This document shows, in pieces, positions 1 through 64,000 of a DNA stretch of 64,000 nucleotides; position 1 is the first letter of the stretch; each line of letters starts with the position of its first letter. The notes beneath the pieces were generated by a model. That model was not told where the DNA came from and did no database searches. It saw only the letters and a list, made by a program, of their open reading frames with translations. Both the position numbers and the translations under genes were made by a program. Origin of the DNA: Gekko japonicus (taxonomy: Eukaryota); assembly GCF_001447785.1 (NCBI RefSeq), contig NW_015172007.1:366638-430637 (forward strand). The letters are read 5' to 3'.

Positions 1-35
1 GGAGGAAAGGGGAAGAATGCTGTTAGAGTTCAGTT

Positions 36-37
<2 letters not shown>

Positions 38-89
<52 letters not shown>
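38..89. repeat. (GT)n microsatellite
   Basis: About 26 uninterrupted GT units. Confidence 0.98.
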
Positions 90-90
<1 letters not shown>

Positions 91-94
91 TGTT

Positions 95-290
95 TGGGAG
101 ACTTATATGCCACTACTCCAGTGAATTGCTCAAGACTGCTAACAGTAAGATCATAAAAACAGCAAAAACAACTATCAAGAATAAACTAGCAATGAACCCA
201 CAAAGGACAGAAGCATAATGCAGGACAACATAAAAATGGCATTAAAAGACATAAAACAGTTCAGCAGTGAGCATAAAACAGACCTCATGG
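95..290 (-). mobile_element. Degraded L2-type 3' tail fragment
   Basis: ttatatgccactact...ctcaagactgctaaca followed by an A-rich tract is the reverse of the L2/SINE tail seen elsewhere in the window (e.g. 25990-26045). Boundaries approximate. Confidence 0.4.
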
Positions 291-1230
291 TGACACTCTG
301 AACTCTTTGGGGAAAGGATAGGATACAAATGAAACAAACAAAATTCTACAGGGTCACAGAAAGCCCTGGAGGTCCTGGGTTAAAGCCCCTAAGACGTAAA
401 GTTTTATATCCCAGTTGTAAATCTGGAGACAAAGGAATATAAAGTATCTGTGGAAACAGAATTTGCTTGCTGACAGCTTTGGAAGCAAGGAGGGATAGTA
501 GGCACTCCTACCTCGAAGTAGCTATGTAAGAAAACTAGTTGCAGCTAAGAGCTTTATAAAGTTTGTGATTTCTTTATCTGCTTTGCATGTAGCTAGATAT
601 TTTGCTAGTTGAGCCCATTGCCTGAATCCCGATACGTCTTACATATAAACCTGAGTCTTTAAAAAAAGACTAAGTCATGCAGTTAGGAACACATCCATAT
701 ACAAAAGAAGAAAAAGATCAAAATAACTACAGCCGACCTGTGAGCACTTAGAACAATGCCTTCACGAACCAGATGCACTGTCATACAAATTGCCCTGCTT
801 CTCCCATTGATAGCTGGTTTCTTTTTTCTAGCCTGGAATTAATTTTCCTGATTAAAACCATTTCCAACTGCGAAAAACAATTGTTTCTATTTCTGCCTCT
901 GCTGACTTTCAAGTTGGCATCATCTCCCAGTGAAAAGCCTTTCCACTCCCTGCCTAACTAGCTAGAGATGGAAAAGAAGCTGGGGAGGGTGGAGCAAAGT
1001 TGGCAGGGCACTTATTTAACTTATTTGAATTTTCTTCCTACCCTGTCCTATCCTGAAGGCATATATTTTTGAGAATCACATGAATTTAAAAATAAGCCTA
1101 CTAAAAGAAAAGAAAAAGATGTATAAACTTTGGGTTTAAAGGAAAAAATAAAATAAAACAAGCAACAACTAACAGGAAACCTGGCAGACCTAAAACTTGA
1201 GTTGGTTGCTGTTGTGAGCAGTTTTCAAAC

Positions 1231-1873
1231 CAGTGATACTCAGTGGCCTGGGAGCCACATGTGGCTCTTTGACAGACTACCTGTGGCTCTTCCCTAATGT
1301 GGCCCCTGCTCAATGTGTCAGGAAGGTGAGCAAGGCCCTTTCCCAGTGGGGCTTGTGGTCGGCAGGTGGTCAGGGAGCCACATGTGGCTCTTTGACAGAC
1401 TACCTGTGGCTCTTCACTCATGTGGCTTCCGCTCAATGTGTCAGGAAGGTGGGCAAAGCCCTTTCCCAGTGGGGCTTGTGGTCGGCAGGTGGTCAGGGAG
1501 CCACATGTGGCTCTTTGACAGACTACCTGTGGCTCTTCACTCATGTGGCTTCCGCTCAATGTGTCAGGAAGGTGGGCAAAGCCCTTTCCCAGTGGGGCTT
1601 GTGGTCGGCAGGTGGTCAGGGAGCCACATGTGGCTCTTTGACAGACTACCTGTGGCTCTTCACTCATGTGGCTTCCGCTCAATGTGTCAGGAAGGTGGGC
1701 AAAGCCCTTTCCCAGTGGGGCTTGTGGTCGGCAGGTGGTTCCTGCCTTGAAACAGCTGCCACCAGAGGAATAGATAAGCTGCGAGCCTCATAACAGTGAT
1801 GGAAGTAAATATGGCTCTTTTTGATGACAACTGTGGATGCAGCTCTCTGTGAGCCACTGAATGACTACCACTG
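1231..1873. mobile_element. Old non-autonomous hAT-like DNA transposon carrying an internal minisatellite
   Basis: Termini CAGTG...CACTG with imperfect TIR (cagtgatactcagtggcc vs revcomp cagtggtagtcattcagtggct) and subterminal GGCTC/GAGCC motifs at both ends. No clean TSD. Confidence 0.55.
1251..1739. repeat. 123-bp minisatellite, 4 tandem copies
   Basis: Unit starts ggagccacatgtggctc at 1251, 1374, 1497 and 1620. Copies 2-4 look identical and copy 1 has a few substitutions. It produces the 41-aa repeat ORFs in the track. Confidence 0.97.
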
Positions 1874-1902
1874 TTTTACATTGTATTTTGCCATGATGCT
1901 TT

Positions 1903-2086
1903 CAGGGCTCTCTTTGTAGCAGGAACTCATTTGCATATTAGGCCACACACCCCCTAATGTAGCCAATCCTCCAAGAGCTTACAGAGCTCTTCTTACAGGG
2001 GCTTATGTAAGCTCTTGGAGGATTGGCTACATTAGGGTGTGTGTCACCTAATATGCAAAAGAGTTCCTGCTACAAAAAGAGCCCTG
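1903..2086. mobile_element. Palindromic hAT-type MITE
   Basis: CAGGGCTC...GAGCCCTG termini. The whole element is a near-perfect inverted repeat (arms ~80 bp) with an ATTTGCAT/ATGCAAAA motif in the arms. TSD not evident. Confidence 0.85.
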
Positions 2087-2254
2087 CCTGAGGAATATTC
2101 ACCACAGTCACACTGCCAGATTAAACATATTCGTGGTAAGCATTGTGGTTAAAATTGTGGCCAGAAATGTTGATAATGGACCTATTATCTGCAGATATAG
2201 TGCGCTGCCCTGGCAGCTGGTTTGGAGTGGTAGACAAGCCCTTCCACTCCTCGG

Positions 2255-2470
2255 TAGCGTTGCCAGCCTTCAGATGGCACCTGGAGATCTGGAAATACAA
2301 CTGATCTCCAGGCAACAGAGATCAGTTCCCCTGGAGCAAATGGCTGCTTTAGAAGGTGGACTCTGTGGCATTAAACTGTGCTGAGGTCCCTCGCCTCCCC
2401 GAAATCCATCCATCCAAGGCTCCACCCTCCAAAGCTCCAGGAACTTACCACCCCAGAGCTGGCAACCCTA
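2255..2470 (-). mobile_element. hAT (Blackjack-like) MITE, abundant older family
   Basis: TAGCGTTGCCA...TGGCAACCCTA termini, degenerate 8-bp TSD ctcctcgg/cttctcaa. Homologous to copies at 37681, 53388 and 60227. Confidence 0.8.
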
Positions 2471-3036
2471 CTTCTCAAGGTGGTGTGCTAGGATGGGCAT
2501 AGATTCCCCCACAATTATTTCTGATACTTGCTGGTATTAACTTGGGCCACTGGAAGTCACCCTAGCCCTAAAGAAAGATTAGTGCTAGGCCTTTTTCATG
2601 CCAGGTAGGCCCAACCAAATATCCTGTGACAATAATCACGTGACTTACTTGGCTCCCAGGGTAAGCCTGGACTCCAGAATTTGTACCTCTTGTCTCCCCC
2701 CACTCTCCCATAGCAGCCTCATTGGCCTTTTCATCTCTCCTGAATACCTCTCTCTCTCCCCCTTTCAGGCTTTAGGAGGGCAGAGGTGTGAGCACACTGG
2801 CATGAATGGGAAGGAAGGAGAAAGAGAGAGAGAATCTATTTTTTTAAAGAGAAGAGGAAGATGTCTTAGTCTTTCTAGACAGTGGGCCATAATGGACCTC
2901 CTTCAGGGAGCTGGCACTGGCCTTGATGGGCTTCCAATTGCTTATGAAATTGAACAAAAGAAATAACAACTTTCTGAAATTACAATTCTGCATTCCAATT
3001 CTGACTTTTTAATTTCAATTTTTCTCAATTTCATAG

Positions 3037-3144
3037 CTGGCTTCTATGGTCTGGACACTCTGACGGTTGTGGGCATTGCCTTTGCAGCCTTTGTGATTGG
3101 CGCACTGCTGACAGGAGCATTATGGTTCATCTATTCTCACACAG
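3037..3144 (+). CDS. TGFBR3: TGF-beta receptor type III (betaglycan), penultimate coding exon, transmembrane domain
   Basis: Polypyrimidine tract with AG at 3035-3036 and donor G|gtgagt at 3144/3145. The 108-bp phase 1-1 exon translates [35 protein letters not shown](G), matching the betaglycan TM segment as I recall it (human [34 protein letters not shown]). Not in the ORF track because it is too short. Confidence 0.97.
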
Positions 3145-3330
3145 GTGAGTGTGGTCACTTTTTGCCAGCTGGCACAGCACTTGCATAGTTCTGGTATCTG
3201 AAGAATCCAAAACCCACTCATGGATTACCATAACCTGTTATCATAACCTACACTACGAATGCGCAGAAGCAATTTTCTTTAACAGTAGTAGAAATTGACT
3301 CCCCAAAAAGTTTATGTAGGATCATAACTA

Positions 3331-3595
3331 GAGGACGAAGAAGAGGAAGAGATTGGATTTATACCCTGCCCTTCACTCAGAGTCTCAGAGCAGCTTACAA
3401 ACTCTGTTCCCTTCCCCTTCCCAGAACAGACAGGGCTGAGAGAGCTCTTTCCAGAACTGTCCTTGAGAGAACAGCTCTGACAGAACTATGGCTTGCACAA
3501 GGCCATCCAGCAGCTGCAAGTGGAGGAGTGAGGAATCAAACCCAGTTCTCCCAGATTAGAGCCTGTGCACTTAACCACTACACCAAACTGGCTCT
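3331..3595 (-). mobile_element. tRNA-derived SINE (Squam3-like)
   Basis: Minus strand starts AGAGCCAGTTTGGTGTAGTGGTTAAG (box A), then GGTTTGATTCC (box B) and a (TTC)n-like tail. Confidence 0.8.
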
Positions 3596-4435
3596 AAATA
3601 AGTGCCTAAATGAGTTCTACTTCCCCTCACAATGCAGTTAGAGCGAATTCATGGCTACAAGAGGCCAAAAAAATTGTGTGTATTTTATTAATGAAATAGA
3701 GTTAGGAACAAGTGTCAACTGGTAAGTAGGGTTGTCATTAAAATTCAGCCACCTTGTAAACTATTCTTTAGACAGACAAGATATAAATACAGAGAAACAA
3801 AGTTGGTACATTCATGTTCTGTCATTATACATTCTCTGAAATTCCAAGGCTGCATTCAGACATGACGACAAACTGCAATCAGACATGAACATAACTTGTT
3901 GATGTCCTTATGCATATCCCTTGCTTCACATGTAAAGCTTGATTTTTAAAAAGAAAACTTCTTGGTGGTTATCAAATCTAGTTCGCTGTGCTGCCCAACT
4001 GTTGTGAGCTACTCCATGTGTTTCCCAAATCCACTCTAGTTTGGTCTCAAGATGCAATCAAGTTTGGAAAAGTCTGGGGACAGTTGCCTTAAAATCTGTA
4101 GCTCTTAAAGCAACAGGTAAATCTTTTACAGACAGGCAGAGTGGGAGGTCTTTCCTGAGCATTCATCATGATTGGATCAGGAGAGGCAATGTGGAAAGTC
4201 CCTTCTCCTTCATCACAGTGGATTGGACTGTGGTGTTCTAATTGACTTGTCCTAATGACCACTAATTCACTATTGAGCTTCGGAGGCCTTTCCTGTCACA
4301 GGATAGGCATACATGATTCTGAACCTTCTTGTCCCATTTCCCTGGGCACTACACAATATGGAACAGCCCCAACTGAGAAGCCTTGAATCAAATGCCAGTT
4401 TACCATGAATTTGGAATGCAGCCACCTGAGCAAAG

Positions 4436-5825
4436 AGAACATAAGAGAAGACAATGTTGGATCAGTCCAACACTCTGTCACACAGTGGCCAAAAATACCA
4501 GGTGCCATCAGGAGGTCCACCAGTGGGGCCAGGACATTAGAAGCCCTCCAACTGTTGACACCCCCCCCCCAAGCACCAAGAATACAGAGCATCACTTGCC
4601 CCAGACTGAGAGTTCCTATCTATTCCTTGTGGCGGACCTCTGCTCCATATGTTTATCTAATTCCCTCTCGAAGCTGTCCATGCTTGTAGCCGCTGCCATC
4701 TTTTGTGGCAGTGAATTCCATGTGTTAATCACTCTTTGGGTGAAGAAGTACTTCCTTTTATCTGTTCTAACCTTACTGCTCGGCAATTTCATTGAGTGCC
4801 CACGAGTTCTTGTATTGTGAGAAAGGGAGAAAAGTACTTCTTTCTCTACCTGCTCTTTCCCATGCATAATCTTATAAACCTCGATCATGTCACCCCTCAG
4901 CTGTCATTTCTCCAAGCTAAAGAGCCCCAAGCGCTTTAACCTTTCTTCATAGGGAAAGTGTTCCAACCCTTTTATCATTCTAGTTGTCCTTTTCTGCACT
5001 TTTTCCAGTGCTATAATATCCTTTTTGAGGTGTGGTGACCAGAACCATACACAGTATTCCAAATGAGGTTGCACCATCGATTTATACAGGGGCATTATGA
5101 TATTGGCTGATTTGTTTTCAATTCCCTTCCTAATAATCCCCAGCATAGCATTGGCCTTTTTTATTGCAGTCGCACACTGTGTCAACATTTTCAGTGAGTT
5201 ATGCTACGACTCCAAGATCTCTCTCTTGGTCAGTCTCTGCCAGTTCAGACCCCATCAACGCGTATTTATAGTTAGGATTTTTGGCTCCAATGTGCATCAC
5301 TTTGCACTTGGCCACATTGAACCCCTTTTGCCACGTTGACACCCACTTGCCCATCCTCGACAGATCCCTTTGGAGTGCCTCACAATCCTCCCTGGTTCTC
5401 ACCACCGTGTACAACTTCGTATCATCCGCAAATTTAGCCACTTCACTGCTTACTCCCATCTCCAAATCATTAATGAACAAGTTAAAAAGCATTGGACCAA
5501 GTACTGATCCCTGCGGTACCCCACTGCTTACCACCTTCCACTGAGAAAATTGCCCATTTATACTCATTCTCTGTTTCCCATTAATTAGCCAGTTTTAGAT
5601 CCACAAAAGGACTTGTCCTTTTATCCCGTGACTATTGAGTTTACTTAGGAGCCTTTGAAGAGGAACTTTATCAAAAGCTTTCTGGAAGTCAAGGTAAACA
5701 ACATCTATTGGGTCCCCCTTGTCCACTTGTTTGTTCACTCCCTCAAAGAACATTAACAGGTTAGTGAGACAAGATCTTCCCTTACAGAACCCATGCTGAG
5801 TTTGCCTCAATAGTTTTTGTTCATG
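4436..5825 (-). mobile_element. 5'-truncated CR1 LINE (RT C-terminal half and 3'UTR), frameshifted, in the TGFBR3 last intron
   Basis: ORF pieces QHGFCKGRSCLTNL, GVPQGSVLGP, KFADDTKL and HLEYCVWFWSPHLKKD. One AACATAAG tail unit at ~4438. Closely similar to the copy at 54078-56625. Confidence 0.97.
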
Positions 5826-7166
5826 CAAGGCATATTTCCTTCCTGCAAGGCAGGATTATAAACTGGGATTGAACCGAGGTTTGAGTTCTTGACTTGTAGG
5901 GAAGAAACTAGCTTCATTTTCCTCAGACAGCTGCATTCAGATTTCATGGCAAATTGGAGTTTGATTCAGGTCTTCTCAAATATGGGAGCCTTTAATCATG
6001 CTCCGTGTTCTGTGGGTGGGGAGAGTAAAGGACATGCACGAGCACAGTCGCAAGGTGTGTTCATCCCCATCATGCTGGGGATGTGATGTCTGAGTACAGT
6101 CAGGTGTTGCAAAAATCTCATCATTATGGTAACAGGAAGGAAAGATGTATATTCAGTTCAGTTCAGTTGACCTTTATTGGCATAAAATACCTTAAAAAGG
6201 ATTACTATAAATAAAGATGTATATTGCAAGGAGCTCAGGGAAGTGCATTGCATTTCTGTGTACAATTGATACACTGAATGCCCATCCAAATCCATGACAC
6301 TGGGCAGAGAATGGGTTTGCCTTCATGGGCAGGGCTGCTTTAGGAATGAACTATTCAGTTACATGGGAAGTTAGTATAGGGCATCATTAGGATGGGGCTA
6401 AACCTGCCTGCTGTCCCTGGGGATCTTGGCCATTAAGCATCACAGGTCTTCATGCCCTGCCTGACCCTGGGTTCTGTTTCTTTGTCACGCTAGGGCATGA
6501 CGGGATGTTGGAAACTAGCCTTTACACAGAGAGGGTTTTTAAAATTTGTATTCTAGGTATTCTTTCTTTAGTTAATGCATCGTTTGTACATTTTATGAAA
6601 TCGTGTCTCTGTTTTAGAAGAAGTCAGAGCTTTACTCATACTACTCAGGAACTAAGTAAAGGAAATTCTTTTTTTTGTGTGTGTGTGTGTGTACATGAAT
6701 AGATCGTGCAAGTGTAAATGGCCAAGAACACCTTTATAAGTTATTAGTCCCAAAGTCAAAGCAAGCAGTTTAAAACCCACGCATAGCACACACATATGTC
6801 ATCTGACCCTGTTAAGAAAGTCTGAAGATTTTGTTCCCGTCTTTGCGCCATGCTTCCCCCCACCTTCCCCCAAAAAACAACTCTGGAAGTACACAGGACT
6901 TTGTTTAATGGGAGCTGATTGAAATATACTGACAAAGCAACAAATTATATTTGGCAAATGGGGACAGCAAAGCAAATAGTCAGACTTCCTGGACAGGGAG
7001 CAGCACTGGCAGTTTTCCTAAGTGTGAATAATAAAGTACATGTTGTTGCACTCAGATGGGTTAAAGCTTGTTTATAGCCTATGGATGGGACATAGTCATT
7101 TTGTAAAATTGCCATACTAGTCTGAGACACAGGAAGAGTGTTGTTGAGCTGGGAGATCACTGGTGG

Positions 7167-7300
7167 GAGCCAGTGTGGTGTAATGGTCACAATGCCAGGC
7201 CGGGACTGCAGAGGCTAGGACTGTTCAGATCCCCAGTTTTCCAATCAGTCGCTCTCTTACACCCTCACCTACCTCACAGGGTTGTTTTGAAGAGAAAAGA
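7167..7300 (+). mobile_element. Squam3-like SINE, partial
   Basis: GAGCCAGTGTGGTGTAATGGT head and ctacctcacagggttgtt core. Confidence 0.65.
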
Positions 7301-7361
7301 GAGGAGGGGAGGAGGAGTTTTAAGGGAGGAGTTGTGGGTGAGTGATAGGCAGGGGTGGTCT

Positions 7362-8134
7362 TAGTGATTCTGAAGCCCTGGGGGAAAATCCAGGATAGGC
7401 CCCCGGAATCACTGCCACCACCCTTAGCCCTCACCAGCCCCCTGCCACAACTACCCCTTGCCATCAGGGTCCAAGCAAGGAGTAACCCTCGCCTCATGTG
7501 GCACAGGTGGGAGCCACTGCTGCCACCAAAATCCAGCTGTCCCCCCCCCACATTAGGGTATGAGGTTGTGGGCAATCTCCACCCCAGCATGGGCCCTGGG
7601 GCAGCTGCCTAGTGACTTCAGGAAAGTCTGTAGTAGAGGTAGCTATCAGGTCCCCTCTGGACCTTGTGATTGGTTAGCAGGGGATTTTGGGGGGGAAATT
7701 TATACCAGTAGAGTAGTAGAAGGAGGTGCCTGTGAAGAAGGGATAAAAGGCCTCACCCAAAGTGGTAGGTGGTGCACTCCTAGAGAACAGAGCTGAGGAG
7801 AGGCTGCTGCAAATGGAGGGATCCCTCATTCAGAAGAGGTGAGTCAGCTTGAAACCAGTCACCCAGAGAAAACTAGTAACTGTCTTAGACGCCTTAGGGA
7901 TATTTTGTTTGTGTACCTTCTTTTACTGTTCTCTTTATCAGACATAGTACTTGAATTACGATCGTTATTATTATTTGTTACTCTGCCTCACACCTCATTC
8001 GGTCACTTGTAGGGTGGAACCTGTTGGAAAAGGAGGGGATAAAGGGGTTGGATGAGTGCTCTGAGCCCTCCTAAGGAGACCCATAGCAGAGTGGTGGCAG
8101 CCATTAGAGAGCTTTTCTAGCTGCTGCCCGCGAC
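7362..8134 (+). mobile_element. Probable solo LTR (Gypsy/ERV-like)
   Basis: ~770-bp GC-richer block with ATTGG (7668), a TATA-like GATAAAAG (7742) and a T-rich U5-like tract, ending ...cgcgaCA. 5' boundary and TSD uncertain. Confidence 0.45.
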
Positions 8135-8142
8135 ACTCCCCT

Positions 8143-8316
8143 TGGTGACAGAGCATCTGCTTGGCATGTTGAAATTCCCAGGTTCTTTCCCTGGTAAGTC
8201 CAGTTAAAAGAATCAGGTAGTAGGTGACAGGAAGGACCTCTATCTGCGACCCTGGAGAGCTGCTATCTATCAGAATAGACAATACTGATACAGCATAAGG
8301 TAGCTTCATGTGTTTG
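8143..8316 (+). mobile_element. tRNA-derived SINE with CR1-like tail (Squam2-like)
   Basis: agagcatctgcttggcatg head, ccagttaaaagaatcaggtagtaggtga body and taaggtagcttcatgtg tail. Homologs at 24015 and 48438. Confidence 0.65.
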
Positions 8317-9249
8317 CATGTATGCTTCTTGGAGAAGAGATGAAATACACATGTGATATAGATGGACAAATTGAAATTGCAGCTCTGCCACACCTTTGTT
8401 GGGTTGCCTTGGGCAAGTTACCCTCTTTAAGGTTGAGCTTCTCATCTCTACAGTTGATGCTGACGTGAACAAGATCTGTTGCCTACCACCAGCCTGAGGG
8501 ACAGAAAAGGCTAGAAGTCACAATTATGTAGTGTTGAGACACCCAGAGGATGCCATTTTCCCTAAAGTCAAAATGGTATTTAACTATCCAGAGGTAGAGC
8601 AAAATGTATCCAAAGCATATTTGTTATGCTGTGTGTCTGAAGCATTCCAAGGTGTAATTAATAGTCATTCCAAATGGAAGAGTCTGGAGGTGCAGGAAAC
8701 ACAATCCATGCAGGGATCGTGATGAGAACTGTGCTGATCACGGGAGTAAGAGGGATCACTACAGGATGGCCTTACAAAAGGGAAAGGTAAACAGGAAGGA
8801 CTGGCCAATTAGGGCTAAGGGAAGAGTCCCAGTGGGCCAACGGCCCAGGGGACCTCCCCCTCACATGGGGGCCATAAACAGGGCCACCCCAGCCCAAAGA
8901 GGGGCAGGAGAAAGCTGGAGATGTGGGGAGGCAGGGCTTGCAGCAGCACAGGATGTGATGCACCTGTCGGGACTGGCCTCTCTGCAGTGAGGGACAGCCC
9001 CCCCCAGCCTCACCCTGCCCTGCAGCCCAGCTTGGCCAGGCATCTTCTGCTTAGGGATGACCAGGCAAGTGCTCCCTCACTCCTTTTGGGGAGGGCTGGG
9101 GGCTAGAGGAGGGGCCAAGCTGGGTTTGGGGTGGGCTCCTTTCCAGGGCCATTTCTCCCCCCCTATCTGCCCCTGACCAAAAGAGTCATAACAAGCGACT
9201 CTCTCCTCCTGAGAAGCTTCAGCAACATTGACAAGAGATGCTGTCATAA

Positions 9250-9473
9250 AGAAGAAGAGCTGGATTTATACCCCGCCCTTCACTTGGAGTCTGAGAGCGG
9301 CTTACGATCCTATTCCCTTCCTCTCCCCTGTGAGGTAGATGGGGTTGAGAGAGCACCGAGAGAACTGTGACTGACCCAAGGTTACTCAGCTGGCTGCATG
9401 TGCAGGAGTGGGGAATCAAACCCAGTCCTCCAGATTAGAGTCCACCATTCTTAACCACTACACCAAACTGGCT
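9250..9473 (-). mobile_element. Squam3-like SINE
   Basis: Same sequence family as 3331-3595 (ttaaccactacaccaaactggc, ggaatcaaacccag, ggatttataccccgccc). Confidence 0.8.
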
Positions 9474-11948
9474 TCAAGCTGTGAGGGCTTACAATATAAC
9501 AAAATTGTAAACTTTCCCTTGAGAGAGAGCCTTCCCCCAGATGCCTCATTTTCCTAGGTACAGCAATAAGGAAATGGCGCTCTCACTGCAGTCTTAGAAC
9601 CACTGTGACTTCAGCGGCCAGGCAGAGAAATCAGATCTCTCCTGTTCGCACAGTTTCCAGTGTCAAGCTCTGAATGGCAAGTGTGGGCTATGAGAGGAGG
9701 CAAGTTGCTATGGGAAAGAGAGGCCGAGCTATCTGGGACCAAGGAAAGGAAATGAGGGCTGTCTCCCCGCTGCCCCACTGGCCACAGTTCCATACTGGTT
9801 CCCAGCATTTGCTGGGCAACTTGCTCATCCACCTATATTTCCCACCCCCTTGAAGTACTTCTAATGGAAGCTGAGTGAGTGCTTATTGGAGGACATAGCA
9901 AATACTGCTTGTTCCACTCAAACAGAAAGCAGCCAACATTTTTTTCTTGGAGGAGGAGGAGAGTGCAGGAGAAAAAATTAAACTCCAGCAGAGTTCTGTG
10001 CCACTGAGACAAAGGGGCATAACCCTGTACTTGAAAGGAAAAAAATGCATCTGTGGAAAGTTGTCCAGAAAGAGAGGAAGGGGGAGAAGGGAAAAAACAA
10101 ACACCCAAGACAGCATGTTTTTGGCATTAGAACTGTGACAGCTGTGTGTGCCGTTTTCCCTAAAGACAAAAAGGTATTCATCTATACAAAGTTAGATCAA
10201 AATGTATACAGATCATAGTTGATATGCTGAGGTTGCTGAGCGGCTCCGAGTAAAAGCGTGGTTTATAAAATGGGTGACAGCATAGCTGTAATAAGACCCA
10301 GCAGCAGGGAATATGGGCCAGTTCTACATTTTGCAGATCTGCTTTCCTGGAAGAGGGTTTGAGAGGCCCTATTAGGGGAATGGAAGCAACTGCAGTTTCT
10401 GCGTTAATATGGCCCTCTCCTCCCCCCACACATACCCGTGAATGTTCCCAGTGGGGGCAGGCTGCTTATATCAACTTCATAAAGATGGTTTTAGAAGGAC
10501 AGGAAAGGAGATTTGTGTACAAATAACTTTGGGACAAAAGAAGAAACCAGATAACATTAGTGATGCATTTGCAATGAATCCTTTTTTAATAGTGACTTAA
10601 ACCATTTAGTTCTGTTTCAGGTTATTTCTACTTTGTAAAATATCACAGCACATTTTGCTGAAAAATGATTGTGACAGATTCTGATCTGTGCTATAGAAAA
10701 CGTGAAAGTGTTTATACAACTATAAAGAATAATACAAGTTACAGTTTTAAAGAGAATATACATATTTAACAATATTGAAATGTTTCTTGGTAATCTGTGT
10801 TCTTCCTAAAATCTAAGTAGTCTGTTTCCTAGTTCCACAACAGGTGATCCATAGGCAACCTTTGGTCCACCAACACTCTCCAGGTGAACTGATGAGTTTC
10901 TGCCCCTCCCCCTCCCTCCTCAGTGCTCTGCTGTAATTGCTCTGCATTCTCTTCTGCCCCCAGAAGCCCTTGTGTCAGTCCTTAATGTCTTGTGTAAGTC
11001 AATATGTAAGGAGTGCCATTGTGTAATACGCATTTATACCATAGTTGCCACTGATGTATTCCAGGGTTTCTTCCGCATGACTCTTACCCAAAGCAGGGAA
11101 CCTATTCTGGCTTTCCTCCACCTTGCTGGAGTAAAGACTTCAGGATGCATGCATCACCTTTTGGGCCTGCATATAGCATCCATTCAAAAATAGCTGCCCC
11201 CCTCCCCAATAGGAGGATTCTTGCTTGGAATCTTCCAACATTTTGTGATTGTCTCCATGGTATCCATTTTGGAACTGATCACCTGTGGTGGTGCCCCACT
11301 ACCTTTCTAAAAATTCCCAAAGTGTCCACAGGCTCAATAAAGTTGGGTATCCAAGTGTAATACATAAAACAGTGTGTTGAACTTGAGCTGATGAGACCCG
11401 AGTTCAAATGTTCACTCAGGCTGACCTTACGGCAGCCAGTTTCTCCCATCATTAACCTCCCTTGCAGGGTGGTTGTGAAGATAAAATGGGATAACCCTCA
11501 TTGAGCTCTTTAGAACAATAGCAAAATACGGATGTGATATAAGTAAGAATATTTCTCCAAAAGTTTGAATAATACCCTAATTCATTCATCTCCAGCTTCG
11601 ATGATGCCTCCCCTAGATATGAAGTCTACTGCAGATGGCCTCATCCTTGGCAGCTACCATCTATAAAACACAAAAGCATGCAAACTATTTGCCTCCCATC
11701 ACAGTAGTATGATTTCAGTCCCTTGAAAGACAGCTGTAAGCAACAGTCCCTGTCCTCAGCTGAGATTGCACCCAGTAGCCTTGCAAAGCACCTAGCAAAA
11801 CGAGATGTGGGTTTCCACATAAATGCTGTCCAGAGGAGTGAAAATGTCTTTGTGAAGTCACTGTGACCATGTATGGTGACAAGAAGATTATGGGAACAGT
11901 AAGAGATTACAAGTAAAAATTCCTCTGTTTCGTCCTCCTTTTCCCCAG

Positions 11949-12067
11949 GAGAACCGGCAGGAAGACAGCAGGTACCTACATCCCCACCAGCCTCCGAGAA
12001 CAGCAGTGCAGCCCACAGTATTGGCAGCACACAAAGCACCCCCTGTTCCAGTAGCAGCACAGCCTAA
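11949..12067 (+). CDS. TGFBR3: TGFBR3 terminal coding exon, cytoplasmic tail
   Basis: tcctcctttttccccag acceptor. Phase 1 joins the upstream G to give Gly, then EPAGRQQVPTSPPASENSSAAHSIGSTQSTPCSSSSTA and TAA at 12065-12067. This is the betaglycan tail ending in the STA PDZ-binding motif. Confidence 0.98.
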
Positions 12068-13046
12068 CCAAAGGGGTGGGATGCAAGTCCAAGGAGCAGC
12101 ATAGGAGCGCAGAGGTTCAAATGGAGCTGTTTGAGGTCACTTGCTTTGGAAGGACTGGTTTGGATTCTTTGGCAGGGATTTCCTTTGAGGTTTTTTTTTC
12201 CTTTTTCTGGATAAACACAGTCCTTGAACCTCTTGCAGCAAGCTAGACTCACACATGACAAAGCTACTATTTATGCGCAGCCGTGGGTTGTGTAAAAGGG
12301 TCCACTGGCTCTCAATGTGAAACACAAGCCAGTTTTCTTTTTCCATACGTGCTGCTTTGTCTCTGCAGAATCACAACATTGGCTTCCGAAACTGTCGGTG
12401 ACACGAGGTGTCTGTAAAGGGATTTCAGCCTCATAAGCTGGGGGAAAGATTTATTCCCCCCCCCCTTTCCCTTAAATAAAGGGATTCCATCTCATCAGAA
12501 CAGGAAAGTTTGATGGACAGAGCAACTTGCTTTTAAGATCACTGATTGTTCCTCAGCTACATGCTGTCATTTCACAGAAGCTTCTGTTTATTAGTGGTAT
12601 TGGTGTTCGGCTTGACTTGGCGCGCAGCGTTTTGCCTGCTGTCATGTTGCCTGCAGCTTGGGATGTTTTGTTTTCCCCAAGTTTCGCCCTCTGGTAGCAA
12701 GAAGAATTGGGGGGGGGAAACATTCCTGTACAAAACAATGGATTTTAAATTGTTTGATTAGATGTTTCGAGTGACTCGTGTGTGCGCATTAATGCATCTA
12801 GGCATTCCTTGATGCAAGCCTCTTTGGATCCACAATGCCGTATATTATCCTAAGGCAGTTCCCAAATGTTTTGTTAATGGGAGCCAGCACTGCAGTCTTG
12901 TCTTTGTTCAAGAACATAATGGCTAGTTTGTCTTCTAAGCCTTTACACTACAGTGTGCATTACCTGCTACTGGTAGTTTCACAATTGACATATGAGGCAC
13001 CAGTGGCCCCTTTCATCTGTGTGTGCAGTGCTGTCCCCAGGGTTTA

Positions 13047-13471
13047 AGGCCTAACTAGATGATCCTCTGGGAGTTCTGCATCAGGAGTTCCTGGAGTTGT
13101 TTTCCTCCCTCTCTCTTTTTTTAAAAAAGGCTCTTGCCAGGCGAGCAGGCCACTGATTTAGGCCAGGATTGGGGAGGGGGGGAGCCTTTCCCCTGCACCA
13201 TGCTTCCAGTCTAAAACAACCTGGGATGCAGTATGCCCCACTGGGAAAACCTATATGTACTGGTATCAGTAAGCTTTTCCCACAAGGCAAATAGTGTCCT
13301 TCAAACCAATTTTAGCTTGTGAAAAAGGCACATCAGGCCGCTTTAAAAAAAACCCTCCCCTCACACCATGGTCCTGGTCTGAATCTGGTCCCCACATGTC
13401 TGCCAAGAAACATTTTTTAAAATGCTGAGATCTCCTCTTACAGAACTCCCAGAGTACCATCTATCAGGCCT
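13047..13471. mobile_element. PIF/Harbinger-like MITE inside the 3'UTR
   Basis: ~32-bp TIRs aggcctaactagatgatcctctgggagttctg / cagaactcccagagtaccatctatcaggcct, flanked by 3-bp tta/tca. Confidence 0.7.
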
Positions 13472-14563
13472 TCAGTAAACAAGGGATACTCTGCCCACCC
13501 TCCTAACACACATCTGAGTACCATGTGCACGTGTAGAACTCTAAGATGAGGTAATTAAGAAGTTAGCTGTACTACAATGCCATATGTGCATGGTTATCAT
13601 TATATGTATTTGTGGTTGTGTATTATTGGCCAGGTTTGAGCCTTTGGCACATCTGGATATACACAAAAGATGTAGAAATGGTCAAAAATACCAGAAGATT
13701 CAGGAAAGAAAATAGCTGCAAAGGCAGATCTGGGGTTTTGACCATGTACTTTGAACACTGTCAATTGGGGGTGAATGTTGTGTTGAGTCATAGTAATTTA
13801 GAAACACGTTCTTCTTAGTCAGTGCACCAAGCAAGGACTGCTTGTGAAATATGAGCATTTCCAGCACCCAGATGGGTCCACATTTGAGGCTGACCCATAA
13901 CATAGATAAAGATATCCCCATCTTTTTTCATTTGGCAGATGATTTTAATAATTTAGCTTGAATTCCACTCCATACAAATGTGCTACATTATCAACAGCTA
14001 GCTTTTGTTATTTCAAGGACGTAGGTCAAGGCTGCGTTCTCTGTGCTTCCAGAATCTTCCCAAAGCTTTATGAAGATTTTGTTTTTAATGCTCCATAGGA
14101 GAAAGCTATCCAGCGGATTGTTTTTGTGTGACTCATATATAAGAATGAAAGGACTGCTTAAAAGACCCTCTGTGTTTCGCATCAAATTGCTAGTTAGTCA
14201 TCTCAGCATTGCAATTGGATATATCCCAAAGTACTGTTTGGAATACAAAATGGCCACCCAGTACTAATTTTCAGAATAATCATTAGTACCCTTGCCTTCT
14301 CCAAGCCTTACCATATATCCCAAATGAAAACGGGGGTCCTGTTTGAAACAGCAGGTATATTGTGTTGTCACTTTGAGAACCAAAACATAGTTTTCTGATT
14401 CTGCCTTGCTGCAAGCAAAATGAGCAGAGCTTTCCCTTTGCAGGCTAGCAAAGGCTCTGTTCGTATTACCTTCAGTGGAGATTGCTCCCCTTCCCCCCTT
14501 TCTGTAGCAGAATAAGTTTAATTTTGCTAGAGCAACAAAAAGTTTGGTTTGCAGTAGGATTCT

Positions 14564-14579
14564 AATAAAATAAAATAAA
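14564..14579 (+). terminator. Candidate proximal poly(A) signal (three overlapping AATAAA)
   Basis: aataaaataaaataaa about 2.5 kb after the stop codon. The downstream GU-rich element is weak. Confidence 0.4.
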
Positions 14580-15064
14580 GTCCATGTGCCCAATCAAGCT
14601 GAGTAACATCAGTTCAACCAGTGTTCCCCGTTTATATTAATATCAGTGGATAATCAGACTTCAAAATGCATTTAAGATCTGTCAGAGAATATGTGGTTTG
14701 GGCAGGAGAACAGAGTTGTGCCTTTAATTAGGTGCTTAAATATGGTTTGAATGTAGTCCTGTAAACACTTCCACACAAAGCTAACTTTGGGCCCAATTCC
14801 TTAGACTGGCTAGCTCAGCTCTAACTGTGCAAAGGATCCTGGGGAAGCGAAAGCGGAGGCAGGGGAATGTGAATGCGCCACATCATCCCCTTTTGTTCAA
14901 GGGGAGGCAGATTACTACAATCTGAGGCCAATCGCAAAGGCCCTTCTGCTGCTCTTGTAACAAGGCTGCAGATGGATCCAGCCAAGTTTGCTAATCCAGC
15001 AAGCCAGCCCTGTGTGCTCATACACTTTAAACAGTGATTAATTTGCTGCAAGCAGCAAAATCCA

Positions 15065-15325
15065 AAACAAAAGCCAAGTAATACCTTTTATTAGGACAAC
15101 TCCAAATATCACAAGCAGTAGAGTCCAGTAGTACCTTAAAGACAGTGACTCACGAAAGTTCATACCCTGCCACAAATGTTGTTAGTCCTTAAAGTGCTAC
15201 TGGACTCTTGCTCATTTCTACTGCTACAGACAGACTAACAGAGCTACCCATCTTGATCCAAATATCACAAAACAGTGTGCAAATTTTTGAGTTCTGCAGA
15301 ATTTTCTTCCATCAGGTTAGATGCT
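15065..15325 (-). mobile_element. Penelope-like remnant interrupted by a second Penelope-derived element (15115-15256)
   Basis: A 14-bp direct repeat tccaaatatcacaa at 15101-15114 and 15257-15270 flanks the insert. The insert has inverted arms gagtccagtagtacctt / aaagtgctactggactc and a ctcacgaaag motif shared with 52238-52330. Confidence 0.7.
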
Positions 15326-16930
15326 GAGGGGACAGGTAAGGAGGAAGAAAGTGTCAGGTCTCAGTCTTCTTAAGGCCTCATTTGCATCCTGTGAAGAGTG
15401 TCAGGAAGATCTGAAAGGACAGTAGTTGTGGAGCTGGTATCAGATTGGATGGCAGCCTCCAGTTGTAACAATAAAAAAGTCCTGGTGGTTGACCAAATGT
15501 GTCTCTCTAACATCAAACGGAACAAAAGAGTCCCCTTAAAGGCCTGTGAGCAGAGAGAATATGTGCCAGTCATGGTGTTAAAAATACTGGCGATTAATTT
15601 TAGGTGATGCACTTTGTAAAGAGCCAATGGAAGCCTAATTAAGTAATACTACCTAGTGGAGTGGAACCCCCTAAGTTTGTTCTCGAGGCATTTCCCTCCA
15701 ATTGAAGAATCCCTCTCTCTCGTTCACCTAAATTCAGGCATTTCCAAAACAGGACAGAGGTCTCACGTTGCCTCATTGGTTGTTTCATTCAGATAAACAT
15801 TCCCCCTTGTTCACTGCCACAAAACAAATCACTGTTAAAGGCACAGCTGTAGATGCTGGTCCAAAAGTCATCAAAGAGTGTATTTCCCCTTGCTGATTTT
15901 CACTCCACACACACACACCCCGCACTGCATAGTCCACTGCACAGAATTTGTCCTAGCAAAGAGGAAAATGCTCAGATCTGTTTGCATTTGCTAGTGCAAC
16001 AGCCAGCAGAGCTGAGAATCCTGGCAGATTTGGAATGTACCAAAATGTAACTGGGATTTATCGGGGTAGATTATTGCCCTTCTTAAGTGTTTGCAGGACT
16101 GGACTATTGAGTATTGAGAACCAATTTGCTGTTTGTATATTTAAAAGCAATGCGCTTTGCCTAACCTTCAGCTGAATGTATTTTGTAATCATATTCTGTG
16201 TATGAAAATCTTTTTTAAAATGTCTTCAAAGAAGACTAGAGTCTTTAAATCAATCATAGCTATATTTTACTACATTAAATGTGGGCATAAAGATATATAG
16301 AGATATATTTAAATATAAGTGCTTTATATAAGATGTTTAATTTCAGTTACTGTGAATTCTACAGTTTTGTACATTCTTTCTCTTCCCTGTTTTAACCCTT
16401 TCCCCTCAGATTTTTTAAAAAGTAGAGATCTCATAGGAAGTAGTAAAACTTGGTTTGGGAGCAGAAAGATTAACAATGTATGTAAAATAATTAAATGTAT
16501 ATTTTTGAGAGAAAAAGAGAGAGAGAAGCTGCATTCTTAGTATTTCTATCAGTAATTTTCTCTAAAACCTAGATTTATATATAAAGTCTCACCCCCCCCC
16601 CGAAAGTAATACTTAGAAATAGACAAGTGACATTTTCTAGGTTTATATTCAACATTAAATTTTAATTGATTGACCTTGATGCACTTGCTTTAGAATACTT
16701 CAAAATGCTCACTTTATTATATGCTAACTATGTTGTGTTTGTTTTATTAACAGCCTGAATTAATGGACAGTTCTTATTGGTTACCTAGATAGTGGAGCAA
16801 ATGCATGATGCAATTCATGGCCCCCAAAATTACATTATCCTGTAAGTTCAAAAGGACAATGCATTCTTCTTTTTGGCTTAAAACACACACACCCCATCAT
16901 ATCCCTTGATAACAGAGTTGTACATGTACA

Positions 16931-17208
16931 CAGGGCTCTAGTCGGGGGGGAGCTCTCAGGTACGGAGCTCCGGAAGAGAACCTCTAGGGGGCGGGGCGGT
17001 CACGTGGTGAAGCCCCGCCCCCTTCTTTACCCCGCCCTCTGCTTCGATCCTCATTCCGTTTGGGAATGAGGATGAAGCAGGAGGGTTAGTAGCCGGGCCT
17101 TCTGACACACTTCCGGTGATGTCAGGGGGTGTGGCATATGCAAATAAGTTATGCTAATGAGTTATGCTAATGAGCTCCAGCAGCTCTTTTTCTACAACAA
17201 GACCCCTG
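16931..17208 (+). mobile_element. Young non-autonomous hAT element in the inferred 3'UTR
   Basis: CAGGG...CCCTG termini and a perfect 8-bp TSD CATGTACA (16923-16930, 17209-17216). Near-identical inverted copy at 59079-59391. Confidence 0.95.
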
Positions 17209-17869
17209 CATGTACATAAGAATTTCTTGCACACCCATGCACATGATGTCCCATTAACTAGGTGGATTGTCCAAAGCCTCATATGCATGCCACATGTGGA
17301 TTGGATTCCATCACTGAAAATTAATGGGGAGGTCTTCTAGGTGAGAAATTTACACATGTACGTCAAAGCTTCTATGCCCGTAACTGGAGCAAGATAATAA
17401 GACTATAAACCTCAAGCCATTTAATCCTTAGTAAAGCTGTTGATCTTAATAGATCTATAAAGGCTTTGAGGATTGCAGTATTCAAGAACTAAGTATCTAC
17501 TATATGACCCAGCCATGTAGAAGGAGAGGGAATTTCCTTGCAGACAGCTTTGCCACAAAGCTGAACAACGCCTTTTCCCATAGCCACTGAAAGCTGTATT
17601 TCTGCTGCAAGTGTAAGCTCTATATTTTGCTGTCATATTATTTACTGCAAGGGTTTTTAAAGCAAATTATGTGGTGTTGTGTACTTACTATATCACTTGA
17701 TGTTGTATAGCATTTCTTGAGAACCTTATCTTGCCTCACTAACAAAGTGTAAAACCGTAGAAATTTTATACCGGAGTCTGCAAGTCCAGACCTTGAGCAG
17801 TGTTTGTGTGTCCAAATGGAAATTTCTTCTGCTCCTAGTTTGGCATTTCAGAAGGACTGCTAAAAGCTT

Positions 17870-18600
17870 TTTGGAAGGATAGAATGTCTACTGGGTCTTT
17901 TTATGCTTGTTGACATGTTCAGTGAATTCTAAAGATTGGTGAGGCATGACTTCCTTTTGCAGAAGCCGTGCAGATTCTGTCTCATCATCGCTTGAGCTTC
18001 TTCTATTTATCAAGTCCATCTTTAATAATAGTTTTAACAAGTTTACTGTGGACACTCATTAGGATGACAGATCTGTCGTTTCCTGAATTACCCCACCCCA
18101 CCCTGGTTTCCTTTTAAAAAAAAATTGTGTTACATTGGCTGTCTTCCAGTCCTCTGGTAAGGAGGTTTGAAGAAATTGGATGTGTTTATTAACCAATAAG
18201 CGGCTTCACATTTGAGTCCTTTAAGGACTTTCAGGTGACTGTCGTGCAGCCCCAATGGTTTGTTAATTTGTAATTTCTCTCTTAGTTCTAAAATCTCATA
18301 ATTTGTTACCTTTATCAGGCATTGTACTTCAGATGTGCTTCCCAAAAACAGTGGTTAAGATGTGTGTATCACTCCAGCATCTGCCACAGTGGAAAGTGGC
18401 AAATAGAATTCATTTATCCTCTCTGCAACTTTCCTGCCCTCCTATAGCTCTCCTTTCACAGCTTTTTCATCTAAAGATCCTGCTGCCTTTTGACCTGTTT
18501 TACTGTCCCTTGTGTATTTGAATAAATGTTGTTTGCTGTCTTGGTGGATGTAACAGCCAGCCTCTCAAATTCCTTCTTTGCTCCCCTTATCATCCACTTA
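17870..18600 (-). mobile_element. Old degraded CR1 RT fragment, antisense in the inferred 3'UTR
   Basis: Minus strand encodes HGFCKRKSCLTNL and EKLQINKPLGLHDSHLKVLKGLK, homologous to NNLKTDKSPGPDGIHPRVLKELN of the young CR1. Many stops. Confidence 0.8.
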
Positions 18601-19444
18601 ACATTTACACAGTTTACCAACATTGAGGTTGTTGCCTTCACATCAGTGGAACTGCCAAGGTGGGGAATTGCTGGATTAAGGATTCAAAAGGAATTACTTC
18701 TCACTCTTAGACTTGTTTCTGAAACACGTACTTTGCTCGTAATAATCCATATATTATCTCAGCACTAGCTTTTGCCTTTTCAAATATTTTTTGCGTTGGG
18801 CAGCTTTCATTTTATTGTCACAAAAAGTCAGTGTCATGCCAAATGTTGTGTGTAAGCTGTTGTTTGAAAAGTAGATTGTTATGTTTGTTTTCGTTTGTTC
18901 CCTTCATTGTTTATGGCCATTGTGTGCCATGTTCGTATCTATGATATGTATCTACCTCATGCTTCAAAAGGAGACCCTACTGCTGATTGTAAGTGCAGTC
19001 TTGCAAGCACTATTGATGGACATCTGCTGTCCCTTCCAGGAGGACTTCTGTGGTGCTTCCACCCAAGGCCCATTGGAATGGATGGAGGGTGTGCAGCGGT
19101 GGTATTTGTGGGTTTGCACCCTGTGTGAGTAGAGTGCTTTCTGTGAGGCAACTGGTTCTGTTTTGTTTGTCACATTTGGGGTGTTCATCAAGAAACTGAA
19201 TCACTATCTGGTGCCTGCCTGTTTCGAAATACAACACTTTTACATTTTTATTGATAAATAAATAAATTAGCCCAATATCCTAATATTTTACCAAAAACCC
19301 AGTGGGGGAAATATGCCCCTTTAAAATCCCTGTGGCCAGTTTGAACACCCCTTTTGTACATGTTTGTGTATTCTTTGTATAAATGATAAGTTGTACAGTT
19401 TTGATAACCACAAAGTGTCAAGTTATCTTGAGTCCTCTGTGCTT

Positions 19445-19490
19445 AATAAAAGTATATCAATTATTAATAAAATGTGGTGCTTGTTTTCTG
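19445..19490 (+). terminator. Candidate distal TGFBR3 poly(A) site
   Basis: AATAAA at 19445 and 19466, several upstream TGTA elements (19355-19397) and downstream GU-rich tgtggtgcttgttttctg. Confidence 0.65.
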
Positions 19491-19804
19491 AACTGTGAAA
19501 AGCTTTCAAGCACAGCAACATGTTACTCAATGGTAAGTTGTTTTCTAGAGAGGGTTTAGATGTTACGTAATGTGTTCAAATGACAATGAGAAAAGAGGCA
19601 TAAATGCCTTTACTCACACTTTATTGAAACATTCAAAGAAGGGAATGGCATCTCTCTCCACAAGGGACATTAGCCTCTTCCTGCTTTGATCAGCAGCGCT
19701 TAGAATTGGGCTGCAACTGCTCTTCAATGGACACTTCACCACCACTCATGCAACGTGACATTCCCAACATGTTCCTTAATTTTCTAGTATTAGATTGTAT
19801 GTTG

Positions 19805-21060
19805 TAGGGATGGGCACAAACTGGAAAATGAACTGTGGTTCAAGCACAAACCTGGCCAGTTCATGGTTTATTTCAAACTGGTTCGTTTGGTTGCATCATT
19901 CCCAAACCCAAAAATGAACCGTCTTTTTCCGTGGAGGTTTGGGTGGTTCGTTTTTGCGGTTCGTTCTCCAGACAGCCTTGCGCCAATTCAATCAGTTCCT
20001 AGGCAACTAGGTAGACTTGTGGAGAGCCCTAGAAACACCCAAAGCAGTTGTCCATAGCTTGAATGGCAGCTCTGGGAGCCAACCACGGAGCTCCCACTCT
20101 GCTCTATGGGAGCTGATTATATACCAGTATAATACCACACCCTCTGCAGTGTTGGATGGGAGATATAGCAAGACTGCTATGTTAGACTCCTTGTGGTGCT
20201 GGTGTTGTTGAAACAAATGAACATGTTATGTTCTCCTGCTGGTTTGATCAGGAAATACTAAGTTTATTCTCCCTCTGCACAGAAGGCTCCCAGGCTGCTC
20301 TGACTCTGAGCGTTTAAGGAAGCTTCTTTGCAGATTACAGCTTCTTGTGCAAGGTTTTTTGCAGCTGCCTGTAAAATTCACAGATATTCTATGCAGTACA
20401 CCAAATTTGTAACAATATTCATTTTAATCTGTAATTATCTATTTTAAATCATTTTATATAGCCCATCTGTTTATTTATTTATTGGTTTATTATTATTGAT
20501 TAATTTATATTTCTGCCATACTGTGTATTGTAATTTGTGCTGGTCATTGACCACATTAATAAACTGACTCAGCTGCTTTCACTTTGCAGCACGCAGAGAG
20601 AAGAGTTAGTTGTCATGATAGCAGAAGAAGGATTGTTTGCTGTGTGGCCAATTTAGGGGAGGCTTTGAGGACTCCTCACACAGTGGGACACAGTTGTTTC
20701 CTCACACAGTGGGACAGTTTTTTAAACGCCTCTCCCAGCTGGGAAGGTGTTTCTTGCTGTAGTTTCAGGGACCGAACCTGAAGCTAGATCTGAGTGTTCC
20801 TGGGGGCATTTGCTTTGGGGGGCTATAACTTGGACATATCAAATCCAGTCTTCACCAAACTTGAAGGGTGGGTGAAGGAGAGCCTGCTGAAGACTCCCTG
20901 TAAGTTTGGCATCTCTAACTCACAAGGGGGCTGTTCTACTACCTGAGCCAAATGAACCACAAACTGGTTTGGGAAACTGAAAAGTTTGTGTAAATTCATG
21001 GTCTGTGCAATCAAACGAACCAACACGAACCACCATTTTCCCAATTCATGCCCATCCCTA
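19805..21060. mobile_element. Non-autonomous hAT (Ac-like) element
   Basis: TIRs TAGGGATGGGCA / TGCCCATCCCTA, 8-bp TSD gtatgttg/ctatgttg, and subterminal GGTTCG/CGAACC repeats. Confidence 0.88.
20330..20570 (+). mobile_element. RTE-X-like LINE 3' tip nested in the hAT element
   Basis: Encodes ...ARFFAAACKI, like the C-termini of the copies at 24644 and 39513, then an AT-rich UTR ending ctggtcattgacc...aataaac. Confidence 0.5.
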
Positions 21061-22078
21061 CTATGTTGTGATACTTCCATGGTTGCGTATGCAATATGCA
21101 AACCTATTCACAATTACTTGGGCATAAACCGTAATTTCTGTCCCTTTTGAAAATCCAGAGGGATATCAGTGTTCTCCTTTTATCTTTCACATCCCCACTC
21201 TGGTCCCTCTTCCTTGACACATAATAAAAATGCAAATATTTTAATATATGCATTTATTCAAATCATATTTCTAAACTTAAAAAAAAAATCTTTAATTTAG
21301 GAATTAACAATATACTGAAGTATGCTCCTTCCTGTCTTTGCAAAATCAAGTTTAGCCACTTCTTGCTTTGGTTGTTGGTTCATGAACTAATTGTAGATGG
21401 TTTACGAAATCTAAGCTACTAAATTGTTCAGATCTAGCAAAGCTTTAGGACTGACTTATCTTACATTCAGGCTGAGCAAAACTGCACTGCACTCTACATT
21501 CTTGAACCGGTTGCTGTAATTGTCACTAATAATTTTTGAAAACCATAATTATTGTGAAACCAACCAGCATGCAGGCAAAGTAAAGAAGATCACATAAATA
21601 GTCTAAATTATAATAGCTTGTTTTAAATAATATGTTATCCTGTGCAAAATATGAGAATTGGCACTCTTAATCAGATTAAAGAAGTATGCTTAGAACTGTG
21701 GCCCACATAACTTTATCTAGAACTGGGGCCTTGTCTCTTTTGTACCTATATAAAGAATATAAACTAGTTACAGAGGTTTGAGATTTTTTTTTAAATCTCA
21801 GTTATTTCTCTGCAGGTGGGTGTATGTTAGGCATGCTACTTATCACTGGAATCAGTGGAATATCTATTCAGTTAGATGCCAAAAGTTTCAATCTTAAATA
21901 TATTCTTTGACAGTAAAGCCATTTCTATGCATGTTCTTTGCCCTAAAGTCACTGCTTTTGACAAGCAGGGTTCCCCTCCCCCGCTTCCCCAGAGCATAGG
22001 TGTGAATTCATGCACCTCCATGGATTTCCCTGGTTTTCCTTCCCACCTTTCAGATTCAGATTATCTCATACAAATTAT

Positions 22079-22124
22079 NNNNNNNNNNNNNNNNNNNNNN
22101 NNNNNNNNNNNNNNNNNNNNNNNN
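22079..22124. other. Assembly gap
   Basis: Run of N. Confidence 1.
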
Positions 22125-24014
22125 GTGTTCCTTTATGGAAAATATCTATGGCATATTGGGTTGCATCCTATGATTCCATTCTGCCAGCACAAGGAGTCTA
22201 AGCAGCCTCCACCACCACCAGAAAGCTTCTTCAGGAAGAAAACTCATCAGACTAATGAAGTATCTGGATACAACCCATTGTAATCAGTCAAATTCTGTTC
22301 CCAAAAGTGATTATGTTAGATTGAAAGCCCTATCATTTCCAGAGGATTTAAATGTGTTTATTTTTTAAATTGAAGCGATTTGCCCCAGTATATAATTTTT
22401 TGCAAGTCCGTGGCTAACCCCACAAAGGTTTCTCTACTCACTTCAAATTGGGACGCTCCATTCATGTCATACAAAGTCAGTGGGAAAGCTATTTGCTAGA
22501 TTTTCCATGTGTGTGGCATTATCTGGCAAGTAACCAATCCAAATGGATGTATCTGCACTTGATTGACAGCAAAGGATCATTTTATTTGAAGGAAGAAGTT
22601 GTATAGGTTCTGTGCAAGAAAGCTTGTGCAGCTTGTCCTTCACATTTCCCTTCTGGAAGTTGCAGTGCTCTGCCACCGGATTTGGAAGGGACACTGTGGT
22701 CAACTGGCTACATAGGAAATAGTGTGTTCAAAGTTACCCTTGACTTCAATGGAACTTTTATCTATTAATGTGTTTTGGCTCTGTGTTTAAAACATTTAAT
22801 CCAGTGCACTTAGAAATGTGCTTAAATGTCGGCATCATGGGGAACTCTCATAAGACTTAGATCTGTGCATGGTGCATCTATGAATTGTAGCTCATAGTGT
22901 AGTAAATGTAACCAAGAATGGCAGAGGGTTTTTGCTTCCTTATTAGAACAGTTTTTCTCTTCCAAGTATGAATTAAGATCAAGAATTTGTCCTATCACCA
23001 TTATCTTGAAGATTCATATTTTAGTGCTGCACCATTTTAAAGAAAAAGATGTCATACCTAAATATTTTCCCTAAAAAAGAAAATGTTAAGAGTTACAATA
23101 TGTTGCTTGCATGACTATTTTAATACTATAAATTGAAACCTCAGAAATATCACAAAGAGAACATCATTTTAAAAGCATTTGTTCCTGCCAGACACTTGTA
23201 AATGAAACAAGCGTTTTGGAGAACAAAAAGGCTATTAGTAAATGTCAGCTGTGAGAAGAATACAGAACAGACCTTTTCTGCTCTAAACAAAACTAAAATA
23301 TATAGCAGCGTAAACTAGATCTGGGCAGCATACTGGGCCAATGTTCTGATAAAGCTCTGTAATAAGTCATTTTGTAATTGTGAAGCAGGATTTATGAGGG
23401 CCGAAGTCTGCGTGCTGCCTTTGTTTTTGTTCTGTATTCCCAAAGCCTTAACTTTAGAGCAGACCTTCTGAACTCATGTGCATTTACACGGATTGGATTG
23501 CGCGCACACACACAAAATCAAATGACATCATCCACCTATCCATAAAAGGTCAGAGCTTAAATTACTCTTCCATGGATGTTCTCATTTACTAGAAACCGTA
23601 AGGGAAATCTCCAGCCTTTGTGGAAGAGTTTATGCTGAAGCAACATTTTTGGCCTGCTATGCATAAAACTTTCATATGTCATGTGCCTCTAAATTTGTCC
23701 ATTGGAATTGATTTCCTATCTTTTAAAAACTACAACTGAAACACACATGTTTACAGACTGTTGGGTGAAAGCATAACAAAAAGTGTGAACTGAATTGTAC
23801 TTCAATCTTCCACAGAACAAATATTCTTTTGTACATTTATTATATCTGAAGGGGCTCTTTTAAGTAAAAGCTGAAAGGAGAGCCTTTTTTACATTGTTGT
23901 TAATTTTTTCTTATAAACCACTGATGACACAGTTCTAGCAACTAACAGGTCACTTAATGCACTTTAAAAAAATATTGTTGAAACAAGCAATTTTATTCCA
24001 TTTCAAAGAATAGT

Positions 24015-24225
24015 GAACACATGAAGTTGCCTTCTGCTGAATCAGACTGCTGGTCCATCCGGATCAGTATTTTCTTCTACTCACACCGGCAGTACCTCTC
24101 CAGGGTCTCAGCTGGACTTACACATTATTTATTACCTGATCCTTTCAACTGGAGAAAGGATTGAAACTGCATGCCAAGGCCCCTCTGCATGCCAAGCAGA
24201 TGCTCTATCTCTTACCTACAGCTCC
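24015..24225 (-). mobile_element. Squam2-like tRNA SINE
   Basis: gaacacatgaagttgcctt tail and ctgcatgccaagcagatgctcta head. Reverse homolog of 8143-8316. Confidence 0.65.
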
Positions 24226-24494
24226 GGCCCTAATAGAAGTTAGGAGATGTGGGGCACATTTGGGTCAGCCTAGGCCTGCTGCCTCTCCATACCTGATGAG
24301 ATTATATTATGTTATAAATGGGGAGCTTCTGGAGCAATGCAAGCAATAACTGATTTCTAGTCTCATCGGCCTCATTCTCCATTTTTTTGTTGTTACCCCT
24401 CCTGCCACCTCAATTTACTGACACAGTAACAGAGTTCCCCTAGGAATGAATCTGTTTAGTGGGAAGAGCAGGCCCATTTCCTAACAGCCTGCGA

Positions 24495-25295
24495 TCTATC
24501 GATCTAATTTATTACAGCAAGAGCCAGTAAAACAGTACAATTCTGATATAAGAAGGATTAAAACAGTAATAACATAGGAATAGTATAAAAACATTAACAA
24601 AGAAAATTAATAAAATTAGTAAAATAAAATAATGTTAAGAGAATCATACAATTTTTTCAGCAAAAATAAGTTTACATTTCCTAATAGCTAAGCAACAAAA
24701 TTTTGCCACAGCATAAGTCACTGAGCTCTGAACGTCTTCTAAGAGGAATTTACAAGGGACTTCTGGCCTAAAGTCAAGATAAGACTGCAGAGGACTAAAT
24801 CTAGACAGAAGGGATAGTATAAGATGGTCTCGTTCCTCCTGATAGAATCTGCAGAACAGGAGGACATGAGTAATTGATTCCACCATATTAGCCATGCATG
24901 GGCATATACATTCCTGCATTGGAACTCGAGTGAATTTACCTTGCAGTACAGCGGAAGGGAGTGCCTCAAAGTGGGCTCTGGAAAAGGCCCATCTATAGGG
25001 CTCATAGGTAATGTTAACTAAATAAGGGGCAGCAGTAAAATTAGGCCAAGATTTTATATTTCTGAAGTTCTTGGGTAGCAAAGCTTCTTCATTTTGTAAT
25101 TCAATATCACGAAGGCTCTGTGTGACAGCTGTTCTTGACTTGTATAGGCTTCCATAGAAGAGATCTTCTGGGAATAGGGCAATCTGATTTAACTGATTAA
25201 GAATTTGTGTGGACCAGGCAGGCTAAGGGTCCGAGGCTAAAAGGTAAGGTATTAAACCCTTTGGGCTGTAATGAATTTGTAGCCAGAGTCCTAAC
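24495..25295 (-). mobile_element. RTE-X-like LINE 3' fragment
   Basis: ORF 24644-25081 has the C-terminal Cys/His motif CICPC..VESITHVLLFCRFY, then an AT-rich 3'UTR with AATAAA and a (TAGA)-like tail. The clade call is tentative. Confidence 0.7.
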
Positions 25296-25719
25296 AGCCT
25301 GCAAGAGCAGAGCATTTCCCCCAAGGATGGTGCTGTCAAAGCACAGGAAGAAAGCAAGTGCTGGCTAGTTCTGGTTTTCCAGCTTTTTCATTGGCAGGAT
25401 GGGCAAATGACCCAGGTGTTTCAAACAGGGTTGATAGATTAGAAATACCAGCCAGGAGGTAAACAGAAGCAGCTGACTCGGCCCTCTCTGACAGGAAATC
25501 CTTTCTATTTTACTTCTACAAAAAAGGGCTGCATGTTTGTGATGGCCAATATTTCTTAAGCAAACGGGAAGTGACATTTTCATTTTGCCAGAGCAGTACA
25601 TCTTTCCTGTGCAAGTTCCAAGGTTACCAACCTCAAGGTTGGTCTTGGCAGTCTCCCATGATCACACTGATTACAAGACTATAGAACAGAGGTCCCCAAT
25701 GTGGTGCTCATGGGCACCG

Positions 25720-26045
25720 TCTAAGGTTGCCTCTCACAGTTCCGCAGGGCCTGTAAAACGGAGCTCTTCCGCCAGGCGTTCGATTAGGGGCCGCCACTGA
25801 GGGGTGTGCCCTGGAACATCTTCTGGCCGAACTTAGACCATCTCCTGGCTAGAGTTCCCGCTGGTTACTACCCCTAGTTAGGGATTGATTGGATTGCCGC
25901 CATAGTTAGTAATGTAACTGTTGTTGTTTACTTTTTTAAAACGATATTGTATTTATTAATTGTTTTAATTTTTTGTTATGTTATTTAATCTGTTAGCCGC
26001 CTTGAGCCTGCTTGTAAATACAAACAAAAATAAATAAATAAATTA
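25720..26045 (+). mobile_element. L2 LINE 3' end
   Basis: Encodes FRRACKTELFRQAF*, a typical L2 ORF2 C-terminus, then gttagccgccttgagc and an (AAAT)n tail. Confidence 0.8.
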
Positions 26046-27915
26046 AAAGTAGCACGGGGATGTTCTAGCAGTTTACAAAAACTTTATGGTAAAATCATAG
26101 AGTTTGTGTAAATCCCAGAGCATTTAAAAATGTCACAGCTGGTTTTTACTGGAAGTGATGTGAGCTTGCCGACACACCAGACCCCACCCACAATTCCTTC
26201 CTGGGGTTGCTGGTTGTAGCCTGCTAACCTTGTCTTGCCAAAGAGCTGTGTCTCCTTCAGCCAGGAGAGAGTCAGTGGTCCCATCCACTCCAGACAGCTG
26301 TGGCAGGATCAACTCAATCCGGGAGTCTATTGGCAAATCCCACCTCTAAGAGGTGAGCTGAAGTGGCATTGAAACTAGGGTTGGCTGCCCCCACCTGACC
26401 ATGAACATGATCAGGCCTGTAGCCAGGATTTTGTGGCTTGTGGGGCAATTTTTTTCCTGGTGGGGCTGAAGTTCTCAGCGCAGAAAAAAAAAGCCATTTA
26501 GCCAACAGAAAGCTGTTACTGGAATAGATCTCTAAATTGCAAGGTGTCAACCACTTTAGATGACAGTTCTCAGCTGCTGCAAGTTAATCACTTCTGCCAG
26601 CCTAAGCAGCAATTCTGATCATGAGCCGGCAGGTGGGGGTGATGACTTCTAGAGTCAAGAAAGCTAACACTTAGGCAAAAAACTCTCTTAAAGGAGACCA
26701 GTTTCTTGATGCAGAATTAGAAGGTGGCCTATAGGTCACCTACTCCAACCCCCTTGCTCAGTGCGGGAATTAGTCAACTAAAGCACCCCACTCTACTTAA
26801 AGGAGCACACACATTTCAAAACATGTTTTTAAATGATTGAAAAAAGCATTTACAGGAGAAATCCTTGTGGGACTGTGCCTTTAAGAAAGGGGGCAGAGCC
26901 CCCAAAAGCCCACCATAGCTATGGGCCTGGACAAGATGACAGAGTTTCATGGCTAAATTGCTTAATGCATCGAACTGGGGCTTCTATTGAAGTCATCAGA
27001 TCTTCCAAATTCAAATGTGTTTTTATATTTCCAGTGGTAATTGGTAATGACATCTCTTGCCTTGGCCAAGAAAATACTGGCTAGAGCTTTGTCTAAAGGC
27101 TAGAATACTTTATTTGTACATAGGGAAGGTGCTCATGTGCTTTTAAAACTGTATTTCTATGTGTTTTTAACTTTATAATGTTTGTTTTCACAGCAGTTTG
27201 TCTGCGTTCCCTTTTGGGCATCCTAATCATAATGGCCTTTGGTCCTTCACAATAAATGTTATCTTCAGTGGTAGTGACATCACCACATCAAACGTTGGTC
27301 TCTTTTCAAAAATCATTTATGTTACTAGCTAAATCTGGCCAGAATCTCTCAAAGGTAGGGAAAAAGAGGGATGGTTGGAAAGAAAAAAGAAGGGTGGATT
27401 GGCTTGGGGAGAGAAAGAAAGGGGAAGATGGGAGGGGGAAGGAAGCAAAGGTGGGAAAATGCTCCCTCCCCGCAAGTTTCTTGCGAGTCCCCACTTGTCA
27501 TCTACTAGTTGCAGCATATCAAACTGATTTTTAAAGATAAAGCTACAAGTTCAAAGCCAGGAAAGCCATTATATGTGATCTTGTCTATTTTGTAGGTCTC
27601 TTGAACAGAGGTTGCTGAACTGTATTTTGAGCAGGGCTTCAGGAGGCCCAGGACCACATTTTGTGGTTGGATTTGGGTTAGTAGATAATACAGCATATTT
27701 AGGTATATAGAATATCAACATAATAAATGATGGTTTCATGATCAATTAATAGCTAATGAATGGTAGTACTGACTTGTGAACTAGAATTTCTGTAAGCCAC
27801 TGCACTGAATGTCAAAGGTGAAAGGTCATATGGACACAATCTTGTTTGCCCATTAATCTTCATAAATATGAAAAAATATACCCGGTGCCCCCAGTCTTGT
27901 TGGGACCCAAGGAAG

Positions 27916-28333
27916 TAGGGTTGCCAAGTCCATCTTCCACCCCCAGTGGGGGACTTTGGGGGCGTTCCTGGAAGGGGTGGGGCATCCCCAACGTGATGAC
28001 GTCACGTTGGGGACGTCTGCCGCCCCACCCCCCACCCGGCTGTGCGCGGGATCTCCAGAAACAGCAGTTCTCTGCACTTAAAGTAGCAGGCAGTCGGCAT
28101 TTCCCCTTTAAGAGAAGCTGCGTTTCCCTTTTAAGAACGAAGCTGGCTTTTCCCTGCAAGCTTGCAGAGTTCGTGCTTGGGATGAAACACGGGTTGCACA
28201 CCCTTAAAGGGAGAGAGTTGGGTGGCTGTGGGTGTTGGGGGTGGGGCTTCCCCCGCCGGCCATCTGGCCGGCAGCGGGTAGAACCCCCCCAAAATGGGGG
28301 ACCCCTGGCAAACCGGGGGGGTTGGCAACCCTG
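27916..28333. mobile_element. Young CpG-rich hAT (Blackjack-like) MITE
   Basis: TAGGGTTGCCAA...TTGGCAACCCTG and a perfect 8-bp TSD CAAGGAAG. Confidence 0.93.
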
Positions 28334-31029
28334 CAAGGAAGTTTGCCCCCTTTGCTCCACATTCTGCACCCCTGGTTTTGAGTAACCAAGGGGGGTATCA
28401 GATTTTCATGGATTCCACAGTGAAGGAGCAGGATGAAGCATTCCTGAAATATAGCTTTCCACAGAGCGGGCAGTTTCAGATCAGGTATTTTGTGGTTGCC
28501 TCTCAGTTCACATGGGCCAACAGAGCAGCCCAGTAGTCTTGGCCTATATGAACTGAGGGCATATCTTAAAACCCTCCACAGAATCACTTGTAATGTGTCG
28601 AGTGGCTGTTGCTTGGCAGGGAAATGTATGTAGAAAAACTTCCTTGAAGATACAAAGCTTAAAAACCACTGCACTAAAAGAACAAGTTCCATGGCCAGTA
28701 GAATTTCTGTCTAGATGATTTTATTCTTAAACATGACATGTTTAAAACCAGTTTACAGCTGGACTGCTGAGTAGGCTGTTCCTGATGTGATCACCATCTA
28801 ATTCCCAGATTTTTCTAGTTAGGGTGGGGGGAAGCAGTCCATAACTAATGCATTTACTTTAAAATTTTCCATCCCCTGAAATCACTAACTATACAACAAA
28901 TTGTTCTTTACACGGCCTGGTCTACAGCAAATGCTGTTAGAAACATTTACTGAAAAGCAGTAAAAGAAAACTTCTTTTTAATGGCATTGTGTGCGTGTGC
29001 GTGCGTGTAACATTGCACTCATATTAATCATTACACAAACATCCAACAGTGGCTGTTTAATGTGTATTTAAAGTTATGGCTAGGAAATCTTTAAATAATA
29101 TTGAGGAAGTAGGTACAATGCCTGGAAATGTGAAAATTAAGGTTCCTTGAAATATCATGGCACTTTAAATATTGCATAATAGTAAGACGCTATATGAAAG
29201 CACTGCAGGCTAAATGCCCAAGCCTGATTTACTCAGAAGAAGTCCCAATCTGTTAAATTGGAGTTATTTCCAGCTGCAGTCTTAGCTATGATTGTGGGGA
29301 AGTAGTTGAACTCAGTGAGACTTATTTCTGGAGTAAGGCAAATTGCATGCTACTAGAAATTCTTGGCCAGGATACATCAAGGAAAAATTGTGCCTGGAAA
29401 AGTGTTGTTTTTTTAAAAAAAAAAAATGATAAAGGCATAATACAACACACAATATACACTAACTTATGGTGCCATATGTGGAAGCATCGTACTACTTATC
29501 AGCGCTACCTACCAACTGCTTATTGGCATGGAAAACGCAATGCAAATAATTTCCCCTCCCAGAAATCTTCCTTATTAATGCATATGGAATAGCAAGTTTT
29601 TACATATAAAATAACATGTATGGTGAGATATCTCTCTGTGAACATGTAAATCTCCATGTGCAGGAGATCACTGCATACATTACAGCACGATATGCACTGG
29701 ATTCTTGACCAGGATATGTATCTACTAGCCTGAAACCAAGTAATGGTGGCCAGTCTTACTCACTGAAGAGCACGTGCCGAGCTACAAGTTACAAAGTCCT
29801 CAAGCCTTGTCTGAGTCTGCCCTGAAGACTTTCAGTCAGATGATATTTGATTACCCCACTGGTAACCCAGTTCCCAGGCACATGGGGGCATGACTTGGTT
29901 GGTACAATGGCACATGGGTAGAAGGGGTTTATCCCTCCCCTCCCCTCTACAGTCTTCCTGACTTTCTTATTTTCCTTGTAGGAGAAATCTATATGTACCT
30001 CCTCAGTACACATGGAACTCCCAGTAGGACAAATAGCACCCCGTGGGGCGATTTCAGGTAAGGAAAACTGTGCAGGAGGAAAATGTAACCTTCTCTCCAT
30101 ACGCCATGATCCTGATCTGAATTGGGCCCTGACCACTTGAGAAATCACATCTGACTGACAGTAAAAGGTAAAGCCCTTCAGAACAGAGTACTTGAGCCAC
30201 TGTATAAATTGAATTGTTTTGTTAATTCGTTTTATTTATTTTAAACATTTATATACCACCTTTCCACAATGCTCAAGACAGCTAACAATGTAAGAGATCA
30301 TGACAATCCTATATAACCAAAAAAAATCAGAAAACTGGCCTGTATGGCTACACTTCTCCATGCAAGCATGAATGTAGGGACATCCTCACATGGAGAAAAC
30401 TTAGTGGTACATCATATTATGTCTCTTTTAAAATGTATATGTAAATACACACACTACAAAAAACCTGTTCTGTACATTGTTCAGTTGGGGTGGGGGAAAC
30501 TTGACAGGGTTCAGGAATTATCTGGGCTCACAGCTTCATTTTCAAATGAAATGCTAAAAATTGATGTTAATCAGCAAAGCTCCACTGGCAGTAATGGAGC
30601 AGATTTCACTTACACCAAGCCAAAGAGTTTGCTTAAATGCAGATTCTTATGTAGTTTTAAATACCAGAAACATTAATCTGGCAAGGAGCTGTCTTGGGAA
30701 AATGCCAGAAATGGCTTCATTATTGTTCCCTAGACAGATTTACCCCCTCCCCTTAAATTTTTCTTCTAATCCATGGAATTATTCCCCAGGCTCTCAAACC
30801 ATACCCTTTCGCATTTTTCATCCAATATCTTTCTCCCCTCTTGCCTCATACACCTGATTTTATATATATAGCAGCAAAGCCCTTCCAAAAATACCAAAAC
30901 CCTTTAATTCTTTCTGAACTGCATACAGTTCTCAAATGTCTAGTTTCGAGGACCTTTATTCAAAACATTTGTTTTTGGTATTTGTATTTATATCAGAGGG
31001 GATTAATCTTTTGGTTTGCCATAATTAAA

Positions 31030-31030
31030 T

Positions 31031-31112
<82 letters not shown>
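31030..31112. repeat. (TTTC)n microsatellite
   Basis: About 20 units. Explains the FFLS-repeat ORF. Confidence 0.98.
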
Positions 31113-31114
<2 letters not shown>

Positions 31115-31198
31115 TTTTAGATGCCTGGATTTAGGATCACTTTGACCCCATTTAGGTTCTTAATCATTTAGCTGTCAATTACACAATAAAGTCTACAG

Positions 31199-31776
31199 CA
31201 GGGGTGTCAAACATAAGGCCCGGAGCCCAGAACTGGCCCATCCAGGGCTATTATACAGCTTGCGAGCAGCTGGTGCAAGGGAGGGAACAGGAGGCTGCTT
31301 GGGGGTGGGTGGGCAGAGCCACTCCAATTGTGGCTTCAGCGTGGCGGGACAACCTCTTCTGCAGCAGTCAAGCCGAACCCCTTCACTTCAGGGACTAGTT
31401 AGTTGAGTGCCCCTGCAGTCGCATTCATACCTCTCCACTCAGCCTGCAGCTCCGAGGATGCTGTCCCAGGTGGCCTCAGGGATCAGGCTCTGCTTGTGAG
31501 GGAGTCTGCAGACAATCCTCTGTTGGGGCATGGGAGCAGCTGCCCAGCACTGCATTGCTAGCTCTCCAGTCTACCCATGCGGGTTTTCCTCTACACCCCC
31601 TTCCCAGCCCATGGGGCCTTGCGGTGAGGACACACCAACTCGGAGCTTACCAGTTGCTTTATAAAATTTATATCTCTAGTACCAAGCATTATGTTTTATG
31701 GCATACATGACCTGGCCTGACAAAGTGACATTTATGTCAGATCCAGCCCTCATAACAAATGAATTCGACACCTCTG
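31199..31776. mobile_element. Non-autonomous hAT-Charlie-like element
   Basis: CAGGGGTGTCAAAC...ATTCGACACCTCTG termini, TSD gtctacag/gtctatag fitting the Charlie NTCTANAN preference, and subterminal GGCCC motifs. Confidence 0.88.
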
Positions 31777-31919
31777 GTCTATAGAGTCTTCCTCTTGTTT
31801 GTCTCTGATAGCTATCATTCCAGATCTTCTGTAACTCCTTTGGCTAACAAGAGACATGTGAGGTGTTCATCTTGCATTTTTGGCTGTACATTGGGGACAA
31901 CTGTTTCACATAATACCTT

Positions 31920-32400
31920 TCTGGGTTAAAAAAATTCACTAAACAATCAACGATTACATAGTAAACCTGAAAGGATAAAAAAACTGTGCAAAAAGACGCT
32001 AAGAAAAAATATAGAACAATTTACTAATGAGTAACAAAAGTATAACTGATAGTAATACACTAAGAATACCACTTAAGTAGTATTTACAGAAATTCAACTG
32101 GTAAATCCTAATTTTTTTTCAGAAGTCCAACAGGTAAGTTATCAACAATCCAACAAATAAGTCTACAGTTTCTCAATAATACAACAGATGCAGTGTTTAC
32201 AAAAATCACACAGGTGAAACCAATACTTATACAGGTAAGTTTTCAACAGTCCAACTGGTAAGTAGACAATACTTGAAATCCAACAGGTAAGTCTACACTG
32301 GAGACGAAGACTCCAGATTTCATAACTTCGTTTCGAATAGTCTTCCTCAGTAGAGGCTGATTAGGGAACTCTTAAAGGACTCATCAATGTTTCCAAGGTA
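31920..32400 (-). mobile_element. Penelope-like retroelement remnant with a hammerhead-like motif
   Basis: Minus strand has CTGAGGA-AGACTATTC-GAAAC followed by a T-rich 3' region. Boundaries approximate. Confidence 0.55.
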
Positions 32401-32550
32401 CAATACAATTTGTATTGTAAATTTGTTATTGTATTTTACTGTTTTATACTTGCGTTTTTATTGTTATAATCTTGGCACATTGTGGCCTTGTCAGCCGCCC
32501 TGAGCCTTCGGGGTAGGGGGGGATATAAATCTAAGGATAAATAAATAAAG
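32400..32550 (+). mobile_element. L2-type 3' tail
   Basis: tgtcagccgccctgagccttcggggtagggggg atataaat...(AAAT)n. Confidence 0.7.
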
Positions 32551-32964
32551 GTAAACAACAGCAGCAAAACAGCTTTCCAATTTATCAGGAGAAATATATT
32601 AATAGGACAGCCAGTCAATATTCAGAGAGGAAAAACCTTCCAAGTCTTATGTTGCTGGTATGTATTTTTCACACCTTTGTTAGATAGAGGGATTTTTTTT
32701 AAATCTCATTAGGATCTTTCATATCAATCTACCATGATGGATGTCCAGATTTATGGTGATCCTTGTCTCCTCTGACAAGGCTACTGCCATTATAAAGAGC
32801 CCAGCTTCATTTGGGGAGACTGCACAGTTTAGTCAGTCCAAAGTGTATAATTTGCCAGTGACCTAATGTTCAGCTCTTTTCACTACAAATTGTGAATAAT
32901 TTCTAATGCTGCTTATTCGTTTGTTTGTTTGTTTTATTGACCACCCTTTTCACTGAAACTCAAG

Positions 32965-33165
32965 TAGGATTCCTAATTCTGGAGCTTTGGGGGTGGAGCC
33001 TGCAGAAGGTGGGGTTTGGAGAAGGGTGGGACCACAGCTGGTATAATACCATAAAATCCACTTTCCAAAGAAGCCATTTCATCCAGGGGAACTGGTTTCT
33101 GTGGTCTGGAGCTAAGTGACAATTCCACGAGATCTCCAGGCCCTACCTGGAGCTTTGCAGGCCTA
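32965..33165 (+). mobile_element. Blackjack-like MITE, older family, degraded ends
   Basis: Internal sequence matches 37681-37898. Confidence 0.7.
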
Positions 33166-33284
33166 GATTCAAGGTGGATTACAGAATATGTAACAGTGCA
33201 GTCAGAGACCATATTTCCTTGTTTCCTTCTCTCCTTCCCACACACCAATCAAACTGCCTTTTATCTGCCCCCCTCTACAGCTAC

Positions 33285-33512
33285 ATTATAATTTATTTAC
33301 TTCATACCCTGCCTTTCTCCCCAGTGGGGACCCAAGGCAGCTTTCAGCATTCTACTCTACTTTTTTATCCTCACAACTACCCTGTGCGGTAGGTTAGTCT
33401 TGAGATTGTTTGACTGGCCCTAGGTCACCCAATGAGCTTTCCACGGCATAGTGATTTGAACCTAGGTCTCCTAGAACCTAGTCTGAAACTCTAACTACTA
33501 TACCACACTGGG
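33285..33512 (-). mobile_element. Squam3-like SINE
   Basis: ctcacaactaccctgtgcggtagg core and taactactataccacactgg head. Confidence 0.75.
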
Positions 33513-34713
33513 TATCATGGGGTGGCTGCTCTTGAACGGTAGCAAGCAGCCAGTCCTGGGTGAGTCATGCAAGTTACATGGTATCAAGTTGCCTGGTGGT
33601 TGCTCCCAGGCCTGACCCCAATGGGACCTCTCTCAAAAGCTAAAGCAGCCCTTGAAAGGGCCCTGCCCGGTCTCCCCTCCCTGCCTTTTAGTCACATAAA
33701 CCAAGGCTTGACAGCCAGCAATATTGTTGTGGTTGCCTATGGCATCTGTTTCTTAAAGCTATAGGTGGTGCTTCTATAATTTTGGGAGGTTTTAACCATC
33801 CAATGTATTTTTGTTTGTTTTTTAGATTTCATATTTTCCTGCAAACTTGGGGCTTTTCTCAGGTTTGACGAAATATCTGTCTGTCATGGCCACAGTCTCC
33901 AGATTTACGTATCCATGTTGAGAATTAGCTGTATTGATGATATGAACAGCAAACTGTCTAAGCCAAGGAGTACAATGAACAATGTAGAAAGTGGAGTTAC
34001 AAAGGCATAAGATGATTGATTGGTATTATTGCTGCTTATTTGGTTTTAGTGAGGGTGGGTTTGTTTATTTAAGGCAGGTCTCTTAAAGTGTTTCTGGAGA
34101 TCAGCTGTAATTCCAGAATATCTCCAGGCCCCACCTGGAGGTTGGCAATCCTAGCTCAGGCATCCAGCCCAAGAAGGTAGTGTTTGCCACGGGCTGATGA
34201 TTATTTACGTCTTCTTGGTGTAAAGAAGGGTTCTTCTGACACCCTTACTCCATAAAACATTGACTGCGCCAGTGACCTAGTCAGTTTGTGTCCTCTGTCT
34301 AGATATTATGAGCCAAGATGGGCAAGAGTCAAAAATAGACATGACATGCTGCACACTTCCAAGCAACTTGGCTACATCCTTGGGCTACAGCAACTGAAAT
34401 TCATCCAAAAACATGATAAGACTGTGCTTCAATGACATTCTGAGGTTGATCCACTATCAAAACTGAGGCCAAGTTGCTGCAGATGTGAGCAATCATATCT
34501 GAGAAATGCTTAGCCGAAAGGTCACAGTGAGCTGTGGTGCAGTCCAGGTTTATATCAGGGGTCATATTTAATAGCCTCCTTGCTCTTTGGAACAGTTCCA
34601 TTGGAGAAGTACACATGCGTTTCTGCAATCACCACCAAAGCACAGGCACGCTCAGATTGTGTTTCCTCATATTCACTCTGAGTTTCTCTCTCTATTTGCA
34701 TTCTAGATGTTGT

Positions 34714-34960
34714 TGTCACAGGCTGGGCTGGGCTGGGCTGAGAGGCAGGAGTCAGGTCCGGTCCAAGGTCATAGCCAGGAAAGTCAGAACAAGAGCCGAA
34801 TCGCAAGTCTGAGAGAGTGGTCATCCGGAGCAGAGGTCAGGAAGCCAGGAGATCCGAACAAGAGCAGGGCCTGAGAACAGGAGCTAGAAGTGGATGCTAG
34901 GTCTGCACGGAGGTGACTCGCTTCCATGGGGAGCCTGATCCTGAGTTGGAGCTATATAGC
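34714..34960 (-). mobile_element. Partial Gypsy-like LTR
   Basis: Begins TGTCACA (a minus-strand ...TGTGACA end), has purine-rich aggcagg/gtcagg repeats, and ends at the TATA-like ctatatagc. The other half is missing. Confidence 0.5.
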
Positions 34961-35006
34961 TTTCTATGGTAAAACTATAGAGTTTCCAGTGGTTCCTAGA
35001 AAGACA

Positions 35007-35208
35007 TAGGGTTGCCGTCCTCCTGATGGGGGTGGGGATTCCCCCGATTTTAGCCTCCCCCAGTCCACCCACCATCACCCAACATGCCCAGTGTGATGAC
35101 ATCACCTCATGCCGGCCACATCGTTTGGGGAACGCTGAAGCATTCAGCCAAAAACTCTCTGGTGGGGTCAGGAGATCTTCCATTCCCAGTGAGTACCTGG
35201 CAACCCTA
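35007..35208. mobile_element. Blackjack-like MITE
   Basis: TAGGGTTGCC...TGGCAACCCTA with an internal gtgatgacatcac palindrome. Confidence 0.8.
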
Positions 35209-37680
35209 GACATCGCAATATTGGTATCCCAGATCCAGTTTGTTAATGTCAGAGCAGCAAGCTACAGATTTAAGCTGTAAGAAAATTATTGTAATGGAAT
35301 CTACAATGTGGTTAGAAAGCATGAATTTTGTGGGGGTAGGGGGACTACGAACCAAGAATGAGACTATTTGAATTTAATGATAAAATAAGAAATTTATTGT
35401 ATTTAACCAAAGGATTAAGAGCATAATGATAAAAGTATTCAAGCAGAACTAAGATCAGCATTAAAATACGGGATACAAGAACAAATTAATGCATAACAAA
35501 TTTAATGCATTAGCAAAATAATAACTTTTTTTAAAAAAAAATTAAAAATCCCCAACCCCCCCAAAAAAACTATAGTCACTTTGACTTTCCCTCTGTTCAG
35601 CATGAGTGGCCTAACCCCAGGATTCCAAAATATATTGCCTTCTAATACATCAATGGTATTTAACATCTAGGACCTATTTTCCCATCATTTCATCAGTGCC
35701 TTTGTATAAATCTGCTGAACTCTAGTGGGAATTCACAACTCCCTTCTGCCAGAGAGACAAACAATAGGACCCTCATTGCTGACCTTTGTTTGTGTATCAG
35801 TTTGAGACCTAATTTGTGAAAAAAAGTTGTCTTGCATACTTCCCTCCTTTCATTTCTGACAGCTACTGAAAATTCTTAGCAGCCTATTTTTGTTATTTCC
35901 TGTTTCCTGCATGTGCCCCAGGCACTGGAAAACTAGTACATTGACCTTTGGGAAAAAGAGTCCCAGGCTGTAAATTAAAGGACACCCAGTTGGCAAAGCT
36001 ATCTTTCCTAGACATGAAACATGTGCCAAAAAAGCTGTTTGTCAACTTCCAGATGCCTGCTGTACCTGGGCTTTTATCAGCAACTTAATGTGCAGACATT
36101 AGGAGGTGGTTTTTATAGCAGCCAACTTCAGTGGCTAATTTCTGCACATCACACTGTTGTGAAAGACACAGGATGGATCAGTTTGCAAGCTGGCAAGGTG
36201 TCCAGATAGAGATTGGGGGAATTCCTAGAGTGTCACATGACAGAGTGACATCACTTCCAGGTATTCTTAGTGTTGCATGACACAGTTTTCGTCAAACTCT
36301 GCCCTCCCAGTGCTCCTACAGGTTGCCAGAAAAAGGCTGGCAACCTTATATCTAGATCACAAATAATCTCGAACATGTGTGTTCTCCCAGTTTTTGCTGT
36401 GACTGTCTCCTCCCAAAACCATCTGTCGAAGGAGGGGGGGGCCCTTGCAAAACATTGTTAGTTTGTGTGACTGGGAAGAAATGTGTGCCTTAGACACATG
36501 TTTGTACGAAAGGACCCAACTTTCTAATTCGGTTCCAACTTTTCAGTAAGACAGCCTGAGGATCAGGAAGAAAAGCTCACGTCTCCTGTCTCTCATTCTA
36601 AAGTGTTGCTGGCTTCTACATCTTGCTTAGAGGACGACACCTAATCTGGGCAAAGATCAACACAAGTGGCAATCAAGAGGTTTTTGACAATACACTGAAG
36701 GCTCATAGGGAATTTTGGAAGATTACTGAGAATCTGAATATGGTGAAACTGAAACTATCACATTGGTTTACACCATAGTTTGGCCATTATCTTTAAAAAT
36801 GACTTTGTTCAGAAATTGCTGTGGAAAGTTACAATGTTTGGAGTGGATGGAAGGATGGATGGATCAAAAAAGTGCACTACATTTGAAAATCTAGACTGCC
36901 AAATTTTAGATGACTCATGTAATCACATCACTGTCTCAGCATCAAACTTTCTCCTTTGGGGAAACCCTCTGGTGATACCAAAAGATGCTAGATCATTAAC
37001 AGGGTAGATAGGTCCCTGAGATGTTTCTTTAAGGTAAACTCCTGGAGAGTTTAGCAAGGGGCCTAGTCAAATTGCTGGAGACACGACAATAAAATTCAGG
37101 TTGTTGAGGTAAAAGCTCACAGAGACAGAGGTCTAATCTGTAACACCTTTGAAAGATTAACTTGGTCCCTCTGACACAGTGACTAGATGCTAAAGAGTAC
37201 TTCTGCTTAAGAATAAATTCTTTCCTATGAGTATGCTTCACGATCTGATAAAAAGTGCTTGGGTTGTTTCTATTCATTTGGGCACAGAAGTCTTTCCAAA
37301 GTGGTATTGCTTTTTCATGAAGTAGCCTCGCTTTTATGAAAGTCACTAGTTGGGCTTTGCCCAGTTTCCAAAATTCTGGATACCTTTCGAAAATCAATCA
37401 TACAGCAGAGAAACATTTCACAAAACGTTAAAAAACAGAACACTAAAATCATAAAAAAAGAATAAAACAAACCAGTACCAAACTGATTTTAAAAAACTTT
37501 GTACAAAATACATCATCAGGAAAGGAGATGAAAACAAAACAATTATTAAACCTCAAAGCAAACAACTGTTCAGCTAATCACAAGCTAATACATTTGCATC
37601 GGGTGCAGAAGGCTCAACAAATAAAGTGCTGAAGGGAGGGCATTCTGCATCTGATGTGCCACAACTGGAAAGGCTATGCT

Positions 37681-37898
37681 TAGGGCTGCCAACTCTGGGT
37701 TGGGAAATCCTGGAGATTTGGGGGATGGAGCCGGGGGAGGGCAGAGTTTGGGAAGGGAAGGGCCCTCGACGGGTTACAGAGCTTTAAAGTCCACCCTCCA
37801 AAGTAGTCGTTTTCTCCTGGTGGACTGATCTCTGTCACCTGGAGATCAGCTGTAATTCTGGGAGATCTCCAGATATCATCTGGAGTTTGGCAACCCTA
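37681..37898 (+). mobile_element. Blackjack-like MITE, abundant older family
   Basis: TAGGGCTGCCAA...TTGGCAACCCTA, 218 bp. Confidence 0.85.
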
Positions 37899-37989
37899 AC
37901 ATACTTCTTGTACCCAGTCCATTAGTGGCAACAGGGAAAGTGGGGGATGTGATGATGACTTCAGTGGGTGAGCAGGAATGTCTGGGAGT

Positions 37990-38621
37990 TGTTGTTGTTC
38001 AGTCACACAGTCGAGTCCGACTCTTCGCAACCCCATGGACCACAACACACCAGGCCCTCCTGTCTTCCGCCGTCCTCCAGAGTTTGCTTAATTTAATGTT
38101 CATTGTATCATTGTACCATCTCATCCTTTGCCATCCCATTCTTCTTTTACCTTCAATCTTTCCCAGCATCAGGGTCTTCTCCAGAGAGTGCTCCTTTCTC
38201 ATTTGGTGGCCAAAATATTTGAGCTTCAGCTTCGGTATCTGGCCTTCCAGGGAACAGTCAGGGTTGACTTCTTTTAGGATTGATTGATTTGATCTACTTG
38301 CAGTCTAAGGGACTCTCAAGAGTCTTCTCCAACACCATAACTCTAAAGCATCTATTCTTTGGCGCTTGGCCTTCCTTATGGTCCAGCTCTCGCAGCCTTA
38401 CATTACTACTGGGAATACCATTGCTTTGACCATACGGACTTTTGTTGGCAGGGTGATGTCTCTACTTTTTATTATGCTGTCCAGGTTTGCCATAGCTTTC
38501 CTCCCAAGGAGCAGGCGTCTTTTAATTTCATGGCTGCAATCACCATCTGCAGTGATCTTGAATCCCAGGAATGTGAAGTCTGTCACTGCTTCCATGACTT
38601 CCCCTTCTATTTGCCAAGGAG
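37990..38621 (-). mobile_element. BovB (RTE clade) LINE, 5'-truncated
   Basis: Encodes FLGFKITADGDCSHEIKRRLLLGRKAMANLDSIIKSRDITLPTKV and SLEKTLMLGKIEGKRRMG. (CAA)n tail and 11-bp TSD tgtctgggagt (37979-37989, 38622-38632). Confidence 0.95.
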
Positions 38622-39346
38622 TGTCTGGGAGTAAGCATGTTATATTGTTTCTGTGAATTTTGTCATGTCAGGCTTCAGCATGTGCACACAAGTCGTATGG
38701 TGCATAAATGTCCTTTCCTAACTGAATTATACAAAAATTGTGAGTGGAGAGGGAGGAAGGGAAGGGAGTGTGTGACCATGAGAAGCAGCTTCCCTGATAA
38801 ACCAAGGATTAGATCCAGGACAAGGATTATACAATAACTGCAAATCTTCCCTGCTCTCTCCTCCTACCAGCAGCCATTTCTGACCCTGGGAAAGTCACAA
38901 CAGTGAGGAGGGAGAAGGGGACAAAAATTGCTCTCTTCTTTCTCTTCTGTTGGTGGAGCTTTGCTGATGGAAGAGGGCAATTTGGCTTCCTCCTCCCCAC
39001 TGCACCCTCCCAAACCACATGACCATTACTTCATGTGGGTCCTATGACCCTTGGAATACATTTTCATTGAGTAAGAAATGGCTGCTTGGAGAAGACGTCA
39101 TCGGGGAAGATCTGTGCTGTGTGGCCCATATATTAGGCAGGCTTCCGCAACTGCCTAGGGAACCAGAGGGCGGGGATGCTGGGGCACCAAAAGGCTCCTG
39201 TGGGTGCAGGTAGGAGCCCCAAGCAGTGACCCTTGGCGCAAGTCCTGATGCCTGGGTTGCCCTGCTCACCACACCCACTTTCACTAGCAAAAGAGGGAGG
39301 GAGAAAGAGCAGGCAGCCACCAGATCCACTGCACTAGTAGATACCA

Positions 39347-39920
39347 GTCGACAGAAATTTGCACCACGATATCCAGCATTTAAAACAGACCACTCTAGAG
39401 CCTCCTATCTGGCTCTTATTTCAATATATAGCAATAAGAAGGGCACTCACTGCTCTTGGCTTTCAGACCATGCCATTTGAGCTGTTAAAAGGACGACACC
39501 TCAAAACCCCGTATGATCAATGTTATCTGTCTGTGTGGGATTTCGGTAGAAGATCTAACACATTACATTTTAGAATGCCCTCTGTATACTGGCCCCAGAA
39601 TCAAATTTCTTAACCCAGTCCTAACAACTGTACAATACACATCAGGCACTGAAAGAGTAACCTTTTTGCTCTCAGACGTCAATCCCACTATCTCCTATAG
39701 AATGGCACTCTATGCTCATGCTGCAAGGAAAATTAGAGTTAAGGCTACGGAATGACTGTACTTTCAGAATGTGCTATTTGAGACATCTGATTTTAAAACT
39801 GATACTCATACTTCAACTATATATTTTAATTTTCTTTTAAATGTATTGCCAATCTTTGTACTATTTTTTATCTTTTATATTGTGATGGCCATTGGCTACA
39901 TGCAATAAACTTTGAACTGG
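39347..39920 (+). mobile_element. RTE-X-like LINE 3' fragment
   Basis: ICLCGISVEDLTHYILECPLY motif, AATAAA near the end, and a 13-bp TSD ctagt(a/t)gatacca at 39334-39346 and 39921-39933. Confidence 0.8.
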
Positions 39921-41535
39921 CTAGTTGATACCACTCTCTCCAGCTTTGCAACAGGCAGGGCAGCTCTGGGCGTGGCGACTTGCCTGGCCTTCCTTCCCCT
40001 CTCTGCCCCCATGAAAGAGGGAGGAAAGGTAGGCAGCGGCCGGCTCAGCCACAGAGCACCACAAACCTTTGGGGCCGTACCTGGGCTTGCAGCAGTCATT
40101 GTCTTCCTCGACGGGATCATGGGATCCAACCTAAGGATTTATTGTGATGTCTCAGTGCAGCTCTAGTACTCTCAGGATGTCTTGAACCCAGATGCTGGAA
40201 AGATTCATGTACATTCGTTTCGAATCGCAGCTTTCAAGAGTCAAGGAATTTTTAATTTTAATAGTCAGTTGAGGAGCAGCGGCTCATTAATCTCTCTATT
40301 CCCCTTCTCTTCTTCCGCAAGCTCTAGTTGCAAAAGTATTGCTCACGGAAATGTTTAACGATGTTTCCTTCACTAAATAACACCATGAATTAGAATTAAA
40401 ATGAGGCAGTTTTATTATCGACGAAGGGTTGGTTTGGGGTTTTTGCACCAGCAGCTACAACGAAGGAACGGTTACTTTATGGGGAAATGATCTTTCTGTT
40501 GACACAACTGCTCCCCTCCTCCCTTTTTGGTTTTGTAATAATGTATTCGTATAAACCCTCTGTCTACATAAGGGGACAATATCTTGGATTTGACAAAGCC
40601 TTTGCGCTGTTATCTAGTCTGCTTCTACTTAGCATCTGGTGTAGATATAGTACCATGTGTTTGTCAAAACAAACATAATTTGTATAGGAGAATAAGTCTG
40701 CACAAGTATTAAATGTCATGCTGAAACTTAAACACTCCAAGGAACCGGAGGCACCAGCAAGGGGCTCTCAGGGCAAAGAGACATCTTTGTCTAGGGTAAA
40801 CTTAAATCAGCTGTGTTTTGTTGACTCTATTTCAAAACTAATTGTGTGTTCTGAGACTCCTAAGGCTTTGAATGATGAACTCTATGTCCCATGTTTTATA
40901 CCTATTTAATGCAGGCTGTTTTACACTTTTGAAAGCAAATGCTAAATCGATAGGGAAACAAAGATCCTAAATTTCAGCAATGTGTCTCAAGGGCTAGTGT
41001 CATTGGACGGACTCAGAAATTCCCTCAGAAAAATGCTGTGTTCTCTTGTCCAAAGGCTCGTTTTAACCTTAAATTAGGCTTTGGCCAACCAACCTAAGCA
41101 TCAGTTTCCCATATGGAAAATGGCCTAGCAAGCCATTATGGAGCTAAAAAAAATAATGTTCTTCTGCACAGTGTTAAAAGAACTTGTAAAAACTTAACCA
41201 TGCATGTGTAAAAAATGTTGTAAACATTTTTTAAAAATCCTAAACCAGGTGATAGTTTTAATCAGGCCAACTTCTGAGGAAGGCCAGTATGTCTTTCAAC
41301 TCTCCTTAGGAGGTCAATTTAGTGACAAGACTGAAGTATCATCTAGATTGCTCCATAAGCATTCTATTTAAACATGAATTTAATATGATTAATGACATGA
41401 CATTTTAAAACCAAGGCTATTTTGAACTATAGAGATACAGCAAATAGGGTTTCTTGCGCCCAGAGCCTCGCAAATTCTTAATCCACCAAAGTACTTTGAA
41501 TTTTGATGGCTCAGGACTGCTTCATGTGTTAAGGC

Positions 41536-42124
41536 TTCCCCATGCTCCCTTGATTTCCCCCCCCCCCAAGCCTCTATGGCTCTGTACATCTCTAATCTAA
41601 CAATCCCACTTTATTGGCGGGTTTTTATGCTAGCAAGATTCAATCTTTTCCCCTCAGCTGTTGTTTTAGGCAGAGATAGGGGTATCCCCTATAGGGACAG
41701 AACCTGCAATTGCCTCTATAATGAACCTGATTCAGTTGCTCATATCCTTCTACGTTGTCCTCAATATTCTACTATGCGTAGCTATCTGATTAGTCCCCAC
41801 TTACCTACCACAAGGAACCCGACTGACAATGACCTAAACATTTTACTGTCTGATATGTTTCCGGCAATTACTTTGTCTGTTGTCGAATTTTTAGCCTATG
41901 TTTGGAAGCTTAGGGTAAGGGCATATAAGTCTTAACCCCTTTGTATTTTTTAGAATTGCTATATTCTCAACTGAGTTTATTATTTCCGAGAAGTTAAAAA
42001 AAACGATTCCTTGGTGGCGCAGCTTGGTGTAATTTGTTATAATCTATTACTTCGTTCTATTTATTTTCTATTTGTTTTATTGTCCTCTTTGCTGCTGTGT
42101 TATGCCAATAAAGGTCTATGTATG
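41536..42124 (+). mobile_element. RTE-X-like LINE 3' fragment
   Basis: RVFMLARFNLFPSAV..RTCNC..DSVAHILLRCPQY, aataaagg plus a (TATG) tail, and an 11-bp TSD tgtgttaaggc (41525-41535, 42125-42135). Confidence 0.85.
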
Positions 42125-42948
42125 TGTGTTAAGGCATGCTTTCTCAGTAAAATCTGCCCTGTGAAGAGGAGTGTTTGACTTTGGGAACCCACCGTATATT
42201 TTGGCAGTGAAATAAATGAATGGATCCACCTCATTCATTATATGGTTTTCTGTGAAAACACATGGTGGGAACATGTTGTGGGTTCACTGCTTTCATATGC
42301 AGCTTTCAATTCTGTCTTTTTTCCAAGTTTTTTGAGGTTATCTTAACAAAACAGTAGAGCAAACACAGGGGATTTTGACTTCCAGTGCTAGAAAGAGGAA
42401 TTTATGTATAAATGAGAGTGAAGAAATGCAACAAAATGTCACAGGTTGCTTTCAGTTTGCTCTTCGTTTATCCCTTAAATTCAGCTCTCTGCAAAGACTG
42501 CAATGTGAGGTGTGTATTATGGAGCTGATGGAGAGCAAGTAAAGAAAAATGACATTTTGATGCAGGCACCCATTTCAGGACTCAACTCCTATCCCCATTC
42601 CTGGTTCCACCTCGTCTACTTCACTTCAGTCTTCTGGTGTGCAGATACCTCTCTACCCTTCTTGCCTTGCCCCATTTTGAACTTGGGAGCTGGGACTTTA
42701 GCAATAGATTTTATTTATGTAAGGTTGTTTAACTTGCCTTTGTCCCATGCAGGACTCACAGAGGCCAAAAGTCATAAGTAAAAACAATGCCTGCTCACTC
42801 CAGTTTTAAAACCAAATAATACATCAATTGCTGCCAGAAAAAATACAACACAACTAGCCAAGGACTCTGCCTTCCACTGCTTTCTGACACATCCAAGAAG
42901 GCCATTCCACAATGGGGGGGGGGGGCTGCTGCTGAAAAAGGTTATGAA

Positions 42949-43194
42949 TCGGGATGCCAGCCTCCAGGAAGCACCTGGAGATTCCTTGGAATGACAGCTC
43001 ATCTCCAGATTACAGAGATCAGTTCTCCTGGAGAAAATGTATTATCGGAGGGTGGACTCTATGCCACTGTACTCCACTGAGGTCCTTGTTCTCCTCAGGC
43101 TCCATCCCCATATCTCCAAACGTTTTGTAACCTGGATTTGGTAGCCCTACCCCCCCATCCCCTGCTGGGGGCCAGAGGAGACCTGGCAACCCTA
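42949..43194 (-). mobile_element. Blackjack-like MITE, longer variant
   Basis: gggatgccag...CTGGCAACCCTA with a second internal end at ~43149. Confidence 0.75.
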
Positions 43195-43204
43195 GTGAGC
43201 AGTG

Positions 43205-43450
43205 GCAGATTTAAGAAGCCTGGGAAGAGAGCATAGGCAGAAGACCCAAGCAGAGTTTCAGAGTTCGTATCGAGACAGTCCTTCAAGTAAGTGGGTCCCA
43301 GATTGTGAACGATCTTAAAAGTAAGAGGCAGCATCTGAACTCAGAAACATATAGGCAAGGCAACCAATGTAAAGTGCTTAAAATGAGAGTCCTGTATAGC
43401 ATTTTGCTCCAGACAATAATGCAGCAGCCACATATTTTGCCAGCCGAAGA
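43205..43450 (-). mobile_element. Degraded L2 ORF2 fragment
   Basis: Minus strand LTFKIVHNLGPTYLKDCL, a typical L2 C-terminal motif. Confidence 0.65.
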
Positions 43451-44439
43451 TATAACTATGTGGTATGTTCCTCACAGAAAGGCCCTTACCTAACTGACTG
43501 GCTGACTAAATAAGGCCATCTAGAGAGACAAGCTTTTGTGTTAGCTTTGCCAGGCAGAATGACAAATGTTAACCAGAATGCCAAGATGGCTTACTCTCAG
43601 GTCTATGGAGGACCAAGTTGGTTACACAGTCACGTATTTGAAGACCTTGAGGAAAGCGACAGCCCAGTCGAAACAGTTTTGACTTTATGCTGTTGTAATG
43701 TTAAAATTTGGGAGTTACAAGCTGTTGTTTTCAGACCATATGGGAAAGGAGTAACTTGGAAAAGCAGAAACAGAAAGGAAAAAAAGTTGTGTACTTGTGG
43801 AAATATAAATCATTCAGGACAGTATGGGGTTATGTTTTTCACATGTAGAAAAACAATGCACTCAGTCTGACATATATATAAAAACTCCTAATCCTAACTG
43901 TCTCATTTAATTTAAACCTAACTGTTTCATGAGCCTAAGATCAAGGTAGCAATATACAAGAAGGCCATTTCTCTAGGACTGAGTGTTTGTCATGTGGAGA
44001 GGAGTCAGCTAAGAGACTAGTGGCTGAGGCAAGTTTCATTCTGTTTATGGAAAGTTTAGTCTACATACGACCCATTGTCTCTGTTAAATACTGTCCCTGA
44101 TTTGCTGTTGGGGATACCTTTACAATTCTTTTAAAATGTGCAACCAATGAACTAAAATTCTGTCTCCCCCTTGTAGTTAAATCAGTAAGGGTGAGTAGGT
44201 ATGCATCATGACCACAATGCACATGTATGTAAATACACACACACACACGAACATAAAATCTAGTGAATTGGCTCACTTCCATCTCTCCGGAATTTTCTAT
44301 CCATATAGCAAACTAGCAAAAAGCCCGTTGTGAAAGCAATACAACAAGATCTAGAAAGAGGCTCTGGGGCAGTGCTCTGGCTTTGGGCAAACAGTGTCAA
44401 TTTGCTGTGGTGACCTCAGCAGGGTATAATGACAGAGTC

Positions 44440-45710
44440 CACTGTTTTCTCCAGAGGAACTGATCTCTGCTACCTGAAGAGCAGTTGTAATTGTGAGTGA
44501 TCTGTAGCCCTCACCTGGAGATTGGCAGCAATTGTTACCCAGGACAAAAATGGCTGATTTGGAGGGTGTAGTCTATGGCATTCTACCTGTCTGAGGTCCC
44601 ACCCCTCCGCAAACCCCACCCTCTCCAGGCTCCACCCCTCAAATCCCCAGGAATTTGTCAGCATGTAGTTGGCAACCCCATCTCCTTCCCAGCTAACCAT
44701 CAACCTACCATTATCTGCCCCTTTGACTTCAGCTGACTTCTGCCCTCCCTTCTGCAGAGCAGTTGTAATACTGAGTGCTCTCCAGCCCTCACCTGGAGAT
44801 TGGCAACAATGGTTCCCTATGTGAGACTGACTGGTTTGGAGGGTGGAGTCTATGGCAGTGTACCTGTCTGAGGTCCCACCCCTCCTCAAACCTCACCCTC
44901 TTCAGGCTCCATCCCTCAAATCTCCAGGAATTTCCCATCTGGAGTTGGCAACCCTATCAGGACTGGCCCCAATGTGTTTTCTCCCAAAGGCCAAAGTAGG
45001 TGACAGGACCAAGCTTAGTTGCCTACCAACAGGCACTGAGGGGAATGTAGGGTTGCCAGCTCTAAGGAGGGAAATACCTGGAGGTTTGGGGGGTGGATTC
45101 TGTAGAGGGCCGGGCGACGGAGGCATCGGCCTTCTGTCGCCCGCCTTGCCCCCCCAATCTCGGCCCGGGCACCCGCGGCTCCCACCAGCGGCCGCCCGAC
45201 TCCAGACTCCCCCGCGGCCACTCCAGCCAGGCGACGGAGGCATCGGCNNNNNNNNNNNNNNNNNNNNNNNNNNNNNNNNNNNNNNNNNNNNNNNNNNNNN
45301 NNNNNNNNNNNNNNNNNNNNNNNNNNNNNNNNNNNNNNNNNNNNNNNNNNNNNNNNNNNNNNNNNNNNNNNNNNNNNNNNNNNNNNNNNNNNNNNNNNNN
45401 NNNNNNNNNNNNNNNNNNNNNNNNNNNNNNNNNNNNNNNNNNNNNNNNNNNNNNNNNNNNNNNNNNNNNNNNNNNNNNNNNNNNNNNNNNNNNNNNNNNN
45501 NNNNNNNNNNNNNNNNNNNNNNNNNNNNNNTTCCAAAACACTTTGAATTAGCACCAAAGCTTTAAGAGCTCTCCAGCTGTCACCTGGAGACTGGCAACAG
45601 CTTGTCTGGAGTGTGGGCAGTATGGCATTGTATCTGTCTGAGGTCCCCCTCTTTCTCCTCCTCCTCAGACCCCACCCTCAGCAGGCTTCAACCCTATGTC
45701 CTTTCCAGGC
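44440..45710. mobile_element. Cluster of rearranged Blackjack-like MITE copies around a gap
   Basis: Related units at ~44481-44679, 44760-44956 and 45565-45710, plus a MITE start at 45048. Confidence 0.75.
45248..45530. other. Assembly gap
   Basis: Run of N next to a very GC-rich repeat. Confidence 1.
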
Positions 45711-47869
45711 AACCATCAGCCAACCTTTATCTGCCTGTCTGTCTTAATTTTTTACATCCCCCCCACAGCCTCTGCCTAGGGAAAGGGCAGTCTTTCCCTG
45801 CAGTGGGAACCAAAGCAGCTGACATCATTCTCCTCTCCCCCGTATGATCCGCACAACTATCCTATGAGGTATGTTATGGTTGAAAGTGTGTGAATGGTCC
45901 ATAATCCCCCAGGCAGCTTTTAAAACATGAACCTGGGACCTGCACACCATCTGTGGCAGTAATGGGGTGACTGCTGGCACCTTTTCCTATCCTTTTTTGC
46001 CTTGAGGTATTCTGCTTGTGGTGTGATCTGTCTTCTTTGTGGTGTGGCGTGATTGTGTTATTGGGTTTTGTTTCTTTTAAAGGGGAAGTGATGTGTTGTG
46101 AGTGAGGACATATGTTACCTCAGAATACAGTAGTTCCCATATGCAACTGAAAATTCCAACTGCCTTGCGGGGGGGGGAGTTTGAGGTGTGGAATGGAGTG
46201 AAGTCCAATCAGCTTCCATATGCAAAAGACCTTGAAACGCTGGGCGGGACTGCACAAAGCAGCCAGTCAACCCAGCCAGTATCTTCTGAGTGGCAGTTCT
46301 TCCGGCCAAACGCTAAAGGCGGGCATTTTAGAACGTTGGTCCCCACTACTGCTTTATTATAAGTGAGAGATGACACTGATTTTAGGGTATTTTGTTACAA
46401 CTATGTGCAGGTAATCCAATCTGTTCTATGATTTAACTCTGTTTGAGTGCCTACCGAGTACCTGAGCTTTCTAGAGGCAGAATTTAAATACTGAGTGTGC
46501 AGGAGGGGGTTGTTACAAACAGAGACTGGTATAAAGCAAGAACCAGTCTGAATTGAGACAGTACTTATACTATTCCTCAGTTGTACAAACAGTAGGAAAC
46601 AGTACAGATAGAAGTGAATGACTAAACGTTGCTTTATGGATCTTCTTTAGAAAATGGGTCATTTCAGCTCCTCCCTGTCACAGTGCAAGCATGACATCAG
46701 CCCATGTCCTCATCCACAAAGAACTCTCATGGGATGGGGACTCAGGCCGATTGGATGCCAGATGTATCATGGAGGTGATTCATTCATTGTTGCCAGGGTG
46801 TAGAGGGCTGAGGGAGAAACAAGCCAGAAGAAGACACTGGCTATAGCGCTATGTTGAGTTTTTTCATTACAATTCCCCATTGGGATCCCATTTAATTCAC
46901 TCCAAACATGTCCTCAGACTGATTTATGACATCACCTTCAGGGAGGTGGGGTTTTTTTTTTTTTGCCAGCTCTGCATGTGTTTTGCAGCAGAGGCCCTGA
47001 GGGAAATGAGGAGAGCTCGTGAAGGGAGAGTAGGGTTGGAAACCAAAACGGAGGACTTAATGAAAAACCAGGATGTCCGACGAGATGTTAGTTTATTGGC
47101 GCTGAGGGTTGAATTAAAAACTTCATCTCATCTTCCAGCTGTTGTGTGTCCCAAGTCTCATCGTCGTACCACCAGTCTCAAAAATATTACTGATCCTTTC
47201 TTTCCCCCCAAAAAACGTTAACACTTTCACATCTGTATATATTTCACATCAAATACTACATACCTTAAGCAATCTACATTTTAAAACTTCAAAATAACTG
47301 TGGCTTTTATTTTAAAAGTGGGACTTCTTGCAAAAGTGTAACATTAGTAATATTCTAAGTTTGAGTCTATGCCAATTTTGTATTGAGGGACTTAAACCTG
47401 AGAACTCAACCAGTATTTTACTCTGACACAAAACCCCTTAAAATGGCTTACACATCAGTTCTGCATGCCACTATCTGTTCTATGTTGGTTTTAATGTCAG
47501 AAAGAACTTTTCAGTCCTTGCTCATTTTATGGAGCCATTCTCGCTACAAGGAAATGAGCAGGGGTTCTTCTCAGTTTCTGTGCATCACTAGCAGAAATGT
47601 TTGTAAAAGTAGGCTTCGAGGCCTATCCAATTACACTGCTTGTGCACCATCCCCAGAAACTGCTTTCATTACAATCTGGAGGCCCACTTCACAATCCAAG
47701 AATGGTGGACTAAAAAGAATTGCATTCGAACCTTATATGCAGGGTAGTGTAAACATAGTGTTGCTATGAACTATGGAAAGATCACTGTATGCAGCAGGGA
47801 GGGTATTCCTGGACTGAGCACTGTTTCTTTCCAGGTTCTAATGGTAAGTCAGGAAACCCTTTTACCAGT

Positions 47870-48235
47870 TTAGGCTGGTGTGCCAGATATGCCCTTTTCT
47901 GGAGAAGACTAACGTAGCTACAGTCAGGTAATAACATCCAGATCAGATGTGCATGGGGCTACCGTTCAGGAGTGTTCAGAAATTTAAACTGGACAAAAAC
48001 TAGTGCCCGACTATTAATTGGATGCTGTTAAGCAGAGCATACAGTTCCAGTTGTGGAAGCTTAATTGCCTGTTTGTTCCAGGTCCCAGTTCTGTTTTTGA
48101 CCTTTAAAGCAATCTGGGACCAGGGTATTTTAGGAACTACCTCTTTGTATCTATGCCTGCCTGGGCCCTCAAGTCAGTATTTGTGGCTCTGCTGTGCATC
48201 CCCCACTCATACGCACCTGAGGCTGGGATCTGTGT
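47870..48235 (+). mobile_element. Degraded L2 ORF2 fragment
   Basis: Encodes FQVPVLFLTFKAI, with an upstream remnant of the KLQLVQN-type motif. Confidence 0.55.
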
Positions 48236-48437
48236 AAGCTAAGGGTTAATGTGGTAAACTGTTGTCAGTGGAGTTGTTCATTCTTTAAAGTATGTTCCTA
48301 CCAGAACACTGTATTAATTTACAATTTTAATAATTAATTTACAATTTTGTGTAAATTAATTGTTAATTAATCCCAGGATAATATTTGGTGATGGGAATGG
48401 GATGGTCCATGAGACACAATGTGGGGTAGTATCATCC

Positions 48438-48575
48438 AGTGGTAGAGCATCTGCTTTGCATGCATAAAGTCGAAGGTTCCGCAGCCTCTCCAGTTAAAAG
48501 GATCAGGTTTTAGGTCATGTGAAAGACATCTTCCAAAGACCATGGAGAGCAATTGCCACTCAGAGTTGTCAATTG
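48438..48575 (+). mobile_element. Squam2-like tRNA SINE, partial
   Basis: agtggtagagcatctgctttgcatg...ccagttaaaaggatcagg. Confidence 0.65.
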
Positions 48576-48693
48576 TTGTGAAAGGTAACAGACATTCAGG
48601 ATGCTTTACAAAGTTTTAACTGGATAGCTTGGTCTGTAGATAGTGACTAGGGAAAAATAATCCCACCCCTTGGTCAACCACTAAGATCAGGTA

Positions 48694-49045
48694 AAAGTAA
48701 AAGTAAAGGTTCCCTTGCTCGAAAGCCAGTCGAATCCGACTCTAGGGTTGCGGTGCTCATCTCCGTTTCCAAGCCGAAGAGCCAGCGCTGTCCGAAGACG
48801 TTTCCGTGGTCATGTGGCCGGCATGACTAAACACCAAGGCACACGGAACGCTGTTACCTTCCCACCGAAGTGGTCCCTATTTATCTACTTGCAATTTCTT
48901 GCTTTCGAACTGCTAGGTTGGCAGGAGCTGGAACTAGAGACAGGAGCTCACCCCGTCTTGCGGCACCCGGGTCTTGAACTGCTGAACTACTGACCTTCCA
49001 CAGCCTGCAGTTCAGTGTCTTAACCACTTGAGCTACCGCAGCCCC
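48694..49045 (-). mobile_element. Full-length Sauria SINE
   Basis: Minus strand GGGGCTGCGGTAGCTCAAGTGGTTAAGAC tRNA head, ggtaacagcgttccg...catgccggccacatgaccacgga core and (ACYTTT)n tail. Perfect 13-bp TSD ctaagatcaggta (48681-48693, 49046-49058). Confidence 0.93.
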
Positions 49046-49882
49046 CTAAGATCAGGTAGTGTATTCCATAGTTACGATAAGTCAATCCATCATTTCATAC
49101 TCATTACACAAGTTGTTTAATGTTATTGGCAGCCTTACGAGAAGATATAACCTAAGCGGTAATTGTCTGTTCTGCAGGAGACTGAGAAACTGCCCTGGGT
49201 GGATTTTTCATTGTCAAAAGTCTGTTCCTCCAGCAGCCCCATTTCATCCTGATTTTAAAACAATAGCTGTGCGCTTATGGTTTTGTTGCGTGTAAGAGCT
49301 AAAACCTAGCATAGGCATTCCATGCAGGCTTTCTCCCAATGCAATATATGTACATTTCTGTGGTTTTAGAGTGTTAGATTTTAATTAAATTGACTTTTGT
49401 ACTGATTTGTGATTACTCTTTAGCAACCTTGGACATCTTCTATGATATAAATATTTTAAATATGCAAGACTTGCACAATTTGTATAATCTACCAAACAGG
49501 GCTATCTGCCTTGTTGTGGCCTGTTTCTTCTTGTTGTTTTAATTGTTCCTCTAGTCCAGGGTAAGTAGTTAAACCAGGAGGCTTGTCAAGACAAAGAGCG
49601 TCATATTAATAAGCCACAAATTATGCATTCCTGTATTACAGATTTATTTATTTATTTATTTGAAATATTTTTAAGGTTCCTTTCTCCACATAATGAATTC
49701 AAGGTGGCTTACAAGAATATGCAAACAAGCCTACTTAACATTAAAGCAATAAAACAATAAAACCAAAAAAACCACATAAGCCCTTCACATCAGTATGATG
49801 TTAGCACATATCTTAAAAACATGACAGCGCATCACAAGCTTCTGTGGGAGCCAGTGAGAAAATCCATAATTACTAAATACTT

Positions 49883-50087
49883 TGTTTTGTTGTTGTTCAG
49901 TCGCACAGTTGAGTCCGACTCTTCGCGACCCCATCGACCAGATCACGCCAAGCCTTCCGGTCTTCCGCCGTCCTCTGAAGTTTGCTCAATTTCATGTTCG
50001 TTGCATCTATGACACTGTCTAACCATCTCATCCTTTGCCGTCCCCGTCTTCTTTGACCTTCAGTCTTTCCCAGCATCAGGGTCTTTG
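49883..50087 (-). mobile_element. BovB 3' tip
   Basis: ttgttgttcagtcgcacagttgagtccgactcttcgcgacccca...tttcccagcatcagggtct, homologous to 37990-38180. Confidence 0.9.
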
Positions 50088-50533
50088 TTATGGTAGTACA
50101 AATATACAGAGACTTCTTGGCTCAATTAGGAGCCACCTGGGAGATCTAGGGCAAAATTTTAAATGGGAAAGAAATAACAATACACTTATTTCTAGATTTG
50201 GGGCAATGTACATTACGAAGTCATTGTGTTTGTTTGGGGTAACATGAGTAGTTTTTATCAGACATTGTATAGGAGCTTTGTGCCTCCCAAATGTACACTG
50301 GCCCTTTTCTGCTCAGGACCATGGCACATAGGGAGAAGCAACTGCTGCCCCCTTCGGTGCCATCTTCATCTCCTCAAACCATTTTGTGGAGCTCTGTTGC
50401 AGAAATTACGTGTAGCCATATAAATAAGATGACAGTGTGTACACAGTAGTCAACGTGAGGCACTGAATCCAACAGAAGCCCTGAGAGTCAGCTTGGTGCA
50501 GTGGTTGAAGCGTTGGACTAGGATCCGGAAGGG

Positions 50534-51003
50534 AGTGGTGGAAAGTGCCATCAAGTCACATCTGAATTATGATAATCCTGTAGAGTTTTCAAAGCAAGCG
50601 ATGAACAGAGGTGACTCGCCATAACCTATCTCTGCATAGCGACATGGTGGTCTCCCGTCCAGACACTAAGCAAAGCTTATCCTGCTTTGCTTTTAGGGTT
50701 GCCAAGTGTTACCTTCCTCCGCAGCGGGGGACTCCCAGGCCGATCACGGAGCGCGCGCGGCGGGGCCACGACCATCCAAGGGAAAAACATAGAGTTTTCC
50801 CTCGGATGACCGTGGCCCCGCCCCCAGCGTGCCCGGCATTGTCACATCACTTCCTGGTGACATGCACGTCGGGACGGAGTCCCCCCCAGGGCCCGATCCG
50901 GTGGGGAACGGGCCTCTTGGGCAGGGGTTTCCCCGCCCCCCGGGGGGACTTGGCAAGCCTATTTGCTTTCAAGAACCAAGGAGATTGGGCTAGCACGAGC
51001 AAC
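50534..51003 (-). mobile_element. 5S rRNA-derived SINE (5S-Sauria-like)
   Basis: ggtggtctcccgtccagacactaagcaaagcttatcctgctttgcttt[MITE]caagaaccaaggagattgggc is a degraded reverse complement of the 5S rRNA internal promoter region. RTE-type tail aaagtgccatcaagtc. Confidence 0.75.
50694..50961. mobile_element. Young CpG-rich hAT MITE
   Basis: TAGGGTTGCCAAG...CTTGGCAAGCCTA and a perfect TSD TTTGCTTT. Confidence 0.93.
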
Positions 51004-52089
51004 CAGGTTCAAATCCACAAGAAGCCATGAAATTTGCTGAGTGACCTTGAGCTGGCCACTCTCTCTGAGTTCAGTTTACCTCACAGAGTTGTTGTGAGGG
51101 AAAGATGGAGGAGGAGAGACTAACATATGCTGCCTGGAGCTGCTTGGAGGAGGAGTGGGCTAAAACTGTACTACATAAATAAATCCAACCAAATAATCAT
51201 GGTAATTTTCTGAAGTCCCTTAGAGCATAAATGGATAAAAGTGGATGCCATTCTAGAAGACTTTGGATGAAAGCAAGACCAGATGCTGATGCTACATAAG
51301 GCATTGCTTCTTACCATGTGGAGACTGTTTCTGGACTGTCTGTGCTGAGGATGATGCATGCAACTCAGCAGAATGTCAGATCCTTACCAGATAATCTCTT
51401 AGTTTTACTTTCTTCAGAGGATAATTTATGGAATGTATCTTGAATTACAGGCTCAGGAAAGCCATGATTTTTCTCACTGGAGTTGGACAGGAAGGATCTT
51501 GTTGGAGAATTTATTCTGAGCTATAAAGAAAAGGCACATTAATGCATTTTGTAACCTTTGGAGAGTTGTAAAATTCCTCATAAAGTCATAAATACATAAT
51601 TGGTGGCTAAGCACTCGAGAAACAAAATCTGAGGCACTCTAAGTAACTCACTCCTTAGACGAACCATGTTGTCCTTCATAGGTGTTTCAAAGGGGGCCAG
51701 ACCTGTGCTAGGTATAGTAAAAAGAATATTTTATACGCTCTGGAGAGAAATATCACTCTTGATAGCAGATGACCCCTCCAGATAATCTGGAGAACATCTA
51801 TATCACCACAAAGAGATATGTTAATTGGGTAGAAAAATACCCCAGCCCAACAACAAAGTTCACTATTTTTAATATGATTAATGCACTTATTTTCTACCAC
51901 ATATGAAAGTGTGTTTTCAGGGTCTGAGAGCTTAGGCATTGAAGACAATGTCTATTGTCACTACACTTTTTTTAAAAAAATCATGGGACCTGATTAAAAA
52001 TACCATTTGTCATGTGGCTTTATATATTAATTTACACACAAAGTGGATCCCACTTTGAAAGACAGACTATGCGTGTCATGACATCACAA

Positions 52090-52330
52090 TAACATGAAGC
52101 ACACCTGCTACCTCTCAGCATATCACACCTAATCCAAGCACACCTGCTATTGACATTTGCCTGCTAATGTCATTTAGCATCTGAAATCACTCCACTTTCC
52201 ACTATATAGGACAGATGGACTCACATTCTAGCTGTATCTGAAGAAGAGAGCAGTAACTCACGAAAGCTATCACCCTGCCACAATTTTTTTTAAAGTCTTT
52301 AAGGTGCTACTGGGCTCTTACTCTTTTCTA
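52090..52330 (+). mobile_element. Penelope-like element 3' end with a minimal hammerhead motif
   Basis: gtatCTGAAGAagagagcagtaactcacGAAAgct followed by gtctttaaggtgctactgg. Same family as 15115-15256. Confidence 0.75.
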
Positions 52331-52923
52331 ATGAAGCACGGAAAAGCTTACTAACAGAAGCAAACTAACAGAGGAAGACAATCTCAAGCATTATGGTATG
52401 TAAAGTTGTCACAGTTCCCAAAAACTGACAAGGCTAGCTGGCGAGTCTTCTTCCGTCATCCCTTTCCTGTTTTATTCCCTCAGCCCCTCAACACATGCAG
52501 GTGTTTGTTGTGAAAGAAACTTCTCTCACTCCTTGCATATTTAAATAAGATATTTGAGCCAATCTCAGTTTTCTGGCTTTGGAGTCTAAACCATTTGTAC
52601 TACTTTATTTAAACAAAAAATAATAATCACCCAACTGGGGGAAAATTCTTTACATGCATGTGCAATAGGAAAATAGATTCCTCATATGGTGGTGTGGCTA
52701 CAATAAGAGTATTGCTGACATTGTCTTCCTAAAATATCTTAATGCTATGAAACATCATCATACCTAGCAGGGCTCCCCCCCCCTTCATGTGAACAATATA
52801 CCTCTTTGGGAATATTTATTTTCTCCTGGATCATCAATCATATTTTACATTAACAAACTGATGACAAAGATCCAGAATGGCTGACTCAAGCAGAACTGTT
52901 TACTTTTATTTATATCATACTTC

Positions 52924-53262
52924 TAGGGTTGCCAAGTAAAAAAACCTTACTGGCGGGGGAACCTCGCTGGGCTCCGGGAGCTCTCTCTGGATGCACGTGC
53001 GCGCGCCGCCAGCTCGTCACCAGAAGTGACGCGCGACATTGACCACGTTGAGGGCGTGGCCACAATCGTCGGAGGGAAAACCATAGTTTTCCCTCCGACG
53101 ATCCGGGCCATGCCCCCAACGTGGTCAATGTGCTTGCGTCACCTCTGGTGACGCAGCCACGCTGTGCTTCAGGGGGTGGAGTTCCCCCCGGGGCCCGATT
53201 CTGCAGCAGCGGAAATCGGGCCTCCAAAGCGGGGGTTTACCCACCCCCACTTGGCAGCCCTA
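52924..53262. mobile_element. Young CpG-rich hAT MITE
   Basis: TAGGGTTGCCAAG...CTTGGCAGCCCTA, TSD catacttc/cttacttc. Confidence 0.92.
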
Positions 53263-53387
53263 CTTACTTCAGTGTTTTACCCACCCTCCTCTCCTACAAG
53301 TATGTACTCTCTGTATAAAACTATGAAGGTCCTTACCATTCGTAATGTCCCTACTCTTGCCTGGAGAAGTTCCTTCTTGCATGAAGT

Positions 53388-53604
53388 TAGGGTTGCCAGC
53401 TCTAGGTTGGGAAGTTCCTGGAGATATGGAGGTACAACATGGGAAGGAGACAGTTCGGGGAAAAAGAGACCTCAGTGAGGTATAATGCCATAAAGTCTAC
53501 CCTCCAAACAGCTGTTTTCTCCTAGGACATGGATCCCTGTAGTCTGGAGATCAGTTGTAATTCTGGGAAATCTCCAGGCCCCCATATGGAGGATGGTAAC
53601 TCTG
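53388..53604 (+). mobile_element. Blackjack-like MITE, abundant older family
   Basis: TAGGGTTGCCAG start, body matches 37681-37898. Confidence 0.82.
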
Positions 53605-54077
53605 CCTGTAATACAAGTACACTCTGTACTGAAAAGTGCTACAGACTTCAGGTGAGGTCGCAGTAATCGATAGTACTTTTCAGAACACCCTTCCAAAGCC
53701 TATGGTTGATCCTGCATTAGTGTAAATAAGATGAGTAAATGCAGAAACTATCAAGGTTTGGTAAACAGCACTGTGTGTGTGTCAGGTGGTGTCTAATACT
53801 CTAAAAGGCCATTTTAAAAGGTTTTAGACATCTTCCTAAAAACTTGCAGTGTTGGGCTCTGTAAGGTGTCACCGGGTATCTAATTTCAGAGCATTATGGC
53901 CACCCCATGAACCATTTATAAGCGGATGGAATCATTGCAGTGCTTTTTTTCTAGAGGAACGCACCAGAACAGAGTTCCAGAACCTCTTTTACAAAATTAT
54001 TTTTAAAATGTTTAAATGTTCATGAGTTTTCAGTATACAGATAGAAAACTTCATTTCCCTCTTGAGAGTTCAGGTGT

Positions 54078-56625
54078 AACATAAGAACATAAGAACATAA
54101 GAACATAAGAACATAAGAACATAAGAACATAAGAACATAAGAACATAAGAGATGCCAATGTTGGATCAGGCCAAAGGCCCATCCAGTCCAACACTCTGTA
54201 TCCCACAGTGGCCAGAAATACCAGTGCCATCAGGAGGTCCACCAGTGGGGCCAGGACATTAGAAGCCCTCCCACTGTTGACCCCCCCCCAAGCACCAAGA
54301 TGACAGAGCATCACTTGCCCCAGAGTCCCTATCTATACCTTGTGGCTAATAGCCACTGATGGACCTCTGCTCCATATGCTTATCTAATTCCCTTTTGAAG
54401 CCGTCCATGCTTGTAGCTGCCACCACTTCCTGTGGCAGTGAATTCCAAGTGTTAATCACTCTTTGGGTGAAGAAGTACTTCCTTTTATCCGTTCTAACCC
54501 GACCGCTCAGCAATTTCATGGAGTGCCCACGGGTTCTTGTATTGTGAGAAAGGGAGAAAAGTACCTCTTTCTCTACCTGCTCTTTCCCATGCATAATCTT
54601 ATAAACCTCAATCATGTCACCCCTCAGTCGTCGTTTCTCCAAGCTAAAGAGCCCTAAGCGCCTTAACCGTTCCTCATAGGGAAAGTGTTCCAACCCTTTT
54701 ATCATTCGAGTTGCTCTTTTCTGCACTTTTTCCAAAGCTATAATATCCTTTTTAAGGTGTGGTGACCAGAATTGCACACAGTATTCCAGATGAGGTCGCA
54801 CCATTGATTTATATAGCGGCATTATGATATTGGCTGATCTGTTTACAATACCCTTCCTAATAATCCCCAGCATAGCATTGGCCTTCTTTATTGCAGTCAC
54901 ACACTGTCTCGACATTTTCAGTGAGTTATCTACTACAACTCCAAGATCTCTCTCTTGATCTGTCTCTGCCAGTTCAGACCCCATCAACGTGTATTTATAG
55001 TTAGGATTTTTGGCTCCAATGTGCATCACCTTGCACTTGGCCACATTGAACCCCATTTGCCATGTTGACGCCCACTCGCCCAACTTTGACAGATCCCTTT
55101 GGAGTGCCTCACAATCCTCACTGGTTTTCACCACCCTGAACAACTTCGTATCATCCGCAAATTTAGCCACTTCACTGCTTACTCCCAACTCCAAATCATT
55201 AATGAACAAGTTAAAAAGCAGTGGACCAAGTACTGATCCCTGTGGTACCCCACTGCTTACACCCCTCCACTGGGAGAACTGCCCATTTATACTCACTCTC
55301 TGTTTTCTATTAATTAGCCAGTTTTTGATCCATAAAAGGACTTGTCCTTTTATCCCATGATTTTTGAGCTTGCTTAGGAGCCTTTGATGAGGAACTTTAT
55401 CAAAAGCTTTCTGGAAGTCAAGGTAAACAATATCTATTGGATCCCCCTTGTCCACATGTTTGTTCACCCCCTCAAAGAACATTAACAGGTTAGTGAGACA
55501 AGATCTTCCCTTACAGAACCCATGTTGAGTCTGCCTCAATAGGTTTTGTTCATCTATGTGCCTACTAATTCTTTCCTTAATAATGGTTTCCACCAATTTA
55601 CCCGGTATCGACGTCAGACTGACAGGCCTGTAATTTCCCGGATCTCCTCTGGAACCCTTTTTAAAGATGGGAGTGACATTAGCTACCTTCCAGTCCTCAG
55701 GAATGGAGGCTGATTTTAAGGAGAGATTACATATTTTTGTCAGGAGATCCACAAGTTCACAATTGAGTTCTTTCAGAACTCTTGGATGTATGCCATCTGG
55801 GCCTGGTGATTTATCAGTTTTTAAGTTGTTTATCAGTTTTAGGACCTCCTCTCTCGTCACCTCAATCTGACTCAGGTCTTTCAACACCCCTCCCGAACTC
55901 AGCGGCTCTGGAGTGGGCAAGCACCTCTCATCTTCCACAGTGAAGACGGAGGCAAAAAATGCATTTAGCTTCTCAGCCATTTCCCTATCATCCTTCAGTA
56001 CTCCTTTTACCCCTTGGTCATCCAAGGGCCCCACTGCCTCCCTGGCTGGTTTCCTGTTTCTAATGTATTTGAAGAAAGTTTTATTGTTGGTCTTTACATT
56101 TTTTGCTATATGCTCCTCATATTCCCTTTTTGCCTGCCTGACCACAGACTTGCATTTTATTTGCCATAGCCTGTGTTCTGTTTTATCAGCCTCACTGTGA
56201 CTAGCTTTCCACCGCTTAAAGGAATCCTTTTTACCTTTTACAGCTTCCATTACTTTGTTTGTTAACCATGTAGGCTTTTTCTTATACCTGTTTGTGCCTT
56301 TCCTAACCTGCGGAATATATTTTTTTTGAGCTTCTAGAATTGTAGTTTTAAACAGTTTCCAAGCTTCCCCAATGGTTTTGACCCTTTCTACTTTTCCCTT
56401 CAGTTTCCTCCCCACATGTCCCCTCATATCAGAAAAATTACCCCTTTTAAAGTTAAAAGTGGTTGTGTGAGTCTTTTTGGCCAATTCTTTATTTGTACAA
56501 ATGTTGAACTCAACAACATTATGATCACTGTTCCCAAGCGGTGCAATCACTTTTACATCTCTCACCAGGTCTTGAGTGTTACTTAGGACCAAATCAAGGA
56601 TTGCCTCTCCCCTGGTAGGTTCCAG
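54078..56625 (-). mobile_element. Young 5'-truncated CR1 LINE
   Basis: Nine tandem AACATAAG tail units (54078-54149), a 3'UTR and an uninterrupted ORF2 portion. Confidence 0.98.
54346..56622 (-). CDS. CR1 ORF2 (end of APE endonuclease plus complete reverse transcriptase), N-terminally truncated
   Basis: Stop-free ~758 codons with EPTRGEAILDLVL..LGNSDH (APE C-terminus), KSPGPDG, NYRPVSLTS, YLDFQKAFDKV, GVPQGSVLGP and FADD. The first ~7 residues of the track ORF come from flanking DNA. Confidence 0.95.
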   Translation of the reverse strand, partial: EPTRGEAILDLVLSNTQDLVRDVKVIAPLGNSDHNVVEFNICTNKELAKKTHTTTFNFKRGNFSDMRGHVGRKLKGKVERVKTIGEAWKLFKTTILEAQKKYIPQVRKGTNRYKKKPTWLTNKVMEAVKGKKDSFKRWKASHSEADKTEHRLWQIKCKSVVRQAKREYEEHIAKNVKTNNKTFFKYIRNRKPAREAVGPLDDQGVKGVLKDDREMAEKLNAFFASVFTVEDERCLPTPEPLSSGGVLKDLSQIEVTREEVLKLINNLKTDKSPGPDGIHPRVLKELNCELVDLLTKICNLSLKSASIPEDWKVANVTPIFKKGSRGDPGNYRPVSLTSIPGKLVETIIKERISRHIDEQNLLRQTQHGFCKGRSCLTNLLMFFEGVNKHVDKGDPIDIVYLDFQKAFDKVPHQRLLSKLKNHGIKGQVLLWIKNWLINRKQRVSINGQFSQWRGVSSGVPQGSVLGPLLFNLFINDLELGVSSEVAKFADDTKLFRVVKTSEDCEALQRDLSKLGEWASTWQMGFNVAKCKVMHIGAKNPNYKYTLMGSELAETDQERDLGVVVDNSLKMSRQCVTAIKKANAMLGIIRKGIVNRSANIIMPLYKSMVRPHLEYCVQFWSPHLKKDIIALEKVQKRATRMIKGLEHFPYEERLRRLGLFSLEKRRLRGDMIEVYKIMHGKEQVEKEVLFSLSHNTRTRGHSMKLLSGRVRTDKRKYFFTQRVINTWNSLPQEVVAATSMDGFKRELDKHMEQRSISGY

Positions 56626-58086
56626 GGGACAGGCCAGATTCACCCCCTGGCCAGAGTAACCCCGGGGTTAACCCCCCAGGTCAGATTAACCCCCCCAGGC
56701 CTGCTTTCTGGGGCTGCTGCCCTGTCTCCCTTTTAAATTACTTCTTATCCCCAGCACCAGCAGGCCTCAGGGGTCAGATCAGGCCTGCCCAGCTCTTGGA
56801 GGAAGAGACTCTGTCCGGCCTAAGGCATGCCTGGAAAGACCAGACAGCTAGGAGAGTTATCCGGGGTTATTCTAGGCTAGGCCAGAGTAACCCTGGGGTT
56901 ACTCTGGCCGGGGGGGGGAACCGGCCTGTTACACCAGCACCCCTTACCCCCCCCCCACAAATCCATTGCTTAGTAGCATTCTTCCTAAGGCTGATCTTAA
57001 TGGGCAGCAGGAGAGACATGCTTGCTAAGAAATGCAGCAACCTGTCCATATAGAGGAAAAAATACAGTATTATAAAATATGCTTAGAAGACAATAGGACA
57101 TCTGTGCAGACACTGGGACACTGCTGTGTGCTTTTAATTAAGCTCCTGATGACTCAGTCCAAAGGAGGCAGGCAGGCTACCCTCCCTATTGTTTGTTAGA
57201 AGCTTCTAGACTTCTGTGACTAACAGAAAAAACCATCTCAGTCATGAAATTGGTATGTTAGACCCAACAAGCTGTGTCTCGAATATGAATCCTGTGCACA
57301 CAACCTACTGAACTGAAGTATGAGGAGAGAAGCATTCACAGAGCAGTTTGATATATCAGAGTATGAAAGCAATATGAAATAACTAACTACTGAATTAGTG
57401 TGTGTTTCCCTGCTGCAGTTAACTTTGCAAAACCGAGGACCATTTCACTGCATTATGTGGCCTTGGACAAGACATCTCCACAAGAAATATATATACTGAA
57501 AGTCATTAACAACCACTCTCTGCGTAATGTCCCTGAGCTGATAAATACTGTAATCAAATAATGATAAAAGCAAAGTACAGTTTGGTCTGCAGTACAAAGA
57601 ACTCTGGCATTCTACTTCAGAAAACATTCCATTCTGCCATTTCTTTTCATGGCCATCTAACATCTGTGTATCTTCTCACTGTGGCTTACTTATTTCAAAT
57701 GAGTTGATCAGGGTGTGAGTGGATAGTAAGGAAAGGAACAACTGCTAATTTTAACATTGTTGTGCAACTGAAGAGTAACCACCGTAGCACCTCAGCCAGC
57801 AGGTTGTTCTTGAGAAATGACAATGGCCAGGTGTGTGAAAAAAGAAGCCGCTTCAAGGCCATTTCACACCTGTTCCTGCTGTTGTTTTATGCCCTGGCTG
57901 CAGAGTAACACCTCCCAAACACCTGGGCCTTCAGCTTTCAGAATTCTTTCTTAAAATGGCCCCGTTCCCTTTAGTGGCTGCCCCAGGGAAAAACACACAC
58001 TTAGCTTTCTCTTAAACTATTAGAGTCGGTGCGTCCATTACGTTTTGACACATGTTCTGTTTGTTTTTTGCATGTATACTCTTGGC

Positions 58087-58421
58087 TAGGCTTGCCAAGT
58101 CCCCCCGGGGGGCGGGGAAAACCCCACCCCAGAGGCCCGTTCACCGCCGCTGGCGAATCAGGCCCTGGGGGGGAACCCCACCCCCAAAGTATGCGACGTG
58201 CACGTCACCCGGAAGTGACGCGACCACGCTGGGCACACTGGGGGCGGGGCCGTGGTCATCCGAGGAAAAACTCTGGTTTTCCCTCGGATGGTCGTGGCCC
58301 CGCCCCCAGCGTGCCCGGCATGGTCGCTTCACTTCCGGGTGACGGGGTTGCGGCGCGTGCACGCTCCAGGAACAAGCCGGGAGCCCCCAGCTCCAGCAGC
58401 AGGTAAGACTTGGCAACCCTA
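58087..58421. mobile_element. Young CpG-rich hAT MITE
   Basis: TAGGCTTGCCAAG...CTTGGCAACCCTA and a perfect TSD CTCTTGGC. Reverse homolog of 50694 and 52924. Confidence 0.94.
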
Positions 58422-58899
58422 CTCTTGGCTTATGTGGACTCACATGAAAGATCACAGCACCTATTTCCATGAATGGGAAACACAAGCAGGGGACCCTCAA
58501 GGACTCACAAGGGGCATCTAATTTTCTTCGTCACACTGTTTCCTCTTCTTCATCCCTGAAAATCCCTGCAGCCTCTCCCCTTTCCCTGCTTCCTTCTCTC
58601 CTCCTCACTCACCAGCAGCCAACCTGCATTTATCTGCTCCCTAGTCTTCAGCTTTCCTTCCTTTCTTCCGTTTGGCAGCTTCTATTTGGGAAAACTGTGG
58701 CCAAGTTGCGTGTTGAGTAACCTGCAAGGACTTGCAAAGGAGAAGGCACCCCATTCCCCCCCTGTAGCCCCTTCCCCACATTATTTCCTCTTTCACTTCT
58801 CCTGGCAACCCCCATAGCATCACCTTTCCCTGCCTCTTTCTTCCTTCCCTCCCACCAAGCAACCTACTTTTTATGACCCCCCCATCTTTAGCTTCAGAT

Positions 58900-59045
58900 T
58901 ATTTCTTTGCTTCATTTATATCCTGCATTTCTCCACAATGAGAACCCAAAGCAGCTTATGTCATTCTCCTTTCCTCTATTTTATCCTCACAACAACTCAG
59001 TGAGGTAGGTTAGGCTAAGAATATGTAACTGGCTCAAGGCACCCA
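58900..59045 (-). mobile_element. Squam3-like SINE 3' half
   Basis: ttatcctcacaacaactcagtgaggtaggttaggct core. Confidence 0.7.
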
Positions 59046-59078
59046 CACCCACAATGCCCATTTGCAAATAGAAATATC

Positions 59079-59391
59079 CAGGGGTCTTGTTGTAGAAAAA
59101 GAGCTGCCGGAGCTCATTAGCATAACTCATTAGCATAACTTATTTGCATATGCCATGCCCCCTGACATCACCGGAAGTGACAGAAGGCCACACCCCCTGA
59201 CATCACCGGAAGTGTGTCAGAAGGCCCGGCTACTTACCCTCCTGCTTCATCCTCATTCCCAAACGGAATGAGGATCGAAGCAGAGGGCGGGGTAAAGAAG
59301 GGGGCGGGGCTTCACCACGTGACCGCCCCGCCCCCTAGAGGTTCTCTTCCGGAGCTCCGTACCTGAGAGCTCCCCCCCGACTAGAGCCCTG
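59079..59391 (-). mobile_element. Young non-autonomous hAT element, sister of 16931-17208
   Basis: CAGGG...CCCTG termini, perfect TSD GAAATATC (59071-59078, 59392-59399) and a 35-bp internal duplication. Confidence 0.95.
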
Positions 59392-60226
59392 GAAATATCT
59401 CTTAAAATTGGTCTTCCTACTTCTGATTCTGGCCATAGAAAATTTTCATTTGGTAATATTTGTTTATCCACCGAAGCCCTGCATGTGTTCCTTTCGCTTA
59501 GAATGACTGGGTGTGGCAGTGAATGCTCAGTTACATCTGTTGCACAAGTAATTAGAAGAATTTTTACGGAATTCTCATATCTTGTGTGTGTCCCCCTTCC
59601 CGCAAATTCAGAACATGTGAATAGACATGATTCACCGAAAACCTCAAGATGGAAATGTTGACAGAAACTGATCCAGCTGCTTCTCAGATCTAAAATGTTT
59701 TGCCCAGTTCCCTGATGTTTCCCAGAATTATTAAATTTTTCCACTACTATCTCTTGGTTCACAAAGATCTCTGTGCCATACTTTATGCTGATTTTCTTGC
59801 TAATAACATATTAAAAACAAGTACATTTAAGGGCTGTGACATGCTAGGTGGTATTTCTCTGCATATCTTCCATCATCATGTTTGTTCAAAGGTGCTTGTG
59901 TGTGGTAAAACTGAGATAAACGTGGGAAATTCTATTGAAAACCGGAAGGAAATTTTTCCATGGCTGTCTCACAATTTCACCCCAAGGATACACACTGATT
60001 TTAAAAATGAACAATTGCCACAGAATTGCATGGCGATGGCTGCAATCTTAAGAACGCTTTCCTGAGAGTACACTGAATTGAACAAAGGTGGTCTTATGTC
60101 CAAGTAGACCTCATTAGGATTGCTCCCAATGTCACCTTATGGTGATCTTCTCTTTCTCGATGAAGTTGCTCTTAGGAACACATCTTTTCAGCCCAGCGGA
60201 AATAGCTTTCACTCAGATGTTCCCGG

Positions 60227-60427
60227 TAGGGTTGCCAGCTGGAGATTGGGTGGGTGGAGCCTGGGGAGGGTGAGGTTTGAGGAGGGGAGGGACCTCAGCA
60301 GGGTATAATGCCATAGAGACCAACATCCAGAGCAGGCATTTTCTCCAGGTGGACTGCTCTTGGACACCTGGAGATCAGTTGTAATAGCAGGGGATCTCCA
60401 GGTGTTACCTGGAGCTTAGCAACCCTA
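60227..60427 (+). mobile_element. Blackjack-like MITE, abundant older family
   Basis: TAGGGTTGCCAG...TAGCAACCCTA. Confidence 0.85.
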
Positions 60428-62714
60428 GTCTTCAGGGGCCTTCCAGGAGGGAAAAAAGCCCTGGAAAAGGCCCACTGCCAGATTGCTCTGGTGCTGGACC
60501 TTCCCTCCCTGGCCTCACATCCCCGCCCCCAGACCCCCGGAAGAGAGAAAGAGCCTGCTGAGCCAGCCCCATGCCTTGAGGGCACATTGCTCACGGCACT
60601 GAACGCGTGAGGCTGGGTGCCTCCCTCATCAGGCAGGGTGAGGCCAGGCTGAGCTCATCCTTCACCATGCTTGGCTAGCAAGGCCAGGCTGGAGGCATCC
60701 CTGGCGGGGAAGGGTTAGGCTAGGATGTACGTGTCCAGGCACCATCCTCAAAATCTCCAGGAATTTCCCAAGCTGGAATTGGCAACCCTACATGAGCATG
60801 ATGTTCACTTTTTCTTGTAATCTTTCTCTTTTCTTTTTCTTCTTCTTGAAATAAGATTTAGACATGGAGAAAAGATCTGTTTATGGCAATTAGCCATAAT
60901 TGCTCAATGGAACCTTTTGGTTTATAGGCAGCATGCCACAGAATAACAGATGTTGTGGCAAAATGCACCCTTACTTCCGAAAGCAGATGTCTGGCCACTT
61001 TTTGTCTGTTCCAGCAAGGCAATTCCTATGATCCCTTTTGGAAAGCAGCAGGGAAGCAAATCAGCGTTAGGTTTACATACAAGGAGGAGTTAATGGAGTC
61101 TGCTTTAATTTCCCTGTCAAGATTTTTTCAGATGTTATTAGGATTACGATTTCATCCTAACTATTGTTATAAAACCAAGAACCCAGTATGCTCTGCCTGA
61201 CTTTTTTTTTTTTTTGCTGCTGTCATTGGAAAATTAGTCCTCAAGTGATGGGACAGTCCATATGTGGTTGATTTGCCATTTATGATTGCTTTTTGTGTGA
61301 TTGTTTCCTGGATGAATGAATAAATTTTTTCTCATTAATTGATTGGCAGGCTGATTTGCTTAGACTTTAGAACCACATGCTGCTCTCGGAAGCAGTACGA
61401 GTGATTCAAGAATAGTTACTCCATTATGCTGGTCTTTTGGCGTAAATAAACTTCCCTTTGTTGTTTGGGTTCAAGGCAGTCAGGTCTGAAGAAGACTCTA
61501 GTTTTTAGGACATTATGCCTATATTTTAAGAGAACTGCCAGACTTGGGTAAAGGGGCTCATTTTGACTGTGGGGTTGTTTGTGTCTGTAAAACAATTAAA
61601 GTCATAAAATGGCTTAAATAAAAGCAGATGCTTTGGACATGAACAACAACATATTTGGAGATAAAAAATACTAGACTAGTACAGCATTGATGAGTAATGC
61701 AGGAATTTTATTTAGCATGTGTCCCAATATGTCTGGACAACTTGATAGGTTACTTATGGTTTCTCAGGCTCACACTACAAATGATGGCAACAGACCCATC
61801 TGTGTAAACCTGGGTGTGCCTCGGTCACATGTGGTGGAACTGGATGCTAAATTTTAGAGCAAAATGGACACACGTACTAACAACCCCCCCATCATGACCT
61901 GTAGCATATATAAGAGCAATGCAATATAGATGTAGACCTCTCCTAGTTTACCTGTAAAATGTTTATTTAACATTCAGATTTCTGGAGTCTAAAGAAAGCT
62001 TGTAGCAGCTCATCTCAATTGTGATGTTTAACAAAAACCCAACTGAAAATAAATGCATTGGTTTCATTACAGAATCTGAATGTTCTGACTGCAGATCTGT
62101 TGGCTCCCTTGGTTTGTACCACTGAACCATAAGTGTGCAAGGCACTTTATCACCTAGGGCTATCCTTTGAATTGAGGCAGTCTTTTTCATGTATATGATT
62201 TTAAGCATTTGTCATTATTTCATTGTAGAATTGCCATAAGTTTGGGCTGATGGTATTTAAGGGATCTTCCCATGGTCCCTGAGATTAGGGGAAAGATGTA
62301 AGCAGGTAGTGACGCAGCTCAATTCAAGCCTCTTGAACCAAGTAGCAGGCAGCACTGCCATACAGGAGAGGCATGTACAGGCATGATTTCATGCTCCTTT
62401 CCATGTGTGTCACAAATTCCTCCTCCCCATGCCTCTTGTGGCATAGTTTTGGTAGGTTGGCTGTGCATGGTATAAATTCCCTAATCCCCAAGAAACAGAG
62501 AAAGACTAGAGGGGACACAGGATTGAAACTGCTGATAACAGCTGTCATTGGCCATCATTCTCTGTGCTCACAGAGTGGTCTCACTCTAGGATTTGAATTC
62601 TCCTTGGTAAAACACCAATACACTTTGCACTGCAAGTGGAAAACCAATTTAATTTCAGTCTGAAACTCCCAGGTAGGACTACAATGGTGTGTGACTCTTC
62701 TTCCGTTTCTCTGG

Positions 62715-63092
62715 TTGTGTGTATTAAAGTGCCATCAAGTCTCTTCTGTCTTCTGGCGACCTTACAGATTAATGACCTCCCAAATGTTCTCTTGCTAACA
62801 GCCTTGCTCAGGTCTTGCAAAACGAGGGCCATTTCCTCCTTTATTGAACCTATCCATCTTGTGTTGGGTCTTCCTCTTTTCCTGCTACCTTCAACATTTC
62901 TTAGCATCATAGTCTTTTCCAGTGAGTCTCATCTTCTCATGATGGGACCAAAGTACGATAACCTCAATTAAGTCATTTAACTTCTAGGGAGAGTTCAGGC
63001 TTGATTTGATCTAGAATCTACTTAGTTGTCTTTTTTTTTACAGTCCACGGTATCCATAAAACTCTCCCCCAACACCACATTTCAAATGAACT
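62715..63092 (-). mobile_element. RTE/BovB-related LINE 3' fragment (second family)
   Basis: Encodes MMLRNVEGSRKRGRPNTRWIGSIKE..RRQKRLDGT with an (ACAC)-like tail. Confidence 0.85.
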
Positions 63093-64000
63093 TCTCTAGT
63101 TATCTACTCTAAAATAATGATTTTGGATTAAACTTCTTCCAAAAGTTTATTCCAAGGCTGTGTAATTTGCCACTACAAAAAGTGAAATAAAGTTTTAAGG
63201 AAAAAAACAAAAACAAAAAAGAGCACTTTAGTTTCTATGCAGTGAAGGTCTGATACTGAAATCCTGCACCCTGCTGCTGAATACGGAGATAGAAGATACA
63301 CTGGTAGTCTGTTGGCTGTGTCTAAAATCCGTTCCAGTCATGATTATCTGTAATCCTTCTTGGTTTCTCTTGAAATGCAAAATACTTCAAGAACTGCTGC
63401 AGATGGAAGAATGGGAGAGGATGATGTATGCATCAGGCAGACAGAAGGTTTTAACGTTTGGAAATGTTATCAAATGCTCGCCTTTGATTCAAAATAGATG
63501 GCAAATGCGTTCAGACCTTAGGATAATTAATATGCTGTATACAGGCACTGCAAACAAACAGGATTCCAAACCCAGTAGGAATGTCTGTTTCCCTCAATTG
63601 CCACTGGAACTCTTCCTAAAGGAAGAGTTTATTAACAGAACTTGGAGGAGGTGAGAGTAGCAATTTCCAAACTATGAGGTACAGCCATGTGTCTTGGGTG
63701 AAATATGGGTCTTGGTCTTGCAGGCATTAAGAGTAATTGATAAAGCACCTTGTCATTGCCACATGCCTTCCATATATACTTATTAAAATATTTATACCCT
63801 GCTTTTCTTCAAAGACTCTAGAAGCCAATGAATGCAGCACCAGGTTGCAAGAGAAAACATCCATGTTCAAGATGGGATGAGGGAAAGGACGCAGATCTGT
63901 TTCTCTGACTTCTTCCCATGGCTGTATATCATTGCTCGTCTGCATATTTTTTTCAAAAAGTGTCATTCACATCTTTAATGTGCTGCAATCTGGACACAGC

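What the first reader, a model, noticed from the sequence alone, without database searches (positions are those of the whole stretch)
54071..56937. Hidden Ginger1-like DNA transposon split by the CR1, itself inserted in a hAT MITE
Seen: deleting the CR1 rejoins TGTAAC (54075-54080) to AGGCCAGATT.. (56631). This gives a ~310-bp element with ~45-bp TIRs, TGT..ACA ends and internal GAGTAACCCCGGGGTTA palindromes (30-bp palindrome at 56880-56909). The flanks CAGG and CCAG are each one change from CCGG, and the empty site reads gagagtt-CCGG-cacccc, like the host's own gagttccagaacctc repeat. Established, as I recall it: Ginger1 transposons use a Gypsy-like integrase and have TGT..ACA TIRs and CCGG/CCGT 4-bp TSDs. 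They are mainly described from invertebrates, while amniotes keep the domesticated GIN genes. Inference: a non-autonomous Ginger-type family was mobile in this reptile lineage, implying an autonomous element or a GIN-related integrase able to move it. This is my best candidate for something undescribed.
Basis: partly seen in the sequence, partly recalled or inferred. Interest (0 to 1): 0.7.

Follow-up and report, generated by a model that had tools for sequence, protein, structure and literature searches.

The report
Recently mobile Ginger1 transposon in reptile
This is a short copy of a young jumping-gene family, with hundreds of copies that insert mostly at the letters CCGG and a matching retrovirus-like integrase gene in the same genome (likely a reptile's), which matters because the papers found report only relics and tamed genes of this kind of transposon in land vertebrates.

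Summary
Confirmed and extended. Without the CR1 the window holds a 309-bp element with TGT..ACA ends, sitting in the CCGG site of a hAT-like MITE. The genome has 396 exact CCGG+end matches (reversed control 0). The flank is a true 4-bp target duplication: CCGC and GCGG targets are copied on both sides. Longer copies with the same ends carry a single-exon transposase: HHCC finger, D145/D204/E240, GPY motif and OTU domain, no reverse transcriptase. That is the OTU type of Ginger1. One copy (L096) holds the N-terminal and OTU parts in order, with one stop and two assembly gaps; no fully intact copy was seen. The best-matching coding copies lie about 0.5% from their majority and MITE copies 1.6%, so the burst is recent. 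A GIN gene is not needed as the mover. Four other coded organisms hold the gene at about 90-98% in short pieces; skink and frog gene models hold fragments. The papers found report only relics and domesticated genes in amniotes; Repbase and Dfam could not be checked. The scan's earlier notes hold nothing like this sequence. New member of a known superfamily in an unreported host and age; horizontal origin and present activity are untested.

The parts
53938..54074 (+). Left part of a ~165-bp hAT-like MITE (CAGGGC..GCCCTG ends, 8-bp target duplication in other copies); the oldest layer
   Evidence: 40 of 1278 candidates scored, 88-94% identity; hAT label from end type and 8-bp duplication (recalled criteria), no hAT transposase looked for
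54071..54074 (+). Left copy of the 4-bp target (CAGG, one change from CCGG)
54075..54081 (+). First 7 bases of the Ginger1 element (TGTAACA)
   Evidence: identical to the start of intact copies
54082..56624 (-). 5'-truncated CR1 LINE, 8-bp tail repeats at 54078-54150, open ORF2 frame with RVT_1; 99.4-99.8% identical to other copies; the youngest layer
56625..56631 (+). CR1 5' junction: four G absent from the family copies printed, then ACA repeating element bases 5-7
56631..56933 (+). Rest of the 309-bp non-autonomous Ginger1 element: left inverted repeat, subfamily-specific middle, right inverted repeat ending TTACA
56880..56909 (.). 30-bp palindrome in the right subterminal region (GGCCAGAGTAACCC arms), a likely transposase-binding repeat
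   Evidence: 6 matches in the window against 0.4 expected; binding role is inference
56934..56937 (+). Right copy of the 4-bp target (CCAG, CpG decay of CCGG)
56938..56970 (+). Degraded right remnant of the hAT-like MITE
   Evidence: begins CACCCC like the family's CACCTC; terminal repeat not recognisable

Best explanation
The element is a non-autonomous copy of a young Ginger1 DNA transposon family, flanked by a decayed CCGG duplication and split by a CR1, and it was likely cut out and pasted by the Gypsy-like integrase that longer copies with the same ends encode. Shown: shared ends, 4-bp target duplication, single-exon HHCC-DDE-GPY-OTU gene in long copies, young age, nesting order hAT-like MITE, then Ginger1, then CR1. 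Inferred: the transposase binds the GAGTAACCCC subterminal repeats, frees the CA-3' ends, and joins them to a 4-nt staggered cut in a W-N-CCGG-N-W site that host repair fills in; rare complete copies supplied the enzyme in trans to hundreds of deletion derivatives; because CCGG is scarce in a methylated genome, insertions fall into young CpG-rich repeats such as this MITE and a SINE. The excision step itself was not observed.
For: 396 exact CCGG+TGTAACAGGCCGG matches, reversed control 0. Of the first 100 listed of 620 ends chosen without regard to the 4-bp flank (base -6 not G), 76 have CCGG, 7 CCAG/CTGG, 5 CCGC/GCGG, 3 CAGG, 9 other (counted by eye). Of 42 distinct two-ended copies from 77 loci, 13 have CCGG on both sides, 23 CCGG or CpG-decay forms on both sides, 0 an exact 5- or 6-bp duplication. 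Off-type targets are copied on both sides: CCGC twice, GCGG twice. L037 and some 20 near-identical copies carry the C-terminal integrase, GPY and OTU (Pfam OTU E 7e-12). L096 has CCGG on both sides and H74/H82/C112/C115, D145, D204, E240 (Pfam Integrase_H2C2 E 8e-20, rve E 9e-11), collinear with OTU pieces. Inside four long copies a Gypsy polyprotein matches only by its integrase part. The N-terminal protein groups with single-ORF integrase+OTU proteins (100/99 with three unnamed ones, 99/94 in a clade with Nucella, Oopsacas and Homarus proteins), away from the genome's Gypsy integrases at 29-39% identity. Bao et al. 2010 define Ginger1 by these features.
Against: No fully intact transposase gene was seen in this assembly: L096 has one stop and two N gaps, L097 lacks the catalytic core, L213 is rearranged, L031 is mostly N. 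Only 5 of 149 scored matches hold the N-terminal part at high identity. No excision footprint or insertion polymorphism was tested. The middle of the window element (about bases 90-213) is not found in the sequenced parts of L096, L097 or L037. One copy has a 5-bp duplication (L216). The one-sided CAGG flank is more common than its mirror CCTG (14 against 2), which plain post-insertion mutation does not explain. No described Ginger1 or GIN1/GIN2 sequence could be put in the tree.
Confidence: 0.94

Rival explanations
1. The element is a solo LTR or fragment of a Gypsy/ERV retroelement whose integrase prefers CCGG.
For: TG..CA ends, a 4-bp duplication and a Gypsy-type integrase are shared with LTR elements; the genome has many Gypsy integrases.
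Against: The ends are inverted repeats (47 and 49 of the first 50 bases in L097 and L213; 18-19 of the first 19 in four long copies); no RT or RNase H match inside long copies; the protein begins at its own ATG and ends in OTU; Gypsy integrases of this genome are only 29-39% identical.
Confidence: 0.01
2. The short elements were moved by a domesticated host GIN1/GIN2 protein or by another, unseen transposase and not by the OTU-type transposase found here.
For: GIN1 and GIN2 derive from Ginger1 and occur in lizards (PMC2836005); no intact family transposase was seen in the assembly.
Against: The family's own gene lies between identical ends with CCGG duplications; a contig of run X1 covers the first 237 codons with no stop. 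GIN genes are multi-intron host genes from a Ginger1-5_HM-like (Ulp1) element. GIN1/GIN2 of this genome were not retrieved, so this was not tested directly.
Confidence: 0.03
3. The element moves like piggyBac, carrying a fixed CCGG overhang from the donor site into the target, so CCGG is partly the element's own.
For: One-sided CAGG flanks facing CCGG or a near form in several pairs, 14 against 2 for the mirror change (binomial p 0.004); piggyBac behaviour is recalled, not read.
Against: All four clean off-type targets (CCGC, GCGG) are copied on both sides, as fill-in of a staggered cut predicts; conversion from the family's internal ccagg|TGT junctions or templating by the nearby CAGG in the end could give the same bias.
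Confidence: 0.05

Closest known systems
Ginger1, OTU type (Ginger1-1,-2,-3,-11_HM of Hydra, Ginger1-1_AC of Aplysia; Bao, Kapitonov, Jurka 2010, PMC2836005, parts 1-3 of 5 read)
   Same: TGTNR ends, inverted repeats of about 45-100 bp, 4-bp CCGG duplication in about three quarters of ends, single transposase of about 640 aa with HHCC, DDE, GPY and OTU, total length about 4-4.6 kb.
   Different: Vertebrate host; no intron seen in the sequenced parts (the Hydra and Aplysia OTU families have 1-2); second target class CCGC/GCGG where Hydra has CCGT/ACGG; several hundred copies dominated by MITEs and deletion derivatives; repeated, composite ends. No sequence comparison with the named families was possible (their alignment files could not be read).
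Ginger1 relics in alligator, turtle, coelacanth and frog (Frith 2022, PMC9004415, passages read)
   Same: Ginger1-derived DNA in sarcopterygian genomes.
   Different: Those are reported as protein relics; here copies are 0.5-2% from their majority with intact ends and target duplications.
GIN1 and GIN2 domesticated genes (PMC2836005; PMC3424704, passages read)
   Same: Ginger1-type integrase in an amniote genome.
   Different: GIN genes are single host genes with 6-8 introns; this is a multicopy, single-exon, OTU-bearing element between inverted repeats. Not compared by sequence.
Ginger2/TDD
   Same: TGTNR ends, 4-5 bp duplication, HHCC and DDE.
   Different: Ginger2 targets AT-rich RTATAY and lacks GPY/F; this family targets CCGG and has GPY.

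Membership tests
Ginger1 | Termini 5'-TGTNR | tested here: met
   TGTAA..TTACA in the window and in most copies
Ginger1 | Terminal inverted repeats of about 40-270 bp | tested here: met
   39 of 45 in the window; 47 and 49 of the first 50 in L097 and L213; only 19 bp remain at the right end of L096
Ginger1 | 4-bp CCGG (or CCGT/ACGG) target duplication | tested here: met
   76 of 100 ends CCGG; 13 of 42 pairs exact, 0 of 42 with 5-6 bp; minor class CCGC/GCGG; one 5-bp case
Ginger1 | H2C2 zinc finger and DDE core of Gypsy-integrase type | tested here: met
   Pfam Integrase_H2C2 and rve on P0157; D145, D204, E240; one stop in this copy
Ginger1 | GPY/F motif | tested here: met
   GPY at residue 161 of P0001
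Ginger1 | YPYY motif upstream of the zinc finger | tested here: inconclusive
   YP at 20-21 followed by F39, F46, Y54 in P0157; the published alignment could not be read
Ginger1 | C-terminal OTU or Ulp1 domain | tested here: met
   Pfam OTU E 7e-12, above cutoff
Ginger1 | Single 500-800 aa transposase, no reverse transcriptase | tested here: inconclusive
   Pieces collinear with 640-663 aa relatives and no RT match, but no gap-free complete copy in this assembly
Ginger1 | Phylogenetic placement with named Ginger1 families | not testable with these tools
   Tree groups it with integrase+OTU proteins, apart from Gypsy, but no named Repbase Ginger1 sequence was available
Ginger2/TDD | AT-rich RTATAY target and no GPY/F | tested here: not met
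   CCGG target and GPY present
LTR retrotransposon / solo LTR | Direct terminal repeats around gag-pol | tested here: not met
   Inverted ends, integrase-only match
hAT MITE (host element) | 8-bp target duplication and CAG..CTG ends | tested here: met
   9 of 14 scorable copies with at most one mismatch; not recognisable in the window copy
hAT MITE (host element) | Link to a hAT transposase | not tested
   no search made

The most novel reading that the evidence does not exclude
An OTU-type Ginger1 transposon entered reptiles (and frogs) by horizontal transfer from an aquatic animal and is still active in this lineage, giving the first living CCGG-specific, retrovirus-type integrase that works as a cut-and-paste transposase in an amniote.
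Probability: 0.25. Interest if true: 0.75.

Novelty: new member of a known kind. Interest (0 to 1): 0.52.

Why it matters
Ginger1 is the DNA transposon closest to Gypsy and retroviral integrases, and how such an enzyme cuts an element out was stated to be unknown (PMC2836005). In amniotes the papers found report only relics and the tamed GIN genes. A family that moved recently in an amniote genome shows that Ginger1 worked in these animals long after GIN1 arose, and offers a vertebrate-adapted system for testing the excision step, the role of the OTU domain, and whether methylation of the CpG in CCGG steers insertion. A CCGG-specific integrase could also be a useful tool. The caveat is that automated repeat libraries may already hold this family under a Ginger label.

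Tried and rejected
Pairing exact ends 1.3-6.3 kb apart (17 regions): one was mostly N (L031), three were tandem arrays of end sequence, several held simple repeats; three held the C-terminal gene part and none the catalytic core. Search for GIN1/GIN2 with the N-terminal protein: not found among 149 scored matches in the genome nor among 79 longer proteins; this is a sensitivity limit, not absence. Selection test: 21 best-matching coding copies show 20 synonymous, 96 non-synonymous and 3 stop changes, pN/pS 1.38, so the abundant GPY+OTU derivative is not a domesticated gene. Test for purifying selection between organisms: among listed differences of run X12 absent from X1, 7 non-synonymous and 4 synonymous codons; among those shared by at least two of X12, X13, X16, 6 and 2 (the table behind it hid 77 rows), so no sign of selection and no support for horizontal transfer. 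Fixed-overhang model: weakened. Literature searches that found no young reptile Ginger1; 'Ginger' has 0 hits in 12 of 13 supplementary files of the squamate repeat survey PMC6050309; in PMC9498476 and PMC8303610 the hit was an author's name. PMC12863088, PMC6839031, PMC10045372, PMC5753468: passages only; PMC10045372 counts 23 autonomous Ginger1 entries in Repbase in 2022 without hosts in the passages seen. Marin 2010 on GIN transposons was not read. Earlier scan notes: none on this sequence or genome; 8 of 42 Ginger notes were shown and concern other hosts.
Full report
Observation. The window reads TGTAAC at 54075-54080, then a minus-strand CR1, then AGGCCAGATT from 56631 to TTACA at 56933. 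Without the CR1 this is 309 bp, with 39 of the first 45 bases matching the reverse complement of the right end and a perfect 14+14 palindrome at 56880-56909. The subterminal 14-mer occurs 6 times in the window, 5 of them in the element, against 0.4 expected. The CR1 has an open ORF2 frame with an RVT_1 domain, is 99.4-99.8% identical to 11 other copies over their main alignments, and is 5'-truncated at 56623/56624. The host is a ~165-bp repeat with CAGGGC..GCCCTG ends; 9 of 14 scorable copies (19 fetched) have an 8-bp duplication, and 13 of 19 read CCGG, CTGG or CCAG at the insertion point. The nesting order is therefore hAT-like MITE, Ginger1, CR1.

The family. The 303-bp right part found 653 candidates, 40 scored, the best at 88-97%. 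The exact 16-base end occurs 1481 times, internal repeats of the end included; 620 lack G at base -6, which removes the internal junctions, so there are several hundred copies. CCGG plus the first 13 bases occurs 396 times, reversed control 0. Of the first 100 of those 620 ends, 76 have CCGG, 5 CCAG, 2 CTGG, 5 CCGC/GCGG, 3 CAGG, 1 CCTG and 8 others (counted by eye). Of 77 loci chosen by internal sequence, 42 distinct ones showed two ends: 13 CCGG on both sides, 23 CCGG or CpG-decay forms on both sides, none with an exact 5- or 6-bp duplication; some of the rest are internal junctions because the outer end lay beyond the fetched stretch. Among 20 regions picked for off-type flanks, CCGC is copied on both sides twice and GCGG twice, one copy has a 5-bp GAGGG duplication, and most others with both ends in view pair an off-type flank with CCGG or a near form. 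So the flank is a true target duplication. Two bases out from CCGG the target is A or T in 107 of 122 ends, and 37 of 160 distinct ends lie in one SINE-like context (this set includes loci chosen by flank patterns and is biased).

The transposase. Pairing exact ends gave L037, a 2.8-kb copy with CCGG on both sides and an open frame holding the C-terminal integrase, GPY and an OTU domain. That protein matches 104 places in the genome. Its database relatives are single ~640-aa proteins with H2C2, rve and OTU domains: unnamed ones at 63-73%, Nucella and Oopsacas at 48%, and pieces caught in gene models of the skink Lerista edwardsae (62% over 170 aa) and the frog Anomaloglossus baeobatrachus (73% over 154 aa). 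One of them (P0003) found the missing N-terminal part in two copies. L096 (G000:C13996) spans 3.9 kb between CCGG duplications and holds an ATG, the HHCC finger, D145, D204 and E240, one stop at codon 207, two N gaps and OTU pieces in order. L097 joins the N-terminal and C-terminal parts across a deletion of the core; L213 (4.6 kb) is rearranged. A Gypsy polyprotein matches four long copies only by its integrase part. The window element shares both ends and its first ~90 bases with the long copies; its middle is confined to its own subfamily among the loci held. In a 41-row tree the protein sits with three unnamed integrase+OTU proteins (100/99), inside a clade with Nucella, Oopsacas and Homarus proteins (99/94), apart from the genome's Gypsy integrases; deeper branches are weak and two plant Gypsy rows fall near the Ginger-like group.

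Age and activity. The 21 best-matching coding copies lie on average 0.49% from their column majority (pairwise 0.92%), with pN/pS 1.38, as expected for neutral decay after a recent burst; they were chosen by similarity, so older copies are under-counted. Thirty MITE copies lie 1.6% from their majority, the window copy 3 of 173 bases. In public data, 20 of 24 listed runs hold part of the N-terminal gene, the best at 0.49 of the words. A contig of run X1 covers the first 237 codons with 15 differences from L096 and no stop, and most or all depth in four DNA runs reads a sense codon where L096 has its stop (mixed in X17), so that stop is not the family's rule. X1 also holds the common deletion joint. 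Runs of four other coded organisms hold the gene as short pieces at about 90-98%; two (X12, X16) show the element's end next to many different flanks and none shows that joint, so the family spread there separately. Which animals they are is not known. Two of three RNA runs of one study have low depth over the catalytic region (0-13 per bin, both mate directions), the third almost none; this is weak evidence and may be read-through.

How it likely works. Shown: common ends, 4-bp duplication, the gene's anatomy, age and nesting. Inferred from integrase chemistry (own knowledge): the enzyme binds the subterminal repeats, frees the CA-3' ends and inserts them at a 4-nt staggered cut that the host fills in; rare complete copies moved the many short ones in trans. 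The excision step was not observed, and Bao et al. state that it is unknown for Ginger1. One oddity remains: CAGG next to the end occurs 14 times and its strand mirror CCTG twice (p 0.004). The window's left flank is of this kind. Conversion from the family's internal ccagg|TGT junctions or local templating are the likelier causes; carry-over of donor flank is not excluded but fits badly with the doubled off-type targets.

What is known. Bao et al. 2010 (PMC2836005, parts 1-3 of 5 read; alignment files unreadable) define Ginger1 from hydra, sea slug, lancelet and aphid by 40-270-bp inverted repeats, TGTNR ends, CCGG (75%) or CCGT/ACGG (24%) duplications and an integrase with OTU or Ulp1. All testable defining features are met; the YPYY motif and a gap-free complete gene are inconclusive. 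[quoted passage not shown] Eight searches and 12 of 13 supplements of a squamate repeat survey gave no young reptile family. Repbase, Dfam, most subscription journals and unread supplements may hold one.

Verdict. A real, young Ginger1 family with its own transposase gene in what is likely a reptile: a new member of a known superfamily, in a host group and age class not found in print here. Horizontal origin is plausible, since the nearest named full-length relatives are marine invertebrates at 62-68% over the N-terminal part, but it is untested, and relics in other tetrapods allow vertical descent. Interest 0.52.

Noticed in passing
window 53015-53153: A long hairpin: 46-nt arms at 89% with a 4-nt loop, inside 18-nt arms at 94% (I1 and I9); probably a separate palindromic repeat element.
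   Followed up: no
L035 355-3115, L039 474-2967, L041 327-1869, L217, L211: Near-perfect tandem arrays (units of 123, 58, 135, 59 and 194 bp, up to about 44 copies) made of the Ginger1 end sequence and bounded by normal ends: transposon-born minisatellites, or assembly artefacts of palindromic DNA.
   Followed up: partly
G000, pattern counts (L168-L183): CAGG beside the element's end is found 14 times, its strand mirror CCTG twice; unexplained.
   Followed up: partly
L216 72-1516: One copy has a 5-bp duplication (GAGGG) at a non-CCGG site.
   Followed up: no
many loci, e.g. L025, L065, L097: 37 of 160 distinct ends lie in the same SINE-like motif around its CCGG (SINE label recalled).
   Followed up: partly
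L037 1642-2886 and some 20 like it: The commonest coding derivative keeps an open GPY+OTU frame with the catalytic-type DGNC and HFD motifs but no DDE core; it evolves neutrally.
   Followed up: yes
P0029, P0032, P0186, P0109, P0125: Public gene models of a frog, a skink and a toad have Ginger-like pieces joined to host genes, and two fish proteins named 'gypsy retrotransposon integrase-like' group with the toad piece in a separate Ginger-like clade.
   Followed up: partly
G000, one search list: A young Gypsy-type family with dozens of equally scoring integrase copies and open frames up to about 1900 aa.
   Followed up: no
window 4377-5594, 24644-25222, 37856-38656, 41507-41935, 62581-62971: Further LINE-like fragments: a second CR1 piece and frames that look like L2 and RTE/BovB ends (labels recalled, not tested).
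   Followed up: no
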